From Escherichia coli (GTDB lineage Bacteria; Pseudomonadota; Gammaproteobacteria; Enterobacterales; Enterobacteriaceae), in NCBI RefSeq assembly GCF_044647545.1, contig NZ_CP172818.1: DNA of 64,000 nt; one strand, 5' to 3'. Below the pieces are notes generated by a model, which saw nothing but the letters and a program-made list of their open reading frames with translations, searched no databases and had not been told where the DNA came from. Of the stretch, positions 1 to 64,000 are shown one piece after another. How positions within the stretch are numbered: position 1 is the stretch's first letter; every line of letters begins with the position of its first letter. The translations under genes and the position numbers were made by a program.

Positions 1-35
1 AACAACATTAAGGGTAATCCTTTAATAAATGTCAT
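1..35 (-). CDS. ybgP: Fimbrial periplasmic chaperone, 5' end only (gene continues left of the window)
   Basis: ATG at 35-33 on minus strand reads MTFIKGLPLML; lies 14 bp downstream of the ybgQ stop with an AGGA-like RBS; chaperone-usher operon context. Confidence 0.6.
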   Translation of the reverse strand, partial: MTFIKGLPLML

Positions 36-49
36 TCTCTTTTCCTTAA

Positions 50-2497
50 TTAATGACAAGGTAAAATCAGGCGTTTGGTCGTGTCTTCCAGACGTTCTGG
101 CAGATGAATAATGCAGCTTTGCTCACCCCAGACCACGGTAAACAGTTGATTTTCAGCGACACCGCTTAACCAGGCATGTCCTTCCTCGCCAACCATACCC
201 ACGCTAATGCCGCTGTCATCCTGGCGGATATCCGCACCGAGGGGAGGGAACTGACCGCTGGCGTTGCGTATGATGACGTTAACGTCTTTACCGGAACGGG
301 AAGCCAGTGATTTGTAACCTATCGCGCCTTCAATCCATGTTTCCTTGATGACGTTTTCTGCAACTGTTACGCCGTCGGGTAAGTCATTCATGTTCACCGC
401 CACGGTGGAAGGCTGGTAACTGGAAATCAACGGCACCACCGCAATGCCAAAATGGTTGGTGTAGTCGAGATTGCCCTGAACCGGAATATCTGCCACGCCA
501 TCGGTGCTGACCATCAGGCGTGGTTCATTGGTGGAGCTGCGGCGATGAAATGCTGCACCATATTGGGTTGCGGTGAAAGAACCGCTCCAGCTGCTGCTGA
601 CGGAACTGTAATCACTGGCGGCATAGGTACCAGAAATATCCCACTCACCCGCTGAACTCAGGTGCTGATAGTTACCGCTCACCTGGGCTCCATTGTCCGG
701 ACGATCGGATTGCAGTCCGGCAGACATGCCCCAGCTATTACGTTCATCCAGCGTATCGTTCCACGACATGCGGTGTATGGTGCTGTGGCTACTGTTTTGC
801 ATGTCATAGCCAACCCGACCACCGTTACCGAAGGGGAGCGAAATCGACAGATAAATCTGGTTGTCGCGATCTTTATCTTCGTAGTGGGTCGTATTGAATG
901 ACGTCGAAATCGAGATATCTCTCCAGTCACCAATATCAACATTAAAACCTGCTGTGATGTTGGCGGTCGTGGAGGCGTCTGCATTCCACCAGGTTTGATG
1001 TAGCAGGTTGGCGTAAAGATTGAGGTTTAGTGGGGTAATCGGTTGGCCCACGGATAAGCTGATCGTCTGTTTTTCGTCCTGCGCATCGCTGTCGTTGTAT
1101 TTGTGATCCAGATAGTTGGCGTAGCTGTGAAAATGACGATCTGAGAAGCGATAAGCGGCGAGCGAAATCGTGCTGTTGGTGGCATCCACTTGTTTGCTGT
1201 AATTAAAACGGTAGCTTAAGCCCCGCTCGTCCTGCTGAGTATCAAAATGGCTACTGGCCCAGGTGACATCAAAGGACAGTGCGCCAAGCCACAGCATATT
1301 TTGCCCGATACCCATTGCGGCAGAATGGTAGTCATCATCAGAAATCAGCAGGCCGCCGTACAGCGAGGTGTTTGAGAGCATCCCCCAGGAAACTTCATTG
1401 CTAAAAAAGGTTTCATTTTCAGTTTGATGTGACATGGAAGGCCGTGGCTGACCCGCGGCCAATTTATAGCGAACCTGTCCCTGGCGAGTCAGGAAGGGCG
1501 TCGATGCTGCCGAAACCTGGAAATTGTTCACCCGACCATCTTCTTCCGTCACTTTGACATCCAGCGTGCCCTGAACAGACTGATTGAGGTCATCAATAAT
1601 AAACGGGCCTGGCGGGACTTTTTTCTGGTAAATGACGCGGCCTGATTGACTGATCGTCACCGTGGCATTGGTCTGTGCAATACCGCTAATTTGTGGGGCG
1701 TAGCCACGCAGCTCCCACGGTAACATTCGATCGTCACTCGCCAGTGCCGCGCCGGTATAAGAAAAACCATCGAAAATATTGGAACTGAAATCGGTTTCGC
1801 CGAGGGTTAACTTAGAGCCTAATTGCGGTAATGGACGAAAAAGATAGGTGCGCGATATTCCGCCTGACTGGTCATGGTTATCTTCGCTATCGGTCTTATT
1901 AAGCTGGTAATCACTGCGTAAGCGCCATGCCCCGGCGTTAATTCCGGCGGTACCGTAGGCATTCAGGTTAGTGCTGCTGCTGCCGTCCTGTGGGCGGTAG
2001 CTGCTGGCAAACAAGTTGTAATCCATCAGGACACCGGCAACACCTTCTTTCCATGTAGAGGGGGGAGCCCAGTTTTCTGAGTGCCACGCCAGCCAGGCTT
2101 GCGGAATACTAATATTCAGTTGCTGATTGGCTTGATCGAAATTGAAGAGCATTTCAGGTCGGGAACTGAAATCAATACACCGATCTATCTGTGGCAAGGA
2201 CTGACGGATATCTGGTTTTAAACCAAATTTATCGACCAGTGAATCATTGATGCATGGAATGGTTTTGTCACCCTTTTTTTGCCAGTTAATTTTTTGCCCA
2301 TTACTGATTTTGTTGTTATTCACCGCAACGCTAACAAAATATTCACCGGGAGCAATGACTCCTTTTTCCTTTAATAATGAAATATCAATGCGGTCGCGCA
2401 TTGATTTATCGAGAACATTCAGATTGAATTCGACCGCCATTGCGCAAGGCATCGCCATGACCAGGCAGGATACAAAAGAGAGTCGATAAATATTCAC
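50..2497 (-). CDS. ybgQ: Outer-membrane fimbrial usher protein (815 aa from GTG; an in-frame ATG at 2506 is an alternative start)
   Basis: ORF track 50..2548; product recognised as PapC/FimD-type usher; ORF track N-terminal extension trimmed. Confidence 0.85.
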   Translation of the reverse strand: MNIYRLSFVSCLVMAMPCAMAVEFNLNVLDKSMRDRIDISLLKEKGVIAPGEYFVSVAVNNNKISNGQKINWQKKGDKTIPCINDSLVDKFGLKPDIRQSLPQIDRCIDFSSRPEMLFNFDQANQQLNISIPQAWLAWHSENWAPPSTWKEGVAGVLMDYNLFASSYRPQDGSSSTNLNAYGTAGINAGAWRLRSDYQLNKTDSEDNHDQSGGISRTYLFRPLPQLGSKLTLGETDFSSNIFDGFSYTGAALASDDRMLPWELRGYAPQISGIAQTNATVTISQSGRVIYQKKVPPGPFIIDDLNQSVQGTLDVKVTEEDGRVNNFQVSAASTPFLTRQGQVRYKLAAGQPRPSMSHQTENETFFSNEVSWGMLSNTSLYGGLLISDDDYHSAAMGIGQNMLWLGALSFDVTWASSHFDTQQDERGLSYRFNYSKQVDATNSTISLAAYRFSDRHFHSYANYLDHKYNDSDAQDEKQTISLSVGQPITPLNLNLYANLLHQTWWNADASTTANITAGFNVDIGDWRDISISTSFNTTHYEDKDRDNQIYLSISLPFGNGGRVGYDMQNSSHSTIHRMSWNDTLDERNSWGMSAGLQSDRPDNGAQVSGNYQHLSSAGEWDISGTYAASDYSSVSSSWSGSFTATQYGAAFHRRSSTNEPRLMVSTDGVADIPVQGNLDYTNHFGIAVVPLISSYQPSTVAVNMNDLPDGVTVAENVIKETWIEGAIGYKSLASRSGKDVNVIIRNASGQFPPLGADIRQDDSGISVGMVGEEGHAWLSGVAENQLFTVVWGEQSCIIHLPERLEDTTKRLILPCH

Positions 2498-2556
2498 GGT
2501 GTCCATACCTGATAAATATTTTATGAAAGGCGGCGATGATGCCGCCAAAATAATAC

Positions 2557-3123
2557 TTATTTATAATCCAGCACGTAGGTTGCGTTAGCGGTTACTTCAC
2601 CTGCCGTGACATCGACTGCATTATCAATTTGTTCCATCCAGGCGAAAAAGTTCAGCGTCTGTTCTGATGAGCTTGCATCCAGGTCAAGATCTGGCGCGGC
2701 TGAACCTAATACGATGTTACCGTCATTTTTGTCCATCAGTCGTACACCGACCCCAGTTGCTTCGCCTGCACTGGTGTTGCTCAACAAAGGCGTAGCACCA
2801 GTTGTCTTAGCCGTGCTATCGAAGGTTACGCCAACTTTGGATACCGGCATTCCGCTACCGTTGTCAGAAGCAGGCAGATCACAGTTGATCAAGCGAATGT
2901 CGACGGCCACTTTATTGCTATGATGCTCCCGGTTTATATGGGTTGTCGTGACTTGTCCAAGATCTATGTTTTTATCAATATCTTCTGGATGAATTTCACA
3001 AGGTGCTTCAATAACCTCCCCCTTAAAGTGAATTTCGCCAGAACCTTCATCAGCAGCATAAACAGGTGCAGTGAACAGCAGAGATACGGCCAGTGCGGCC
3101 AATGTTTTTTGTCCTTTAAACAT
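2557..3123 (-). CDS. ybgD: Fimbrial-like subunit protein, 188 aa, signal peptide
   Basis: ORF track 2557..3123; N-terminal signal peptide MFKGQKTLAALAVSLLFTAPVYA; first gene of chaperone-usher operon. Confidence 0.85.
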   Translation of the reverse strand: MFKGQKTLAALAVSLLFTAPVYAADEGSGEIHFKGEVIEAPCEIHPEDIDKNIDLGQVTTTHINREHHSNKVAVDIRLINCDLPASDNGSGMPVSKVGVTFDSTAKTTGATPLLSNTSAGEATGVGVRLMDKNDGNIVLGSAAPDLDLDASSSEQTLNFFAWMEQIDNAVDVTAGEVTANATYVLDYK

Positions 3124-3505
3124 AACAGAGTCCTTTAAGGATATAGAATAGGGGTATAGCTACGCCAGAATATCGTATTTGATTATTGCTAGTTTTTAGT
3201 TTTGCTTAAAAATATTGTTAGTTTTATTAAATGCAAAACTAAATTATTGGTATCATGAATTTGTTGTATGATGAATAAAATATAGGGGGGTATAGATAGA
3301 CGTCATTTTCATAGGGTTATAAATGCGACTACCATGAAGTTTTTAATTGAAAGTATTGGGTTGCTGATAATTTGAGCTGTTCTATTCTTTTTAAATATCT
3401 ATATAGGTCTGTTAATGGATTTAATTTTTACAATTTTTTATGTTCAGCCATATAAAAAGAACCCGCTCTATTAAAGGCGGGTCCGGAAAGTAAACGGCTT
3501 AGCAA

Positions 3506-4795
3506 TCAATCATTAACGCTTGATATCGCTTTTAAAGTCGCGTTTTTCATACCTGTGTAAAGCTGACGCGGACGGGCAATCTTCATACCGTCACTGTGCA
3601 TTTCGCTCCAGTGGGCGATCCAGCCAACGGTACGCGCCATCGCGAAGATCACGGTGAACATAGAAGACGGAATACCCATCGCTTTCAGGATGATACCAGA
3701 GTAGAAATCGACGTTCGGGTAGAGTTTCTTCTCGATAAAGTACGGGTCGTTCAGCGCGATGTTTTCCAGCTCCATAGCCACTTCCAGCAGGTCATCTTTG
3801 GTACCCAGCTCTTTCAGCACTTCATGGCAGGTTTCACGCATTACGGTGGCGCGCGGGTCGTAATTTTTGTACACGCGGTGCCCGAAGCCCATCAGGCGGA
3901 AAGAGTCATTTTTGTCTTTCGCACGACGAACAAATTCCGGAATGTGTTTAACGGAGCTGATTTCTTCCAGCATTTTCAGCGCCGCTTCGTTAGCACCACC
4001 GTGCGCAGGTCCCCACAGTGAAGCAATACCTGCTGCGATACAGGCAAACGGGTTCGCCCCCGAAGAGCCAGCGGTACGCACGGTGGAGGTAGAGGCGTTC
4101 TGTTCATGGTCAGCGTGCAGGATCAGAATACGGTCCATAGCACGTTCCAGAATCGGATTAACTTCATACGGTTCGCACGGCGTGGAGAACATCATATTCA
4201 GGAAGTTACCGGCATAGGAGAGATCGTTGCGCGGGTAAACGAATGGCTGACCAATGGAATACTTGTAACACATCGCGGCCATGGTCGGCATTTTCGACAG
4301 CAGGCGGAACGCGGCAATTTCACGATGACGAGGATTGTTAACATCCAGCGAGTCGTGATAGAACGCCGCCAGCGCGCCGGTAATACCACACATGACTGCC
4401 ATTGGATGCGAGTCGCGACGGAAAGCATGGAACAGACGGGTAATCTGCTCGTGGATCATGGTATGACGGGTCACCGTAGTTTTAAATTCGTCATACTGTT
4501 CCTGAGTTGGTTTTTCACCATTCAGCAGGATGTAACAAACTTCCAGGTAGTTAGAATCGGTCGCCAGCTGATCGATCGGGAAACCGCGGTGCAGCAAAAT
4601 ACCTTCATCACCATCAATAAAAGTAATTTTAGATTCGCAGGATGCGGTTGAAGTGAAGCCTGGGTCAAAGGTGAACACACCTTTTGAACCGAGAGTACGG
4701 ATATCAATAACATCTTGACCCAGCGTGCCTTTCAGCACATCCAGTTCAACAGCTGTGTCCCCGTTGAGGGTGAGTTTTGCTTTTGTATCAGCCAT
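3506..4795 (-). CDS. gltA: Citrate synthase, with a 1-nt deletion frameshifting the C-terminus (429 aa here vs canonical 427 aa)
   Basis: ORF track protein matches GltA through ...RPRQLYTG, then reads [14 protein letters not shown]; canonical [16 protein letters not shown] is present in the adjacent frame. Confidence 0.93.
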
Positions 4796-5503
4796 TTAAG
4801 GTCTCCTTAGCGCCTTATTGCGTAAGACTGCCGGAACTTAAATTTGCCTTCGCACATCAACCTGGCTTTACCCGTTTGTTATTTGGCTCGCCGCTCTGTG
4901 AAAGAGGGGAAAACCTGGGTACAGAGCTCTGGGCGCTTGCAGGTAAAGGATCCATTGATGACGAATAAATGGCGAATCAAGTACTTAGCAATCCGAATTA
5001 TTAAACTTGTCTACCACTAATAACTGTCCCGAATGAATTGGTCAATACTTCCACACTGTTACATAAGTTAATCTTAGGTGAAATACCGACTTCATAACTT
5101 TTACGCATTATATGCTTTTCCTGGTAATGTTTGTAACAACTTTGTTGAATGATTGTCAAATTAGATGATTAAAAATTAAATAAATGTTGTTATCGTGACC
5201 TGGATCACTGTTCAGGATAAAACCCGACAAACTATATGTAGGTTAATTGTAATGATTTTGTGAACGGCCTATACTGCCGCCAGGTCTCCGGAACACCCTG
5301 CAATCCCGAGCCACCCAGCGTTGTAACGTGTCGTTTTCGCATCTGGAAGCAGTGTTTTGCATGACGCGCAGTTATAGAAAGGACGCTGTCTGACCCGCAA
5401 GCAGACCGGAGGAAGGAAATCCCGACGTCTCCTGGTAACAGAAAGTTAACCTCTGTGCCCGTAGTCCCCAGGGAATAATAAGAACAGCATGTGGGCGTTA
5501 TTC

Positions 5504-5893
5504 ATGATAAGAAATGTGAAAAAACAAAGACCTGTTAATCTGGACCTACAGACCATCCGGTTCCCCGTCACGGCGATAGCGTCCATTCTCCATCGCGTTT
5601 CCGGTGTGATCACCTTTGTTGCAGTGGGCATCCTGCTGTGGCTTCTGGGTACCAGCCTCTCTTCCCCTGAAGGTTTCGAGCAAGCTTCTGCGATTATGGG
5701 CAGCTTCTTCGTCAAATTTATCATGTGGGGCATCCTTACCGCTCTGGCGTATCACGTCGTCGTAGGTATTCGCCACATGATGATGGATTTTGGCTATCTG
5801 GAAGAAACATTCGAAGCGGGTAAACGCTCCGCCAAAATCTCCTTTGTTATTACTGTCGTGCTTTCACTTCTCGCAGGAGTCCTCGTATGGTAA
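5504..5893 (+). CDS. sdhC: Succinate dehydrogenase cytochrome b556 large membrane subunit
   Basis: ORF track 5489..5893; canonical start [15 protein letters not shown] at 5504; 129 aa. Confidence 0.95.
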
Positions 5894-6234
5894 GCAACGC
5901 CTCCGCATTAGGACGCAATGGCGTACATGATTTCATCCTCGTTCGCGCTACCGCTATCGTCCTGACGCTGTACATCATTTATATGGTCGGTTTTTTCGCT
6001 ACCAGTGGCGAGCTGACATATGAAGTCTGGATTGGTTTCTTCGCCTCTGCGTTCACCAAAGTGTTCACCCTGCTGGCGCTGTTTTCTATCTTGATTCATG
6101 CCTGGATCGGCATGTGGCAGGTGTTGACCGACTACGTTAAACCGCTGGCCTTGCGCCTGATGCTGCAACTGGTGATTGTCGTTGCTCTGGTGGTTTACGT
6201 GATTTATGGATTCGTTGTGGTGTGGGGTGTGTGA
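5887..6234 (+). CDS. sdhD: Succinate dehydrogenase hydrophobic membrane anchor subunit
   Basis: ORF track 5887..6234; 115 aa; overlaps sdhC end and sdhA start (TGATG). Confidence 0.95.
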
Positions 6235-8000
6235 TGAAATTGCCAGTCAGAGAATTTGATGCAGTTGTGATTGGTGCCGGTGGCGCAGGTATGCGCGCGG
6301 CGCTGCAAATTTCCCAGAGCGGTCAGACCTGTGCGCTGCTCTCTAAAGTCTTCCCGACCCGTTCCCATACCGTGTCTGCGCAAGGCGGCATTACCGTTGC
6401 GCTGGGTAATACCCATGAAGATAACTGGGAATGGCATATGTACGACACCGTAAAAGGTTCGGACTATATCGGTGACCAGGACGCAATTGAATATATGTGT
6501 AAAACCGGGCCGGAAGCGATTCTGGAACTCGAACACATGGGCCTGCCGTTCTCGCGCCTTGATGATGGTCGTATCTATCAACGTCCGTTTGGCGGCCAGT
6601 CGAAAAACTTCGGCGGCGAGCAGGCGGCACGCACTGCGGCGGCAGCTGACCGTACCGGTCACGCACTGTTGCACACCCTTTATCAGCAGAACCTGAAAAA
6701 CCATACAACCATTTTCTCCGAGTGGTATGCGCTGGATCTGGTGAAGAACCAGGATGGCGCAGTGGTCGGTTGTACCGCATTGTGCATCGAAACTGGTGAA
6801 GTGGTTTATTTCAAAGCCCGCGCTACCGTGCTGGCGACTGGCGGGGCAGGGCGTATTTATCAGTCCACCACTAACGCCCACATTAACACTGGCGACGGCG
6901 TCGGCATGGCTATCCGCGCAGGCGTACCGGTGCAGGATATGGAAATGTGGCAGTTCCACCCGACCGGCATTGCAGGTGCGGGCGTACTGGTCACCGAAGG
7001 TTGCCGTGGTGAAGGCGGTTATCTGCTGAACAAACATGGCGAACGCTTTATGGAGCGTTATGCGCCGAACGCCAAAGACCTGGCGGGCCGTGACGTGGTG
7101 GCGCGTTCCATCATGATCGAAATCCGTGAAGGTCGCGGCTGTGATGGTCCGTGGGGGCCACACGCGAAACTGAAACTCGATCACCTGGGTAAAGAAGTTC
7201 TCGAATCCCGTCTGCCGGGTATTCTGGAACTCTCCCGTACCTTCGCTCACGTTGATCCGGTGAAAGAGCCGATTCCGGTTATCCCAACCTGTCACTACAT
7301 GATGGGCGGTATTCCGACCAAAGTGACCGGTCAGGCGCTGACGGTGAACGAGAAAGGCGAAGATGTGGTTGTTCCGGGGCTGTTTGCCGTTGGTGAAATC
7401 GCTTGTGTATCGGTACACGGCGCTAACCGTCTGGGCGGCAACTCGCTGCTGGACCTGGTGGTCTTTGGTCGCGCAGCGGGTCTGCATCTGCAAGAGTCTA
7501 TCGCCGAGCAGGGCGCACTGCGCGATGCCAGCGAGTCTGATGTTGAAGCGTCTCTGGATCGCCTGAACCGCTGGAACAATAACCGTAACGGTGAAGATCC
7601 GGTGGCGATCCGTAAAGCACTGCAAGAATGTATGCAGCATAACTTCTCGGTCTTCCGTGAAGGTGATGCGATGGCGAAAGGGCTTGAGCAGTTGAAAGTT
7701 ATCCGCGAGCGTCTGAAAAATGCCCGTCTGGATGACACTTCCAGCGAGTTCAACACCCAGCGCGTTGAGTGCCTGGAACTGGATAACCTGATGGAAACGG
7801 CGTATGCAACGGCTGTTTCTGCCAACTTCCGTACCGAAAGCCGTGGCGCGCATAGCCGCTTCGACTTCCCGGATCGCGATGATGAAAACTGGCTGTGCCA
7901 CTCCCTGTATCTGCCAGAGTCGGAATCCATGACGCGCCGAAGCGTCAACATGGAACCGAAACTGCGCCCGGCATTCCCGCCGAAGATTCGTACTTACTAA
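6234..8000 (+). CDS. sdhA: Succinate dehydrogenase flavoprotein subunit
   Basis: ORF track 6222..8000; start [19 protein letters not shown] with FAD-binding motif; 588 aa. Confidence 0.96.
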
Positions 8001-8015
8001 TGCGGAGACAGGAAA

Positions 8016-8732
8016 ATGAGACTCGAGTTTTCAATTTATCGCTATAACCCGGATGTTGATGATGCTCCGCGTATGCAGGATTACACCCTGGAAGCGGAAG
8101 AAGGTCGCGACATGATGCTGCTGGATGCGCTTATCCAGCTGAAAGAGAAAGATCCCAGCCTGTCGTTCCGTCGCTCCTGCCGTGAAGGTGTGTGCGGTTC
8201 CGACGGTCTGAACATGAACGGTAAGAATGGTCTGGCCTGTATTACCCCGATTTCGGCACTCAACCAGCCGGGCAAGAAGATTGTGATTCGCCCGCTGCCA
8301 GGTTTACCGGTGATCCGCGATTTGGTGGTAGACATGGGACAATTCTATGCGCAATATGAGAAAATTAAGCCTTACCTGTTGAATAATGGACAAAATCCGC
8401 CAGCTCGCGAGCATTTACAGATGCCAGAGCAGCGCGAAAAACTCGACGGGTTGTATGAATGTATTCTCTGCGCATGTTGTTCAACCTCTTGTCCGTCTTT
8501 CTGGTGGAATCCCGATAAGTTTATCGGCCCGGCAGGCTTGTTAGCGGCATATCGTTTCCTGATCGATAGCCGTGATACCGAGACTGACAGCCGCCTCGAC
8601 GGTTTGAGCGATGCATTCAGTGTATTCCGCTGTCACAGCATCATGAACTGCGTCAGTGTATGTCCGAAGGGGCTGAACCCGACGCGCGCCATCGGCCATA
8701 TCAAGTCGATGTTGTTGCAACGTAATGCGTAA
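8016..8732 (+). CDS. sdhB: Succinate dehydrogenase iron-sulfur subunit
   Basis: ORF track; 238 aa; Cys clusters CxxxxCxxC and CxxCxxCxxxCP. Confidence 0.96.
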   Translation: MRLEFSIYRYNPDVDDAPRMQDYTLEAEEGRDMMLLDALIQLKEKDPSLSFRRSCREGVCGSDGLNMNGKNGLACITPISALNQPGKKIVIRPLPGLPVIRDLVVDMGQFYAQYEKIKPYLLNNGQNPPAREHLQMPEQREKLDGLYECILCACCSTSCPSFWWNPDKFIGPAGLLAAYRFLIDSRDTETDSRLDGLSDAFSVFRCHSIMNCVSVCPKGLNPTRAIGHIKSMLLQRNA

Positions 8733-8912
8733 TTAATGTCGGGAATTCAGGAAATCTTTAAAAACTGCCCCTGACACTAAGACAGTTTTTAAAGGTTCCT
8801 TCGCGAGCCACTACGTAGACAAGAGCTCGCAAGTGAACCCCGGCACGCACATCACTGTGCGTGGTAGTATCCACGGCGAAGTAAGCATAAAAAAGATGCT
8901 TAAGGGATCACG

Positions 8913-11714
8913 ATGCAGAACAGCGCTTTGAAAGCCTGGTTGGACTCTTCTTACCTCTCTGGCGCAAACCAGAGCTGGATAGAACAGCTCTATGAAGACT
9001 TCTTAACCGATCCTGACTCGGTTGACGCTAACTGGCGTTCGACGTTCCAGCAGTTACCTGGTACGGGAGTCAAACCGGATCAATTCCACTCTCAAACGCG
9101 TGAATATTTCCGCCGCCTGGCGAAAGACGCTTCACGTTACTCTTCAACGATCTCCGACCCTGACACCAATGTGAAGCAGGTTAAAGTCCTGCAGCTCATT
9201 AACGCATACCGCTTCCGTGGTCACCAGCATGCGAATCTCGATCCGCTGGGACTGTGGCAGCAAGATAAAGTGGCCGATCTGGATCCGTCTTTCCACGATC
9301 TGACCGAAGCAGACTTCCAGGAGACCTTCAACGTCGGTTCATTTGCCAGCGGCAAAGAAACCATGAAACTCGGCGAGCTGCTGGAAGCCCTCAAGCAAAC
9401 CTACTGCGGCCCGATTGGTGCCGAGTATATGCACATCACCAGCACCGAAGAAAAACGCTGGATCCAACAGCGTATCGAGTCTGGTCGCGCGACTTTCAAT
9501 AGCGAAGAGAAAAAACGCTTCTTAAGCGAACTGACCGCCGCTGAAGGCCTTGAACGTTACCTCGGCGCAAAATTCCCTGGCGCAAAACGCTTCTCGCTGG
9601 AAGGCGGTGACGCGTTAATCCCGATGCTTAAAGAGATGATCCGCCACGCTGGCAACAGCGGCACCCGCGAAGTGGTTCTCGGGATGGCGCACCGTGGTCG
9701 TCTGAACGTGCTGGTGAACGTGCTGGGTAAAAAACCGCAAGACTTGTTCGACGAGTTTGCCGGTAAACATAAAGAACACCTCGGCACGGGCGACGTGAAA
9801 TACCACATGGGCTTCTCGTCTGACTTCCAGACCGATGGCGGCCTGGTGCACCTGGCGCTGGCGTTTAACCCGTCTCACCTTGAGATTGTCAGCCCGGTAG
9901 TTATCGGTTCTGTTCGTGCCCGTCTGGACAGACTCGATGAGCCGAGCAGCAACAAAGTGCTGCCAATCACCATCCACGGTGACGCCGCAGTGACCGGGCA
10001 GGGCGTGGTTCAGGAAACCCTGAACATGTCGAAAGCGCGTGGTTATGAAGTTGGCGGTACGGTACGTATCGTTATCAACAACCAGGTTGGCTTCACCACC
10101 TCTAACCCGCTGGATGCCCGTTCGACGCCGTACTGTACTGATATCGGTAAGATGGTTCAGGCACCGATTTTCCACGTTAATGCGGATGATCCGGAAGCCG
10201 TTGCCTTTGTTACCCGTCTGGCGCTCGATTTCCGTAACACCTTTAAACGTGATGTCTTCATCGACCTGGTATGCTACCGCCGTCACGGCCACAACGAAGC
10301 CGACGAGCCGAGCGCAACCCAGCCGCTGATGTATCAGAAAATCAAAAAACATCCGACGCCGCGCAAAATCTACGCTGACAAGCTGGAGCAGGAAAAAGTC
10401 GCGACGCTGGAAGATGCCACCGAGATGGTTAACCTGTACCGCGATGCGCTGGATGCTGGCGATTGCGTGGTAGCAGAGTGGCGTCCGATGAACATGCACT
10501 CCTTCACCTGGTCGCCGTACCTCAACCACGAATGGGACGAAGAGTACCCGAACAAAGTTGAGATGAAGCGCCTGCAGGAGTTGGCTAAACGCATCAGTAC
10601 GGTGCCGGAAGCCATTGAAATGCAGTCTCGCGTTGCCAAGATTTATGGCGACCGTCAGGCGATGGCAGCCGGTGAAAAACTGTTCGACTGGGGCGGCGCG
10701 GAAAACCTCGCTTACGCCACGCTGGTTGACGAAGGCATTCCGGTTCGCCTGTCGGGTGAAGACTCCGGTCGCGGTACCTTCTTCCACCGCCACGCGGTGA
10801 TCCACAACCAGTCTAACGGTTCAACTTACACGCCGCTGCAACATATCCATAACGGTCAGGGCGCGTTCCGTGTCTGGGATTCCGTACTGTCAGAAGAAGC
10901 CGTGCTGGCGTTTGAATACGGTTATGCCACCGCAGAACCGCGCACACTGACTATCTGGGAAGCACAGTTCGGTGACTTTGCCAACGGTGCTCAGGTGGTT
11001 ATCGACCAGTTCATCTCTTCTGGCGAGCAGAAATGGGGCCGGATGTGTGGCCTGGTGATGTTGTTGCCGCACGGTTACGAAGGGCAGGGGCCGGAGCACT
11101 CCTCCGCGCGTCTGGAACGTTATCTGCAACTTTGCGCTGAGCAAAACATGCAGGTGTGCGTACCGTCTACCCCGGCACAGGTTTACCACATGCTGCGTCG
11201 TCAGGCGCTGCGCGGGATGCGTCGTCCGCTGGTCGTGATGTCGCCGAAATCCCTGCTGCGTCATCCGCTGGCGGTTTCCAGCCTCGAAGAACTGGCGAAC
11301 GGCACCTTCCTGCCAGCCATCGGTGAAATCGACGAGCTTGATCCGAAGGGCGTGAAGCGCGTAGTGATGTGTTCTGGTAAGGTTTATTACGACCTGCTGG
11401 AACAACGTCGTAAGAACAATCAACACGATGTCGCCATTGTGCGTATCGAGCAACTCTACCCGTTCCCGCATAAAGCGATGCAGGAAGTGTTGCAGCAGTT
11501 TGCTCACGTCAAGGATTTTGTCTGGTGCCAGGAAGAGCCGCTCAATCAGGGCGCATGGTACTGCAGCCAGCATCATTTCCGTGAAGTGATTCCGTTTGGG
11601 GCTTCTCTGCGTTATGCAGGCCGCCCGGCCTCCGCCTCTCCGGCGGTAGGGTATATGTCCGTTCACCAGAAACAGCAACAAGATCTGGTTAATGACGCGC
11701 TGAACGTCGAATAA
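8913..11714 (+). CDS. sucA: 2-oxoglutarate dehydrogenase E1 component
   Basis: ORF track; 933 aa; recognised SucA sequence. Confidence 0.96.
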
Positions 11715-11728
11715 ATAAAGGATACACA

Positions 11729-12946
11729 ATGAGTAGCGTAGATATTCTGGTCCCTGACCTGCCTGAATCCGTAGCCGATGCCACCGTCGCAACCTGGCAT
11801 AAAAAACCCGGCGACGCAGTCGTACGTGATGAAGTGCTGGTAGAAATCGAAACTGACAAAGTGGTACTGGAAGTACCGGCATCAGCAGACGGCATTCTGG
11901 ATGCGGTTCTGGAAGATGAAGGTACAACGGTAACGTCTCGTCAGATCCTTGGTCGCCTGCGTGAAGGCAACAGCGCGGGTAAAGAAACCAGCGCCAAATC
12001 TGAAGAGAAAGCGTCCACTCCGGCGCAACGCCAGCAGGCGTCTCTGGAAGAGCAAAACAACGATGCGTTAAGCCCGGCGATCCGTCGCCTGCTGGCTGAA
12101 CATAACCTCGACGCCAGCGCCATTAAAGGCACCGGTGTGGGTGGTCGTCTGACCCGTGAAGATGTGGAAAAACATCTGGCGAAAGCCCCGGCGAAAGAGT
12201 CTGCTCCGGCAGCGGCTGCTCCGGCGGCGCAACCGGCCCTGGCTGCACGTAGCGAAAAACGTGTGCCGATGACTCGCCTGCGTAAGCGTGTGGCAGAGCG
12301 TCTGCTGGAAGCGAAAAACTCCACCGCCATGCTGACCACGTTCAACGAAGTCAACATGAAGCCGATTATGGATCTGCGTAAGCAGTACGGTGAAGCGTTT
12401 GAAAAACGCCACGGCATCCGTCTGGGCTTTATGTCCTTCTACGTGAAAGCGGTGGTTGAAGCCCTGAAACGTTACCCGGAAGTGAATGCTTCTATCGACG
12501 GCGATGACGTGGTTTACCACAACTATTTCGACGTCAGCATGGCGGTTTCTACGCCGCGCGGCCTGGTGACGCCGGTACTGCGTGATGTCGATACCCTCGG
12601 TATGGCAGACATTGAGAAGAAAATTAAAGAGCTGGCTGTTAAAGGCCGTGACGGCAAGCTGACGGTTGAAGATCTGACCGGTGGCAACTTCACCATCACC
12701 AACGGTGGTGTGTTCGGTTCCCTGATGTCTACGCCTATCATCAACCCGCCGCAGAGCGCAATTTTGGGTATGCACGCTATCAAAGATCGTCCGATGGCCG
12801 TGAATGGTCAGGTTGAGATCCTGCCGATGATGTACCTGGCGCTGTCCTACGATCACCGTCTGATCGATGGTCGCGAATCCGTGGGCTTCCTGGTAACGAT
12901 CAAAGAGTTGCTGGAAGATCCGACGCGTCTGCTGCTGGACGTGTAG
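11729..12946 (+). CDS. sucB: Dihydrolipoyllysine-residue succinyltransferase (E2) of 2-oxoglutarate dehydrogenase
   Basis: ORF track; 405 aa; lipoyl domain, Ala/Pro linker, catalytic domain with DHRLIDG. Confidence 0.96.
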
Positions 12947-13035
12947 TAGTTTAAGTTTCACCTGCACTGTAGACCGACGGGATGTGTCGGTCTACGGTTT
13001 AAAAGATAACGATTACTGAAGGATGGACAGAACAC

Positions 13036-14202
13036 ATGAACTTACATGAATATCAGGCAAAACAACTTTTTGCCCGCTATGGCTTACCAGCACCGGTGGG
13101 TTATGCCTGTACTACTCCGCGCGAAGCAGAAGAAGCCGCTTCAAAAATCGGTGCCGGTCCGTGGGTAGTGAAATGTCAGGTTCACGCTGGTGGCCGCGGT
13201 AAAGCGGGCGGTGTGAAAGTGGTAAACAGCAAAGAAGACATCCGTGCTTTTGCAGAAAACTGGCTGGGCAAGCGTCTGGTAACGTATCAAACAGATGCCA
13301 ATGGCCAACCGGTTAACCAGATTCTGGTTGAAGCAGCGACCGATATCGCTAAAGAGCTGTATCTCGGTGCCGTTGTAGACCGTAGTTCACGTCGCGTGGT
13401 CTTTATGGCCTCCACCGAAGGCGGCGTGGAAATCGAAAAAGTGGCGGAAGAAACTCCGCACCTGATCCACAAAGTTGCGCTTGATCCGCTGACTGGCCCG
13501 ATGCCGTATCAAGGACGCGAGCTGGCGTTCAAACTGGGTCTGGAAGGTAAACTGGTTCAGCAGTTCACCAAAATCTTCATGGGCCTGGCGACCATTTTCC
13601 TGGAGCGCGACCTGGCGCTGATCGAAATCAACCCGCTGGTCATCACCAAACAGGGCGATCTGATTTGCCTCGACGGCAAACTGGGCGCTGATGGCAACGC
13701 ACTGTTCCGCCAGCCTGATCTGCGCGAAATGCGTGACCAGTCGCAGGAAGATCCGCGTGAAGCACAGGCTGCACAGTGGGAACTGAACTACGTTGCGCTG
13801 GACGGTAACATCGGTTGTATGGTTAACGGCGCAGGCCTGGCGATGGGCACCATGGACATCGTTAAACTGCACGGCGGCGAACCAGCTAACTTCCTGGACG
13901 TTGGCGGCGGCGCAACCAAAGAGCGCGTAACCGAAGCGTTCAAAATCATCCTCTCTGACGACAAAGTGAAAGCCGTTCTGGTTAACATCTTCGGCGGTAT
14001 CGTTCGTTGCGACCTGATCGCTGACGGTATCATCGGCGCGGTAGCGGAAGTGGGTGTTAACGTACCGGTCGTGGTACGTCTGGAAGGTAACAACGCCGAA
14101 CTCGGCGCGAAGAAACTGGCTGACAGCGGCCTGAATATTATTGCAGCAAAAGGTCTGACGGATGCAGCTCAGCAGGTTGTTGCCGCAGTGGAGGGGAAAT
14201 AA
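13036..14202 (+). CDS. sucC: Succinyl-CoA synthetase beta subunit
   Basis: ORF track; 388 aa; [15 protein letters not shown]-grasp N-terminus. Confidence 0.96.
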
Positions 14203-15071
14203 TGTCCATTTTAATTGATAAAAACACCAAGGTTATCTGCCAGGGCTTTACCGGTAGCCAGGGGACTTTCCACTCAGAACAGGCTATTGCATACGGCACT
14301 AAAATGGTTGGCGGCGTAACCCCAGGTAAAGGCGGCACCACCCACCTCGGCCTGCCGGTGTTCAACACCGTGCGTGAAGCTGTTGCTGCTACTGGCGCTA
14401 CCGCTTCTGTTATCTACGTACCAGCACCGTTCTGCAAAGACTCCATTCTGGAAGCTATTGATGCAGGCATCAAACTGATTATCACCATCACTGAAGGCAT
14501 CCCGACGCTGGATATGCTGACCGTGAAGGTGAAACTGGATGAAGCGGGCGTTCGCATGATCGGCCCGAACTGCCCAGGCGTTATCACTCCGGGTGAATGC
14601 AAAATCGGTATCCAGCCTGGTCACATTCACAAACCGGGTAAAGTGGGTATCGTTTCCCGTTCCGGTACACTGACCTATGAAGCGGTTAAACAGACCACGG
14701 ATTACGGTTTCGGTCAGTCGACCTGTGTTGGTATCGGCGGCGACCCGATCCCTGGCTCTAACTTTATCGACATCCTCGAAATGTTCGAAAAAGATCCGCA
14801 GACCGAAGCGATCGTGATGATCGGTGAGATCGGCGGTAGCGCTGAAGAAGAAGCGGCTGCGTACATCAAAGAGCACGTTACCAAGCCTGTTGTGGGTTAC
14901 ATCGCTGGTGTGACTGCGCCGAAAGGCAAACGTATGGGCCACGCGGGTGCGATCATTGCCGGTGGGAAAGGGACTGCGGATGAGAAATTCGCTGCTCTGG
15001 AAGCCGCAGGCGTGAAAACCGTTCGCAGCCTGGCTGATATCGGTGAAGCACTGAAAACTGTTCTGAAATAA
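14202..15071 (+). CDS. sucD: Succinyl-CoA synthetase alpha subunit
   Basis: ORF track; 289 aa; start overlaps sucC stop. Confidence 0.96.
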
Positions 15072-15170
15072 ATATCTGTAATAAGAAATAGCCCTCGCCG
15101 CTTCCCTCTACAGGAATGGCGAAGGGCTGTCGGTTTCGACATGGTTGGCCATCATATGATGGCCTTTTTT
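15072..15170 (+). ncRNA. sdhX: 3'-UTR-derived small RNA SdhX (RybD), ending at the sucD terminator
   Basis: Sequence immediately after the sucD stop, ending in hairpin GGCCATCATATGATGGCC plus T6; matches my recollection of the sucD 3'UTR sRNA. Confidence 0.6.
15147..15170. terminator. Bidirectional rho-independent terminator between sucD and mngR
   Basis: Palindrome GGCCATCATATGATGGCC followed by TTTTTT; convergent genes on both sides. Confidence 0.75.
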
Positions 15171-15174
15171 ATGC

Positions 15175-15897
15175 TTATCGCGATGATTTTCGCTGCGCTA
15201 TCAGGGTAAATTTATAGTCATCGGTATTAAAAGCGTTGCGGCTATATTCAAACACCCGACCATCAACTAAATATCCACGCGATACTTTTTCAAGAATCGG
15301 CTTTGTCTGGCTGATATTAAGCAGACGGCTCATCTCTTCGGTTGGCATCAGAGGAATGATTTCCTGTTCGCTACGATCGATAACCATTTTCTTCACTTCT
15401 TCGATAAAGTGATATTTCGAATTTTCCATGACCTGCCAGGTGAGATCCGGGAACAACGCAAGCGGCATCCAGGTTTCTTCCAGCGCCATTGGCTTTTGCT
15501 TGCGATAGCGCACGCGCTTCACATGCCACACACGATCCTGCGGGGTGATTTGTAGCTGTTGCTGAAGAAAATCGTCAGCCGGAATCACTTCGAATATCAG
15601 AACTTCACTGTGTGTATCGACGTGACGGTCCGACAGTTTTTCATCAAAACTGGTTAACTGAAAAATATCGTAATTGACCCGCTCTTCTTTGACGTAAGTC
15701 CCGCTGCCCTGAATGCTTTCGAGGATCTGCTGCTCGACTAGCTGGCGCAAAGCCTGACGCACCGTAACCCGGCTGACGCCAAACTCTGTTTGTAGCGCTG
15801 ATTCAGTGGGTAACGCATCGCCAGGTTTAAGCTCGCCACGCGCAATTTGTTCACGAATGCGATCGGCAATCTGCCGGTATAAGGGCTTGTGTCCCAT
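15175..15897 (-). CDS. mngR: GntR-family transcriptional repressor of the mannosyl-D-glycerate operon
   Basis: ORF track; 240 aa; N-terminal GntR HTH, UTRA C-domain; divergent from mngA. Confidence 0.92.
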   Translation of the reverse strand: MGHKPLYRQIADRIREQIARGELKPGDALPTESALQTEFGVSRVTVRQALRQLVEQQILESIQGSGTYVKEERVNYDIFQLTSFDEKLSDRHVDTHSEVLIFEVIPADDFLQQQLQITPQDRVWHVKRVRYRKQKPMALEETWMPLALFPDLTWQVMENSKYHFIEEVKKMVIDRSEQEIIPLMPTEEMSRLLNISQTKPILEKVSRGYLVDGRVFEYSRNAFNTDDYKFTLIAQRKSSR

Positions 15898-16005
15898 TTT
15901 TAGTATCTCATTAATACGAATTTAACCATTATGCCCGATAAATTCATCCTGTAAATAATACAAATACAATACAAATAATTTCAATCAAGTGAAATTGATC
16001 ACATA

Positions 16006-17982
16006 ATGGTATTGTTTTATCGGGCACACTGGCGCGACTATAAAAACGATCAAGTGAGGATCATGATGAATCTGACGACTCTGACCCACCGCGATGCGTT
16101 GTGTCTGAATGCGCGCTTTACCAGCCGTGAAGAGGCCATCCACGCGTTGACTCAACGTCTTGCTGCTCTGGGGAAAATTTCCAGTACTGAGCAATTTCTG
16201 GAAGAAGTGTATCGCCGTGAAAGCCTTGGCCCGACCGCCTTAGGTGAAGGGTTGGCTGTGCCGCATGGCAAAACTGCTGCGGTAAAAGAAGCGGCGTTTG
16301 CGGTCGCCACACTCAGCGAGCCGCTTCAGTGGGAAGGCGTTGATGGCCCGGAAGCAGTTGATTTAGTGGTGCTGCTGGCGATTCCCCCCAATGAAGCGGG
16401 TACTACGCATATGCAACTGCTGACAGCGCTGACCACGCGCCTTGCGGATGATGAGATTCGGGCGCGTATACAGTCGGCGACGACGCCTGATGAGTTGCTC
16501 TCGGCGCTGGATGACAAGGGAGGCACGCAACCTTCTGCCTCTTTTTCCAACGCGCCAACTATCGTCTGCGTAACGGCCTGTCCGGCGGGTATTGCTCACA
16601 CCTATATGGCTGCGGAATATCTGGAAAAAGCCGGACGCAAACTCGGCGTAAATGTTTACGTTGAAAAACAAGGCGCTAACGGCATTGAAGGGCGTTTAAC
16701 GGCGGATCAACTCAATAGTGCAACCGCCTGTATTTTTGCGGCTGAAGTCGCCATCAAGGAGAGTGAGCGTTTTAATGGCATTCCCGCGCTTTCAGTGCCT
16801 GTTGCCGAGCCGATTCGCCATGCAGAAGCGTTGATCCAACAAGCGCTTACCCTCAAGCGTAGCGATGAGACGCGTACCGTACAGCAAGATACGCAACCGG
16901 TGAAAAGTGTCAAAACGGAGCTGAAACAGGCACTGTTGAGCGGAATCTCTTTTGCCGTACCGTTGATTGTCGCGGGGGGCACGGTGCTGGCGGTCGCGGT
17001 ATTACTGTCGCAAATCTTCGGGCTACAAGATCTGTTTAATGAAGAAAACTCCTGGCTGTGGATGTACCGCAAGCTGGGCGGCGGGCTGCTCGGAATTTTG
17101 ATGGTACCGGTGCTCGCGGCCTATACCGCCTATTCTCTGGCAGATAAACCGGCGTTAGCGCCAGGCTTTGCGGCTGGACTTGCCGCCAACATGATCGGCT
17201 CCGGGTTTCTCGGCGCGGTCGTTGGCGGATTGATAGCCGGTTACTTGATGCGCTGGGTGAAAAATCACTTGCGTCTTAGCAGTAAATTCAATGGATTCCT
17301 GACTTTTTATCTCTACCCGGTGCTCGGTACGTTGGGAGCGGGCAGTCTGATGCTGTTTGTGGTGGGGGAACCTGTCGCCTGGATCAATAACTCGCTTACC
17401 GCCTGGCTGAACGGTCTGTCAGGAAGTAACGCGCTGTTGCTGGGTGCCATTCTCGGTTTTATGTGTTCCTTTGACCTTGGAGGGCCAGTGAATAAAGCCG
17501 CTTATGCATTCTGCCTGGGCGCAATGGCGAACGGCGTTTACGGCCCGTATGCCATTTTCGCCTCCGTCAAAATGGTTTCGGCATTTACCGTAACCGCTTC
17601 CACGATGCTCGCACCGCGCCTGTTTAAAGAGTTTGAAATTGAGACCGGGAAATCCACCTGGCTGTTAGGGCTGGCAGGTATTACCGAAGGGGCGATCCCG
17701 ATGGCGATTGAAGATCCGCTGCGGGTTATTGGTTCGTTTGTGCTGGGCTCTATGGTAACGGGCGCTATTGTCGGTGCGATGAATATCGGCCTTTCGACAC
17801 CCGGTGCCGGCATTTTCTCGCTCTTTTTACTTCATGATAATGGCGCGGGCGGTGTTATGGCGGCAATTGGCTGGTTTGGCGCGGCATTGGTGGGGGCTGC
17901 AATCTCGACTGCAATTCTCCTGATGTGGCGGCGTCACGCGGTTAAGCATGGCAACTATCTGACTGATGGCGTAATGCCATAA
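16006..17982 (+). CDS. mngA: PTS 2-O-alpha-mannosyl-D-glycerate-specific EIIABC component
   Basis: ORF track; 658 aa; EIIA-EIIB-EIIC fructose-family PTS architecture. Confidence 0.92.
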
Positions 17983-17999
17983 ACAAAAAGGAAACGACG

Positions 18000-20633
18000 A
18001 TGAAAGCAGTATCTCGCGTTCACATCACCCCGCATATGCACTGGGATCGAGAGTGGTATTTCACCACCGAAGAGTCACGTATTCTGCTGGTCAATAATAT
18101 GGAAGAGATCCTGTGCCGACTGGAACAGGACAACGAATACAAATATTACGTACTCGACGGGCAAACGGCGATCCTCGAAGATTATTTCGCGGTGAAACCG
18201 GAAAACAAAGACCGTGTGAAGAAACAGGTAGAAGCCGGCAAGTTGATTATCGGCCCCTGGTATACCCAGACCGATACCACGATTGTTTCTGCGGAATCCA
18301 TCGTCCGTAATCTGATGTACGGAATGCGTGACTGCCTCGCGTTTGGCGAGCCGATGAAAATAGGTTATTTACCAGATTCCTTTGGCATGTCCGGGCAACT
18401 GCCGCATATCTACAATGGATTTGGCATTACCCGCACCATGTTCTGGCGCGGATGTTCGGAGCGCCACGGTACTGATAAAACCGAGTTTTTGTGGCAAAGC
18501 AGTGACGGTAGCGAAGTGACGGCGCAGGTGCTGCCGCTGGGCTACGCCATCGGTAAGTACTTACCTGCCGACGAAAACGGATTACGTAAACGCCTCGACA
18601 GTTATTTTGACGTGCTGGAAAAAGCGTCTGTAACCAAAGAGATTTTGCTGCCGAATGGGCATGACCAGATGCCATTGCAGCAAAATATCTTCGAAGTGAT
18701 GGATAAGCTACGTGAGATCTACCCTCAACGTAAGTTTGTGATGAGCCGCTTTGAAGAGGTATTTGAGAAGATCGAAGCGCAGCGAGATAATCTGGCAACC
18801 CTGAAAGGGGAATTTATTGATGGCAAATATATGCGCGTGCATCGCACCATCGGTTCTACGCGTATGGATATCAAAATTGCCCACGCGCGTATTGAAAATA
18901 AGATTGTTAATCTGCTGGAACCGCTGGCAACACTGGCCTGGACGTTGGGTTTTGAATACCACCACGGCTTGCTGGAGAAAATGTGGAAAGAGATCTTAAA
19001 AAATCATGCCCACGACAGTATCGGCTGCTGCTGTAGTGACAAAGTTCATCGCGAAATCGTCGCCCGCTTCGAACTGGCTGAAGACATGGCGGATAATCTG
19101 ATTCGTTTCTACATGCGCAAAATTGCCGACAACATGCCGCAGAGCGACGCCGACAAACTCGTCCTGTTTAACCTGATGCCCTGGCCGCGTGAAGAAGTTA
19201 TCAACACCACTGTGCGGCTGCGCGCCAGCCAGTTTAATTTGCGGGACGATCGCGGTCAGCCTGTACCGTATTTTATTCGCCATGCCCGTGAGATCGATCC
19301 AGGCCTAATCGATCGGCAAATAGTTCATTACGGTAATTACGATCCCTTTATGGAGTTTGATATACAGATCAACCAGATTGTCCCTTCTATGGGCTATCGC
19401 ACGCTTTATATCGAAGCGAATCAGCCTGGCAACGTAATTGCGGCAAAAAGTGACGCTGAAGGGATACTGGAAAATGCTTTCTGGCAAATTGCGCTCAATG
19501 AGGATGGTTCTCTGCAACTGGTAGATAAAGACAGCGGTGTGCGCTATGACCGGGTATTGCAAATTGAAGAAAGCTCTGATGATGGTGATGAATATGACTA
19601 TTCACCCGCAAAAGAAGAGTGGGTAATTACCGCAGCGAACGCGAAACCGCAATGCGATATTATTCATGAAGCCTGGCAGAGCAGGGCTGTTATCCGCTAT
19701 GACATGGCAGTGCCGCTCAATTTGTCAGAACGCAGCGCCCGGCAATCCACTGGCAGAGTAGGGGTGGTGTTGGTTGTCACTCTTAGTCATAACAGCAGGC
19801 GTATTGATGTGGATATCAATCTTGATAACCAGGCTGACGATCATCGCCTTCGTGTCCTGGTCCCTACACCTTTTAACACCGACAGTGTTCTGGCAGATAC
19901 GCAGTTTGGTTCGCTAACGCGCCCCGTGAACGACAGTGCAATGAACAACTGGCAGCAAGAAGGCTGGAAAGAAGCGCCGGTTCCGGTATGGAATATGCTC
20001 AACTATGTTGCCTTACAGGAAGGGCGTAACGGCATGGCTGTCTTTAGCGAAGGGTTACGTGAATTTGAAGTCATCGGTGAAGAGAAGAAAACCTTTGCCA
20101 TTACGTTGCTGCGTGGCGTGGGCTTACTGGGCAAAGAAGATCTGCTTTTAAGGCCTGGGCGGCCTTCGGGAATTAAAATGCCAGTCCCGGACTCACAACT
20201 ACGTGGTCTGCTTTCTTGTCGCCTAAGTTTATTGAGTTATACCGGTACGCCAACCGCCGCTGGTGTAGCTCAGCAGGCGCGAGCATGGCTGACTCCAGTA
20301 CAGTGTTACAACAAAATCCCATGGGATGTGATGAAGCTCAACAAAGCCGGATTCAACGTGCCGGAAAGTTATAGTTTGTTGAAAATGCCCCCAGTGGGAT
20401 GCCTGATAAGCGCACTTAAGAAAGCTGAAGACCGACAAGAAGTGATTTTACGGCTGTTTAATCCGGCTGAATCAGCAACCTGTGATGCGACTGTTGCTTT
20501 CAGTCGCGAGGTGATTTCTTGCTCAGAAACGATGATGGATGAACACATTACCACCGAGGAAAATCAAGGTTCAAATCTATCGGGGCCTTTTTTACCCGGC
20601 CAGTCACGGACGTTCAGTTACCGGCTTGCCTGA
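18000..20633 (+). CDS. mngB: Mannosylglycerate hydrolase (GH38 alpha-mannosidase)
   Basis: ORF track; 877 aa; downstream of mngA. Confidence 0.92.
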
Positions 20634-20689
20634 ATAGCAATCAAACCGAAGCCACATATGCGCGGCCAGATTGTTGACAAAGGGCGCTT

Positions 20690-20800
20690 TGTTCATGCCG
20701 GATACGGCATGAACGCTTTATTCGGTCTACAAAAGCAGGCAAATTCAATATATTGCAGAGATGATGTAGACACTGGCAAGCGTAGCGCATCAGGTAATTT
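20690..20800. repeat. Degenerate REP-like palindromic units downstream of mngB
   Basis: GCCGGATACGGCATGAACGCTTTATTCGGTCTAC and AAGCGTAGCGCATCAGG resemble REP consensus with several mismatches. Confidence 0.4.
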
Positions 20801-20885
20801 TGCGTTTATCTTCACTCTCAAGCCACGTATATGTGGCTTTATTTTTAACAAAATAATAACCCTGGGTGAGTTAATTATAATATAA

Positions 20886-21479
20886 TTATAAGTTAACTAA
20901 ATGTTAATATTGGCGGGGTGGATTTATGCCTTTATTAGTAATCCTGAAACTCTGCGTCGTATTAGCCAGTGACCAAAAAAAGAATTAAGGTCAACCGTGC
21001 TGTTTTTGCTTCGTCTCTTTTTATCTTTAATTGCCAACCGAAACTAATTTCAGCCTTATAACTCACACATTTTAAACATAAATGTCACTAAAGTTACCTT
21101 ATTGAAACATAATTAACATATTTGGTTGGTTTTGATATAAATCAATTTTTAATTCTTGAAAAAAATCTGCAAAACACGATAAATTGTCGTAGATCAAATT
21201 GGTGAGATCGTGACAATTTCGCTATAAATTGATCACTGTCGAAAAATGCAAATTTGCTCAATAAAAACCTGTTTATTGTAAGGATTTTGCGGCGTAATAT
21301 AATTACGGGATCAATTTGGTTTATTCATTAACATATTTGTAACTTTTTTATCATTGTCTTTTCCTCTTTTGATGAAATGGCAACGATAGAGGCGAGCAAA
21401 TAATTTTGTATTGGGGCATGCGTGTGACCCTTTCTAACGGGGTTCACTCTCGGAGTCTTCATGCGATGAGCAAGGAGTC
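20886..21479 (+). promoter_or_regulatory. cydAB multi-promoter control region (AT-rich, FNR/ArcA-regulated)
   Basis: About 600 bp AT-rich non-coding DNA upstream of cydA; contains the FNR-consensus sites listed separately. Confidence 0.6.
21132..21145. promoter_or_regulatory. FNR box (perfect TTGAT-N4-ATCAA) upstream of cydA
   Basis: TTGATATAAATCAA read directly; a second near-consensus TTGTCGTAGATCAA at about 21184-21197. Confidence 0.6.
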
Positions 21480-21482
21480 ATG

Positions 21483-23051
21483 ATGTTAGATATAGTCGAA
21501 CTGTCGCGCTTACAGTTTGCCTTGACCGCGATGTACCACTTCCTTTTTGTGCCACTGACGCTCGGTATGGCGTTCCTGCTGGCCATTATGGAAACGGTCT
21601 ACGTCCTTTCCGGCAAACAGATTTATAAAGATATGACCAAGTTCTGGGGCAAGTTGTTTGGTATCAACTTCGCTCTGGGTGTGGCTACCGGTCTGACCAT
21701 GGAGTTCCAGTTCGGGACTAACTGGTCTTACTATTCCCACTATGTAGGGGATATCTTCGGTGCGCCGCTGGCAATCGAAGGTCTAATGGCCTTCTTCCTC
21801 GAATCCACCTTTGTAGGTCTGTTCTTCTTCGGTTGGGATCGTCTGGGTAAAGTTCAGCATATGTGTGTCACCTGGCTGGTGGCGCTCGGTTCAAACCTGT
21901 CCGCACTGTGGATTCTGGTTGCGAACGGCTGGATGCAAAACCCAATCGCGTCCGATTTCAACTTTGAAACTATGCGTATGGAGATGGTGAGCTTCTCCGA
22001 GCTGGTGCTTAACCCGGTTGCTCAGGTGAAATTCGTTCACACTGTAGCGTCTGGTTATGTGACTGGCGCGATGTTCATCCTCGGTATCAGCGCATGGTAT
22101 ATGCTGAAAGGTCGTGACTTCGCCTTCGCTAAACGCTCCTTTGCTATCGCTGCCAGCTTCGGTATGGCTGCCGTTCTGTCTGTTATTGTTCTGGGTGATG
22201 AATCTGGTTACGAAATGGGCGACGTGCAGAAAACCAAACTGGCTGCTATTGAAGCCGAGTGGGAAACGCAACCTGCGCCTGCTGCCTTTACTCTGTTCGG
22301 CATTCCTGATCAGGAAGAGGAGACGAACAAATTTGCGATCCAGATCCCTTACGCGCTGGGCATCATTGCAACGCGTTCCGTGGATACTCCAGTTATCGGC
22401 CTGAAAGAACTGATGGTGCAGCATGAAGAACGCATTCGTAACGGGATGAAGGCGTACTCTCTGCTCGAGCAACTGCGTTCTGGTTCTACCGACCAGGCGG
22501 TTCGTGACCAGTTCAATAGCATGAAGAAAGACCTCGGTTACGGTCTGCTGCTGAAACGCTATACGCCAAACGTGGCTGATGCGACTGAAGCGCAGATTCA
22601 ACAGGCAACCAAAGACTCCATTCCGCGTGTAGCGCCGCTGTACTTCGCGTTCCGTATTATGGTGGCGTGTGGCTTCCTGCTGCTGGCAATCATCGCGCTC
22701 TCTTTCTGGAGTGTCATCCGCAACCGCATTGGCGAGAAAAAATGGCTGCTGCGCGCCGCGCTGTACGGTATTCCGCTGCCGTGGATTGCTGTAGAAGCGG
22801 GCTGGTTTGTGGCTGAATATGGCCGCCAACCGTGGGCTATCGGTGAAGTGCTGCCGACAGCTGTGGCGAACTCGTCACTGACCGCAGGCGATCTCATCTT
22901 CTCAATGGTGCTGATTTGCGGCCTGTATACCCTGTTCCTGGTGGCAGAATTGTTCTTAATGTTCAAGTTTGCACGCCTCGGCCCAAGCAGCCTGAAAACC
23001 GGTCGCTATCACTTTGAGCAGTCTTCCACGACTACTCAGCCGGCACGCTAA
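21483..23051 (+). CDS. cydA: Cytochrome bd-I ubiquinol oxidase subunit I
   Basis: ORF track 21480..23051; canonical start [12 protein letters not shown]; 522 aa. Confidence 0.96.
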
Positions 23052-23066
23052 GACAGGAGTCGTCAA

Positions 23067-24206
23067 ATGATCGATTATGAAGTATTGCGTTTTATCTGGT
23101 GGCTGCTGGTTGGCGTTCTGCTGATTGGTTTTGCAGTCACTGACGGTTTCGACATGGGGGTGGGCATGCTCACCCGTTTCCTCGGTCGTAACGACACCGA
23201 GCGTCGAATTATGATTAACTCCATTGCACCACACTGGGACGGTAACCAGGTTTGGCTGATCACCGCGGGCGGCGCACTCTTTGCTGCCTGGCCGATGGTC
23301 TATGCCGCTGCGTTCTCCGGCTTCTATGTGGCGATGATCCTCGTGCTGGCGTCTTTGTTCTTCCGTCCGGTCGGTTTTGACTACCGCTCCAAGATTGAAG
23401 AAACCCGCTGGCGTAACATGTGGGACTGGGGCATCTTCATTGGTAGCTTCGTTCCGCCGCTGGTGATTGGTGTAGCGTTCGGTAACCTGTTGCAGGGCGT
23501 ACCGTTCAACGTTGATGAATATCTGCGTCTGTACTACACCGGTAACTTTTTCCAGCTGCTTAACCCGTTCGGCCTGCTGGCAGGCGTGGTGAGCGTAGGG
23601 ATGATCATTACTCAGGGCGCAACCTATCTGCAAATGCGTACCGTGGGTGAACTGCACTTGCGTACCCGTGCAACGGCTCAGGTGGCGGCACTGGTGACAC
23701 TGGTCTGCTTCGCACTGGCTGGCGTATGGGTGATGTACGGTATCGATGGTTATGTTGTGAAATCAACAATGGACCATTACGCAGCCTCTAACCCGCTGAA
23801 TAAAGAAGTGGTTCGTGAAGCTGGCGCATGGCTGGTTAACTTCAACAACACGCCAATTCTGTGGGCTATTCCGGCACTGGGTGTGGTTCTGCCGCTGCTG
23901 ACCATCCTGACTGCACGTATGGATAAAGCCGCGTGGGCGTTTGTGTTCTCCTCCCTGACGCTGGCCTGCATCATCCTGACTGCCGGTATCGCAATGTTCC
24001 CGTTTGTGATGCCGTCCAGCACCATGATGAACGCAAGTCTGACAATGTGGGATGCAACTTCCAGCCAGCTGACGCTTAACGTCATGACCTGGGTTGCGGT
24101 GGTTCTGGTACCGATCATTCTGCTCTACACCGCCTGGTGCTACTGGAAAATGTTCGGTCGTATCACCAAAGAAGATATTGAACGTAACACCCACTCTCTG
24201 TACTAA
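23067..24206 (+). CDS. cydB: Cytochrome bd-I ubiquinol oxidase subunit II
   Basis: ORF track; 379 aa. Confidence 0.96.
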   Translation: MIDYEVLRFIWWLLVGVLLIGFAVTDGFDMGVGMLTRFLGRNDTERRIMINSIAPHWDGNQVWLITAGGALFAAWPMVYAAAFSGFYVAMILVLASLFFRPVGFDYRSKIEETRWRNMWDWGIFIGSFVPPLVIGVAFGNLLQGVPFNVDEYLRLYYTGNFFQLLNPFGLLAGVVSVGMIITQGATYLQMRTVGELHLRTRATAQVAALVTLVCFALAGVWVMYGIDGYVVKSTMDHYAASNPLNKEVVREAGAWLVNFNNTPILWAIPALGVVLPLLTILTARMDKAAWAFVFSSLTLACIILTAGIAMFPFVMPSSTMMNASLTMWDATSSQLTLNVMTWVAVVLVPIILLYTAWCYWKMFGRITKEDIERNTHSLY

Positions 24207-24220
24207 GTAAGGAGCTAAAA

Positions 24221-24334
24221 ATGTGGTATTTCGCATGGATTCTGGGAACGCTTCTTGCCTGTTCGTTTGGGGTAATCACCGCGCTGGCGCTTGAGCACGT
24301 CGAATCAGGCAAAGCCGGTCAAGAAGACATCTGA
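24221..24334 (+). CDS. cydX: Cytochrome bd-I oxidase small accessory subunit (37 aa)
   Basis: ATG 14 bp after cydB stop behind AGGAG RBS; reads MWYFAWILGTLLACSFGVITALALEHVESGKAGQEDI; stop overlaps ybgE start; below ORF-track size cutoff. Confidence 0.9.
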   Translation: MWYFAWILGTLLACSFGVITALALEHVESGKAGQEDI

Positions 24335-24627
24335 TGAGTAAGATTATCGCAACCTTGTATGCGGTAATGGACAAGCGCCCCCTGCGGGCGCTTTCCTTCG
24401 TGATGGCGCTTCTGTTAGCAGGATGTATGTTTTGGGACCCATCACGTTTCGCCGCGAAGACCAGTGAACTGGAAATCTGGCATGGTTTATTGCTGATGTG
24501 GGCCGTCTGTGCTGGTGTGATTCACGGCGTGGGCTTTCGTCCGCAGAAGGTTCTCTGGCAAGGGATTTTTTGCCCTTTGCTTGCCGATATTGTTCTCATT
24601 GTCGGGCTGATTTTCTTCTTCTTTTAA
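24334..24627 (+). CDS. ybgE: Small inner-membrane protein of the cyd operon
   Basis: ORF track; 97 aa; hydrophobic. Confidence 0.88.
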   Translation: MSKIIATLYAVMDKRPLRALSFVMALLLAGCMFWDPSRFAAKTSELEIWHGLLLMWAVCAGVIHGVGFRPQKVLWQGIFCPLLADIVLIVGLIFFFF

Positions 24628-24643
24628 ATCAGAATTCTCTTTA

Positions 24644-24678
24644 AAAATTTATGGGCCGCTTCAGGCCCATAAATTTTT
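24644..24678. terminator. Bidirectional rho-independent terminator after ybgE
   Basis: 13-bp perfect stem AAATTTATGGGCC/GGCCCATAAATTT flanked by A-run and T-run. Confidence 0.7.
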
Positions 24679-24776
24679 ACGCTCCCTTAACTTGCCCTCA
24701 TTCCCAAACCTCAATCGCGCGCGTATAGTAGCAGCGTTTAAAAGCTCTAACTTTTGTTGCATTACCGGGATGTAAA

Positions 24777-25870
<1,094 letters not shown>

Positions 25871-25873
25871 GCC

Positions 25874-26302
25874 ATGGCCAGAGCGCGTGGACGAGGTCGT
25901 CGCGATCTCAAGTCCGAAATCAACATTGTACCGTTGCTGGACGTACTGCTGGTGCTGTTGCTGATCTTTATGGCGACAGCGCCCATCATTACCCAGAGCG
26001 TGGAGGTCGATCTGCCAGACGCTACTGAATCACAGGCGGTGAGCAGTAACGATAATCCGCCAGTGATTGTTGAAGTGTCTGGTATTGGTCAGTACACCGT
26101 GGTGGTTGAGAAAGATCGCCTGGAGCGTTTACCACCAGAGCAGGTGGTGGCGGAAGTGTCCAGCCGTTTCAAGGCCAACCCGAAAACGGTCTTTCTGATC
26201 GGTGGCGCAAAAGATGTGCCTTACGATGAAATAATTAAAGCACTGAACTTGTTACATAGTGCGGGTGTGAAATCGGTTGGTTTAATGACGCAGCCTATCT
26301 AA
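25874..26302 (+). CDS. tolR: Tol-Pal system protein TolR
   Basis: ORF track; 142 aa; ExbD/MotB-like. Confidence 0.95.
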   Translation: MARARGRGRRDLKSEINIVPLLDVLLVLLLIFMATAPIITQSVEVDLPDATESQAVSSNDNPPVIVEVSGIGQYTVVVEKDRLERLPPEQVVAEVSSRFKANPKTVFLIGGAKDVPYDEIIKALNLLHSAGVKSVGLMTQPI

Positions 26303-26366
26303 ACATCTGCGTTTCCCTTGCTTGAAAGAGAGCGGGTAACAGGCGAACAGTTTTTGGAAACCGAGA

Positions 26367-27632
26367 GTGTCAAAGGCAACCGAACAAAACGACAAGCTCA
26401 AACGGGCGATAATTATTTCAGCAGTGCTGCATGTCATCTTATTTGCGGCGCTGATCTGGAGTTCGTTCGATGAGAATATAGAAGCTTCAGCCGGAGGCGG
26501 CGGTGGTTCGTCCATCGACGCTGTCATGGTTGATTCAGGTGCGGTAGTTGAGCAGTACAAACGCATGCAAAGCCAGGAATCAAGCGCGAAGCGTTCTGAT
26601 GAGCAGCGCAAGATGAAGGAACAGCAGGCTGCTGAAGAACTGCGTGAGAAACAAGCGGCTGAACAGGAACGCCTGAAGCAACTTGAGAAAGAGCGGTTAG
26701 CGGCTCAGGAACAGAAAAAGCAGGCTGAAGAAGCCGCAAAACAGGCCGAGTTAAAGCAGAAGCAAGCGGAAGAAGCGGCAGCGAAAGCGGCGGCAGATGC
26801 TAAAGCGAAGGCTGAAGCGGATGCAAAAGCTGCGGAAGAAGCAGCGAAGAAAGCGGCTGCAGACGCGAAGAAAAAAGCAGAAGCAGAAGCCGCCAAAGCC
26901 GCAGCCGAAGCGCAGAAAAAAGCCGAGGCAGCCGCGGCGGCACTGAAGAAGAAAGCGGAAGCGGCAGAAGCAGCTGCAGCTGAAGCAAGAAAGAAAGCGG
27001 CAACTGAAGCTGCTGAAAAAGCCAAAGCAGAAGCTGAGAAGAAAGCGGCTGCTGAAAAGGCTGCAGCTGATAAGAAAGCGGCAGCAGAGAAAGCGGCAGC
27101 CGACAAAAAAGCAGCAGAAAAAGCGGCTGCTGAAAAGGCAGCAGCTGATAAGAAAGCAGCGGCAGAAAAAGCCGCCGCAGACAAAAAAGCGGCAGCGGCA
27201 AAAGCAGCAGCTGAAAAAGCCGCTGCAGCAAAAGCTGCCGCAGAGGCAGATGATATTTTCGGTGAGCTAAGCTCTGGTAAGAATGCACCGAAAACGGGGG
27301 GAGGGGCGAAAGGGAACAATGCTTCGCCAGCCGGGAGTGGTAATACTAAAAACAATGGCGCATCAGGGGCCGATATCAATAACTATGCCGGGCAGATTAA
27401 ATCTGCTATCGAAAGTAAGTTCTATGACGCATCGTCCTATGCAGGCAAAACCTGTACGCTGCGCATAAAACTGGCACCCGATGGTATGTTACTGGATATC
27501 AAACCTGAAGGTGGCGATCCCGCACTTTGTCAGGCTGCGTTGGCAGCAGCTAAACTTGCGAAGATCCCGAAACCACCAAGCCAGGCAGTATATGAAGTGT
27601 TCAAAAACGCGCCATTGGACTTCAAACCGTAA
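26367..27632 (+). CDS. tolA: Tol-Pal system protein TolA
   Basis: ORF track; 421 aa; GTG start; long Ala/Lys/Glu-rich helical domain II. Confidence 0.95.
   Translation: MSKATEQNDKLKRAIIISAVLHVILFAALIWSSFDENIEASAGGGGGSSIDAVMVDSGAVVEQYKRMQSQESSAKRSDEQRKMKEQQAAEELREKQAAEQERLKQLEKERLAAQEQKKQAEEAAKQAELKQKQAEEAAAKAAADAKAKAEADAKAAEEAAKKAAADAKKKAEAEAAKAAAEAQKKAEAAAAALKKKAEAAEAAAAEARKKAATEAAEKAKAEAEKKAAAEKAAADKKAAAEKAAADKKAAEKAAAEKAAADKKAAAEKAAADKKAAAAKAAAEKAAAAKAAAEADDIFGELSSGKNAPKTGGGAKGNNASPAGSGNTKNNGASGADINNYAGQIKSAIESKFYDASSYAGKTCTLRIKLAPDGMLLDIKPEGGDPALCQAALAAAKLAKIPKPPSQAVYEVFKNAPLDFKP
26650..27260 (+). repeat. Low-complexity tandem coding repeats within tolA domain II
   Basis: Repeated AAEKAAADKKAA-type units (GCGGCAGC/AAAGC motifs) visible in protein and DNA. 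Confidence 0.8.
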
Positions 27633-27764
27633 TCGCGATGTTGACTGTTCCGACGGTCAACATCAGGCACCGGTTGCCACGGGGTTCTGGTAGTTTTGTG
27701 TATTTTAGTTTGTTAACATTCTGCTAAATTATCGTGGGCCATCGGTCCAGATAAGGGAGATATG

Positions 27765-29057
27765 ATGAAGCAGGCATTACGAGTAGCATTTGGTTTTCTC
27801 ATACTGTGGGCATCAGTTCTGCATGCTGAAGTCCGCATTGTGATCGACAGCGGTGTAGATTCCGGTCGTCCTATTGGAGTTGTTCCTTTCCAGTGGGCGG
27901 GCCCTGGTGCGGCACCTGAAGATATTGGCGGCATCGTTGCTGCCGACTTGCGTAACAGCGGTAAATTTAATCCGTTAGATCGCGCTCGTCTGCCACAGCA
28001 GCCGGGTAGTGCGCAGGAAGTACAACCAGCTGCATGGTCCGCGCTGGGTATTGACGCTGTAGTTGTCGGTCAGGTCACTCCGAATCCGGATGGTTCTTAC
28101 AATGTTGCTTATCAACTTGTTGACACTGGCGGCGCACCGGGTACTGTACTTGCTCAGAACTCGTACAAAGTGAACAAGCAGTGGCTGCGTTATGCTGGTC
28201 ATACCGCCAGTGATGAAGTGTTTGAAAAACTGACCGGCATTAAAGGTGCGTTTCGTACCCGTATTGCCTACGTTGTTCAGACCAACGGCGGTCAGTTCCC
28301 GTATGAACTGCGCGTATCTGACTATGACGGTTACAACCAGTTTGTCGTTCACCGTTCACCGCAGCCGCTGATGTCTCCGGCGTGGTCACCAGACGGTTCT
28401 AAACTGGCTTATGTGACCTTCGAAAGCGGTCGTTCCGCGCTGGTTATTCAGACGCTGGCAAATGGCGCTGTACGTCAGGTGGCTTCATTCCCGCGTCACA
28501 ACGGTGCACCTGCATTCTCGCCAGACGGCAGCAAACTGGCATTCGCCTTGTCGAAAACCGGTAGTCTGAACCTGTACGTAATGGATTTGGCTTCTGGTCA
28601 GATCCGCCAGGTGACTGATGGTCGCAGTAACAATACCGAACCGACCTGGTTCCCGGATAGCCAGAACCTTGCATTTACTTCTGACCAGGCCGGTCGTCCA
28701 CAGGTTTATAAAGTGAATATCAACGGCGGTGCGCCACAACGTATTACCTGGGAAGGTTCGCAGAACCAGGATGCGGATGTCAGCAGCGACGGTAAATTTA
28801 TGGTAATGGTTAGCTCCAACGGTGGACAGCAGCACATTGCCAAACAAGATCTGGCAACGGGAGGCGTACAAGTTCTGTCGTCCACGTTCCTGGATGAAAC
28901 GCCAAGTCTGGCACCTAACGGCACTATGGTAATCTACAGCTCTTCTCAGGGGATGGGATCCGTGCTGAATTTGGTTTCTACAGATGGGCGTTTCAAAGCG
29001 CGTCTTCCGGCAACTGATGGACAGGTCAAATTCCCTGCCTGGTCGCCGTATCTGTGA
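27765..29057 (+). CDS. tolB: Tol-Pal system periplasmic beta-propeller protein TolB
   Basis: ORF track 27762..29057 (two adjacent ATGs); 430 aa from the second; signal peptide. Confidence 0.95.
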
Positions 29058-29067
29058 TAATAATTAA

Positions 29068-29613
<546 letters not shown>

Positions 29614-29622
29614 GAGAATTGC

Positions 29623-30414
29623 ATGAGCAGTAACTTCAGACATCAACTATTGAGTCTGTCGTTACTGGTTGGTATAGCGGCCCCCTGGGCCGCTTTTGCT
29701 CAGGCACCAATCAGTAGTGTCGGCTCAGGCTCGGTCGAAGACCGCGTCACTCAACTTGAGCGTATTTCTAATGCTCACAGCCAGCTTTTAACCCAACTCC
29801 AGCAACAACTCTCTGATAATCAATCCGATATTGATTCCCTGCGTGGTCAGATTCAGGAAAATCAGTATCAACTGAATCAGGTCGTGGAGCGGCAAAAGCA
29901 GATCCTGTTGCAGATCGACAGCCTCAGCAGCGGTGGTGCAGCGGCGCAATCAACCAGCGGTGATCAAAGCGGTGCGGCGGCATCAACGACGCCGACAGCT
30001 GATGCTGGTACTGCGAATGCTGGCGCGCCGGTGAAAAGCGGTGATGCAAACACGGATTACAATGCAGCTATTGCGCTGGTGCAGGATAAATCCCGCCAGG
30101 ATGACGCAATGGTGGCATTTCAGAATTTCATCAAAAATTACCCTGATTCAACTTACCTGCCAAACGCCAATTATTGGCTGGGTCAGTTAAACTACAACAA
30201 GGGTAAAAAAGATGATGCGGCGTATTATTTTGCTTCGGTAGTGAAAAACTATCCGAAGTCACCGAAGGCTGCAGATGCGATGTTTAAAGTCGGCGTCATC
30301 ATGCAGGACAAAGGTGACACCGCAAAAGCGAAAGCCGTATACCAGCAGGTTATCAGTAAATACCCTGGTACTGATGGCGCTAAACAGGCGCAAAAACGTC
30401 TGAACGCGATGTAA
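29623..30414 (+). CDS. cpoB: Cell division coordinator CpoB (YbgF), TPR protein
   Basis: ORF track; 263 aa; signal peptide, coiled coil, TPR-like C-terminus. Confidence 0.93.
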   Translation: MSSNFRHQLLSLSLLVGIAAPWAAFAQAPISSVGSGSVEDRVTQLERISNAHSQLLTQLQQQLSDNQSDIDSLRGQIQENQYQLNQVVERQKQILLQIDSLSSGGAAAQSTSGDQSGAAASTTPTADAGTANAGAPVKSGDANTDYNAAIALVQDKSRQDDAMVAFQNFIKNYPDSTYLPNANYWLGQLNYNKGKKDDAAYYFASVVKNYPKSPKAADAMFKVGVIMQDKGDTAKAKAVYQQVISKYPGTDGAKQAQKRLNAM

Positions 30415-30422
30415 TGCATAAC

Positions 30423-30456
30423 ACACGACCAGAAGTCGCATTATTTCTGGTCGTGT
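30423..30456 (+). terminator. Rho-independent terminator after cpoB
   Basis: Hairpin CACGACCAGAA...TTCTGGTCGTG immediately after the cpoB stop. Confidence 0.6.
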
Positions 30457-30578
30457 CGTGCGAATCATAAGCAGTTGAGTGATCTACATCGAAATTTTTG
30501 TTGCGCTCAAGTCTGAAATCAGTAATATATGCCGCCGTTGCCACGGGATATCAAACAAACCGAAAGCAACGAAAAAGT

Positions 30579-30654
30579 GGGTCGTTAGCTCAGTTGGTAG
30601 AGCAGTTGACTTTTAATCAATTGGTCGCAGGTTCGAATCCTGCACGACCCACCA
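30579..30654 (+). tRNA. lysT: tRNA-Lys (UUU)
   Basis: 76-nt GGGTCGTTAGCTCAGTTGGTAGAGCAGTTGACTTTTAATCAATTGGTCGCAGGTTCGAATCCTGCACGACCCACCA; anticodon loop CTTTTAA. Confidence 0.97.
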
Positions 30655-30730
30655 ATCGCTAAGGTGGAAGCGGTAGTAAAACGTGAAGGATAACGTTGCG
30701 TCAGCAACGGCCCGAAGGGCGAGACGAAGT

Positions 30731-30754
30731 CGAGTCATCCTGCACGACCCACCA
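30731..30754 (+). other. 3' fragment of tRNA-Lys (acceptor/T-arm remnant) in the lysT-valT spacer
   Basis: ATCCTGCACGACCCACCA is identical to the last 18 nt of the tRNA-Lys genes, with no 5' half. Confidence 0.6.
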
Positions 30755-30789
30755 CTAACATAGTTAGTTGTAGTATCCAGCGTAGTATC

Positions 30790-30865
30790 GGGTGATTAGC
30801 TCAGCTGGGAGAGCACCTCCCTTACAAGGAGGGGGTCGGCGGTTCGATCCCGTCATCACCCACCA
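30790..30865 (+). tRNA. valT: tRNA-Val (UAC)
   Basis: 76-nt GGGTGATTAGCTCAGCTGGGAGAGCACCTCCCTTACAAGGAGGGGGTCGGCGGTTCGATCCCGTCATCACCCACCA. Confidence 0.97.
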
Positions 30866-30867
30866 CC

Positions 30868-30943
30868 GGGTCGTTAGCTCAGTTGGTAGAGCAGTTGACT
30901 TTTAATCAATTGGTCGCAGGTTCGAATCCTGCACGACCCACCA
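30868..30943 (+). tRNA. lysW: tRNA-Lys (UUU)
   Basis: Identical to lysT, 76 nt. Confidence 0.97.
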
Positions 30944-30994
30944 CTAATTACGGTGGGTTCGGTGGAAGTAGTTTGTAGTATCCAGCGCAGTATC

Positions 30995-31070
30995 GGGTGA
31001 TTAGCTCAGCTGGGAGAGCACCTCCCTTACAAGGAGGGGGTCGGCGGTTCGATCCCGTCATCACCCACCA
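30995..31070 (+). tRNA. valZ: tRNA-Val (UAC)
   Basis: Identical to valT, 76 nt. Confidence 0.97.
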
Positions 31071-31073
31071 CTC

Positions 31074-31148
31074 GGGTCGTTAGCTCAGTTGGTAGAGCAG
31101 TTGACTTTTAATCAATTGGTCGCAGGTTCGAACCTGCACGACCCACCA
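31074..31148 (+). tRNA. lysY: tRNA-Lys (UUU) variant copy, 75 nt, with a 1-nt shorter T-loop
   Basis: Same as lysT except T-arm reads GGTTCGAACCTGC instead of GGTTCGAATCCTGC. Confidence 0.85.
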
Positions 31149-31196
31149 ATTTTAAAGATTGGTTCCGAGTAGAAATCTTTCAGGTAACACCCGTAT

Positions 31197-31272
31197 GGGT
31201 CGTTAGCTCAGTTGGTAGAGCAGTTGACTTTTAATCAATTGGTCGCAGGTTCGAATCCTGCACGACCCACCA
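31197..31272 (+). tRNA. lysZ: tRNA-Lys (UUU)
   Basis: Identical to lysT, 76 nt. Confidence 0.97.
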
Positions 31273-31305
31273 TCCTGAATGATTAAAGCAGCATAATCCC
31301 GCAAG

Positions 31306-31381
31306 GGGTCGTTAGCTCAGTTGGTAGAGCAGTTGACTTTTAATCAATTGGTCGCAGGTTCGAATCCTGCACGACCCACCA
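31306..31381 (+). tRNA. lysQ: tRNA-Lys (UUU)
   Basis: Identical to lysT, 76 nt. Confidence 0.97.
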
Positions 31382-31384
31382 ATG

Positions 31385-31412
31385 TAAAAAAGCGCCCTAA
31401 AGGCGCTTTTTT
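31385..31412 (+). terminator. Rho-independent terminator of the tRNA operon
   Basis: AAAAAAGCGCCCTAAAGGCGCTTTTTTG hairpin plus T-run directly after lysQ. Confidence 0.85.
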
Positions 31413-31538
31413 GCTATTCAGGCATCCTCAATTTCACTGTGTAACCTGATGACATCTTCAGAGCTTACTGTGCAAGCAACTCTACGTCGGTGGAATTAGG
31501 CGTAATTCGAGTGACTTTTCCCCACCATTCGACTATCT

Positions 31539-31556
31539 TGTTTAGCATATAAAACA
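31539..31556. promoter_or_regulatory. Putative NadR operator (NAD box) upstream of nadA
   Basis: TGTTTAGCATATAAAACA resembles TGTTTA-N6-TAAACA; about 75 bp upstream of nadA. Confidence 0.5.
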
Positions 31557-31628
31557 AATTTCACCGATAACAGCGAATATTACGCTCATGTCGGTTTTAA
31601 CGTTAAGCCTGTAAAACGAGATGGTAAG

Positions 31629-32672
31629 ATGAGCGTGATGTTTGATCCTGAAGCGGCGATTTATCCTTTCCCCCCGAAGCCGACGCCGTTAAGTATTGAT
31701 GAAAAAGCGTATTACCGTGAGAAGATAAAACGTCTGCTAAAAGAACGTAATGCGGTGATGGTTGCCCACTACTACACCGATCCCGAAATTCAACAACTGG
31801 CAGAAGAAACCGGTGGCTGTATTTCTGATTCTCTGGAAATGGCGCGCTTCGGTGCAAAGCATCCCGCTTCTACGTTGTTAGTCGCGGGGGTGAGATTTAT
31901 GGGAGAAACCGCCAAAATTCTCAGTCCGGAAAAAACAATTCTGATGCCGACACTTCAGGCTGAATGTTCACTGGATCTCGGCTGCCCTGTTGAAGAATTT
32001 AACGCATTTTGCGATGCCCATCCCGATCATACTGTCGTCGTCTACGCCAACACTTCTGCTGCGGTAAAAGCGCGGGCAGATTGGGTGGTAACTTCAAGCA
32101 TTGCCGTCGAACTTATTGATCATCTGGATAGTTTGGGTGAAAAAATCATCTGGGCACCCGACAAACATCTGGGGCGTTACGTGCAAAAACAGACGGGCGC
32201 AGACATTTTATGTTGGCAGGGTGCCTGCATTGTGCATGATGAGTTTAAGACTCAGGCGTTAACCCGCTTGCAAGAAGAATACCCGGATGCTGCCATACTG
32301 GTGCATCCAGAATCACCGCAAGCTATTGTCGATATGGCGGATGCGGTCGGTTCCACCAGTCAACTGATCGCTGCTGCGAAAACATTGCCACATCAGCGAC
32401 TTATCGTGGCAACCGATCGGGGCATTTTCTACAAAATGCAGCAGGCGGTGCCAGATAAAGAGTTACTGGAAGCACCAACCGCGGGTGAGGGTGCAACCTG
32501 CCGCAGCTGCGCGCATTGTCCGTGGATGGCCATGAATGGCCTTCAGGCCATCGCAGAGGCATTAGAACAGGAAGGAAGCAATCACGAGGTTCATGTTGAT
32601 GAAAGGCTGCGAGAGAGGGCGCTGGTGCCGCTCAATCGTATGCTGGATTTTGCGGCTACACTACGTGGATAA
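31629..32672 (+). CDS. nadA: Quinolinate synthase A
   Basis: ORF track; 347 aa. Confidence 0.95.
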
Positions 32673-32709
32673 CGAATAATAAGGCGTAACGTTACGCTTT
32701 GGGGGAAAG

Positions 32710-33429
32710 ATGGATTTTTTTAGTGTGCAGAATATCCTGGTACATATACCAATAGGAGCAGGCGGTTATGATCTCTCATGGATCGAAGCGGTAGGCACGA
32801 TCGCCGGGTTGTTGTGTATTGGCCTTGCCAGTCTGGAGAAGATCAGCAACTACTTCTTTGGCCTGATCAACGTCACCTTGTTTGGCATTATTTTCTTTCA
32901 GATTCAGCTGTATGCCAGCCTGCTATTACAGATGTTTTTCTTTGCCGCGAATATTTACGGCTGGTATGCGTGGTCGCGACAAACCAGTCAGAACGAGGCG
33001 GAGTTGAAAATTCGCTGGTTGCCATTGCCGAAGGCGCTATGCTGGTTGGCGGTTTGCGTTGTTTCGATTGGTCTGATGACGGTATTTATCAATCCGGTGT
33101 TTGCATTTTTGACCCGCGTGGCAGTCATCATCATGCAAGCATTAGGATTACAGGTTGCGATGCCTGAACTGCAACCGGACGCTTTCCCGTTCTGGGATTC
33201 CTGCATGATGGTGTTATCTATCGTGGCAATGATTCTGATGACGCGTAAATATGTGGAAAACTGGCTGTTGTGGGTGATTATTAACGTGATTAGCGTCGTT
33301 ATTTTTGCACTTCAGGGCGTTTACGCCATGTCTCTGGAGTACATCATCCTGACCTTTATTGCGCTCAACGGCAGCCGGATGTGGATCAACAGCGCACGCG
33401 AAAGAGGCTCACGCGCGCTGTCCCATTAA
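32710..33429 (+). CDS. pnuC: Nicotinamide riboside transporter PnuC
   Basis: ORF track; 239 aa; polytopic membrane protein downstream of nadA. Confidence 0.93.
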
Positions 33430-34367
33430 TGGTGATGATGTGAATGGCCAGACACCCCTTCATTCAGGTGGCAGTCTGGCCCATGACAAGGTTGATATTC
33501 CATCTGAATAGTGGCGTGCTCAATCTGATAGTGATCCATCAGGTAGTGTTGGATCTGATCTAACAAGGCATCGTGATCGTGTGGCGGGATCACCTGCACA
33601 TGCAGCGTCATCACCGGCTTCTCGCCTACCATCCATACATGTACATGGTGCACATTGCGGACTTCCGGGATTTCCCGGCACATACGACGCTTCAGTTCGG
33701 CGATATCCAGCGATACCGGTGCACCTTCAAGTAATTCATTCACGCTATCTTTCAACAGTCGCCACGCGCTACGCAGAACCAGAAGCGACACCAGTATTGA
33801 GAGAATGGGGTCAGCAGGTGTCCAGCCGGTCCAGATAATAATCAACGCGGCAATAATAGCCCCAACCGAACCCAGCAGGTCCCCGAGCACATGCAGTGCC
33901 GCTGCTCGCACGTTGAGGTTTTTCTCTTCGCTGCCGTGATGAAGTAACCAGAAAGAAAGTATATTTGCCAGCAGCCCAGCCACGGCAATTGCCATCATCA
34001 TGCCGCCCTCGACCGGACGCGGAGTGCGGAAGCGTTCTATCGCCTCCCAGACAATCAAAATAGTAATCACCACCAGGGCGATGGCATTCACAAACGCCGC
34101 GAGCGTGGTCAATCTTAGCCAACCGAAAGTGTGGCGAATGGTGGGAGGACGACGGGAAAATTGCACTGCGAGTAGGGCGAAAAGCAGGGCGGCAGTATCG
34201 GTCAACATATGACCCGCATCGGCCAGCAATGCCAGAGAACCGGAAAGAAAACCACCAATGACTTCTACGAGCATAAACCCGGCAGTCACGCCGAAAGCAT
34301 ACAACAAGCGACGAGCATTATTATCTTCTGGCAGGTGTGAGGAAGTGTGTGAGTGTGAGTGCGCCAT
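33426..34367 (-). CDS. zitB: Zn(II) efflux transporter of the cation diffusion facilitator family
   Basis: ORF track; 313 aa; His-rich termini; convergent 4-bp overlap with pnuC. Confidence 0.93.
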
Positions 34368-34480
34368 GACGAGTCATCCCTTAATTATTCTCACTTAACT
34401 TTATGACATCATACTGCTTTTAGAAGGGAAAAATTAAAAGGGAGAGACTCCGCTCTCCCATTATTGGCTATTTCGCAGGG

Positions 34481-34861
34481 TTACTGCGTGGTACCGTCGG
34501 TTTTGGTATCGACATCATTGTTGATGCCATCACCGGTTTGGACTTTTTTATTGATATCAGGACAGCGGCCATCTTTGCACATGGTGTTCTTGTGCTCTTC
34601 ATCTTTGGTCATTCCGTCATTGTTCATTGAAGAACCATCCGAATGCAGCATTGTGCCACCAGAACCGGTATTTACCCCGTTATTGTCGACGTTATTTGGC
34701 GCGACATTTTCACGGGCGTCAGGGGCTACCTGGCCCGCATCAGCTGCGGCGTTTGCCTGGCCGTTATTAGTTTGTGCTCCGCTATCGGCAGCCAGTGCGG
34801 CACCGCTGGCAAGGCTTAGAGTGGCAGTCAAAAATAGTGTGGCCAGTTTTGTCATTTTCAT
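34481..34861 (-). CDS. ybgS: Secreted low-complexity (Asn/Asp/Gly-rich) protein of unknown function
   Basis: ORF track; 126 aa; signal peptide [24 protein letters not shown]. Confidence 0.85.
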
Positions 34862-35088
34862 AGGATGCTCCTGTTATGGTCGTTATGTCGGATAACCTCT
34901 TCCAACAGTGCATTTGCAGGTGAATATAAGGCAATGGTTTAAGATTTCAGCCAGGCAAAGATACCCAGCAGAGAATCTTGAAATAATTAACAAACAAAGG
35001 AGTTACAGTTAGAAATTGTAGGAGAGATCTCGTTTTTCGCGACAATCTGGCGTTTTTCTTGCTAATTCCAGGATTAATCCGTTCATAG

Positions 35089-35106
35089 TGTAAAACCCCG
35101 TTTACA
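35089..35106. promoter_or_regulatory. TyrR box in the aroG promoter
   Basis: TGTAAAACCCCGTTTACA is a perfect TGTAAA-N6-TTTACA palindrome about 70 bp upstream of aroG. Confidence 0.7.
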
Positions 35107-35176
35107 CATTCTGACGGAAGATATAGATTGGAAGTATTGCATTCACTAAGATAAGTATGGCAACACTGGAACAGAC

Positions 35177-36229
35177 ATGAATTATCAGAACGACGATTTA
35201 CGCATCAAAGAAATCAAAGAGTTACTTCCTCCTGTCGCATTGCTGGAAAAATTCCCCGCTACTGAAAATGCCGCGAATACGGTCGCCCATGCCCGAAAAG
35301 CGATCCATAAGATCCTGAAAGGTAATGATGATCGCCTGTTGGTGGTGATTGGCCCATGCTCAATTCATGATCCTGTCGCAGCAAAAGAGTATGCCACTCG
35401 CTTGCTGGCGCTGCGTGAAGAGCTGAAAGATGAGCTGGAAATCGTAATGCGCGTCTATTTTGAAAAGCCGCGTACAACGGTGGGCTGGAAAGGGCTGATT
35501 AACGATCCGCATATGGATAACAGCTTCCAGATCAACGACGGTCTGCGTATTGCCCGCAAATTGCTGCTCGATATTAACGACAGCGGTCTGCCAGCGGCGG
35601 GTGAATTCCTGGATATGATCACCCCACAATATCTCGCTGACCTGATGAGCTGGGGCGCAATTGGCGCACGTACTACGGAATCGCAGGTGCACCGCGAACT
35701 GGCGTCTGGTCTTTCTTGCCCGGTAGGCTTCAAAAATGGCACTGATGGTACGATTAAAGTGGCTATCGATGCTATTAATGCCGCCGGTGCGCCGCACTGC
35801 TTCCTGTCCGTAACGAAATGGGGGCATTCGGCGATTGTGAATACCAGCGGTAACGGCGATTGCCATATCATTCTGCGCGGCGGTAAAGAGCCTAACTACA
35901 GCGCGAAGCACGTTGCTGAAGTGAAAGACGGGCTGAACAAAGCAGGTCTGCCAGCGCAGGTGATGATCGATTTCAGCCACGCCAACTCGTCCAAACAATT
36001 CAAAAAGCAGATGGATGTTTGTGCTGACGTTTGCCAGCAGATTGCCGGTGGCGAAAAGGCTATTATTGGCGTGATGGTGGAAAGCCATCTGGTGGAAGGC
36101 AATCAGAGCCTCGAGAGTGGGGAACCGCTGGCCTATGGCAAGAGCATCACCGATGCCTGCATTGGCTGGGATGATACCGATGCTCTGTTACGTCAACTGG
36201 CGAATGCAGTAAAAGCGCGTCGCGGGTAA
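35177..36229 (+). CDS. aroG: Phe-sensitive 3-deoxy-7-phosphoheptulonate (DAHP) synthase
   Basis: ORF track; 350 aa. Confidence 0.96.
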   Translation: MNYQNDDLRIKEIKELLPPVALLEKFPATENAANTVAHARKAIHKILKGNDDRLLVVIGPCSIHDPVAAKEYATRLLALREELKDELEIVMRVYFEKPRTTVGWKGLINDPHMDNSFQINDGLRIARKLLLDINDSGLPAAGEFLDMITPQYLADLMSWGAIGARTTESQVHRELASGLSCPVGFKNGTDGTIKVAIDAINAAGAPHCFLSVTKWGHSAIVNTSGNGDCHIILRGGKEPNYSAKHVAEVKDGLNKAGLPAQVMIDFSHANSSKQFKKQMDVCADVCQQIAGGEKAIIGVMVESHLVEGNQSLESGEPLAYGKSITDACIGWDDTDALLRQLANAVKARRG

Positions 36230-36239
36230 AGTTTAATTG

Positions 36240-36313
36240 TCGGATGCGCCGTCAGAGTGGCGTATCCGATTAATCACCGGAGGCCTGATAAGACGCGCAG
36301 CGTCGCATCAGGC
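36240..36313. repeat. REP/BIME-type palindromic units between aroG and gpmA
   Basis: CGGATGCGCCGTCAGAGTGGCGTATCCG and GCCTGATAAGACGCGCAGCGTCGCATCAGGC. Confidence 0.65.
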
Positions 36314-36342
36314 AATGTGCTCCATTGTTAGCAACGACAAAC

Positions 36343-36381
36343 AAAAAAGCCGACTCACTTGCAGTCGGCTTTCTCATTTTT
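36343..36381. terminator. Bidirectional rho-independent terminator (aroG/gpmA)
   Basis: AAAAAAGCCGACTCACTTGCAGTCGGCTTTCTCATTTTT. Confidence 0.8.
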
Positions 36382-36394
36382 AAACGAATGACGT

Positions 36395-37147
36395 TTACTT
36401 CGCTTTACCCTGGTTCGCAACGGCTGCTGCTTTCGCCGCGATCTCATCAGCATTACCCAGATAATAGCGTTTCAGCGGTTTGAAGTTCTCGTCAAACTCA
36501 TAAACCAGCGGCACGCCGGTCGGGATATTCAGCTCAAGAATCTCTTCTTCGCTCATGTTATCGAGATATTTCACCAGCGCACGTAACGAGTTACCGTGTG
36601 CAGCGATGATGACGCGCTCACCGCTCTTCATACGCGGCAGAATGGTTTCATTCCAGTAAGGGATCACGCGGTCAATGGTCAGCGCCAGGCTTTCCGTCAG
36701 TGGCAGCTCTTTCTCGCTCAGTTTCGCGTAACGCGGATCGTGACCCGGATAACGCTCATCATCTTTAGTCAGTTCCGGCGGAGTCACCGCAAAACCACGA
36801 CGCCACTGTTTCACCTGCTCGTCGCCATACTTTTCAGCGGTTTCCGCTTTGTTCAGACCCTGCAATGCACCGTAGTGACGTTCGTTCAGTTTCCAGGATT
36901 TCTCAACGGGCAGCCATGCCTGATCCAGTTCGTCCAGCACATTCCATAGGGTATGAATAGCGCGTTTCAGCACAGAGGTGTAAGCAAAGTCAAAGCTGTA
37001 ACCTTCCTCTTTCAGCAGCTTACCTGCTGCTTTTGCTTCGCTTACGCCTTTCTCAGACAGATCCACGTCGTACCAACCGGTGAAACGGTTTTCTTTGTTC
37101 CACTGACTTTCGCCATGACGAACCAGAACCAGCTTAGTTACAGCCAT
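36395..37147 (-). CDS. gpmA: 2,3-bisphosphoglycerate-dependent phosphoglycerate mutase
   Basis: ORF track 36395..37162; canonical start [17 protein letters not shown]; 250 aa. Confidence 0.95.
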
Positions 37148-37349
37148 ATACTTACTCCTCAAATCATCTTTTAATGATAATAATTCTCATTATATTGCCG
37201 TGACGAAGCAACAGCAATGCTTACGCATAACCATAGCGAAAATAGTGTCGCAGTGTAAGGTTGTTGTGAATATTGAGTTGCAAATATGTCGGTGTTTGCT
37301 GGTGATTTGAACAATATGAGGATAAAGCCCTCATGACGAGGGCTTAACA

Positions 37350-38390
37350 TTACTGAGCAATAAACTGATATTCCGTCAGGCTGGAATACTCTTCGCCAGG
37401 ACGCAGGAAGCAGTCCGGTTGCGGCCATTCAGGGTGGTTCGGGCTGTCCGGCAGAAATTCGCTTTCCAGAGCCAGCCCTTGCCAGTCGGCGTAAGGTTCG
37501 GTTCCCCGCGACGGTGTGCCGCCGAGGAAGTTGCCGGAGTAGAATTGCAGAGCCGGAGCGGTGGTGTAGACCTTCAGCTGCAATTTTTCATCTGCTGACC
37601 AGACATGCGCCGCCACTTTCTTGCCATCGCCTTTGGCCTGTAACAAGAACGCGTGATCGTAACCTTTCACTTTGCGCTGATCGTCGTCGGCAAGAAACTC
37701 ACTGGCGATGATTTTGGCGCTGCGGAAATCAAAAGAGGTTCCGGCGACAGATTTCAGACCGTCGTGCGGAATGCCGCCTTCATCAACCGGCAGATATTCG
37801 TCCGCCAGAATCTGCAACTTATGATTGCGCGCGTCAGACTGCTCGCCGTCAAGATTGAAATAGACGTGATTAGTCATATTCACCGGGCAAGGTTTATCAA
37901 CTGTGGCGCGATAAGTAATGGAGATACGGTTATCGTCGGTCAGACGATATTGCACCGTCGCGCCGAGATTACCCGGGAAGCCCTGATCGCCATCATCTGA
38001 ACTCAGGGCAAATAGCACCTGACGATCATTCTGGTTCACAATCTGCCAGCGACGTTTGTCGAACCCTTCCGGGCCGCCGTGCAGCTGGTTAACGCCCTGA
38101 CTTGGCGAAAGCGTCACGGTTTCACCGTCAAAGGTATAACGGCTATTGGCGATGCGGTTGGCATAACGACCAATAGAGGCCCCCAGAAATGCGGCCTGAT
38201 CCTGATAGCATTCCGGGCTGGCGCAGCCAAGCAGCGCCTCGCGGACGCTGCCATCGGAAAGCGGAATACGGGCGGAAAGTAAAGTCGCACCCCAGTCCAT
38301 CAGCGTGACTACCATCCCTGCGTTGTTACGCAAAGTTAACAGTCGGTACGGCTGACCATCGGGTGCCAGTGCGGGAGTTTCGTTCAGCAC
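37350..38390 (-). CDS. galM: Galactose mutarotase (aldose 1-epimerase)
   Basis: ORF track; 346 aa. Confidence 0.95.
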
Positions 38391-39532
38391 TGTCCTGCTC
38401 CTTGTGATGGTTTACAAACGTAAAAAGTCTCTTTAATACCTGTTTTTGCTTCATATTGTTCAGCGACAGCTTGCTGTACTGCAGGCACCAGCTCTTCCGG
38501 GATCAGCGCGACGATGCAGCCGCCAAATCCGCCGCCGGTCATGCGTACGCCACCTTTGTCGCCAATCACAGCTTTGACGATTTCTACCAGAGTGTCAATT
38601 TGCGGCACGGTGATTTCGAAATCATCGCGCATAGAGGCATGAGACTCCGCCATCAACTCGCCCATACGTTTCAGGTCGCCTTGCTCCAGCGCGCTGGCAG
38701 CTTCAACGGTGCGGGCGTTTTCAGTCAGGATATGACGCACGCGTTTCGCCACGATTGGGTCCAGTTCATGCGCAACAGCGTTGAACTCTTCAATGGTGAC
38801 ATCGCGCAGAGCTGGCTGCTGGAAGAAACGCGCACCGGTTTCGCACTGTTCACGACGGGTGTTGTATTCGCTGCCAACCAGGGTACGTTTGAAGTTACTG
38901 TTAATGATGACGACAGCCACACCTTTCGGCATGGAAACTGCTTTAGTCCCCAGTGAGCGGCAGTCAATCAGCAAGGCATGATCTTTCTTGCCGAGTGCGG
39001 AAATTAGCTGATCCATGATCCCGCAGTTACAGCCAACAAACTGGTTTTCTGCTTCCTGACCGTTAAGCGCGATTTGTGCGCCGTCCAGCGGCAAATGATA
39101 AAGCTGCTGCAATACGGTTCCGACCGCGACTTCCAGTGAAGCGGAAGAACTTAACCCGGCACCCTGCGGCACATTGCCGCTGATCACCATGTCCACGCCG
39201 CCGAAGCTGTTGTTACGCAGTTGCAGATGTTTCACCACGCCACGAACGTAGTTAGCCCATTGATAGCTTTCATGCGCGACAATGGGCGCATCGAGGGAAA
39301 ACTCGTCGAGCTGATTTTCATAATCGGCTGCCATCACGCGAACTTTACGGTCATCGCGTGGTGCACAACTGATCACGGTTTGATAATCAATCGCGCAGGG
39401 CAGAACGAAACCGTCGTTGTAGTCGGTGTGTTCACCAATCAAATTCACGCGGCCAGGCGCCTGAATGGTGTGAGTGGCAGGGTAGCCAAATGCGTTGGCA
39501 AACAGAGATTGTGTTTTTTCTTTCAGACTCAT
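38384..39532 (-). CDS. galK: Galactokinase
   Basis: ORF track; 382 aa; GHMP kinase motifs. Confidence 0.96.
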
Positions 39533-39535
39533 TTC

Positions 39536-40582
39536 TTACACTCCGGATTCGCGAAAATGGATATCGCTGACTGCGCGCAAACGCTCTGCTGCCTGTTCTG
39601 CGGTCAGGTCTCGCTGGGTTTCTGCCAGCATTTCATAACCAACCATAAATTTACGTACGGTGGCGGAGCGCAACAGAGGCGGATAAAAGTGCGCGTGCAG
39701 CTGCCAGTGTTGATTCTCTTCGCCATTAAATGGCGCGCCGTGCCAGCCCATAGAGTAGGGGAAGGAGCACTGGAAGAGGTTGTCATAACGACTGGTCAGC
39801 TTTTTCAACGCCAGTGCCAAATCGCTGCGCTGGGCGTCGGTCAAATCGGTGATCCGCAAAACGTGGGCTTTGGGCAGCAGTAGCGTTTCGAACGGCCAGG
39901 CAGCCCAGTAAGGTACAACGGCTAACCAGTGTTCGGTTTCGACAACGGTACGGCTACCGTCTGCCAGCTCGCGCTGAACATAATCCACCAGCATTGGTGA
40001 TTTCTGCCCGGCGAAATATTCTTTTTGCAGGCGGTCTTCGCGCTCAGCTTCGTTAGGCAGGAAGCTATTTGCCCAAATCTGTCCGTGCGGATGCGGGTTA
40101 GAGCAGCCCATCGCCGCGCCTTTGTTTTCAAAGACCTGTACCCACGGGTACGTTTTTCCCAGCTCTGCGGTTTGCTCCTGCCAGGTTTTGACGATTTCCG
40201 TCAATGCCGCAACGCTCAGTTCTGGCAACGTTTTACTGTGATCCGGTGAAAAGCAGATCACCCGGCTGGTACCGCGCGCGCTCTGGCAACCCATTAGCGG
40301 ATCGTTGCTTTCTGGCGCATCTGGCGTGTCAGACATCAAGGCCGCAAAGTCATTAGTGAAAACGTAAGTCCCGGTGTAATCGGGGTTTTTATCGCCTGTC
40401 ACCCGTACATTACCTGCGCAGAGGAAGCAATTTGGATCGTGCGCAGGTAACACCTGTTTGGCTGGCGTTTCCTGCGCCCCCTGCCAGGGGCGCTTAGCGC
40501 GGTGCGGTGAAACCAGAATCCATTGCCCGGTGAGCGGGTTGTAGCGGCGATGTGGATGATCAACGGGGTTAAATTGCGTCAT
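39536..40582 (-). CDS. galT: Galactose-1-phosphate uridylyltransferase
   Basis: ORF track; 348 aa; HPHGQ active-site motif. Confidence 0.96.
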
Positions 40583-40591
40583 GGTCGTTCC

Positions 40592-41608
40592 TTAATCGGG
40601 ATATCCCTGTGGATGGCGTGACTGCCAGTGCCAGGTGTCCTGCGCCATTTCATCGAGTGTGCGCGTTACGCGCCAGTTCAGTTCACGGTCGGCTTTGCTG
40701 GCGTCCGCCCAGTAGGCCGGAAGGTCGCCCTCGCGACGCGGTGCAAAATGATAATTAACCGGTTTGCCGCAGGCTTTGCTGAAGGCATTAACCACGTCCA
40801 GCACGCTGCTGCCTACGCCAGCGCCGAGGTTGTAGATGTGTACGCCTGGCTTGTTCGCCAGTTTCTCCATCGCCACGACGTGACCGTCCGCCAGATCCAT
40901 TACGTGGATGTAATCGCGCACGCCAGTACCGTCTTCGGTCGGATAATCGTTACCAAAAATCGCCAGCGAGTCGCGACGGCCTACAGCAACCTGGGCGATG
41001 TATGGCATCAGGTTATTTGGAATGCCTTGCGGATCTTCGCCCATATCGCCCGACGGATGTGCGCCAACCGGGTTGAAGTAGCGCAGCAGGGCAATGCTCC
41101 AGTCCGGCTGGGCTTTTTGCAGATCGGTGAGGATCTGTTCCACCATCAGCTTGCTTTTGCCGTAAGGGCTTTGCGGTGTGCCGGTCGGGAAGCTTTCAAC
41201 ATATGGAATTTTGGGCTGATCGCCATAAACGGTGGCGGAGGAGCTAAAGATAAAGTTTTTGACGTTAGCGGCGCGCATGGCGCTAATCAGGCGCAGAGTA
41301 CCGTTGACATTGTTGTCGTAATATTCAAGCGGTTTTTGTACCGATTCGCCAACGGCTTTCAGCCCGGCGAAGTGGATCACGGTGTCGATAGCGTGATCGT
41401 GCAGGATCTCGGTCATCAACGCTTCGTTACGGATATCGCCTTCAACAAACGTTGGATGTTTGCCGCCTAAACGCTCGATAACAGGCAGTACGCTGCGCTT
41501 ACTGTTACAGAGGTTATCAAGAATGATGACATCATGACCGTTTTGCAGTAATTGCACACAGGTATGACTTCCAATGTAACCGCTACCACCGGTAACCAGA
41601 ACTCTCAT
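40592..41608 (-). CDS. galE: UDP-glucose 4-epimerase
   Basis: ORF track 40592..41650; canonical start MRVLVTGGSGYIGSH; 338 aa. Confidence 0.96.
   Translation of the reverse strand: MRVLVTGGSGYIGSHTCVQLLQNGHDVIILDNLCNSKRSVLPVIERLGGKHPTFVEGDIRNEALMTEILHDHAIDTVIHFAGLKAVGESVQKPLEYYDNNVNGTLRLISAMRAANVKNFIFSSSATVYGDQPKIPYVESFPTGTPQSPYGKSKLMVEQILTDLQKAQPDWSIALLRYFNPVGAHPSGDMGEDPQGIPNNLMPYIAQVAVGRRDSLAIFGNDYPTEDGTGVRDYIHVMDLADGHVVAMEKLANKPGVHIYNLGAGVGSSVLDVVNAFSKACGKPVNYHFAPRREGDLPAYWADASKADRELNWRVTRTLDEMAQDTWHWQSRHPQGYPD
41574..41589. promoter_or_regulatory. gal internal operator OI (GalR/GalS site) within galE
   Basis: Minus-strand GTGGTAGCGGTTACAT within galE codons 7-12; 113 bp centre-to-centre from OE. 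Confidence 0.75.
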
Positions 41609-41626
41609 AATTCGCTCCATTAGGCT

Positions 41627-41686
41627 TATGGTATGAAATAACCATAGCATAACAAAGATGCGAAAAGTGTGACATGGAATAAATTA
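41627..41686 (-). promoter_or_regulatory. gal P1/P2 overlapping promoters with CRP site
   Basis: Minus-strand -10 elements TATGGTTAT and TATGCTA; CRP-like TGTGACATGGAATAAATT at about 41664-41685. Confidence 0.75.
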
Positions 41687-41702
41687 GTGGAATCGTTTAC
41701 AC
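41687..41702. promoter_or_regulatory. gal external operator OE
   Basis: GTGGAATCGTTTACAC read directly; known GalR operator palindrome. Confidence 0.8.
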
Positions 41703-41868
41703 AAGAATTTAGCCGTTTTTTATGTGCGATTAAGTGATTATAAAACAGAGGGTTTATGAATGATTGCGCTTTTTATCTGAAAAAAGTCTCGGTTTTATGC
41801 CTGGATGCGTCTAACTGTAGGCCGGAGAGGGCGCTTAGGCCGCCTCCGGTACAGTCAGCATTACCGAC

Positions 41869-43341
41869 TCAGTTTATTTTTGTCAGCGCATAGCGATAAA
41901 AGTCACCGTCCGGCACGAACTCCAGACGATGGGTAATACAGGCAGGCGCATCTTCAGCGTGGTGCGAAACAAACAACAATTGCGTTTCACCTTCGCTAAT
42001 CAGCACATCAACAAAACGGCGGATAAGCTGGCGATTGAGCGGGTCCAGCCCCTGTAGTGGTTCATCGAGAATAAGCAACGTCGGATGTTTCACCAGTGCG
42101 CGGACGATCAGCGCCAGACGCTGCTGTCCCCAGGAAAGACTATGGAACGGAGCGTCAGCCGTGCGTTTATCAATACCGAGAATATCCAGCCACTGCTGCA
42201 CCAGTTTTTGCTGGCGATCCGAAACGGCCTGATAAATGCCAATCGAATCAAAATAGCCAGAAAGAATCACATTACGCACGGTAGTGCTGACCCGGTAATC
42301 CAGATGCAAACTACTGCTGACGTAACCGATATGCTTTTTGATATCCCAGATGGTTTCGCCGCTGCCGCGACGTCGTCCGAAAAGCGTCAAATCGTTGCTG
42401 TAACCTTGCGGATGATCGCCAGTAATCAGGCTTAATAACGTCGATTTTCCCGCGCCATTTGGCCCGACAATTTGCCAGTGTTCGCCTGGATTCACCTGCC
42501 AGCTAAGGTTATTAAGAATGGGGCGATCGTTATAAGAAACCACGCCGTTGTTCAGCACAATGCGCGGTTCGTTGGCGGGTAAGGCGTGACGTGCTGAAGG
42601 TTCATCCGGCTCCGGCAGTTGCACACCTTCAAGCTGTTCGCTATGTGCCAGTTGCGCGACGAGTGCTTGTTGGAGCAGTTCTTCTTTAGCGCCAGTTTCC
42701 GCTAACGTGCAATCCGCCAGCACGCCAGCAAACTGGACAAATTCTGGGATCTCATCGAAGCGATTGAGCACCAGTACCAGAGTAATACCGGACTGATGTA
42801 ACGAGGCGAGTAGCTCAGCCAGCTGCTGACGTGAGGCAACATCCAGGCCATCGAACGGCTCATCAAGAATCAACAAGTCAGGCTCCGACATCAGCGCCTG
42901 ACACAGCAGGGTTTTTCGCGTCTCGCCAGTGGAAAGGTATTTAAAGCGTCGGTCGAGGAGGGCGGTAATACCGAACTGCTGCGCCAGTTGCATGCAACGC
43001 GGAGTATCCTTTACTTCATCCTGAATGATCTCAGCCGTGGTACGCCCGGTGTCATCTTCGCCAGGACTAAGCATATCGGTGTTATTCCGCTGCCATTCGT
43101 CGCTGACGAGCTTTTGCAATTGCTCGAAGGAGAGACGAGTGATGTGGGAAAACTGGCTTTGCCGTTCACCTTTCAAAAGCGGAAGTTCCCCCGACAGCGC
43201 GCGGGCCAGCGCCGATTTCCCGCTTCCATTCGAACCGACAAACGCCCAACTATCACCCGCGTTTAACGTTAGCCGAGGCAATTGCAGCGTTTTTGTGTCG
43301 CCAAGACGAAACGTGCCTTGCAAAATTTGCAACGATGACAT
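41869..43341 (-). CDS. modF: Tandem ABC ATPase of the mod regulon (two ATP-binding domains)
   Basis: ORF track 41869..43353; canonical start MSSLQILQGTF; 490 aa; two Walker A motifs. Confidence 0.92.
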   Translation of the reverse strand: MSSLQILQGTFRLGDTKTLQLPRLTLNAGDSWAFVGSNGSGKSALARALSGELPLLKGERQSQFSHITRLSFEQLQKLVSDEWQRNNTDMLSPGEDDTGRTTAEIIQDEVKDTPRCMQLAQQFGITALLDRRFKYLSTGETRKTLLCQALMSEPDLLILDEPFDGLDVASRQQLAELLASLHQSGITLVLVLNRFDEIPEFVQFAGVLADCTLAETGAKEELLQQALVAQLAHSEQLEGVQLPEPDEPSARHALPANEPRIVLNNGVVSYNDRPILNNLSWQVNPGEHWQIVGPNGAGKSTLLSLITGDHPQGYSNDLTLFGRRRGSGETIWDIKKHIGYVSSSLHLDYRVSTTVRNVILSGYFDSIGIYQAVSDRQQKLVQQWLDILGIDKRTADAPFHSLSWGQQRLALIVRALVKHPTLLILDEPLQGLDPLNRQLIRRFVDVLISEGETQLLFVSHHAEDAPACITHRLEFVPDGDFYRYALTKIN

Positions 43342-43408
43342 TTTATATCCCATTTTGTGCAGCGATTACTGACAGGGATACGTGTTTCATAACAAATTGT
43401 CAACACGC

Positions 43409-44197
43409 TTAGCACAGCGTGGCGATAATCACGCTGTCGGCATTAAAGTAGGCCGTGACATTCTGTCCTTGCTGAAGAGAAGTCGCTTCATTTACCGGCA
43501 CTGTGGCGCACAGTGTTTGCCCGTCGGGTAGCGCCATTAATACTTCGCACTGCTCTGCGCCGCGCTCAATATGACTAATAATACCCGGTAATTGGTTGTC
43601 AGCGTTTTGCGCGACCGCCTCGTCCTGAGTAATGCCTACCCACGGCGCTTTTAGCAATATCAACACTTCTTTGCCTTCATCCAGCCCCAGACGTGCGCCG
43701 CTTTGTGCGGTAATTGCGACTTTCAGGCGTGTTTTTCCATCAGCCAGTAAGACATCAACATGCTGTTGAACGTCATCATGATCGCGGGCGGTGATGGTAC
43801 CGAACCACTGGTTACGGGCGCTGGTTTGCAGTGAAAAACGTGAGATCGCGGCCAGCAGGCTGTTCAGCGGCAGGGCGTCATCGTCACTTAACACATCAAA
43901 GGCTTTTTGCTGGATTTGCGCCAGTAAGTCATAGAGCTGAATCAGTCGCTGACCATAGCGGGTCAGTACTGCGCCGCCGCCACCTTTACCGCCTGTTGCG
44001 CGCTCAACCAGAATATGCTCACTTAACTGATTCATCTCGTTAATGGCATCCCAGGCGCTTTTATAGCTGATACCGGCATCTTTCGCTCCCTGGCTAATGG
44101 AACCGGAAAGCGCAATGTGTTTTAGTAGCGAAATGCGGCGCGGGTCGGCGAATAATTTTTGTTGGAGCTTAAGGGTGAGAAGGATTTCGGCCTGCAT
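43409..44197 (-). CDS. modE: Molybdate-responsive transcriptional regulator ModE
   Basis: ORF track; 262 aa. Confidence 0.95.
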   Translation of the reverse strand: MQAEILLTLKLQQKLFADPRRISLLKHIALSGSISQGAKDAGISYKSAWDAINEMNQLSEHILVERATGGKGGGGAVLTRYGQRLIQLYDLLAQIQQKAFDVLSDDDALPLNSLLAAISRFSLQTSARNQWFGTITARDHDDVQQHVDVLLADGKTRLKVAITAQSGARLGLDEGKEVLILLKAPWVGITQDEAVAQNADNQLPGIISHIERGAEQCEVLMALPDGQTLCATVPVNEATSLQQGQNVTAYFNADSVIIATLC

Positions 44198-44307
44198 AAC
44201 AATGTCCTGGCAAAAGTCTTATTGTGACGGAAAACGAACGCCACGCAAAGCTGACCGCACAAAAGGGGAGTGCTTTTCTGTGCTTAGCGGTTAGAATAGT
44301 CTCATGA

Positions 44308-44475
<168 letters not shown>

Positions 44476-44598
44476 TTCCCTGAATGCCCGCTTAGTCGGG
44501 CATTTTCTTTTTCTCAACTTCCTGCTTTTCCTGCCGATATTTTTTCTCATCTACCTCACAAAGGTTAGCAATAACTGCTGGGAAAATTCCGAACTTGC

Positions 44599-44622
44599 CG
44601 TTATATTGACGCCTACATAACG
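44599..44622. promoter_or_regulatory. Putative ModE operator in the modA promoter
   Basis: CGTTATATTGACGCCTACATAACG imperfect palindrome 20 bp upstream of modA. Confidence 0.55.
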
Positions 44623-44641
44623 TTACATTAAGGGGTTACCA

Positions 44642-45415
44642 ATGGCTCGTAAATGGTTGAACTTGTTTACCGGGGCGGCACTCTCTTTCGCTGTTGCTGG
44701 CAATGCACTGGCAGATGAAGGGAAAATCACGGTGTTCGCCGCCGCATCACTGACTAACGCAATGCAGGACATTGCTACGCAGTATAAAAAAGAGAAAGGC
44801 GTGGATGTGGTTTCTTCTTTCGCTTCGTCATCTACTTTGGCCCGTCAGATTGAAGCGGGTGCGCCTGCGGATCTGTTTATTTCTGCCGATCAGAAATGGA
44901 TGGATTATGCGGTTGATAAAAAAGCGATCGATACGGCTTCGCGCCAGACACTGCTCGGCAATAGCCTGGTCGTTGTAGCACCGAAAGCCAGCGAGCAGAA
45001 AGATTTCACCATCGACAGCAAAACTAACTGGACTTCGCTGCTGAATGGCGGTCGCCTCGCGGTTGGCGATCCGGAACATGTCCCTGCTGGCATTTATGCA
45101 AAAGAAGCACTGCAAAAACTGGGCGCATGGGATACGCTCTCCCCGAAACTGGCTCCGGCGGAAGATGTTCGTGGCGCGCTGGCGTTGGTCGAACGCAATG
45201 AAGCGCCGCTGGGTATTGTTTACGGTTCTGACGCAGTTGCCAGCAAAGGGGTAAAAGTGGTTGCCACCTTCCCGGAAGATTCACATAAAAAAGTGGAATA
45301 TCCGGTTGCTGTTGTGGAAGGGCATAATAATGCGACAGTGAAAGCATTTTATGATTATCTGAAGGGGCCGCAGGCTGCGGAAATCTTTAAACGTTACGGA
45401 TTTACAACCAAGTAA
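44642..45415 (+). CDS. modA: Molybdate ABC transporter periplasmic binding protein
   Basis: ORF track; 257 aa; signal peptide. Confidence 0.95.
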   Translation: MARKWLNLFTGAALSFAVAGNALADEGKITVFAAASLTNAMQDIATQYKKEKGVDVVSSFASSSTLARQIEAGAPADLFISADQKWMDYAVDKKAIDTASRQTLLGNSLVVVAPKASEQKDFTIDSKTNWTSLLNGGRLAVGDPEHVPAGIYAKEALQKLGAWDTLSPKLAPAEDVRGALALVERNEAPLGIVYGSDAVASKGVKVVATFPEDSHKKVEYPVAVVEGHNNATVKAFYDYLKGPQAAEIFKRYGFTTK

Positions 45416-46104
45416 TGATACTGACCGATCCAGAATGGCAGGCAGTTTTATTAAGCCTGAAAGTTTCTTCCCTGGCTGTGCTGTTTAGCCTGCCGTTTGG
45501 GATCTTTTTTGCCTGGTTACTGGTACGTTGCACGTTTCCGGGCAAAGCTCTGCTCGACAGCGTACTGCATCTACCGCTGGTGTTACCGCCCGTGGTCGTC
45601 GGTTACTTATTATTAGTTTCGATGGGACGGCGCGGATTTATCGGTGAACGTCTGTATGACTGGTTTGGTCTTTCTTTCGCGTTTAGCTGGCGTGGTGCGG
45701 TTCTCGCTGCCGCTGTCATGTCTTTTCCGCTGATGGTGCGGGCGATTCGTCTGGCGCTGGAAGGTGTTGATATCAAACTGGAGCAGGCCGCAAGAACGTT
45801 GGGTGCCGGGCGCTGGCGTGTCTTCTTCACTATTACCTTACCGCTGACGTTGCCGGGAATTATTGTTGGTACGGTACTGGCATTCGCTCGTTCGCTCGGT
45901 GAATTTGGCGCAACCATCACCTTTGTGTCGAACATTCCTGGTGAAACGCGAACCATTCCTTCTGCTATGTATACCCTGATCCAGACCCCAGGCGGGGAAA
46001 GTGGCGCGGCGAGACTGTGTATTATTTCTATTGCGCTGGCGATGATCTCCCTGTTGATTTCAGAATGGCTGGCCAGAATCAGCCGTGAACGGGCGGGGCG
46101 CTAA
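45415..46104 (+). CDS. modB: Molybdate ABC transporter permease
   Basis: ORF track; 229 aa. Confidence 0.95.
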
Positions 46105-46106
46105 TC

Positions 46107-47165
46107 ATGCTGGAACTGAATTTTTCCCAGACGTTGGGCAACCATTGCCTGACCATTAATGAAACGCTGCCCGCCAATGGCATCACCGCTATTTTTGGTG
46201 TCTCTGGTGCTGGAAAAACCTCGCTGATTAACGCCATCAGTGGGCTGACGCGCCCGCAAAAAGGGCGGATTGTCCTCAATGGTCGGGTACTAAATGATGC
46301 CGAAAAAGGTATCTGCCTGACGCCAGAAAAGCGTCGCGTTGGCTATGTGTTTCAGGATGCACGGCTGTTTCCGCATTATAAAGTGCGTGGCAATTTGCGC
46401 TACGGCATGGCAAAAAGCATGGTCAATCAGTTCGATAAGCTGGTGGCGCTTTTAGGCATTGAACCGTTGCTTGATCGTTTACCAGGCGGCCTGTCCGGAG
46501 GCGAAAAACAGCGCGTGGCGATTGGTCGGGCTTTGCTGACAGCACCGGAATTGCTGTTGCTGGATGAACCGCTGGCGTCACTGGATATTCCGCGTAAACG
46601 CGAACTGTTGCCTTATCTGCAACGTCTGACGCGGGAAATCAACATTCCGATGTTGTATGTCAGCCATTCGCTGGATGAGATCCTCCATCTGGCAGACAGA
46701 GTGATGGTACTGGAAAACGGTCAGGTGAAAGCCTTTGGCGCGCTGGAAGAAGTGTGGGGCAGTAGCGTGATGAATCCGTGGCTGCCGAAAGAGCAACAAA
46801 GTAGCATTCTGAAAGTGACGGTGCTTGAGCATCATCCGCATTACGCGATGACCGCGCTGGCGCTGGGCGATCAGCATTTGTGGGTCAATAAGCTGGACGA
46901 ACCGCTGCAAGCTGCGCTACGTATCCGCATTCAGGCTTCCGATGTTTCTCTGGTTTTACAACCGCCGCAGCAAACCAGCATTCGTAACGTATTGCGGGCA
47001 AAAGTTGTTAATAGTTATGACGACAACGGCCAGGTGGAAGTGGAGCTGGAAGTCGGCGGTAAAACGCTGTGGGCGCGTATCAGCCCGTGGGCCAGGGATG
47101 AACTGGCGATCAAACCAGGCCTGTGGCTGTACGCGCAAATTAAAAGTGTGTCGATAACCGCCTGA
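46107..47165 (+). CDS. modC: Molybdate ABC transporter ATP-binding protein
   Basis: ORF track; 352 aa; Walker [10 protein letters not shown]. Confidence 0.95.
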
Positions 47166-58733: not shown

Positions 58734-59774
58734 ATGGCTCACCGCCCACGCTGGACATTGTCGCAAGTCACAGAATTATTTGAAAAACCGTTGCTGGATC
58801 TGCTGTTTGAAGCGCAGCAGGTGCATCGTCAGCATTTCGATCCTCGTCAGGTGCAGGTCAGCACTTTGCTGTCAATTAAGACCGGAGCTTGTCCGGAAGA
58901 TTGCAAATACTGCCCGCAAAGCTCGCGCTACAAAACCGGGCTGGAAGCCGAGCGGTTGATGGAAGTTGAACAGGTGCTGGAGTCGGCGCGCAAAGCGAAA
59001 GCGGCAGGATCGACGCGCTTCTGCATGGGCGCGGCGTGGAAGAATCCCCACGAACGCGATATGCCGTACCTGGAACAAATGGTGCAGGGGGTAAAAGCGA
59101 TGGGGCTGGAGGCGTGTATGACGCTGGGCACGTTGAGTGAATCTCAGGCGCAGCGCCTGGCGAATGCCGGGCTGGATTACTACAACCACAACCTCGACAC
59201 CTCGCCGGAGTTTTACGGCAATATCATCACCACGCGTACCTATCAGGAACGCCTCGATACGCTGGAAAAAGTGCGCGACGCCGGGATCAAAGTCTGCTCG
59301 GGCGGCATTGTGGGCTTAGGCGAAACAGTAAAAGATCGCGCCGGATTATTGCTGCAACTGGCAAACCTGCCAACGCCGCCGGAAAGCGTACCAATCAACA
59401 TGCTGGTGAAGGTGAAAGGCACGCCGCTTGCTGATAACGATGATGTCGATGCCTTTGATTTTATTCGCACCATTGCAGTTGCGCGGATCATGATGCCGAC
59501 CTCTTACGTACGCCTTTCTGCCGGACGCGAGCAGATGAACGAACAGACTCAGGCGATGTGCTTTATGGCTGGCGCAAACTCGATTTTCTACGGTTGCAAA
59601 CTGCTGACCACGCCGAATCCGGAAGAAGATAAAGACCTGCAACTGTTCCGCAAACTGGGGCTAAATCCGCAGCAAACTGCCGTGCTGGCGGGCGATAACG
59701 AACAACAGCAGCGTCTGGAGCAGGCGCTGATGACCCCGGACACTGACGAATATTACAACGCGGCAGCACTATGA
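58734..59774 (+). CDS. bioB: Biotin synthase (radical SAM)
   Basis: ORF track; 346 aa; CxxxCxxC motif. Confidence 0.96.
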
Positions 59775-60925
59775 GCTGGCAGGAGAAAATCAACGCGGCG
59801 CTCGATGCGCGGCGTGCTGCCGATGCCCTGCGTCGCCGTTATCCAGTGGCGCAAGGAGCCGGACGCTGGCTGGTGGCGGACGATCGCCAGTATCTGAACT
59901 TTTCCAGTAACGATTATTTAGGTTTAAGCCATCATCCGCAAATTATCCGTGCCTGGAAGCAGAGTGCGGAGCAATTTGGCGTCGGTAGCGGCGGCTCCGG
60001 TCACGTCAGCGGTTATAGCGTGGCGCATCAGGCGCTGGAAGAAGAACTGGCCGAGTGGCTGGGCTATTCGCGGGCACTGCTGTTTATCTCTGGTTTTGCC
60101 GCTAATCAGGCGGTCATTGCCGCGATGATGGCAAAAGAGGACCGCATTGTTGCTGACCGGCTTAGCCATGCCTCATTGCTGGAAGCTGCCAGTTTAAGCC
60201 CGTCGCAGCTTCGCCGTTTTGCTCATAACGATGTCACTCATCTGGCGCGACTGCTTGCTTCCCCCTGTCCGGGGCAGCAACTGGTGGTGACAGAAGGCGT
60301 GTTCAGCATGGACGGCGATAGTGCGCCACTGGCGGAAATCCAGCAAGTAACGCAACAGCACAATGGCTGGTTGATGGTCGATGATGCCCACGGCACGGGC
60401 GTTATCGGGGAGCAGGGGCGTGGCAGCTGCTGGCTGCAAAAGGTAAAACCAGAATTGCTGGTGGTGACTTTTGGCAAAGGATTTGGCGTCAGTGGGGCAG
60501 CGGTGCTTTGCTCCAGTACGGTGGCGGATTATCTGCTGCAATTCGCCCGCCATCTTATCTACAGCACCAGTATGCCGCCCGCTCAGGCGCAGGCATTACG
60601 TGCGTCGCTGGCGGTCATTCGCAGTGATGAGGGTGATGCACGGCGCGAAAAACTGGTGTCACTCATTGCGCGTTTTCGTGCCGGAGTGCAGGATTTGCCG
60701 TTTACGCTTGCTGATTCATGGAGCGCCATCCAGCCATTGATCGTCGGTGATAACAGCCGTGCGTTACAACTGGCAGAAAAACTGCGCCAGCAAGGCTGCT
60801 GGGTCACGGCGATTCGCCCGCCAACCGTACCTGCTGGTACTGCGCGACTGCGCTTAACACTAACTGCCGCGCATGAAATGCAGGATATCGACCGTCTGCT
60901 GGAGGTGCTGCATGGCAACGGTTAA
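59771..60925 (+). CDS. bioF: 8-amino-7-oxononanoate synthase
   Basis: ORF track; 384 aa. Confidence 0.96.
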
Positions 60926-61667
60926 TAAACAAGCCATTGCAGCGGCATTTGGTCGGGCAGCCGCGCACTATGAGCAACATGCGGATCTACAGCGCCAGAG
61001 TGCTGACGTCTTACTGGCAATGCTCCCACAGCGTAAATACACCCACGTACTGGATGCGGGTTGTGGACCTGGCTGGATGAGCCGCCACTGGCGTGAACGT
61101 CACGCGCAGGTGACGGCGTTAGATCTCTCGCCGCCAATGCTTGTTCAGGCACGCCAGAAGGATGCCGCAGACCATTATCTGGCGGGAGATATCGAATCCC
61201 TGCCGTTAGCGACTGCAACCTTCGATCTTGCATGGAGCAATCTCGCGGTGCAGTGGTGCGGTAATTTATCCACGGCACTTCGCGAGCTGTATCGCGTGGT
61301 GCGCCCCGGAGGCGTGGTCGCGTTTACCACGCTGGTGCAGGGATCGCTCCCTGAATTACATCAGGCGTGGCAGGCGGTGGACGAGCGCCCGCATGCTAAT
61401 CGCTCTTTACCGCCAGATGAAATCGAACAGTCGCTGAACGGCCTGCATTATCAACATCATATTCAGCCCATCACGCTGTGGTTTGATGATGCGCTCAGTG
61501 CCATGCGTTCGCTGAAAGGCATCGGTGCCACGCATCTTCATGAAGGGCGCGACCCGCGGATATTAACGCGTTCGCAGTTGCAGCGATTGCAACTGGCCTG
61601 GCCACAAAAACAGGGGCGATATCCTCTGACGTATCATCTTTTTTTGGGAGTGATTGCTCGTGAGTAA
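60912..61667 (+). CDS. bioC: Malonyl-ACP O-methyltransferase
   Basis: ORF track 60873..61667; canonical start [23 protein letters not shown]; 251 aa. Confidence 0.95.
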
Positions 61668-62337
61668 ACGTTATTTTGTCACCGGAACGGATACCGAAGT
61701 GGGGAAAACCGTCGCCAGTTGTGCACTTTTACAAGCCGCAAAGGCAGCAGGCTACCGGACGGCAGGTTACAAACCGGTGGCCTCTGGCAGCGAAAAGACC
61801 CCGAAAGGCTTACGTAATAGTGACGCGCTGGCGTTACAGCGCAACAGTAGCCTGCAGCTGGATTACGCAACGGTAAATCCTTACACCTTCGCAGAACCCA
61901 CCTCGCCGCACATCATCAGCGCGCAAGAGGGCAGGCCGATAGAAGCATTGGTAATGAGCGCCGGATTACGCGCGCTTGAACAACAGGCTGACTGGGTGTT
62001 AGTGGAAGGCGCTGGCGGCTGGTTTACGCCGCTTTCTGACACTTTCACTTTTGCGGATTGGGTAACACAGGAACAACTGCCGGTGATACTGGTAGTTGGT
62101 GTGAAACTCGGCTGTATTAATCACGCGATGTTGACGGCACAGGCAATACTACACGCCGGACTGACTCTGGCGGGTTGGGTGGCGAACGATGTCACGCCTC
62201 CGGGAAAACGTCACGCTGAATATATGACCACGCTCACCCGCATGATTCCCGCTCCGCTGCTGGGCGAAATTCCCTGGCTTGCAGAAAATCCAGAAAATGC
62301 GGCAACCGGAAAGTACATCAATCTTGCCTTAATGTAG
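61660..62337 (+). CDS. bioD: Dethiobiotin synthetase
   Basis: ORF track 61654..62337; GTG start giving [17 protein letters not shown] (P-loop); 225 aa. Confidence 0.95.
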
Positions 62338-62348
62338 TCATCCTGTAC

Positions 62349-62400
62349 TTGGTTAAATTGCGAGCGAGATCGCGTCTTCGATTGACTGCAATTTAACCAA
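62349..62400. repeat. 13-bp perfect inverted repeat with 26-nt spacer downstream of bioD
   Basis: TTGGTTAAATTGC ... GCAATTTAACCAA, hand-counted. Confidence 0.6.
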
Positions 62401-62496
62401 TTAAATTCTAAAAAAATCACGAAAAAAATTTTACCTCCGCATCATGCGGTGAATGTGGGAATTGCCCAGGCGGCGGGGGATAGGGGCTGCAGACAG

Positions 62497-62519
62497 TTAT
62501 CCACTATTCCTGTGGATAA
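62497..62519. promoter_or_regulatory. Inverted pair of DnaA boxes upstream of uvrB
   Basis: TTATCCACT ... TGTGGATAA match the TTATNCACA consensus. Confidence 0.65.
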
Positions 62520-62821
62520 CCATGTGTATTAGAGTTAGAAAACACGAGGCAAGCGAGAGAATACGCGGCTTGCACGCGAATTGGCGTTAAAGACGGCTCA
62601 AAGAAATATCTTTTATTTTTTAACTGGTTAGATAATTGCAATGGCAGTCACTGAAGAGGCATCTCTTGCCATAAAACTGTCATCACTCATCTTGACAAAT
62701 GTTAAAAAAGCCGTTGCTTTGGGGATAACCCGGTAAGGCCGGAGTTTTATCTCGCCACAGAGTAAATTTTGCTCATGATTGACAGCTGAGTTTACGCTGT
62801 AACAGAAATATTATGGTGAGA

Positions 62822-62845
62822 AACTGTTTTTTTATCCAGTATAAT
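62822..62845 (+). promoter_or_regulatory. uvrB LexA box (SOS operator) overlapping a -10 element
   Basis: CTGT-N8-CCAG motif AACTGTTTTTTTATCCAGTA followed by TATAAT, about 85 bp upstream of uvrB. Confidence 0.8.
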
Positions 62846-62915
62846 TTGTTGGCATAATTAAGTACGACGAGTAAAATTACATACCTGCCCGCCCAACTCC
62901 TTCAGGTAGCGACTC

Positions 62916-64000
62916 ATGAGTAAACCGTTCAAACTGAATTCCGCTTTTAAACCTTCTGGCGATCAGCCAGAGGCGATTCGACGTCTCGAAGAGGGGCTGG
63001 AAGATGGCCTGGCGCACCAGACGTTACTTGGCGTGACTGGCTCCGGGAAAACCTTCACCATTGCCAATGTCATTGCTGACCTTCAGCGCCCTACCATGGT
63101 ACTTGCGCCCAACAAAACGCTGGCGGCCCAGCTGTATGGCGAAATGAAAGAGTTCTTCCCGGAAAACGCGGTGGAGTATTTCGTCTCCTACTACGACTAT
63201 TATCAGCCGGAAGCCTATGTACCGAGTTCCGACACCTTCATTGAGAAAGATGCCTCGGTAAACGAACATATCGAGCAGATGCGTTTGTCCGCCACCAAAG
63301 CGATGCTGGAGCGGCGTGATGTGGTTGTGGTGGCATCGGTTTCCGCGATTTATGGTCTGGGCGATCCTGATTTATATCTCAAGATGATGCTCCATCTTAC
63401 GGTCGGTATGATTATCGATCAGCGCGCGATCCTGCGTCGACTGGCGGAGCTGCAATACGCTCGTAATGATCAAGCCTTCCAGCGCGGTACTTTCCGCGTT
63501 CGTGGGGAGGTGATTGACATCTTCCCGGCAGAATCGGATGACATTGCACTTCGCGTGGAACTGTTTGACGAGGAAGTGGAACGATTGTCGTTATTTGATC
63601 CGCTCACCGGGCAGATTGTTTCCACTATTCCACGTTTTACCATCTACCCGAAAACGCACTACGTCACACCGCGCGAGCGCATTGTGCAGGCGATGGAAGA
63701 AATTAAAGAAGAACTGGCTGCCAGACGCAAGGTGCTGTTGGAAAACAACAAACTGCTGGAAGAGCAGCGGCTGACCCAGCGTACCCAGTTTGATCTGGAG
63801 ATGATGAACGAGCTGGGCTACTGTTCGGGGATTGAAAACTACTCGCGCTTCCTCTCCGGTCGTGGACCGGGTGAGCCACCGCCGACGCTGTTTGATTACC
63901 TGCCTGCCGATGGGCTGCTGGTGGTCGATGAATCTCACGTTACCATTCCGCAAATTGGCGGCATGTATCGCGGTGACCGGGCGCGTAAAGAGACGCTGGT
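62916..64000 (+). CDS. uvrB: Excinuclease ABC subunit B, 5' portion (runs off the window end)
   Basis: ATG at 62916; translation [48 protein letters not shown] stays in frame to position 64000; absent from ORF track because no stop in window. Confidence 0.95.

Follow-up and report, generated by a model that had tools for sequence, protein, structure and literature searches.

The imperfect palindrome that follows modF in the 64,000-nucleotide stretch of Escherichia coli DNA analyzed here (the window) is a genuine, diverged Y-type REP and the ortholog of K-12 REP71, an identification of which we are nearly certain. The element is an ordinary repeat that is already annotated in K-12, and we do not present it as a discovery. 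As for function, the most likely one that we infer, with the chances about evenly balanced, is that Rho stops modEF read-through downstream of the REP while the REP caps the 3′ end of the message. The complete account, in which a decayed, single Y-type REP, the counterpart of REP71, works together with a downstream Rho stop in this manner, is the one we favor with fair confidence.

Position and identity of the REP

The genes around the element all lie on the minus strand, in the order modE (43409–44197), modF (41869–43353), galE, galT and galK, with the galE ATG at 41608 and the gal OE operator at 41687–41702. A preliminary description had placed a palindrome at 41800–41860, between modF and the galE promoter region, and this holds: the 38-mer TGTAGGCCGGAGAGGGCGCTTAGGCCGCCTCCGGTACA, within that interval, matches the window exactly at 41816–41853 on the plus strand. 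The element thus sits in the modF 3′ UTR, with the gal OE operator about 115 nt further downstream and the gal promoters also downstream. Counted from the modF stop codon, the distance is 17 nt to the equivalent of REP71, 15 nt to the 38-mer, and 11 nt to the base of the extended stem described below (8 nt in a 91-nt fold of the region). At least 15 complete E. coli genomes, FDAARGOS_497, ST648 and ECONIH1 among them, are 100% identical to the window over the 261 bases that surround the element. The features to which we refer are the following:

41869–41871, minus strand: modF stop codon (UGA)
41817–41851, plus strand (GTAG-first): Y-type REP (palindromic unit) GTAGGCCGGAGAGGGCGCTTAGGCCGCCTCCGGTA, with 6/35 mismatches to the Y consensus
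41817–41820, plus strand: GTAG tetranucleotide, the REP 5′ foot, intact in the window allele
41828–41843, plus strand: inner stem, with a two-base mismatch, three inner pairs and a 6-nt loop
41812–41857, minus strand: extended RNA hairpin of the modF 3′ UTR, from the fold of the 47-mer
41797–41811, plus strand: ATGCCTGGATGCGTC, resembling the head of a Z-type REP (GCCTGATGCG) by sequence comparison only
41780–41785, minus strand (modF-sense): U6 run, 26 nt from the REP stem, with no good hairpin before it in the window allele
41662–41765, minus strand: C-rich, G-poor stretch (24 C and 8 G; C/G = 3.0), orthologous to a Rho-binding (rut) peak in K-12

For the identification we used a Y-type consensus, GTAGGCCGGATAAGGCGTTTACGCCGCATCCGGCA, built from real REP copies in 150 kb of K-12 DNA, where 16 Y-type copies were found. 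Positions 41817–41851 are identical to this consensus at 29 of 35 positions in an ungapped alignment, whereas the best matches in 20 shuffles of the 64-kb window had 13–15 differences (20–22 of 35 identical), and the REP consensus alignment that the preliminary description had suggested as a check is therefore significant. Its characterization of the palindrome as having REP-like ends and a diverged core was also borne out, with the six differences located in the mid-stem and the far stem foot, and with TGTAGGCCGGA canonical. A search of both strands of the window returned one other equally close site, a REP at 20730; the next best site in the rest of the window had 15 differences, and the complementary strand of the 20730 REP had 13. 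This second site (GTAGACCGAATAAAGCGTTCATGCCGTATCCGGCA, 20696–20730, minus strand, 6/35 mismatches) is another decayed Y-type REP, located in the mngB-cydA intergenic region and identical in K-12; it and the modF REP are the sole Y-type REPs within the 64-kb window.

E. coli carries roughly 600–700 REP units. Ton-Hoang et al. (PMC3333891) define them as extragenic, imperfect palindromes of 30–40 nt whose 5′ foot carries GTAG and whose stem is interrupted by a two-base mismatch, and the 35-nt unit at 41817–41851 has every one of these characters. GTAG is the tetranucleotide required by TnpA_REP (PMC3333891, PMC8266576). The spacer that holds the unit separates a tandem pair of minus-strand genes, modF and galE, and REP71 is correspondingly classed as ‘Tandem’, modF to galE (Harris et al. 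2026 bioRxiv). The modF mRNA carries the REP complement (iREP orientation). Membership in a high-copy family is seen in the 16 Y copies per 150 kb of K-12 and in the second Y copy of the window, while the diverged modF REP sequence itself is single-copy, with a median of 1 place per genome. In Rfam the element gave a sub-threshold match (41820–41856; 22.7 bits vs a gathering score of 59.5) to naRNA4, a REP325-derived family that is the only REP-derived one in that database, which holds none for single REPs.

The K-12 counterpart can be assigned base by base. In K-12, modF is listed as bearing ‘REP71’ (PMC10100675), which spans 792265–792298 (supplementary data, Harris et al. 2026 bioRxiv), and these coordinates convert to window positions 41818–41851 with an offset of 750447 and no indels. 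A further line of evidence comes from strain Z1323HEC0355 (NZ_CP148363.1), where an IS1397-family IS3 element has inserted into the modF REP loop and now stands between modF and galE. Its junctions read ...ACAC(GTTT) joined to TGAACTG... and ...CAGTTCA joined to (GTTT)ACGCC, with a 4-bp GTTT target duplication. Because IS1397 is experimentally REP-specific (PMC1525189), this insertion is independent evidence that the modF locus behaves as a REP, drawn from one strain whose modF REP allele differs from that of the window.

The modF REP is a single unit. No second inverted REP was found within 6 mismatches of the Y consensus at the locus, which is accordingly not a REP pair or array (BIME); REP71 is likewise annotated with 1 REP (PMC10100675), and no REP was found in the modE-modF spacer. 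We considered ATGCCTGGATGCGTC as a second REP, which would turn the locus into a BIME, and rejected it because the fragment is too short and the evidence too thin. The same fragment also resembles the terminator hairpin GGGCGCCTGATGCGCCC of C. amalonaticus, and, judging from these likenesses, it may be a remnant either of a second REP or of an ancestral terminator.

Hairpin structure and variation among alleles

As modF-sense RNA, the 47-nt hairpin of the window allele folds with a predicted energy of −25.4 kcal/mol (z −4.3), and 0 of 200 shuffles folded as well; the 91-nt fold around the element reaches −33.5 kcal/mol (z −3.5). The corresponding values for the 47-nt hairpin of three other alleles are:

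K-12 allele: −20.4 kcal/mol, z −2.5
O157 allele: −28.5 kcal/mol, z −6.2
E. albertii allele: −24.9 kcal/mol, z −4.2

In the window allele, a C-to-T change at 41850 allows ACTGTA (41814–41819) to pair with TACAGT (41850–41855), lengthening the stem through GTAG. The two-base mismatch is retained as A41828/C41843 and G41829/G41842, where the stem of canonical Y copies has its AA/GC mismatch. Two of the six substitutions are compensatory: stem position 7 has gone from T to G and its partner from A to C, so that a T-A pair has become G-C. Loss of the innermost G-C pair leaves the 6-nt loop. Across 14 distinct alleles, 87.0% of core-stem cells were paired on the plus (GTAG) strand and 89.6% on the minus (mRNA) strand, compared with 27–50% in slid controls, and there was one covarying pair (T-A in 6 alleles, G-C in 6, and intermediates in 2). 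The stem of the mRNA strand was not better conserved than that of the GTAG strand. Taken together, the alleles provide modest evidence that the stem is maintained, with pairing data that do not separate RNA-level from DNA-level selection.

In a DNA-level role, the palindrome would bind gyrase, IHF or HU, or would form a cruciform and thereby shield modEF and gal from each other's supercoiling. There are reports of gyrase, IHF and Pol I binding to REP clusters (BIMEs; PMC1525189), but such activities were described for REP pairs or arrays with specific linkers whereas the modF REP is single, and even REP325, with its 12 units, was found to play no part in organizing the chromosome (Harris et al. 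2026 bioRxiv). We regard this reading as barely credible.

The locus is present in 5387 of 5426 complete E. coli genomes, in one copy each. Over 101 nt, identity to the window ranges from 100% down to 83% across these 5387 genomes, with no change in length, and the window allele is rare, as 77 of them are at least 99% identical over that span. Eleven other E. coli alleles, from ten fetched genomes and K-12, were compared with it. The O157 allele has a near-canonical core with GTGT replacing GTAG; the K-12 allele has the GGAG...CTCC core of the window, GTTG replacing GTAG, and two more changes; and the EC8 allele has ATTG replacing GTAG and, together with the H14/MB53 allele, is an intermediate. 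GTAG is lost in most of the E. coli alleles compared, K-12, O157 and EC8 included. In E. coli H14 (NZ_CP010177.1), modF is annotated as a pseudogene with an internal stop. Among the 12 E. coli alleles, 17 of 38 REP positions vary vs 0 of 97 in the gal promoter/OE segment, a contrast that is inflated by the alleles having been picked to span identity bands. Some of the changes lengthen the stem, as GTAG-to-GTGT does in O157 and E. whittamii, and the sequences suggest that these arose by quasi-palindrome (template-switch) mutation or were favored by selection on the hairpin.

This variability is one ground for the main rival to our account, a neutral relic, that is, a dead selfish or domesticated repeat decaying in place with no measurable effect on modEF or gal. 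The 17 segregating sites set beside none in the gal promoter region speak for it, as do the loss of GTAG in the K-12, O157 and EC8 alleles, which fits relaxed constraint, the loss of the innermost stem pair in 6 of the 14 alleles, and the tolerance of a REP-splitting IS1397 insertion in a natural isolate. However, the diversity figure owes part of its size to the choice of alleles across identity bands, the hairpin is kept in 14 of 14 distinct alleles and in six Escherichia species, one stem pair covaries, and the changes at 41850 and from GTAG to GTGT (in O157 and E. whittamii) make the stem longer. On balance we consider a neutral relic unlikely, though it deserves to be taken seriously.

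Transcript ends and a probable role for Rho

The preliminary description had proposed that the palindrome probably acts as the modF transcript terminator, and here the evidence ran against it. An intrinsic terminator has its U-rich tract within 0–2 nt of the 3′ side of the stem, but no U tract adjoins the REP stem: in the modF-sense direction it is followed by AGUUAGACGCAUCC, and one has to go 26 nt to reach a U6 run. A terminator scan made no call at the element in either the window or K-12. The 3′-end mapping of modEF that had been offered as a check is available from K-12 Term-seq (Adams et al. 2021; LB OD 0.4, LB OD 2.0 and M63), in which there is no 3′ end within 792006–794827 and hence none near REP71 in the three conditions, a null result of limited weight given that modEF is weakly expressed. 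A literature search found no relevant data on a modEF terminator. A Rho-independent terminator would be in keeping with the stable GC-rich hairpin directly after modF, with the intrinsic terminator that Salmonella and Citrobacter have at the same position, and with the few REPs with adjoining U tracts that are annotated in this way (REPt42 and others). Yet besides the U-tract-less flank and the missing Term-seq end, the scan that stays blank at the REP in the window and K-12 does detect the terminator of C. braakii, and the K-12 element is named REP71 rather than REPt71; we therefore judge intrinsic termination at the REP to be highly improbable. We also considered, as a weak intrinsic terminator, a small hairpin that precedes the U-run in K-12, MB53 and E1V33; we left it out of the element because the window allele has it broken (GTCTC vs GACGC in K-12) and the scan did not call it.

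Indirect evidence from K-12 points to Rho instead. An in vitro Rho-binding (rut) peak was mapped at 792109–792212 on the minus strand, with and without NusG (Harris et al. 2026 bioRxiv); it lies 53 nt downstream of REP71, is modF-sense, and ends just before the gal promoters. The orthologous window stretch, 41662–41765, is likely a Rho loading site on modEF read-through transcripts. The peak is known in vitro only, and the table of Harris et al. 2026 records no BCM-sensitive transcript for it. The only Rho termination region reported nearby is at K-12 792926, inside modF (Adams et al. 2021), which corresponds to about 42479 on the minus strand of the window, and part of modEF transcription may end before the REP. 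It has also been found that Rho-terminated E. coli mRNAs end, after trimming by PNPase and RNase II, at stem-loops that have no U tract, including REPs (Dar and Sorek, PMC6061677), and that REP325 is both a stabilizer and a partial Rho-dependent terminator (Harris et al. 2026 bioRxiv).

In the mechanism that we propose, RNA polymerase leaving modEF would transcribe through the REP, and Rho would load on the C-rich, G-poor RNA 50–150 nt further on (41765–41662) and stop transcription before the gal promoters. The 3′-to-5′ exonucleases would then trim the transcript back as far as the REP hairpin, leaving that hairpin to protect the modEF message at its 3′ end. On its own, the REP would aid pausing or attenuation at most and would not be the terminator. 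Under such a mechanism Rho is the insulator and the REP supplies a stable 3′ end, so that the suggestion in the preliminary description of a stabilizer that also insulates modEF from the gal control region survives in part: stabilization is plausible, with the REP hairpin as an exonuclease barrier, while insulation is assigned to downstream Rho rather than to the REP.

Some observations from K-12 sit more comfortably with a neutral relic, namely the lack of a mapped Term-seq 3′ end at REP71 and the finding that gene-end REPs have no genome-wide association with longer mRNA half-lives, and so no general half-life effect (Harris et al. 2026 bioRxiv). In favor of the proposed mechanism, the modF/REP71 transcript figures among those REP-bearing transcripts whose levels go up when ATP is depleted, albeit with a P value of 0.18 (PMC10100675). 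All of these functional data were obtained in K-12, whose allele differs from that of the window at 5 of 35 REP positions.

The closeness of the element to the stop codon raises one more possibility, in which a structure near the stop codon would obstruct ribosomes as they terminate, so that stalling and tmRNA rescue reduce the output of ModF. A translation-level effect has reportedly been described for REPs within about 15 nt of the stop codon, in work attributed to Liang, Rudd and Deutscher (2015, Mol Cell). With the 38-mer at 15 nt and the extended stem at 11 nt (8 nt in the 91-nt fold), the window allele could fall in this range. Nevertheless, the 17 nt between the stop codon and the REP proper reach or exceed the limit reported, the outer stem, being rich in AU pairs, melts easily, and the spacing is constant in all E. 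coli alleles despite their differing outer stems. Regulation of this kind is, in our estimation, quite improbable.

Origin of the REP and comparison with known systems

With a 22-mer from the gal promoter as query, we retrieved 16 species-representative loci. A Y REP with 2–5 consensus mismatches occupies the same place in E. albertii, E. whittamii, Escherichia sp. E1V33, MOD1-EC7003 and ‘E. coli E69’, and the modF-galE spot holds a REP in all six Escherichia species sampled. This distribution dates the presence of the REP in the modF 3′ UTR to the common ancestor of the sampled Escherichia species or earlier. Some of the records retrieved have peculiarities of their own. In MOD1-EC7003, likeness to modF stops at the position of the stop codon (…CCGACTTAG before and CAAATGCCCCGTAAACCC… after) and the contig ends about 55 nt later, so the modF 3′ end may have undergone an insertion or rearrangement. 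A 435-bp ‘Pantoea stewartii’ contig is identical to Salmonella arizonae over the 316 extracted bases, and a ‘Raoultella’ MAG contig differs from Citrobacter braakii at 1 of 420 bases; the two probably represent contamination and misbinning in public assemblies.

No REP was found at the modF 3′ end in 2 Salmonella and 8 Citrobacter genomes (18 or more mismatches out of 35). These genomes have a GC hairpin of 6–7 bp with a directly attached T-run, such as AGGGCGTTTATCACGCCCT TTTTTTCTGC in C. braakii, which the scan called as a terminator. Compared with Salmonella and Citrobacter, Escherichia has about 44 nt more between modF and galE, roughly the length of one REP. The CTGAAAAAA motif, a U-run on the modF strand, is kept in all species compared; it lies about 26 nt from the REP stem in Escherichia, and in Salmonella and Citrobacter the counterpart of the U6 run is part of the T-run of the intrinsic terminator. 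Because this motif is common to all genera compared, we suggest that an older terminator was pushed aside or broken apart by the REP. A fuller scenario, which we offer as tentative, is that, in the Escherichia ancestor, a REP inserted within or beside the modF intrinsic terminator, parted its hairpin from the U tract and made modEF termination Rho-dependent instead of intrinsic, with unusually fast quasi-palindrome evolution since. As part of that same tentative scenario, lineages would have re-perfected the stem differently, by C-to-T at 41850 in the window and by GTAG-to-GTGT in O157. Such rapid change may be due to template-switch mutagenesis, to selection in favor of a stable 3′ hairpin, or to the two together.

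Overall, the importance of the element is small, as it is one of many REPs, its K-12 counterpart has already been named and mapped, and it introduces no new principle. It does provide a natural example of a REP occupying the spot where sister genera hold an intrinsic terminator, and of a single REP locus that is a hot spot of polymorphism within the species as well as a target of IS1397. It could serve as a small case study of how REPs reshape 3′ UTRs.

Compared with the intrinsic terminator of Salmonella and Citrobacter, the REP occupies a matching position with respect to the modF stop codon and the CTGAAAAAA motif and is likewise a GC-rich hairpin, but the terminator has its T-run attached to the hairpin and no similarity to REPs, whereas the Escherichia REP is without an adjoining T-run. 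Compared with canonical Y REPs, such as the Y units of REP325 in yjdM-yjdN, it shares GTAG, the 13-position stem, the two-base mismatch, the small loop and the extragenic position in a 3′ UTR, with 29/35 identity; it differs in its six substitutions, including the compensatory change of T-A to G-C, in its 6-nt loop, and in being a single unit outside any REP pair or array. The closest known system is K-12 REP71 itself, which agrees with the window element in locus, length, orientation and register; the 276 compared bases that span the modF-galE spacer align free of indels. The two alleles share the GCCGGAGAGGG...GGCCGCCTCCGG core. The 5 of 35 REP positions at which the two alleles differ comprise GTAG in the window vs GTTG in K-12, GGCG/TTAG vs GGTG/TAAG, and GGTA vs GGCA, and as a result of these differences the predicted stem of the window allele is longer and more stable than that of REP71 (−25.4 vs −20.4 kcal/mol).

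Follow-up and report, generated by a model that had tools for sequence, protein, structure and literature searches.

A perfect 13-bp inverted repeat lies just downstream of bioD in the 64,000-nt stretch of Escherichia coli DNA analyzed here (contig NZ_CP172818.1; hereafter the window), which covers the bioBFCD-uvrB region, and it raises the question of whether the repeat acts as RNA, at the end of the bio transcript, or as DNA, on the control region that follows. The hairpin formed by this repeat is real, selected and specific to Escherichia, and it is most likely an RNA 3′-end element of a known general kind. That it is the 3′ stem-loop of the bioBFCD mRNA, serving as a non-canonical terminator and/or as a protector of the 3′ end, is the reading that we hold with moderate confidence.

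The inverted repeat and its predicted fold

The gene bioD (dethiobiotin synthase), the last of bioBFCD, occupies positions 61660–62337 of the + strand, as judged from its ORF, its translation and the annotation of K-12 and other E. coli, and ends with a TAG stop codon at 62335–62337. The left (5′) arm of the repeat, TTGGTTAAATTGC, lies at 62349–62361 and the right (3′) arm, GCAATTTAACCAA, at 62388–62400. Read from the window, the arms are exact reverse complements 26 nt apart, as a reading made from the sequence alone had described them, and their distance from bioD had likewise been given correctly, with 11 nt between the stop and the repeat, which begins at the 12th base. If one mismatch is allowed, the pairing of the arms reaches 16 nt (62346–62361 with 62388–62403). 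The 26-nt spacer (62362–62387) has a conserved 5′ half, GAGCGAGATCGCG, with a GATC at 62368–62371, and a variable 3′ half, TCTTCGATTGACT. The right arm is followed by an A/T-rich tail, TTAAATTCTAAAAAAATCACGAAAAAAATTTTACC (62401–62435), which would give a weak U-tract in RNA and which includes a phased A/T tract, conserved in part in the other genera of the family. In K-12 the hairpin corresponds to NC_000913.3 812959–813010, and the K-12 record annotates nothing between bioD (which ends at 812947) and uvrB (which starts at 813526).

Perfect inverted repeats of at least 13 bp with a spacer of 3–40 nt occur at two loci in the window, compared with a mean of 0.01 in 100 simulated 64-kb sequences drawn from a first-order Markov model, so the repeat after bioD is not the product of chance. 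The other locus, at 24642–24679 (TAAAAATTTATGGGCC...), pairs over ~16 bp around a 6-nt loop and looks like an intrinsic terminator.

RNA fold prediction, which had been put forward as a check, gives a stable structure on both strands: the 52-mer is predicted to fold at −20.1 kcal/mol (z −4.7) on the + strand and at −20.3 kcal/mol (z −5.2) on the − strand. As single-stranded DNA the same 52-mer folds at −14.1 kcal/mol (z −5.4). Adding 100 nt of bioD from upstream leaves the stem intact in both the MFE and the centroid structures, and the sub-hairpins in the spacer are small and predicted with low confidence. A competing pairing between 62279–62290 in the bioD coding sequence and 62380–62391 was considered, and it did not displace the stem in a 201-nt fold. 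A small hairpin further on, CCGCATCATGCGG (62439–62451), was rejected as a second terminator, given its place in the highly variable segment 62435–62456 and the loss of its pairing across the Escherichia alignment.

Canonical intrinsic terminators possess a G+C-rich stem of ~5–14 bp, a loop of 3–8 nt and a U-rich tract immediately 3′. The hairpin resembles this class in its position 11 nt past the last stop of the operon, on the transcribed strand, and in having a stable stem with a partly U-rich stretch behind it, but it differs in that the stem is A/U-rich (4/13 pairs are G-C), the 'loop' is 26 nt long and the U-tract, UUAAAUUCU, is interrupted. The view that this is not a simple intrinsic terminator therefore holds, and the hairpin was also left unflagged by a consensus scan. 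A strong T-run is indeed absent after the stem, TTAAATTCTAAAAAAATCACG having at most 4 T per 8-nt window starting 0–2 nt downstream. The tail TTAAATTC, with 4 T in 8, scores −2.09 against −5.13 for an ideal T-run, and the hairpin that the scan does flag in Salmonella reaches only −2.19; taken alone, the tail is borderline rather than disqualifying for a terminator. The hairpin is also like the 3′ stabilizing stem-loops of Rho-terminated or processed mRNAs, being a hairpin at the end of an operon with no good U-tract. Dar and Sorek reportedly described in 2018 E. coli Rho-dependent transcripts in which a hairpin forms a barrier to 3′-to-5′ exonucleases.

Repeated and mobile elements were tried as further candidates. 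Unlike REP elements, which are G+C-rich and present in hundreds of copies, the hairpin is A/T-rich and single-copy, and a REP/BIME or other dispersed repeat was rejected on finding one place per genome in 5424 genomes. A mobile element or MITE was rejected as well, since the plasmid and phage matches are only chromosome fragments and bio-transducing phages, and the region is colinear across genera with no insertion. A search of Rfam gave no match at the hairpin, and within 61600–63000 the only hit at E ≤ 10 was speF at 62636–62698, with 12.1 bits against a gathering threshold of 37.

The DARS1 and uvrBp3 setting

The repeat had been described as facing the uvrB control region, and it does lie on the uvrB side, but a DnaA-box scan and the literature place two nearer neighbors there, DARS1 (DnaA-reactivating sequence 1) and the promoter uvrBp3. 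The promoters uvrBp1 and uvrBp2 and the LexA box are near uvrB, and uvrBp3 is further upstream, overlapping DARS1 (PMC6015884). As located by the DnaA-box scan, the DARS1 core spans 62497–62531, overlapping uvrBp3, with DnaA box I at 62497–62505 (+ strand), box II at 62511–62519 (− strand, perfect consensus) and box III at 62523–62531 (− strand). Between the stem and box I lie 96 nt, so that box I begins 97 bp beyond the final base of the stem. The terminator scan flags GTTATCCACTATTCCTGTGGATAAC at 62496–62520, a false positive formed by the head-to-head DnaA boxes I and II. No DnaA box (TTATNCACA at ≤1 mismatch) was found in 62338–62496.

DARS1 has been described as a 101-bp element consisting of the core and a ~50-bp stimulatory flank (PMC5742627), with the flank placed after the last box, at 'bases 198–239' (PMC4585315). 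If base 198 follows box III, base 1 would fall at the bioD stop and the minimal DARS1 would span roughly 62474–62574, so that the hairpin would occupy bases 14–65, outside the minimal element. Membership of DARS1 was rejected, as the hairpin ends at 62400, before the boxes at 62497–62531, and contains no DnaA box. The hairpin is like DARS1 in that both lie in the same intergenic region, are removed by the same deletion and are conserved in all E. coli, but it is unlike DARS1 in that its arms are found only in Escherichia whereas the DARS1 core is family-wide, and the stimulatory flank is on the far side, after box III.

The primer homology used for the DARS1 deletion stops at ...GTAGCCATTCTGTATT, exactly the 5′ edge of the hairpin, and the deletion allele runs from that edge to the uvrBp2 LexA box (PMC4585315); the 'uvrBp3' reporter fragment covers −567 to −280 (PMC6015884). 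The hairpin is inside both, and the DARS1 or uvrBp3 phenotypes obtained from these constructs could include a contribution from it. Induced transcription across DARS1 abolishes its activity, and native DARS1 is transcribed at a very low level (PMC5010248). The hairpin is the only obvious barrier from the biotin-regulated operon to DARS1 and uvrBp3.

Conservation within Escherichia and across the Enterobacteriaceae

The 161 nt around the hairpin were matched once each in 5424 of 5426 complete E. coli genomes, and the hairpin was single-copy in the 5424 by megablast and by sensitive blastn alike. The window differs from K-12 at 11 of these 161 positions, none of which is inside the 52-nt hairpin (P = 0.012). 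In the most divergent E. coli classes the changes fall in the spacer or the flanks, or consist of a C>T at the 3′-most base of the left arm, and a common divergent class carries a C>T at the top of the stem that gives a U.G pair on the + strand.

The 3′ end of bioD occurs as two E. coli haplotypes, one reading ...ATCAATCTTGCCTTAATGTAG (INLALM), as in the window, and the other ...ATAAACCTTGCCTTGTTGTAG (INLALL), as in K-12. The differences between them fall in 62300–62348 and 62401–62460, with the hairpin between invariant, and the existence of the two haplotypes accounts for the 4098 of the 5424 matching records that are only 90–95% identical over the 161 nt. The segment downstream of bioD is also present, at 96–97% identity, in the phage records ON470605.1 (2011–2113) and MF374379.1 (28467–28568), one of which is annotated as a transduced bio locus.

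The hairpin is kept in the other Escherichia species and clades sampled (L008–L013), including E. albertii and E. whittamii. In an alignment of 12 Escherichia sequences, variable columns make up 4/13 of the left arm and 2/13 of the right arm, compared with 10/11 of the 5′ flank, 10/13 of the spacer 3′ half and 17/22 of the segment 62435–62456; the corresponding counts are 4/13 for the spacer 5′ half and 2/35 for the DARS1 core. Taken together, the arms (6/26) are less variable than the three adjacent segments that are apparently unconstrained (37/46; Fisher P = 3e-6), and less variable than the remainder of the alignment between the bioD stop and box I (65/133; P = 0.018). In Escherichia, purifying selection therefore acts on the arms.

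Beyond the genus, 80 bioD loci aligned on DARS1 box I were compared. In most of these loci the DARS1 core precedes uvrB by ~420 nt, and the ~150 bp upstream of DARS1 are homologous across all of the loci, whatever adjoins beyond. The 3′ part of the left arm, AAATTGC, overlaps a block that is conserved family-wide, and the right arm, which is Escherichia-specific, is without a counterpart outside the genus, other genera reading GTTAGCTGATAA... at the aligned position. On the evidence of this alignment, the 13-bp pairing is an Escherichia innovation, made partly from older sequence.

Most genera carry a lone convergent gene between bioD and DARS1, encoding a 257-aa UrtE-like ABC ATPase (203 bits, against a cut-off of 285.8), that Escherichia, Salmonella, some Citrobacter and Intestinirhabdus lack. 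The gene overlaps the 3′ end of bioD and is located in the stretch between the bioD stop and ~280 nt upstream of box I (for example, 3165–3938 on the − strand in L028); it is carried by L016, L018, L019, L022–L064 and others, and in L020 it is apparently partly deleted. Strong structure is predicted for the aligned segment in Escherichia (z −3 to −5, L008 excepted), but none beyond expectation in the 53 lineages with the ABC-ATPase gene in place (mean z −0.47); the gene-less group and the gene-keeping lineages differ with a Mann-Whitney P of 0.015–0.028, uncorrected for phylogeny. Among the other gene-less lineages, Salmonella possesses at the equivalent position an unrelated canonical terminator, in which TGTTCTCT follows an 8-bp GC-rich hairpin 24 nt past its bioD stop and which is flagged by the terminator scan, and Intestinirhabdus possesses a hairpin of −32.6 kcal/mol directly 3′ of bioD. 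In the gene-less Citrobacter lineages structure is weak here (z 0 to −1.3).

The spacer had earlier been treated as a separator only, and it does separate the arms, but the family alignment reveals that its 5′ half is itself part of an ancient conserved palindrome. In E. coli this is the degenerate GATC palindrome AAATTGCGAGCGAGATCGCGTC (62355–62376; TGCGA-N6-TCGCG), which overlaps the end of the left arm and the spacer 5′ half and aligns with a family palindrome of consensus AAAATGTGAGCAAGATCTCATC (TGTGA-N6-TCTCA). It sits 137–139 nt upstream of DARS1 box I across the Enterobacteriaceae, at homologous positions in L014–L071. Like CRP sites, the palindrome has a consensus, AAATGTGAGCAAGATCTCAT, that matches the 22-bp CRP consensus at 17/22 positions by hand count (AAAATGTGAGCAAGATCTCATC needs a one-base shift), and the E. 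coli copy matches it at ~14/22, also counted by hand. Unlike CRP sites, the E. coli copy has the central T/A of each half-site changed, the variant of E. coli and Citrobacter being TGCGA...TC(G/T)CG. The palindrome resembles a CRP site, and this likeness belongs to the spacer palindrome and not to the 13-bp arms. It could regulate the ABC-ATPase gene, uvrBp3 or DARS1, and we know of no reported function for a GATC palindrome upstream of DARS1.

Two more stretches between the palindrome and box I are conserved family-wide, namely the A/T tract at 62417–62434 (E. coli CGAAAAAAATTTTAC, other genera AGCGATAAWWTTTTTTT) and the block GGGAATTTGCC(A/G)GGCGGC. Their conservation suggests that the functional neighborhood of DARS1 reaches ~150 bp leftward beyond the 101-bp minimal element described in the literature. 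A further short block, (G/A)TGGTGCA, is found to the left of the CRP-like palindrome, ~150–165 nt upstream of box I, in genera that keep the ABC-ATPase gene (for example, L028, L023 and L037), and is absent from E. coli.

Strand, transcript and competing explanations

Across the Escherichia alignment, 97.9% of the stem cells are paired on the + strand (7 G.U, 3 unpaired), compared with 93.7% on the − strand (1 G.U, 9 unpaired). The predicted folds of other Escherichia go the same way, with −20.6 kcal/mol on the + strand versus −12.4 on the − strand in E. albertii, −12.8 versus −7.9 in L008 and −23.7 versus −20.6 in L009. G.U wobble accounts for the variation of three stem pairs on the + strand, and no pair is changed on both sides, the divergence sampled being shallow; approximately four independent wobble events on the + strand stand against one (binomial P = 0.19), and plain stem mismatches occur in two lineages, L010 and L012. 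Most of the arm substitutions keep the pairing of + strand RNA yet break the dyad symmetry of the DNA, which is modest evidence for a structure in the bio transcript, since such a pattern would not be expected of a palindrome bound by protein, of a cruciform or of an RNA from the − strand.

Of the two possibilities that the sequence-only reading had offered, a palindrome bound by protein and an RNA structure closing the bio operon, the second is favored, in the form of + strand RNA, by the selection on the arms, the G.U bias and the terminator of Salmonella. The first gained no positive support, as the half-site does not recur in the window more often than chance allows, the arms are confined to Escherichia and neither a BirA nor a DnaA match was found.

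As the 3′ stem-loop of the bioBFCD mRNA, the hairpin would form once the polymerase has passed the bioD stop, the nascent RNA folding into a 13-bp A/U-rich stem around 26 nt at ~−20 kcal/mol, and the stem-loop would set the 3′ end of the bio mRNA. It might do so through weak, non-canonical or factor-assisted termination at the UUAAAUUCU tract, or, alone or jointly, by blocking 3′-to-5′ exonucleases that trim from a more distal end, and the bio operon, which is derepressed at low biotin, would thereby be kept out of DARS1 and uvrBp3. We infer the 3′ end at the hairpin, the choice between termination and protection, and the insulation of DARS1 from the non-random and stable repeat, its conservation, the wobble bias on the + strand, the analogues in Salmonella and Intestinirhabdus, the mapped transcript units and the inactivation of DARS1 by transcription. 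The reading is weakened by the failure of the 3′-end data sets described below to show an end here, the poor prospects for Rho loading downstream, the departures from a canonical terminator, the lack of any double compensatory change, the lineages with mismatches, the weak structure in Citrobacter and the read-through implied by a preprint.

With regard to the transcript itself, SMRT-Cappable-seq recovered an operon of b0775, b0776, b0777 and b0778 from a TSS at 809301, and a separate uvrB unit from a TSS at 813495 (PMC6131387 supplement); full-length transcripts from the bioB promoter are thus reported to take in bioB to bioD but to stop short of uvrB. The same data set, in which at least 10 reads per site were required, calls no termination site near K-12 812,9xx–813,0xx (PMC6131387), and neither the Term-seq supplement of Adams 2021 nor the TRS supplement has a bioD entry. 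A re-analysis preprint infers a transcription unit with bioBFCD and uvrB, implying some read-through. Downstream of the stem, the + strand RNA passes from A/U-rich to G-rich sequence and, not being rich in C, would probably be a poor loading site for Rho.

The arms, with or without the GATC palindrome, might instead act at the DNA level by binding a regulator or nucleoid protein that acts on DARS1 or uvrBp3, which we consider unlikely. Such a site would agree with the conservation of the arms in Escherichia, with the presence of the hairpin within the 'uvrBp3' reporter and the in vivo DARS1 deletions, with the family-wide CRP-like palindrome in the spacer 5′ half at a fixed distance to DARS1, and with the A/T-rich character of the region and its phased A-tracts. 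The arms are absent, however, outside Escherichia, where DARS1 and its flanking blocks stay conserved, and their changes break the DNA dyad while sparing the pairing of + strand RNA. The half-sites are also 39 bp apart center to center, which would be unusual for a dimeric regulator. Recurrence of the half-site, proposed earlier as a check, was not borne out, since at ≤2 mismatches the window has five matches, both arms included, against 2.3 expected. No DnaA-box match was found, and a BirA operator, suggested by the comparison of GGTTAAAT with GGTTTACA, was rejected because a search for TGTAAACC-N16-GGTTTACA at ≤3 mismatches matches only the true bioO at 58656–58687. Moreover, the 101-bp minimal DARS1 would exclude the hairpin at the position deduced above (PMC5742627), and in the literature searched the bioD/uvrB spacer is mentioned only in RNA polymerase holoenzyme SELEX papers.

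The hairpin could also be a functionless relic, a rearranged old promoter or regulatory region that has persisted by inertia after loss of the ABC-ATPase gene. The derivation of the left arm and spacer from pre-existing conserved sequence fits this, as does the finding that Citrobacter lineages with the same gene loss have no comparable hairpin. It is made quite unlikely by the low variability of the arms next to the adjacent non-coding sequence (6/26 versus 37/46, P = 3e-6), by arms that are essentially fixed in ~5400 E. coli genomes between flanks that carry two haplotypes, and by the very low probability that a perfect 13-bp repeat arises by chance.

An RNA hairpin on the − strand, stopping or stabilizing an antisense transcript from the region upstream of DARS1 and uvrB toward bioD, seems improbable. 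The E. coli sequence folds equally well on that strand (−20.3 kcal/mol), where a C-rich stretch and two U7 runs precede the stem, and in other genera the region lies upstream of a − strand gene. In the other Escherichia, though, the substitutions give A.C mismatches and large losses of folding energy on the − strand, the − strand tail, GUACAGGAUGAC, is essentially without a U-tract (score −0.57), and no − strand promoter-like site was found in 62338–62800.

A DNA cruciform or slipped structure affecting supercoiling or replication near DARS1 is exceedingly improbable, for although the palindrome is perfect and folds well as single-stranded DNA (−14.1 kcal/mol, z −5.4), and although the function of DARS is reportedly sensitive to local chromosomal context (PMC5010248), the substitutions degrade its symmetry and extrusion would be kinetically very unfavorable with a 26-nt central spacer.

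The comparison of genera points to a regulatory region that had a new upstream neighbor after gene loss and that gained a hairpin in one genus. A more far-reaching version of the insulation, to which we give very little credence, is that the hairpin is a deliberately leaky insulator that couples biotin supply to the cell cycle through read-through into DARS1. Scarce biotin would then lead to read-through into DARS1, 97 bp downstream, to less regeneration of ATP-DnaA and so to delayed initiation. If this were true, biotin, and hence fatty-acid and membrane synthesis, would be tied to replication initiation, and the appearance of the arms in Escherichia alone after gene loss would represent evolutionary tuning of the coupling. 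Read as the 3′ stem-loop of the bioBFCD mRNA, the hairpin would be a fairly ordinary operon-end element, non-canonical and unannotated in the RefSeq records examined, and it is its position next to DARS1 that gives it weight.

Follow-up and report, generated by a model that had tools for sequence, protein, structure and literature searches.

DARS1 of Escherichia coli K-12 was reportedly located in the spacer between bioD and uvrB by Fujimitsu et al. in 2009. The element reactivates ADP-DnaA to ATP-DnaA for replication initiation and its core, as published, consists of three DnaA boxes located within the promoter region of uvrB, with a complete consensus in box II and a spacer of 5 bp between boxes I and II (PMC6868365, PMC5742627, PMC5835720). 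Box II is considered to be both the high-affinity nucleating site of DARS1 and the operator of the promoter uvrBp3, and the literature on DARS1 further describes a 42-bp flank and a regulatory region of about 50 bp. Deletion of DARS1 lowers ATP-DnaA and the number of origins per mass and impairs colonisation of the mouse gut, and the element is dispensable for viability. The ChIP-seq entry for DARS1 lists a double box, cTAATACACAtggTTATCCACAg, as bound by DnaA in vivo, with a modest 16-fold signal compared with 78- to 213-fold at DARS2 (PMC11317965).

DARS2 lies in the rppH-mutH spacer of E. coli and carries out the same reaction as DARS1, the release of ADP from DnaA. Its activity requires IHF and Fis on a long regulatory arm, whereas DARS1 works without either protein. 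The first DARS to be found was that of the ColE1 plasmid, a 70-bp element containing three DnaA boxes, and two of these are essential in a defined orientation; it is plasmid-borne, unlike DARS1, and is likened to it here by description.

The uvrB promoter region has also been mapped in its own right, as the P1-P3 cluster with LexA-box1 (Sancar 1982; van den Berg 1985; Wurihan 2018). Footprints of DnaA and LexA have been obtained on this region and both proteins repress transcription; LexA-box1 lies between the -35 and -10 elements of uvrBp2, with uvrBp1 just downstream, and DnaA boxes 5-7, which correspond to DARS1, are placed on uvrBp3 (PMC6015884). A fragment from -567 to -280 has promoter activity, and mutation of the consensus box derepresses uvrBp3 5.9-fold, the effect of DnaA on uvrB having been shown mostly by means of plasmid reporters and of the mutant dnaA(A345S) (PMC6015884). 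At the overlap of DnaA-box1 and LexA-box1, footprinting showed LexA binding to be unaffected by DnaA (PMC6015884). Here, we compare a bioD-uvrB spacer from E. coli with these systems and with its counterparts in other lineages.

Results

The window analysed here is a 64-kb stretch of E. coli DNA in which bioD ends at 62337 and the ATG of uvrB stands at 62916, the 5' part of uvrB (62916..64000, plus strand) running beyond the window end. An initial annotation of this DNA had given a gap of 578 bp between the two genes, which these coordinates confirm and which is the bioD-uvrB spacer. Of 5426 complete E. coli genomes, 5424 contain the gap sequence with 95-100% identity, and among these 5424 there is no RefSeq feature annotated within it.

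Direct reading and scans recovered each motif that the initial annotation had reported, namely the DnaA-box matches at 62497-62519 and the LexA box with its -10 element at 62822-62845, and the distance of about 300 bp that it gave between them was found to be 303 bp when counted from the end of box II. The DnaA-box pair is, however, part of a three-box array that had been missed. Box I (TTATCCACT, 62497-62505, plus strand) has one mismatch to TTWTNCACA and stands head-to-head with box II (TGTGGATAA, 62511-62519, minus strand), which reads TTATCCACA on the minus strand and has the full consensus; box III (TAATACACA, 62523-62531, minus strand) again has one mismatch and lies head-to-tail with box II. 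These are DnaA-box7, DnaA-box6 and DnaA-box5 of Wurihan et al., respectively. The core layout is therefore I(+), 5 bp (ATTCC), II(-), 3 bp (CCA), III(-), with one, zero and one mismatches. This gives the locus three boxes in the DARS orientations at 5-bp and 3-bp spacing, a consensus box II and a position within the promoter region of uvrB. The double box of the ChIP-seq entry is the exact reverse complement of 62510-62532. A box III' has been reported next to box III, for which we found no confident location in the window.

Box II is the sole perfect TTATNCACA within the 64-kb window. With 2.1 perfect 9-mer DnaA boxes expected per 64 kb, a lone match of this kind is not significant; the head-to-head pair with its 5-bp spacer, by comparison, has an expectation of 0.01 per 64 kb, and none of 1000 dinucleotide shuffles produced the three-box core. 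When the gap was compared with that of a K-12-like genome, 14 substitutions were found, none of them affecting the flank, the LexA box or any of the DnaA boxes. The one closest to the core, at 62490, is 7 bp 5' of box I, and two of the 14 fall in the putative uvrBp2 -35; the stretch from 62491 to 62635, core included, is identical. More broadly, the 61 bp around the core show at least 95% identity in 5424/5424 genomes. Compared with DARS1 of E. coli K-12, the locus, the three boxes, their orientations and the 5-bp and 3-bp spacers are the same, with no substantive difference. Sequence identity, layout, non-randomness and conservation are established for this DNA.

The same core layout is found in DARS2 of a K-12-like genome (L002 5317-5351), which reads TTATTCACC, 5 bp, TGTGGATAG, 3 bp, TGTGAAGAA. 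Each of the three DARS2 boxes carries a mismatch, whereas DARS1 has a consensus box II. No IHF-consensus site with one mismatch or fewer was found downstream of the DARS1 core in the window. Two further sequences were observed around DARS2. One is a second core-like sequence, GTTATCCCAGCTTTCTGTGGATAACATGGTGTAAGA (L002 5633-5665), about 315 bp from the DARS2 core, which resembles the DARS1 core and corresponds to the third of the DnaA ChIP-seq peaks given for DARS2 (PMC11317965). The other is a perfect TTATCCACA at +211 from the DARS2 core, in plus orientation.

Directly after box III, the segment 62532..62572 is near-invariant in E. coli, Citrobacter and Photorhabdus. This flank is probably the reported region of about 42-50 bp that enhances ADP release in vitro, its borders being approximate. 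Two more DnaA boxes follow on the minus strand, each with one mismatch. The first, a weak box (TTTTTAACA, 62700..62708, +203 from box I), occupies the position of a strong 'satellite' box in other lineages and is probably one of the DnaA-boxes 2-4 of Wurihan et al. The second (TTATCCCCA, 62720..62728, +223 from box I) is contained in an 11-bp island, TTTGGGGATAA, in which no base varies from E. coli to Photorhabdus. Directly 3' of this island, between uvrBp3 and uvrBp2, there is a small G+C-rich hairpin (CCGGTAAGGCCGG then AGTTTTATCT, 62730-62742), terminator-like in appearance with an ordinary fold energy (z = -0.8), and this candidate hairpin could stop uvrBp3 transcripts.

The LexA (SOS) box (AACTGTTTTTTTATCCAGTA, 62822-62841) is LexA-box1 and is identical to the published uvrB 20-mer. 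The bare pattern CTGT-N8-ACAG with one mismatch was not enriched in the window (19 matches against 19.4 expected) and so was uninformative, and a weight matrix was used in its place, built on 16 SOS boxes known from the literature with uvrB excluded. The LexA box scored 25.3 bits, the best in the window and inside the 18-29 bits spanned by the training boxes; the runner-up among independent sites reached 12.4 bits, and 20 shuffles gave at most 21.0 bits. It has the palindrome-like form CTG-N10-CAG with an AT-rich centre, as well as a score like those of known boxes, and Citrobacter, Photorhabdus and one Vibrio retain its CTG..CAG. With this matrix, the weak LexA-boxes 2-4 described by Wurihan et al. 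did not exceed 4 bits. Within the LexA box there is a DnaA-like 9-mer with two mismatches (TTATCCAGT, 62832-62840), presumably what Wurihan et al. describe as DnaA-box1 in its overlap with LexA-box1.

A consensus scan located two promoter-like sites around this operator. In the first, uvrBp2 (62816..62845, plus strand), GTGAGA and the -10 element TATAAT (62840-62845, plus strand) are separated by 18 bp, a spacer that is filled by the LexA box, so that the operator and the promoter repressed through it overlap. The second, uvrBp1 (62849..62877, plus strand), consists of TTGGCA, 17 bp and TAAAAT; its predicted start near 62884 would place the ATG at about +33, which agrees with published construct coordinates. 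Directly 5' of the LexA box, at 62820-62821, two adjacent substitutions were observed (GA compared with TG in K-12), giving a putative uvrBp2 -35 hexamer of GTGAGA compared with GTGATG in K-12, of which GTGAGA is nearer to TTGACA. The scan gave no promoter-like site at the DARS1 core (62480-62540), and the position of uvrBp3 is accordingly that of the literature. As in the published P1-P3 cluster, the same LexA 20-mer occupies a P2-like spacer, a P1-like promoter lies 33 bp downstream and the DnaA boxes are about 300 bp upstream at P3; no difference from that cluster was detected, with the P3 start site taken as published. The sites that had been annotated initially agree with the published promoter map, which places none of them elsewhere (PMC6015884).

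We then considered how far this arrangement extends beyond E. coli, by scanning one genome per species with UvrB as the anchor, a broad sample containing few enterics. Among the matches listed, at least seven lineages have the core. In Citrobacter, Photorhabdus, Rodentibacter, Haemophilus and two Vibrio species the three boxes keep their orientation and lie 300-419 bp upstream of uvrB, and in Pseudoalteromonas the core is 1.8 kb upstream with a membrane-protein gene between; among the same matches no core was found within 2.5 kb of uvrB in Shewanella, Pseudomonas and others. The core forms an island of identity amid unalignable flanks, and across seven lineages box I is invariant except for its first and last base. 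In the enteric genera conservation runs about 40 bp beyond box III, to 62572, which fits the reported stimulatory flank. Among the matches listed, only E. coli and Citrobacter have bioD on the upstream side, whilst in Vibrio and the Pasteurellaceae an opposite-strand tRNA-Asn was observed upstream of the core (L005, L006, L011, L014; about 1880-2083). The presence of tRNA-Asn rather than bioD in these lineages indicates that the element travels with uvrB and not with the bio operon.

Downstream of every uvrB-linked core there is one more DnaA box in minus orientation, which lies about 201-225 bp from the start of box I. The offset is +206 in L005 and L006, +207 in L011, +209 in L014, +201 in L010 and +223/+225 in the enterics, and the distance from this distal box to the uvrB ATG is 94 to 216 bp, or about 1600 bp in Pseudoalteromonas. 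A distal box falling in a common 5-bp window across three lineages did not occur in 3000 shuffles. A scan of metagenomes for near-perfect head-to-head pairs returned 120 loci (L083-L202), with uvrB nearby in only six of them. Metagenome loci together with the uvrB-linked genome lineages yielded 49 cores, from many lineages, that have a box III and cannot be aligned with one another. A minus-orientation DnaA box is present at +190 to +220 in 35 of these 49 (mode +204), and there are 24 IHF-consensus matches at +120 to +139, with a flat background on both sides; L094, L110, L136 and L159 are examples of metagenome loci with the distal layout. The uvrB-linked cores of the Pasteurellaceae combine a perfect IHF consensus at +122 with a perfect box at +206, and E. 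coli has one-mismatch boxes only (62700-62708 and 62720-62728) and no IHF consensus. These IHF-like sites and distal boxes are consensus matches with strong positional enrichment and should be regarded as predicted sites.

Two side observations were made on the same set of loci. A smaller pile of plus-orientation DnaA boxes occurs at +92..+95 in the 49 cores. Genes adjoining the metagenomic cores, identified by eye, encode a divergent PriA-like helicase (10 loci), a HemW-like radical-SAM protein (5), an M48 peptidase (4), a DnaG primase (4), a YgfZ-like protein (4) and a citrate synthase (3). A 2026 paper ties YgfZ to IHF binding and replication initiation; any connection of the YgfZ-like neighbours to DARS cores would be speculative.

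Discussion

Taken together, these comparisons leave little doubt in our minds that 62497-62531, with a flank to about 62572, is DARS1 and that 62816-62877 comprises uvrBp2 and uvrBp1 under LexA. The initial annotation had proposed that multi-promoter uvrB is controlled by both LexA and DnaA. This agrees with the published map, but the identity of the boxes as DARS1 and the third box at 62523-62531 had escaped it. It had also held that these control sites explain the length of the 578-bp gap, which they do in part, as the gap additionally contains a hairpin after bioD, the DARS1 flank of about 40 bp and the weak DnaA boxes.

The alternative with most to recommend it is that the boxes are a transcriptional operator only, through which DnaA represses uvrBp3 with no role in the DnaA nucleotide cycle. 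Repression of uvrBp3 by DnaA is indeed documented, including the 5.9-fold derepression on mutation of box II (PMC6015884), and DnaA boxes at the uvrB promoter were already noted in 1985-86. Such a purely transcriptional role is nonetheless very improbable, given that DARS1 has been reported to release ADP and that its deletion reduces origins per mass. The 5-bp and 3-bp head-to-head layout is, moreover, common to DARS2, away from uvrB, and recurs at many loci without uvrB, and in Pseudoalteromonas the core stands 1.8 kb from uvrB with another gene between. Head-to-head orientation is a mechanistic requirement of DARS, and so should not be read as a feature of a transcriptional operator.

Less probable still, and in our view hardly credible, is that the inverted repeat GTTATCCAC-N7-GTGGATAAC formed by boxes I and II acts as an RNA hairpin, either as the bio operon terminator or as an attenuator of uvrBp3. 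A terminator scan does flag 62496-62520, and the RNA of boxes I and II folds at -16.3 kcal/mol (z = -3.5). The tail of this hairpin, CATGTGTATT, has no U-run, however, and four of the nine pairs in its stem are G-C. The arms are invariant rather than covarying, the sole arm change (TTATCC to CTATCC in the Pasteurellaceae) being uncompensated, and the terminator reading was rejected on account of the missing U-run and covariation. The conserved letters coincide exactly with DnaA-box positions and conservation reaches box III, which is outside the hairpin. An Rfam scan of 62250-63000 gave no match at E <= 1, and an RNA-family explanation was dropped for this reason. In addition, a stronger hairpin lies directly after bioD. 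This is a long inverted repeat with a 14-bp stem (TGGTTAAATTGC...GCAATTTAACCA, 62349..62400, plus strand), 12 bp after the bioD stop, whose RNA folds at -20.8 kcal/mol (z = -3.2) and which is followed by an A-rich rather than a T-rich stretch. It is identical in the K-12-like genome and only partly kept in Citrobacter. The transcript of the bio operon probably has its 3' hairpin or terminator here, outside DARS1. That the motifs are chance matches in AT-rich intergenic DNA deserves virtually no credence, for whilst about two perfect 9-mers can be expected in 64 kb and the one-mismatch CTGT-N8-ACAG pattern is not enriched, the composite core was absent from all 1000 shuffles, the LexA site scores far above the remaining window and both the DnaA and LexA motifs are kept across genera.

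For DARS1, then, the mechanism can be taken from published work, and DnaA binding, LexA binding, ADP release and repression would all carry over from experiments on the identical K-12 core to the present strain. ADP-DnaA would bind the consensus box II, and the bound DnaA would recruit protomers to box I (head-to-head, 5 bp) and to box III (head-to-tail, 3 bp). ADP would be released through the head-to-head contact, with the involvement of Gln208, after which apo-DnaA would dissociate and bind ATP, raising the level of ATP-DnaA that is needed at oriC. The weak upstream promoter uvrBp3 is expected to overlap the same boxes and to be repressed by the DnaA bound there. LexA on the SOS box in the uvrBp2 spacer would likewise repress until DNA damage triggers LexA cleavage.

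The recurrence of the distal box and the IHF-like site raises the tentative possibility, on which we would not wager at even odds, that E. coli DARS1 is a trimmed version of a much wider DARS unit, about 215 bp long, in which the core is joined by an IHF site near +122 and, oriented like boxes II and III, a distal DnaA box near +204. This wider layout recalls DARS2, in which the core and a distal Fis/DnaA-box region have an IHF site halfway between them, and the lack of an IHF-like site in E. coli DARS1 fits its IHF independence. In the literature that we covered, we found no description of a core/IHF/distal-box layout for DARS1 homologues, and a search for DARS in Vibrio or Haemophilus returned nothing relevant. 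If the unit is real and has gone undescribed, uvrB-linked DARS outside the enterics would be IHF-regulated like DARS2, and 62700-62728, although beyond the 101-bp 'minimal DARS1', might still have an influence in vivo on DARS1 or uvrBp3. The combination of core, IHF-like site and distal box at a fixed distance could help to define DARS outside E. coli, where none was found characterised in the literature covered.

For E. coli itself, the box pair, the SOS box and the identity of DARS1 are all already known, and its biology gains nothing new from their recovery here. What does follow concerns how this DNA is read. The annotation of the bioD-uvrB gap should name DARS1 together with the uvrB P1-P3 and LexA region; the gap is a replication-control element and not a DNA-repair promoter alone.
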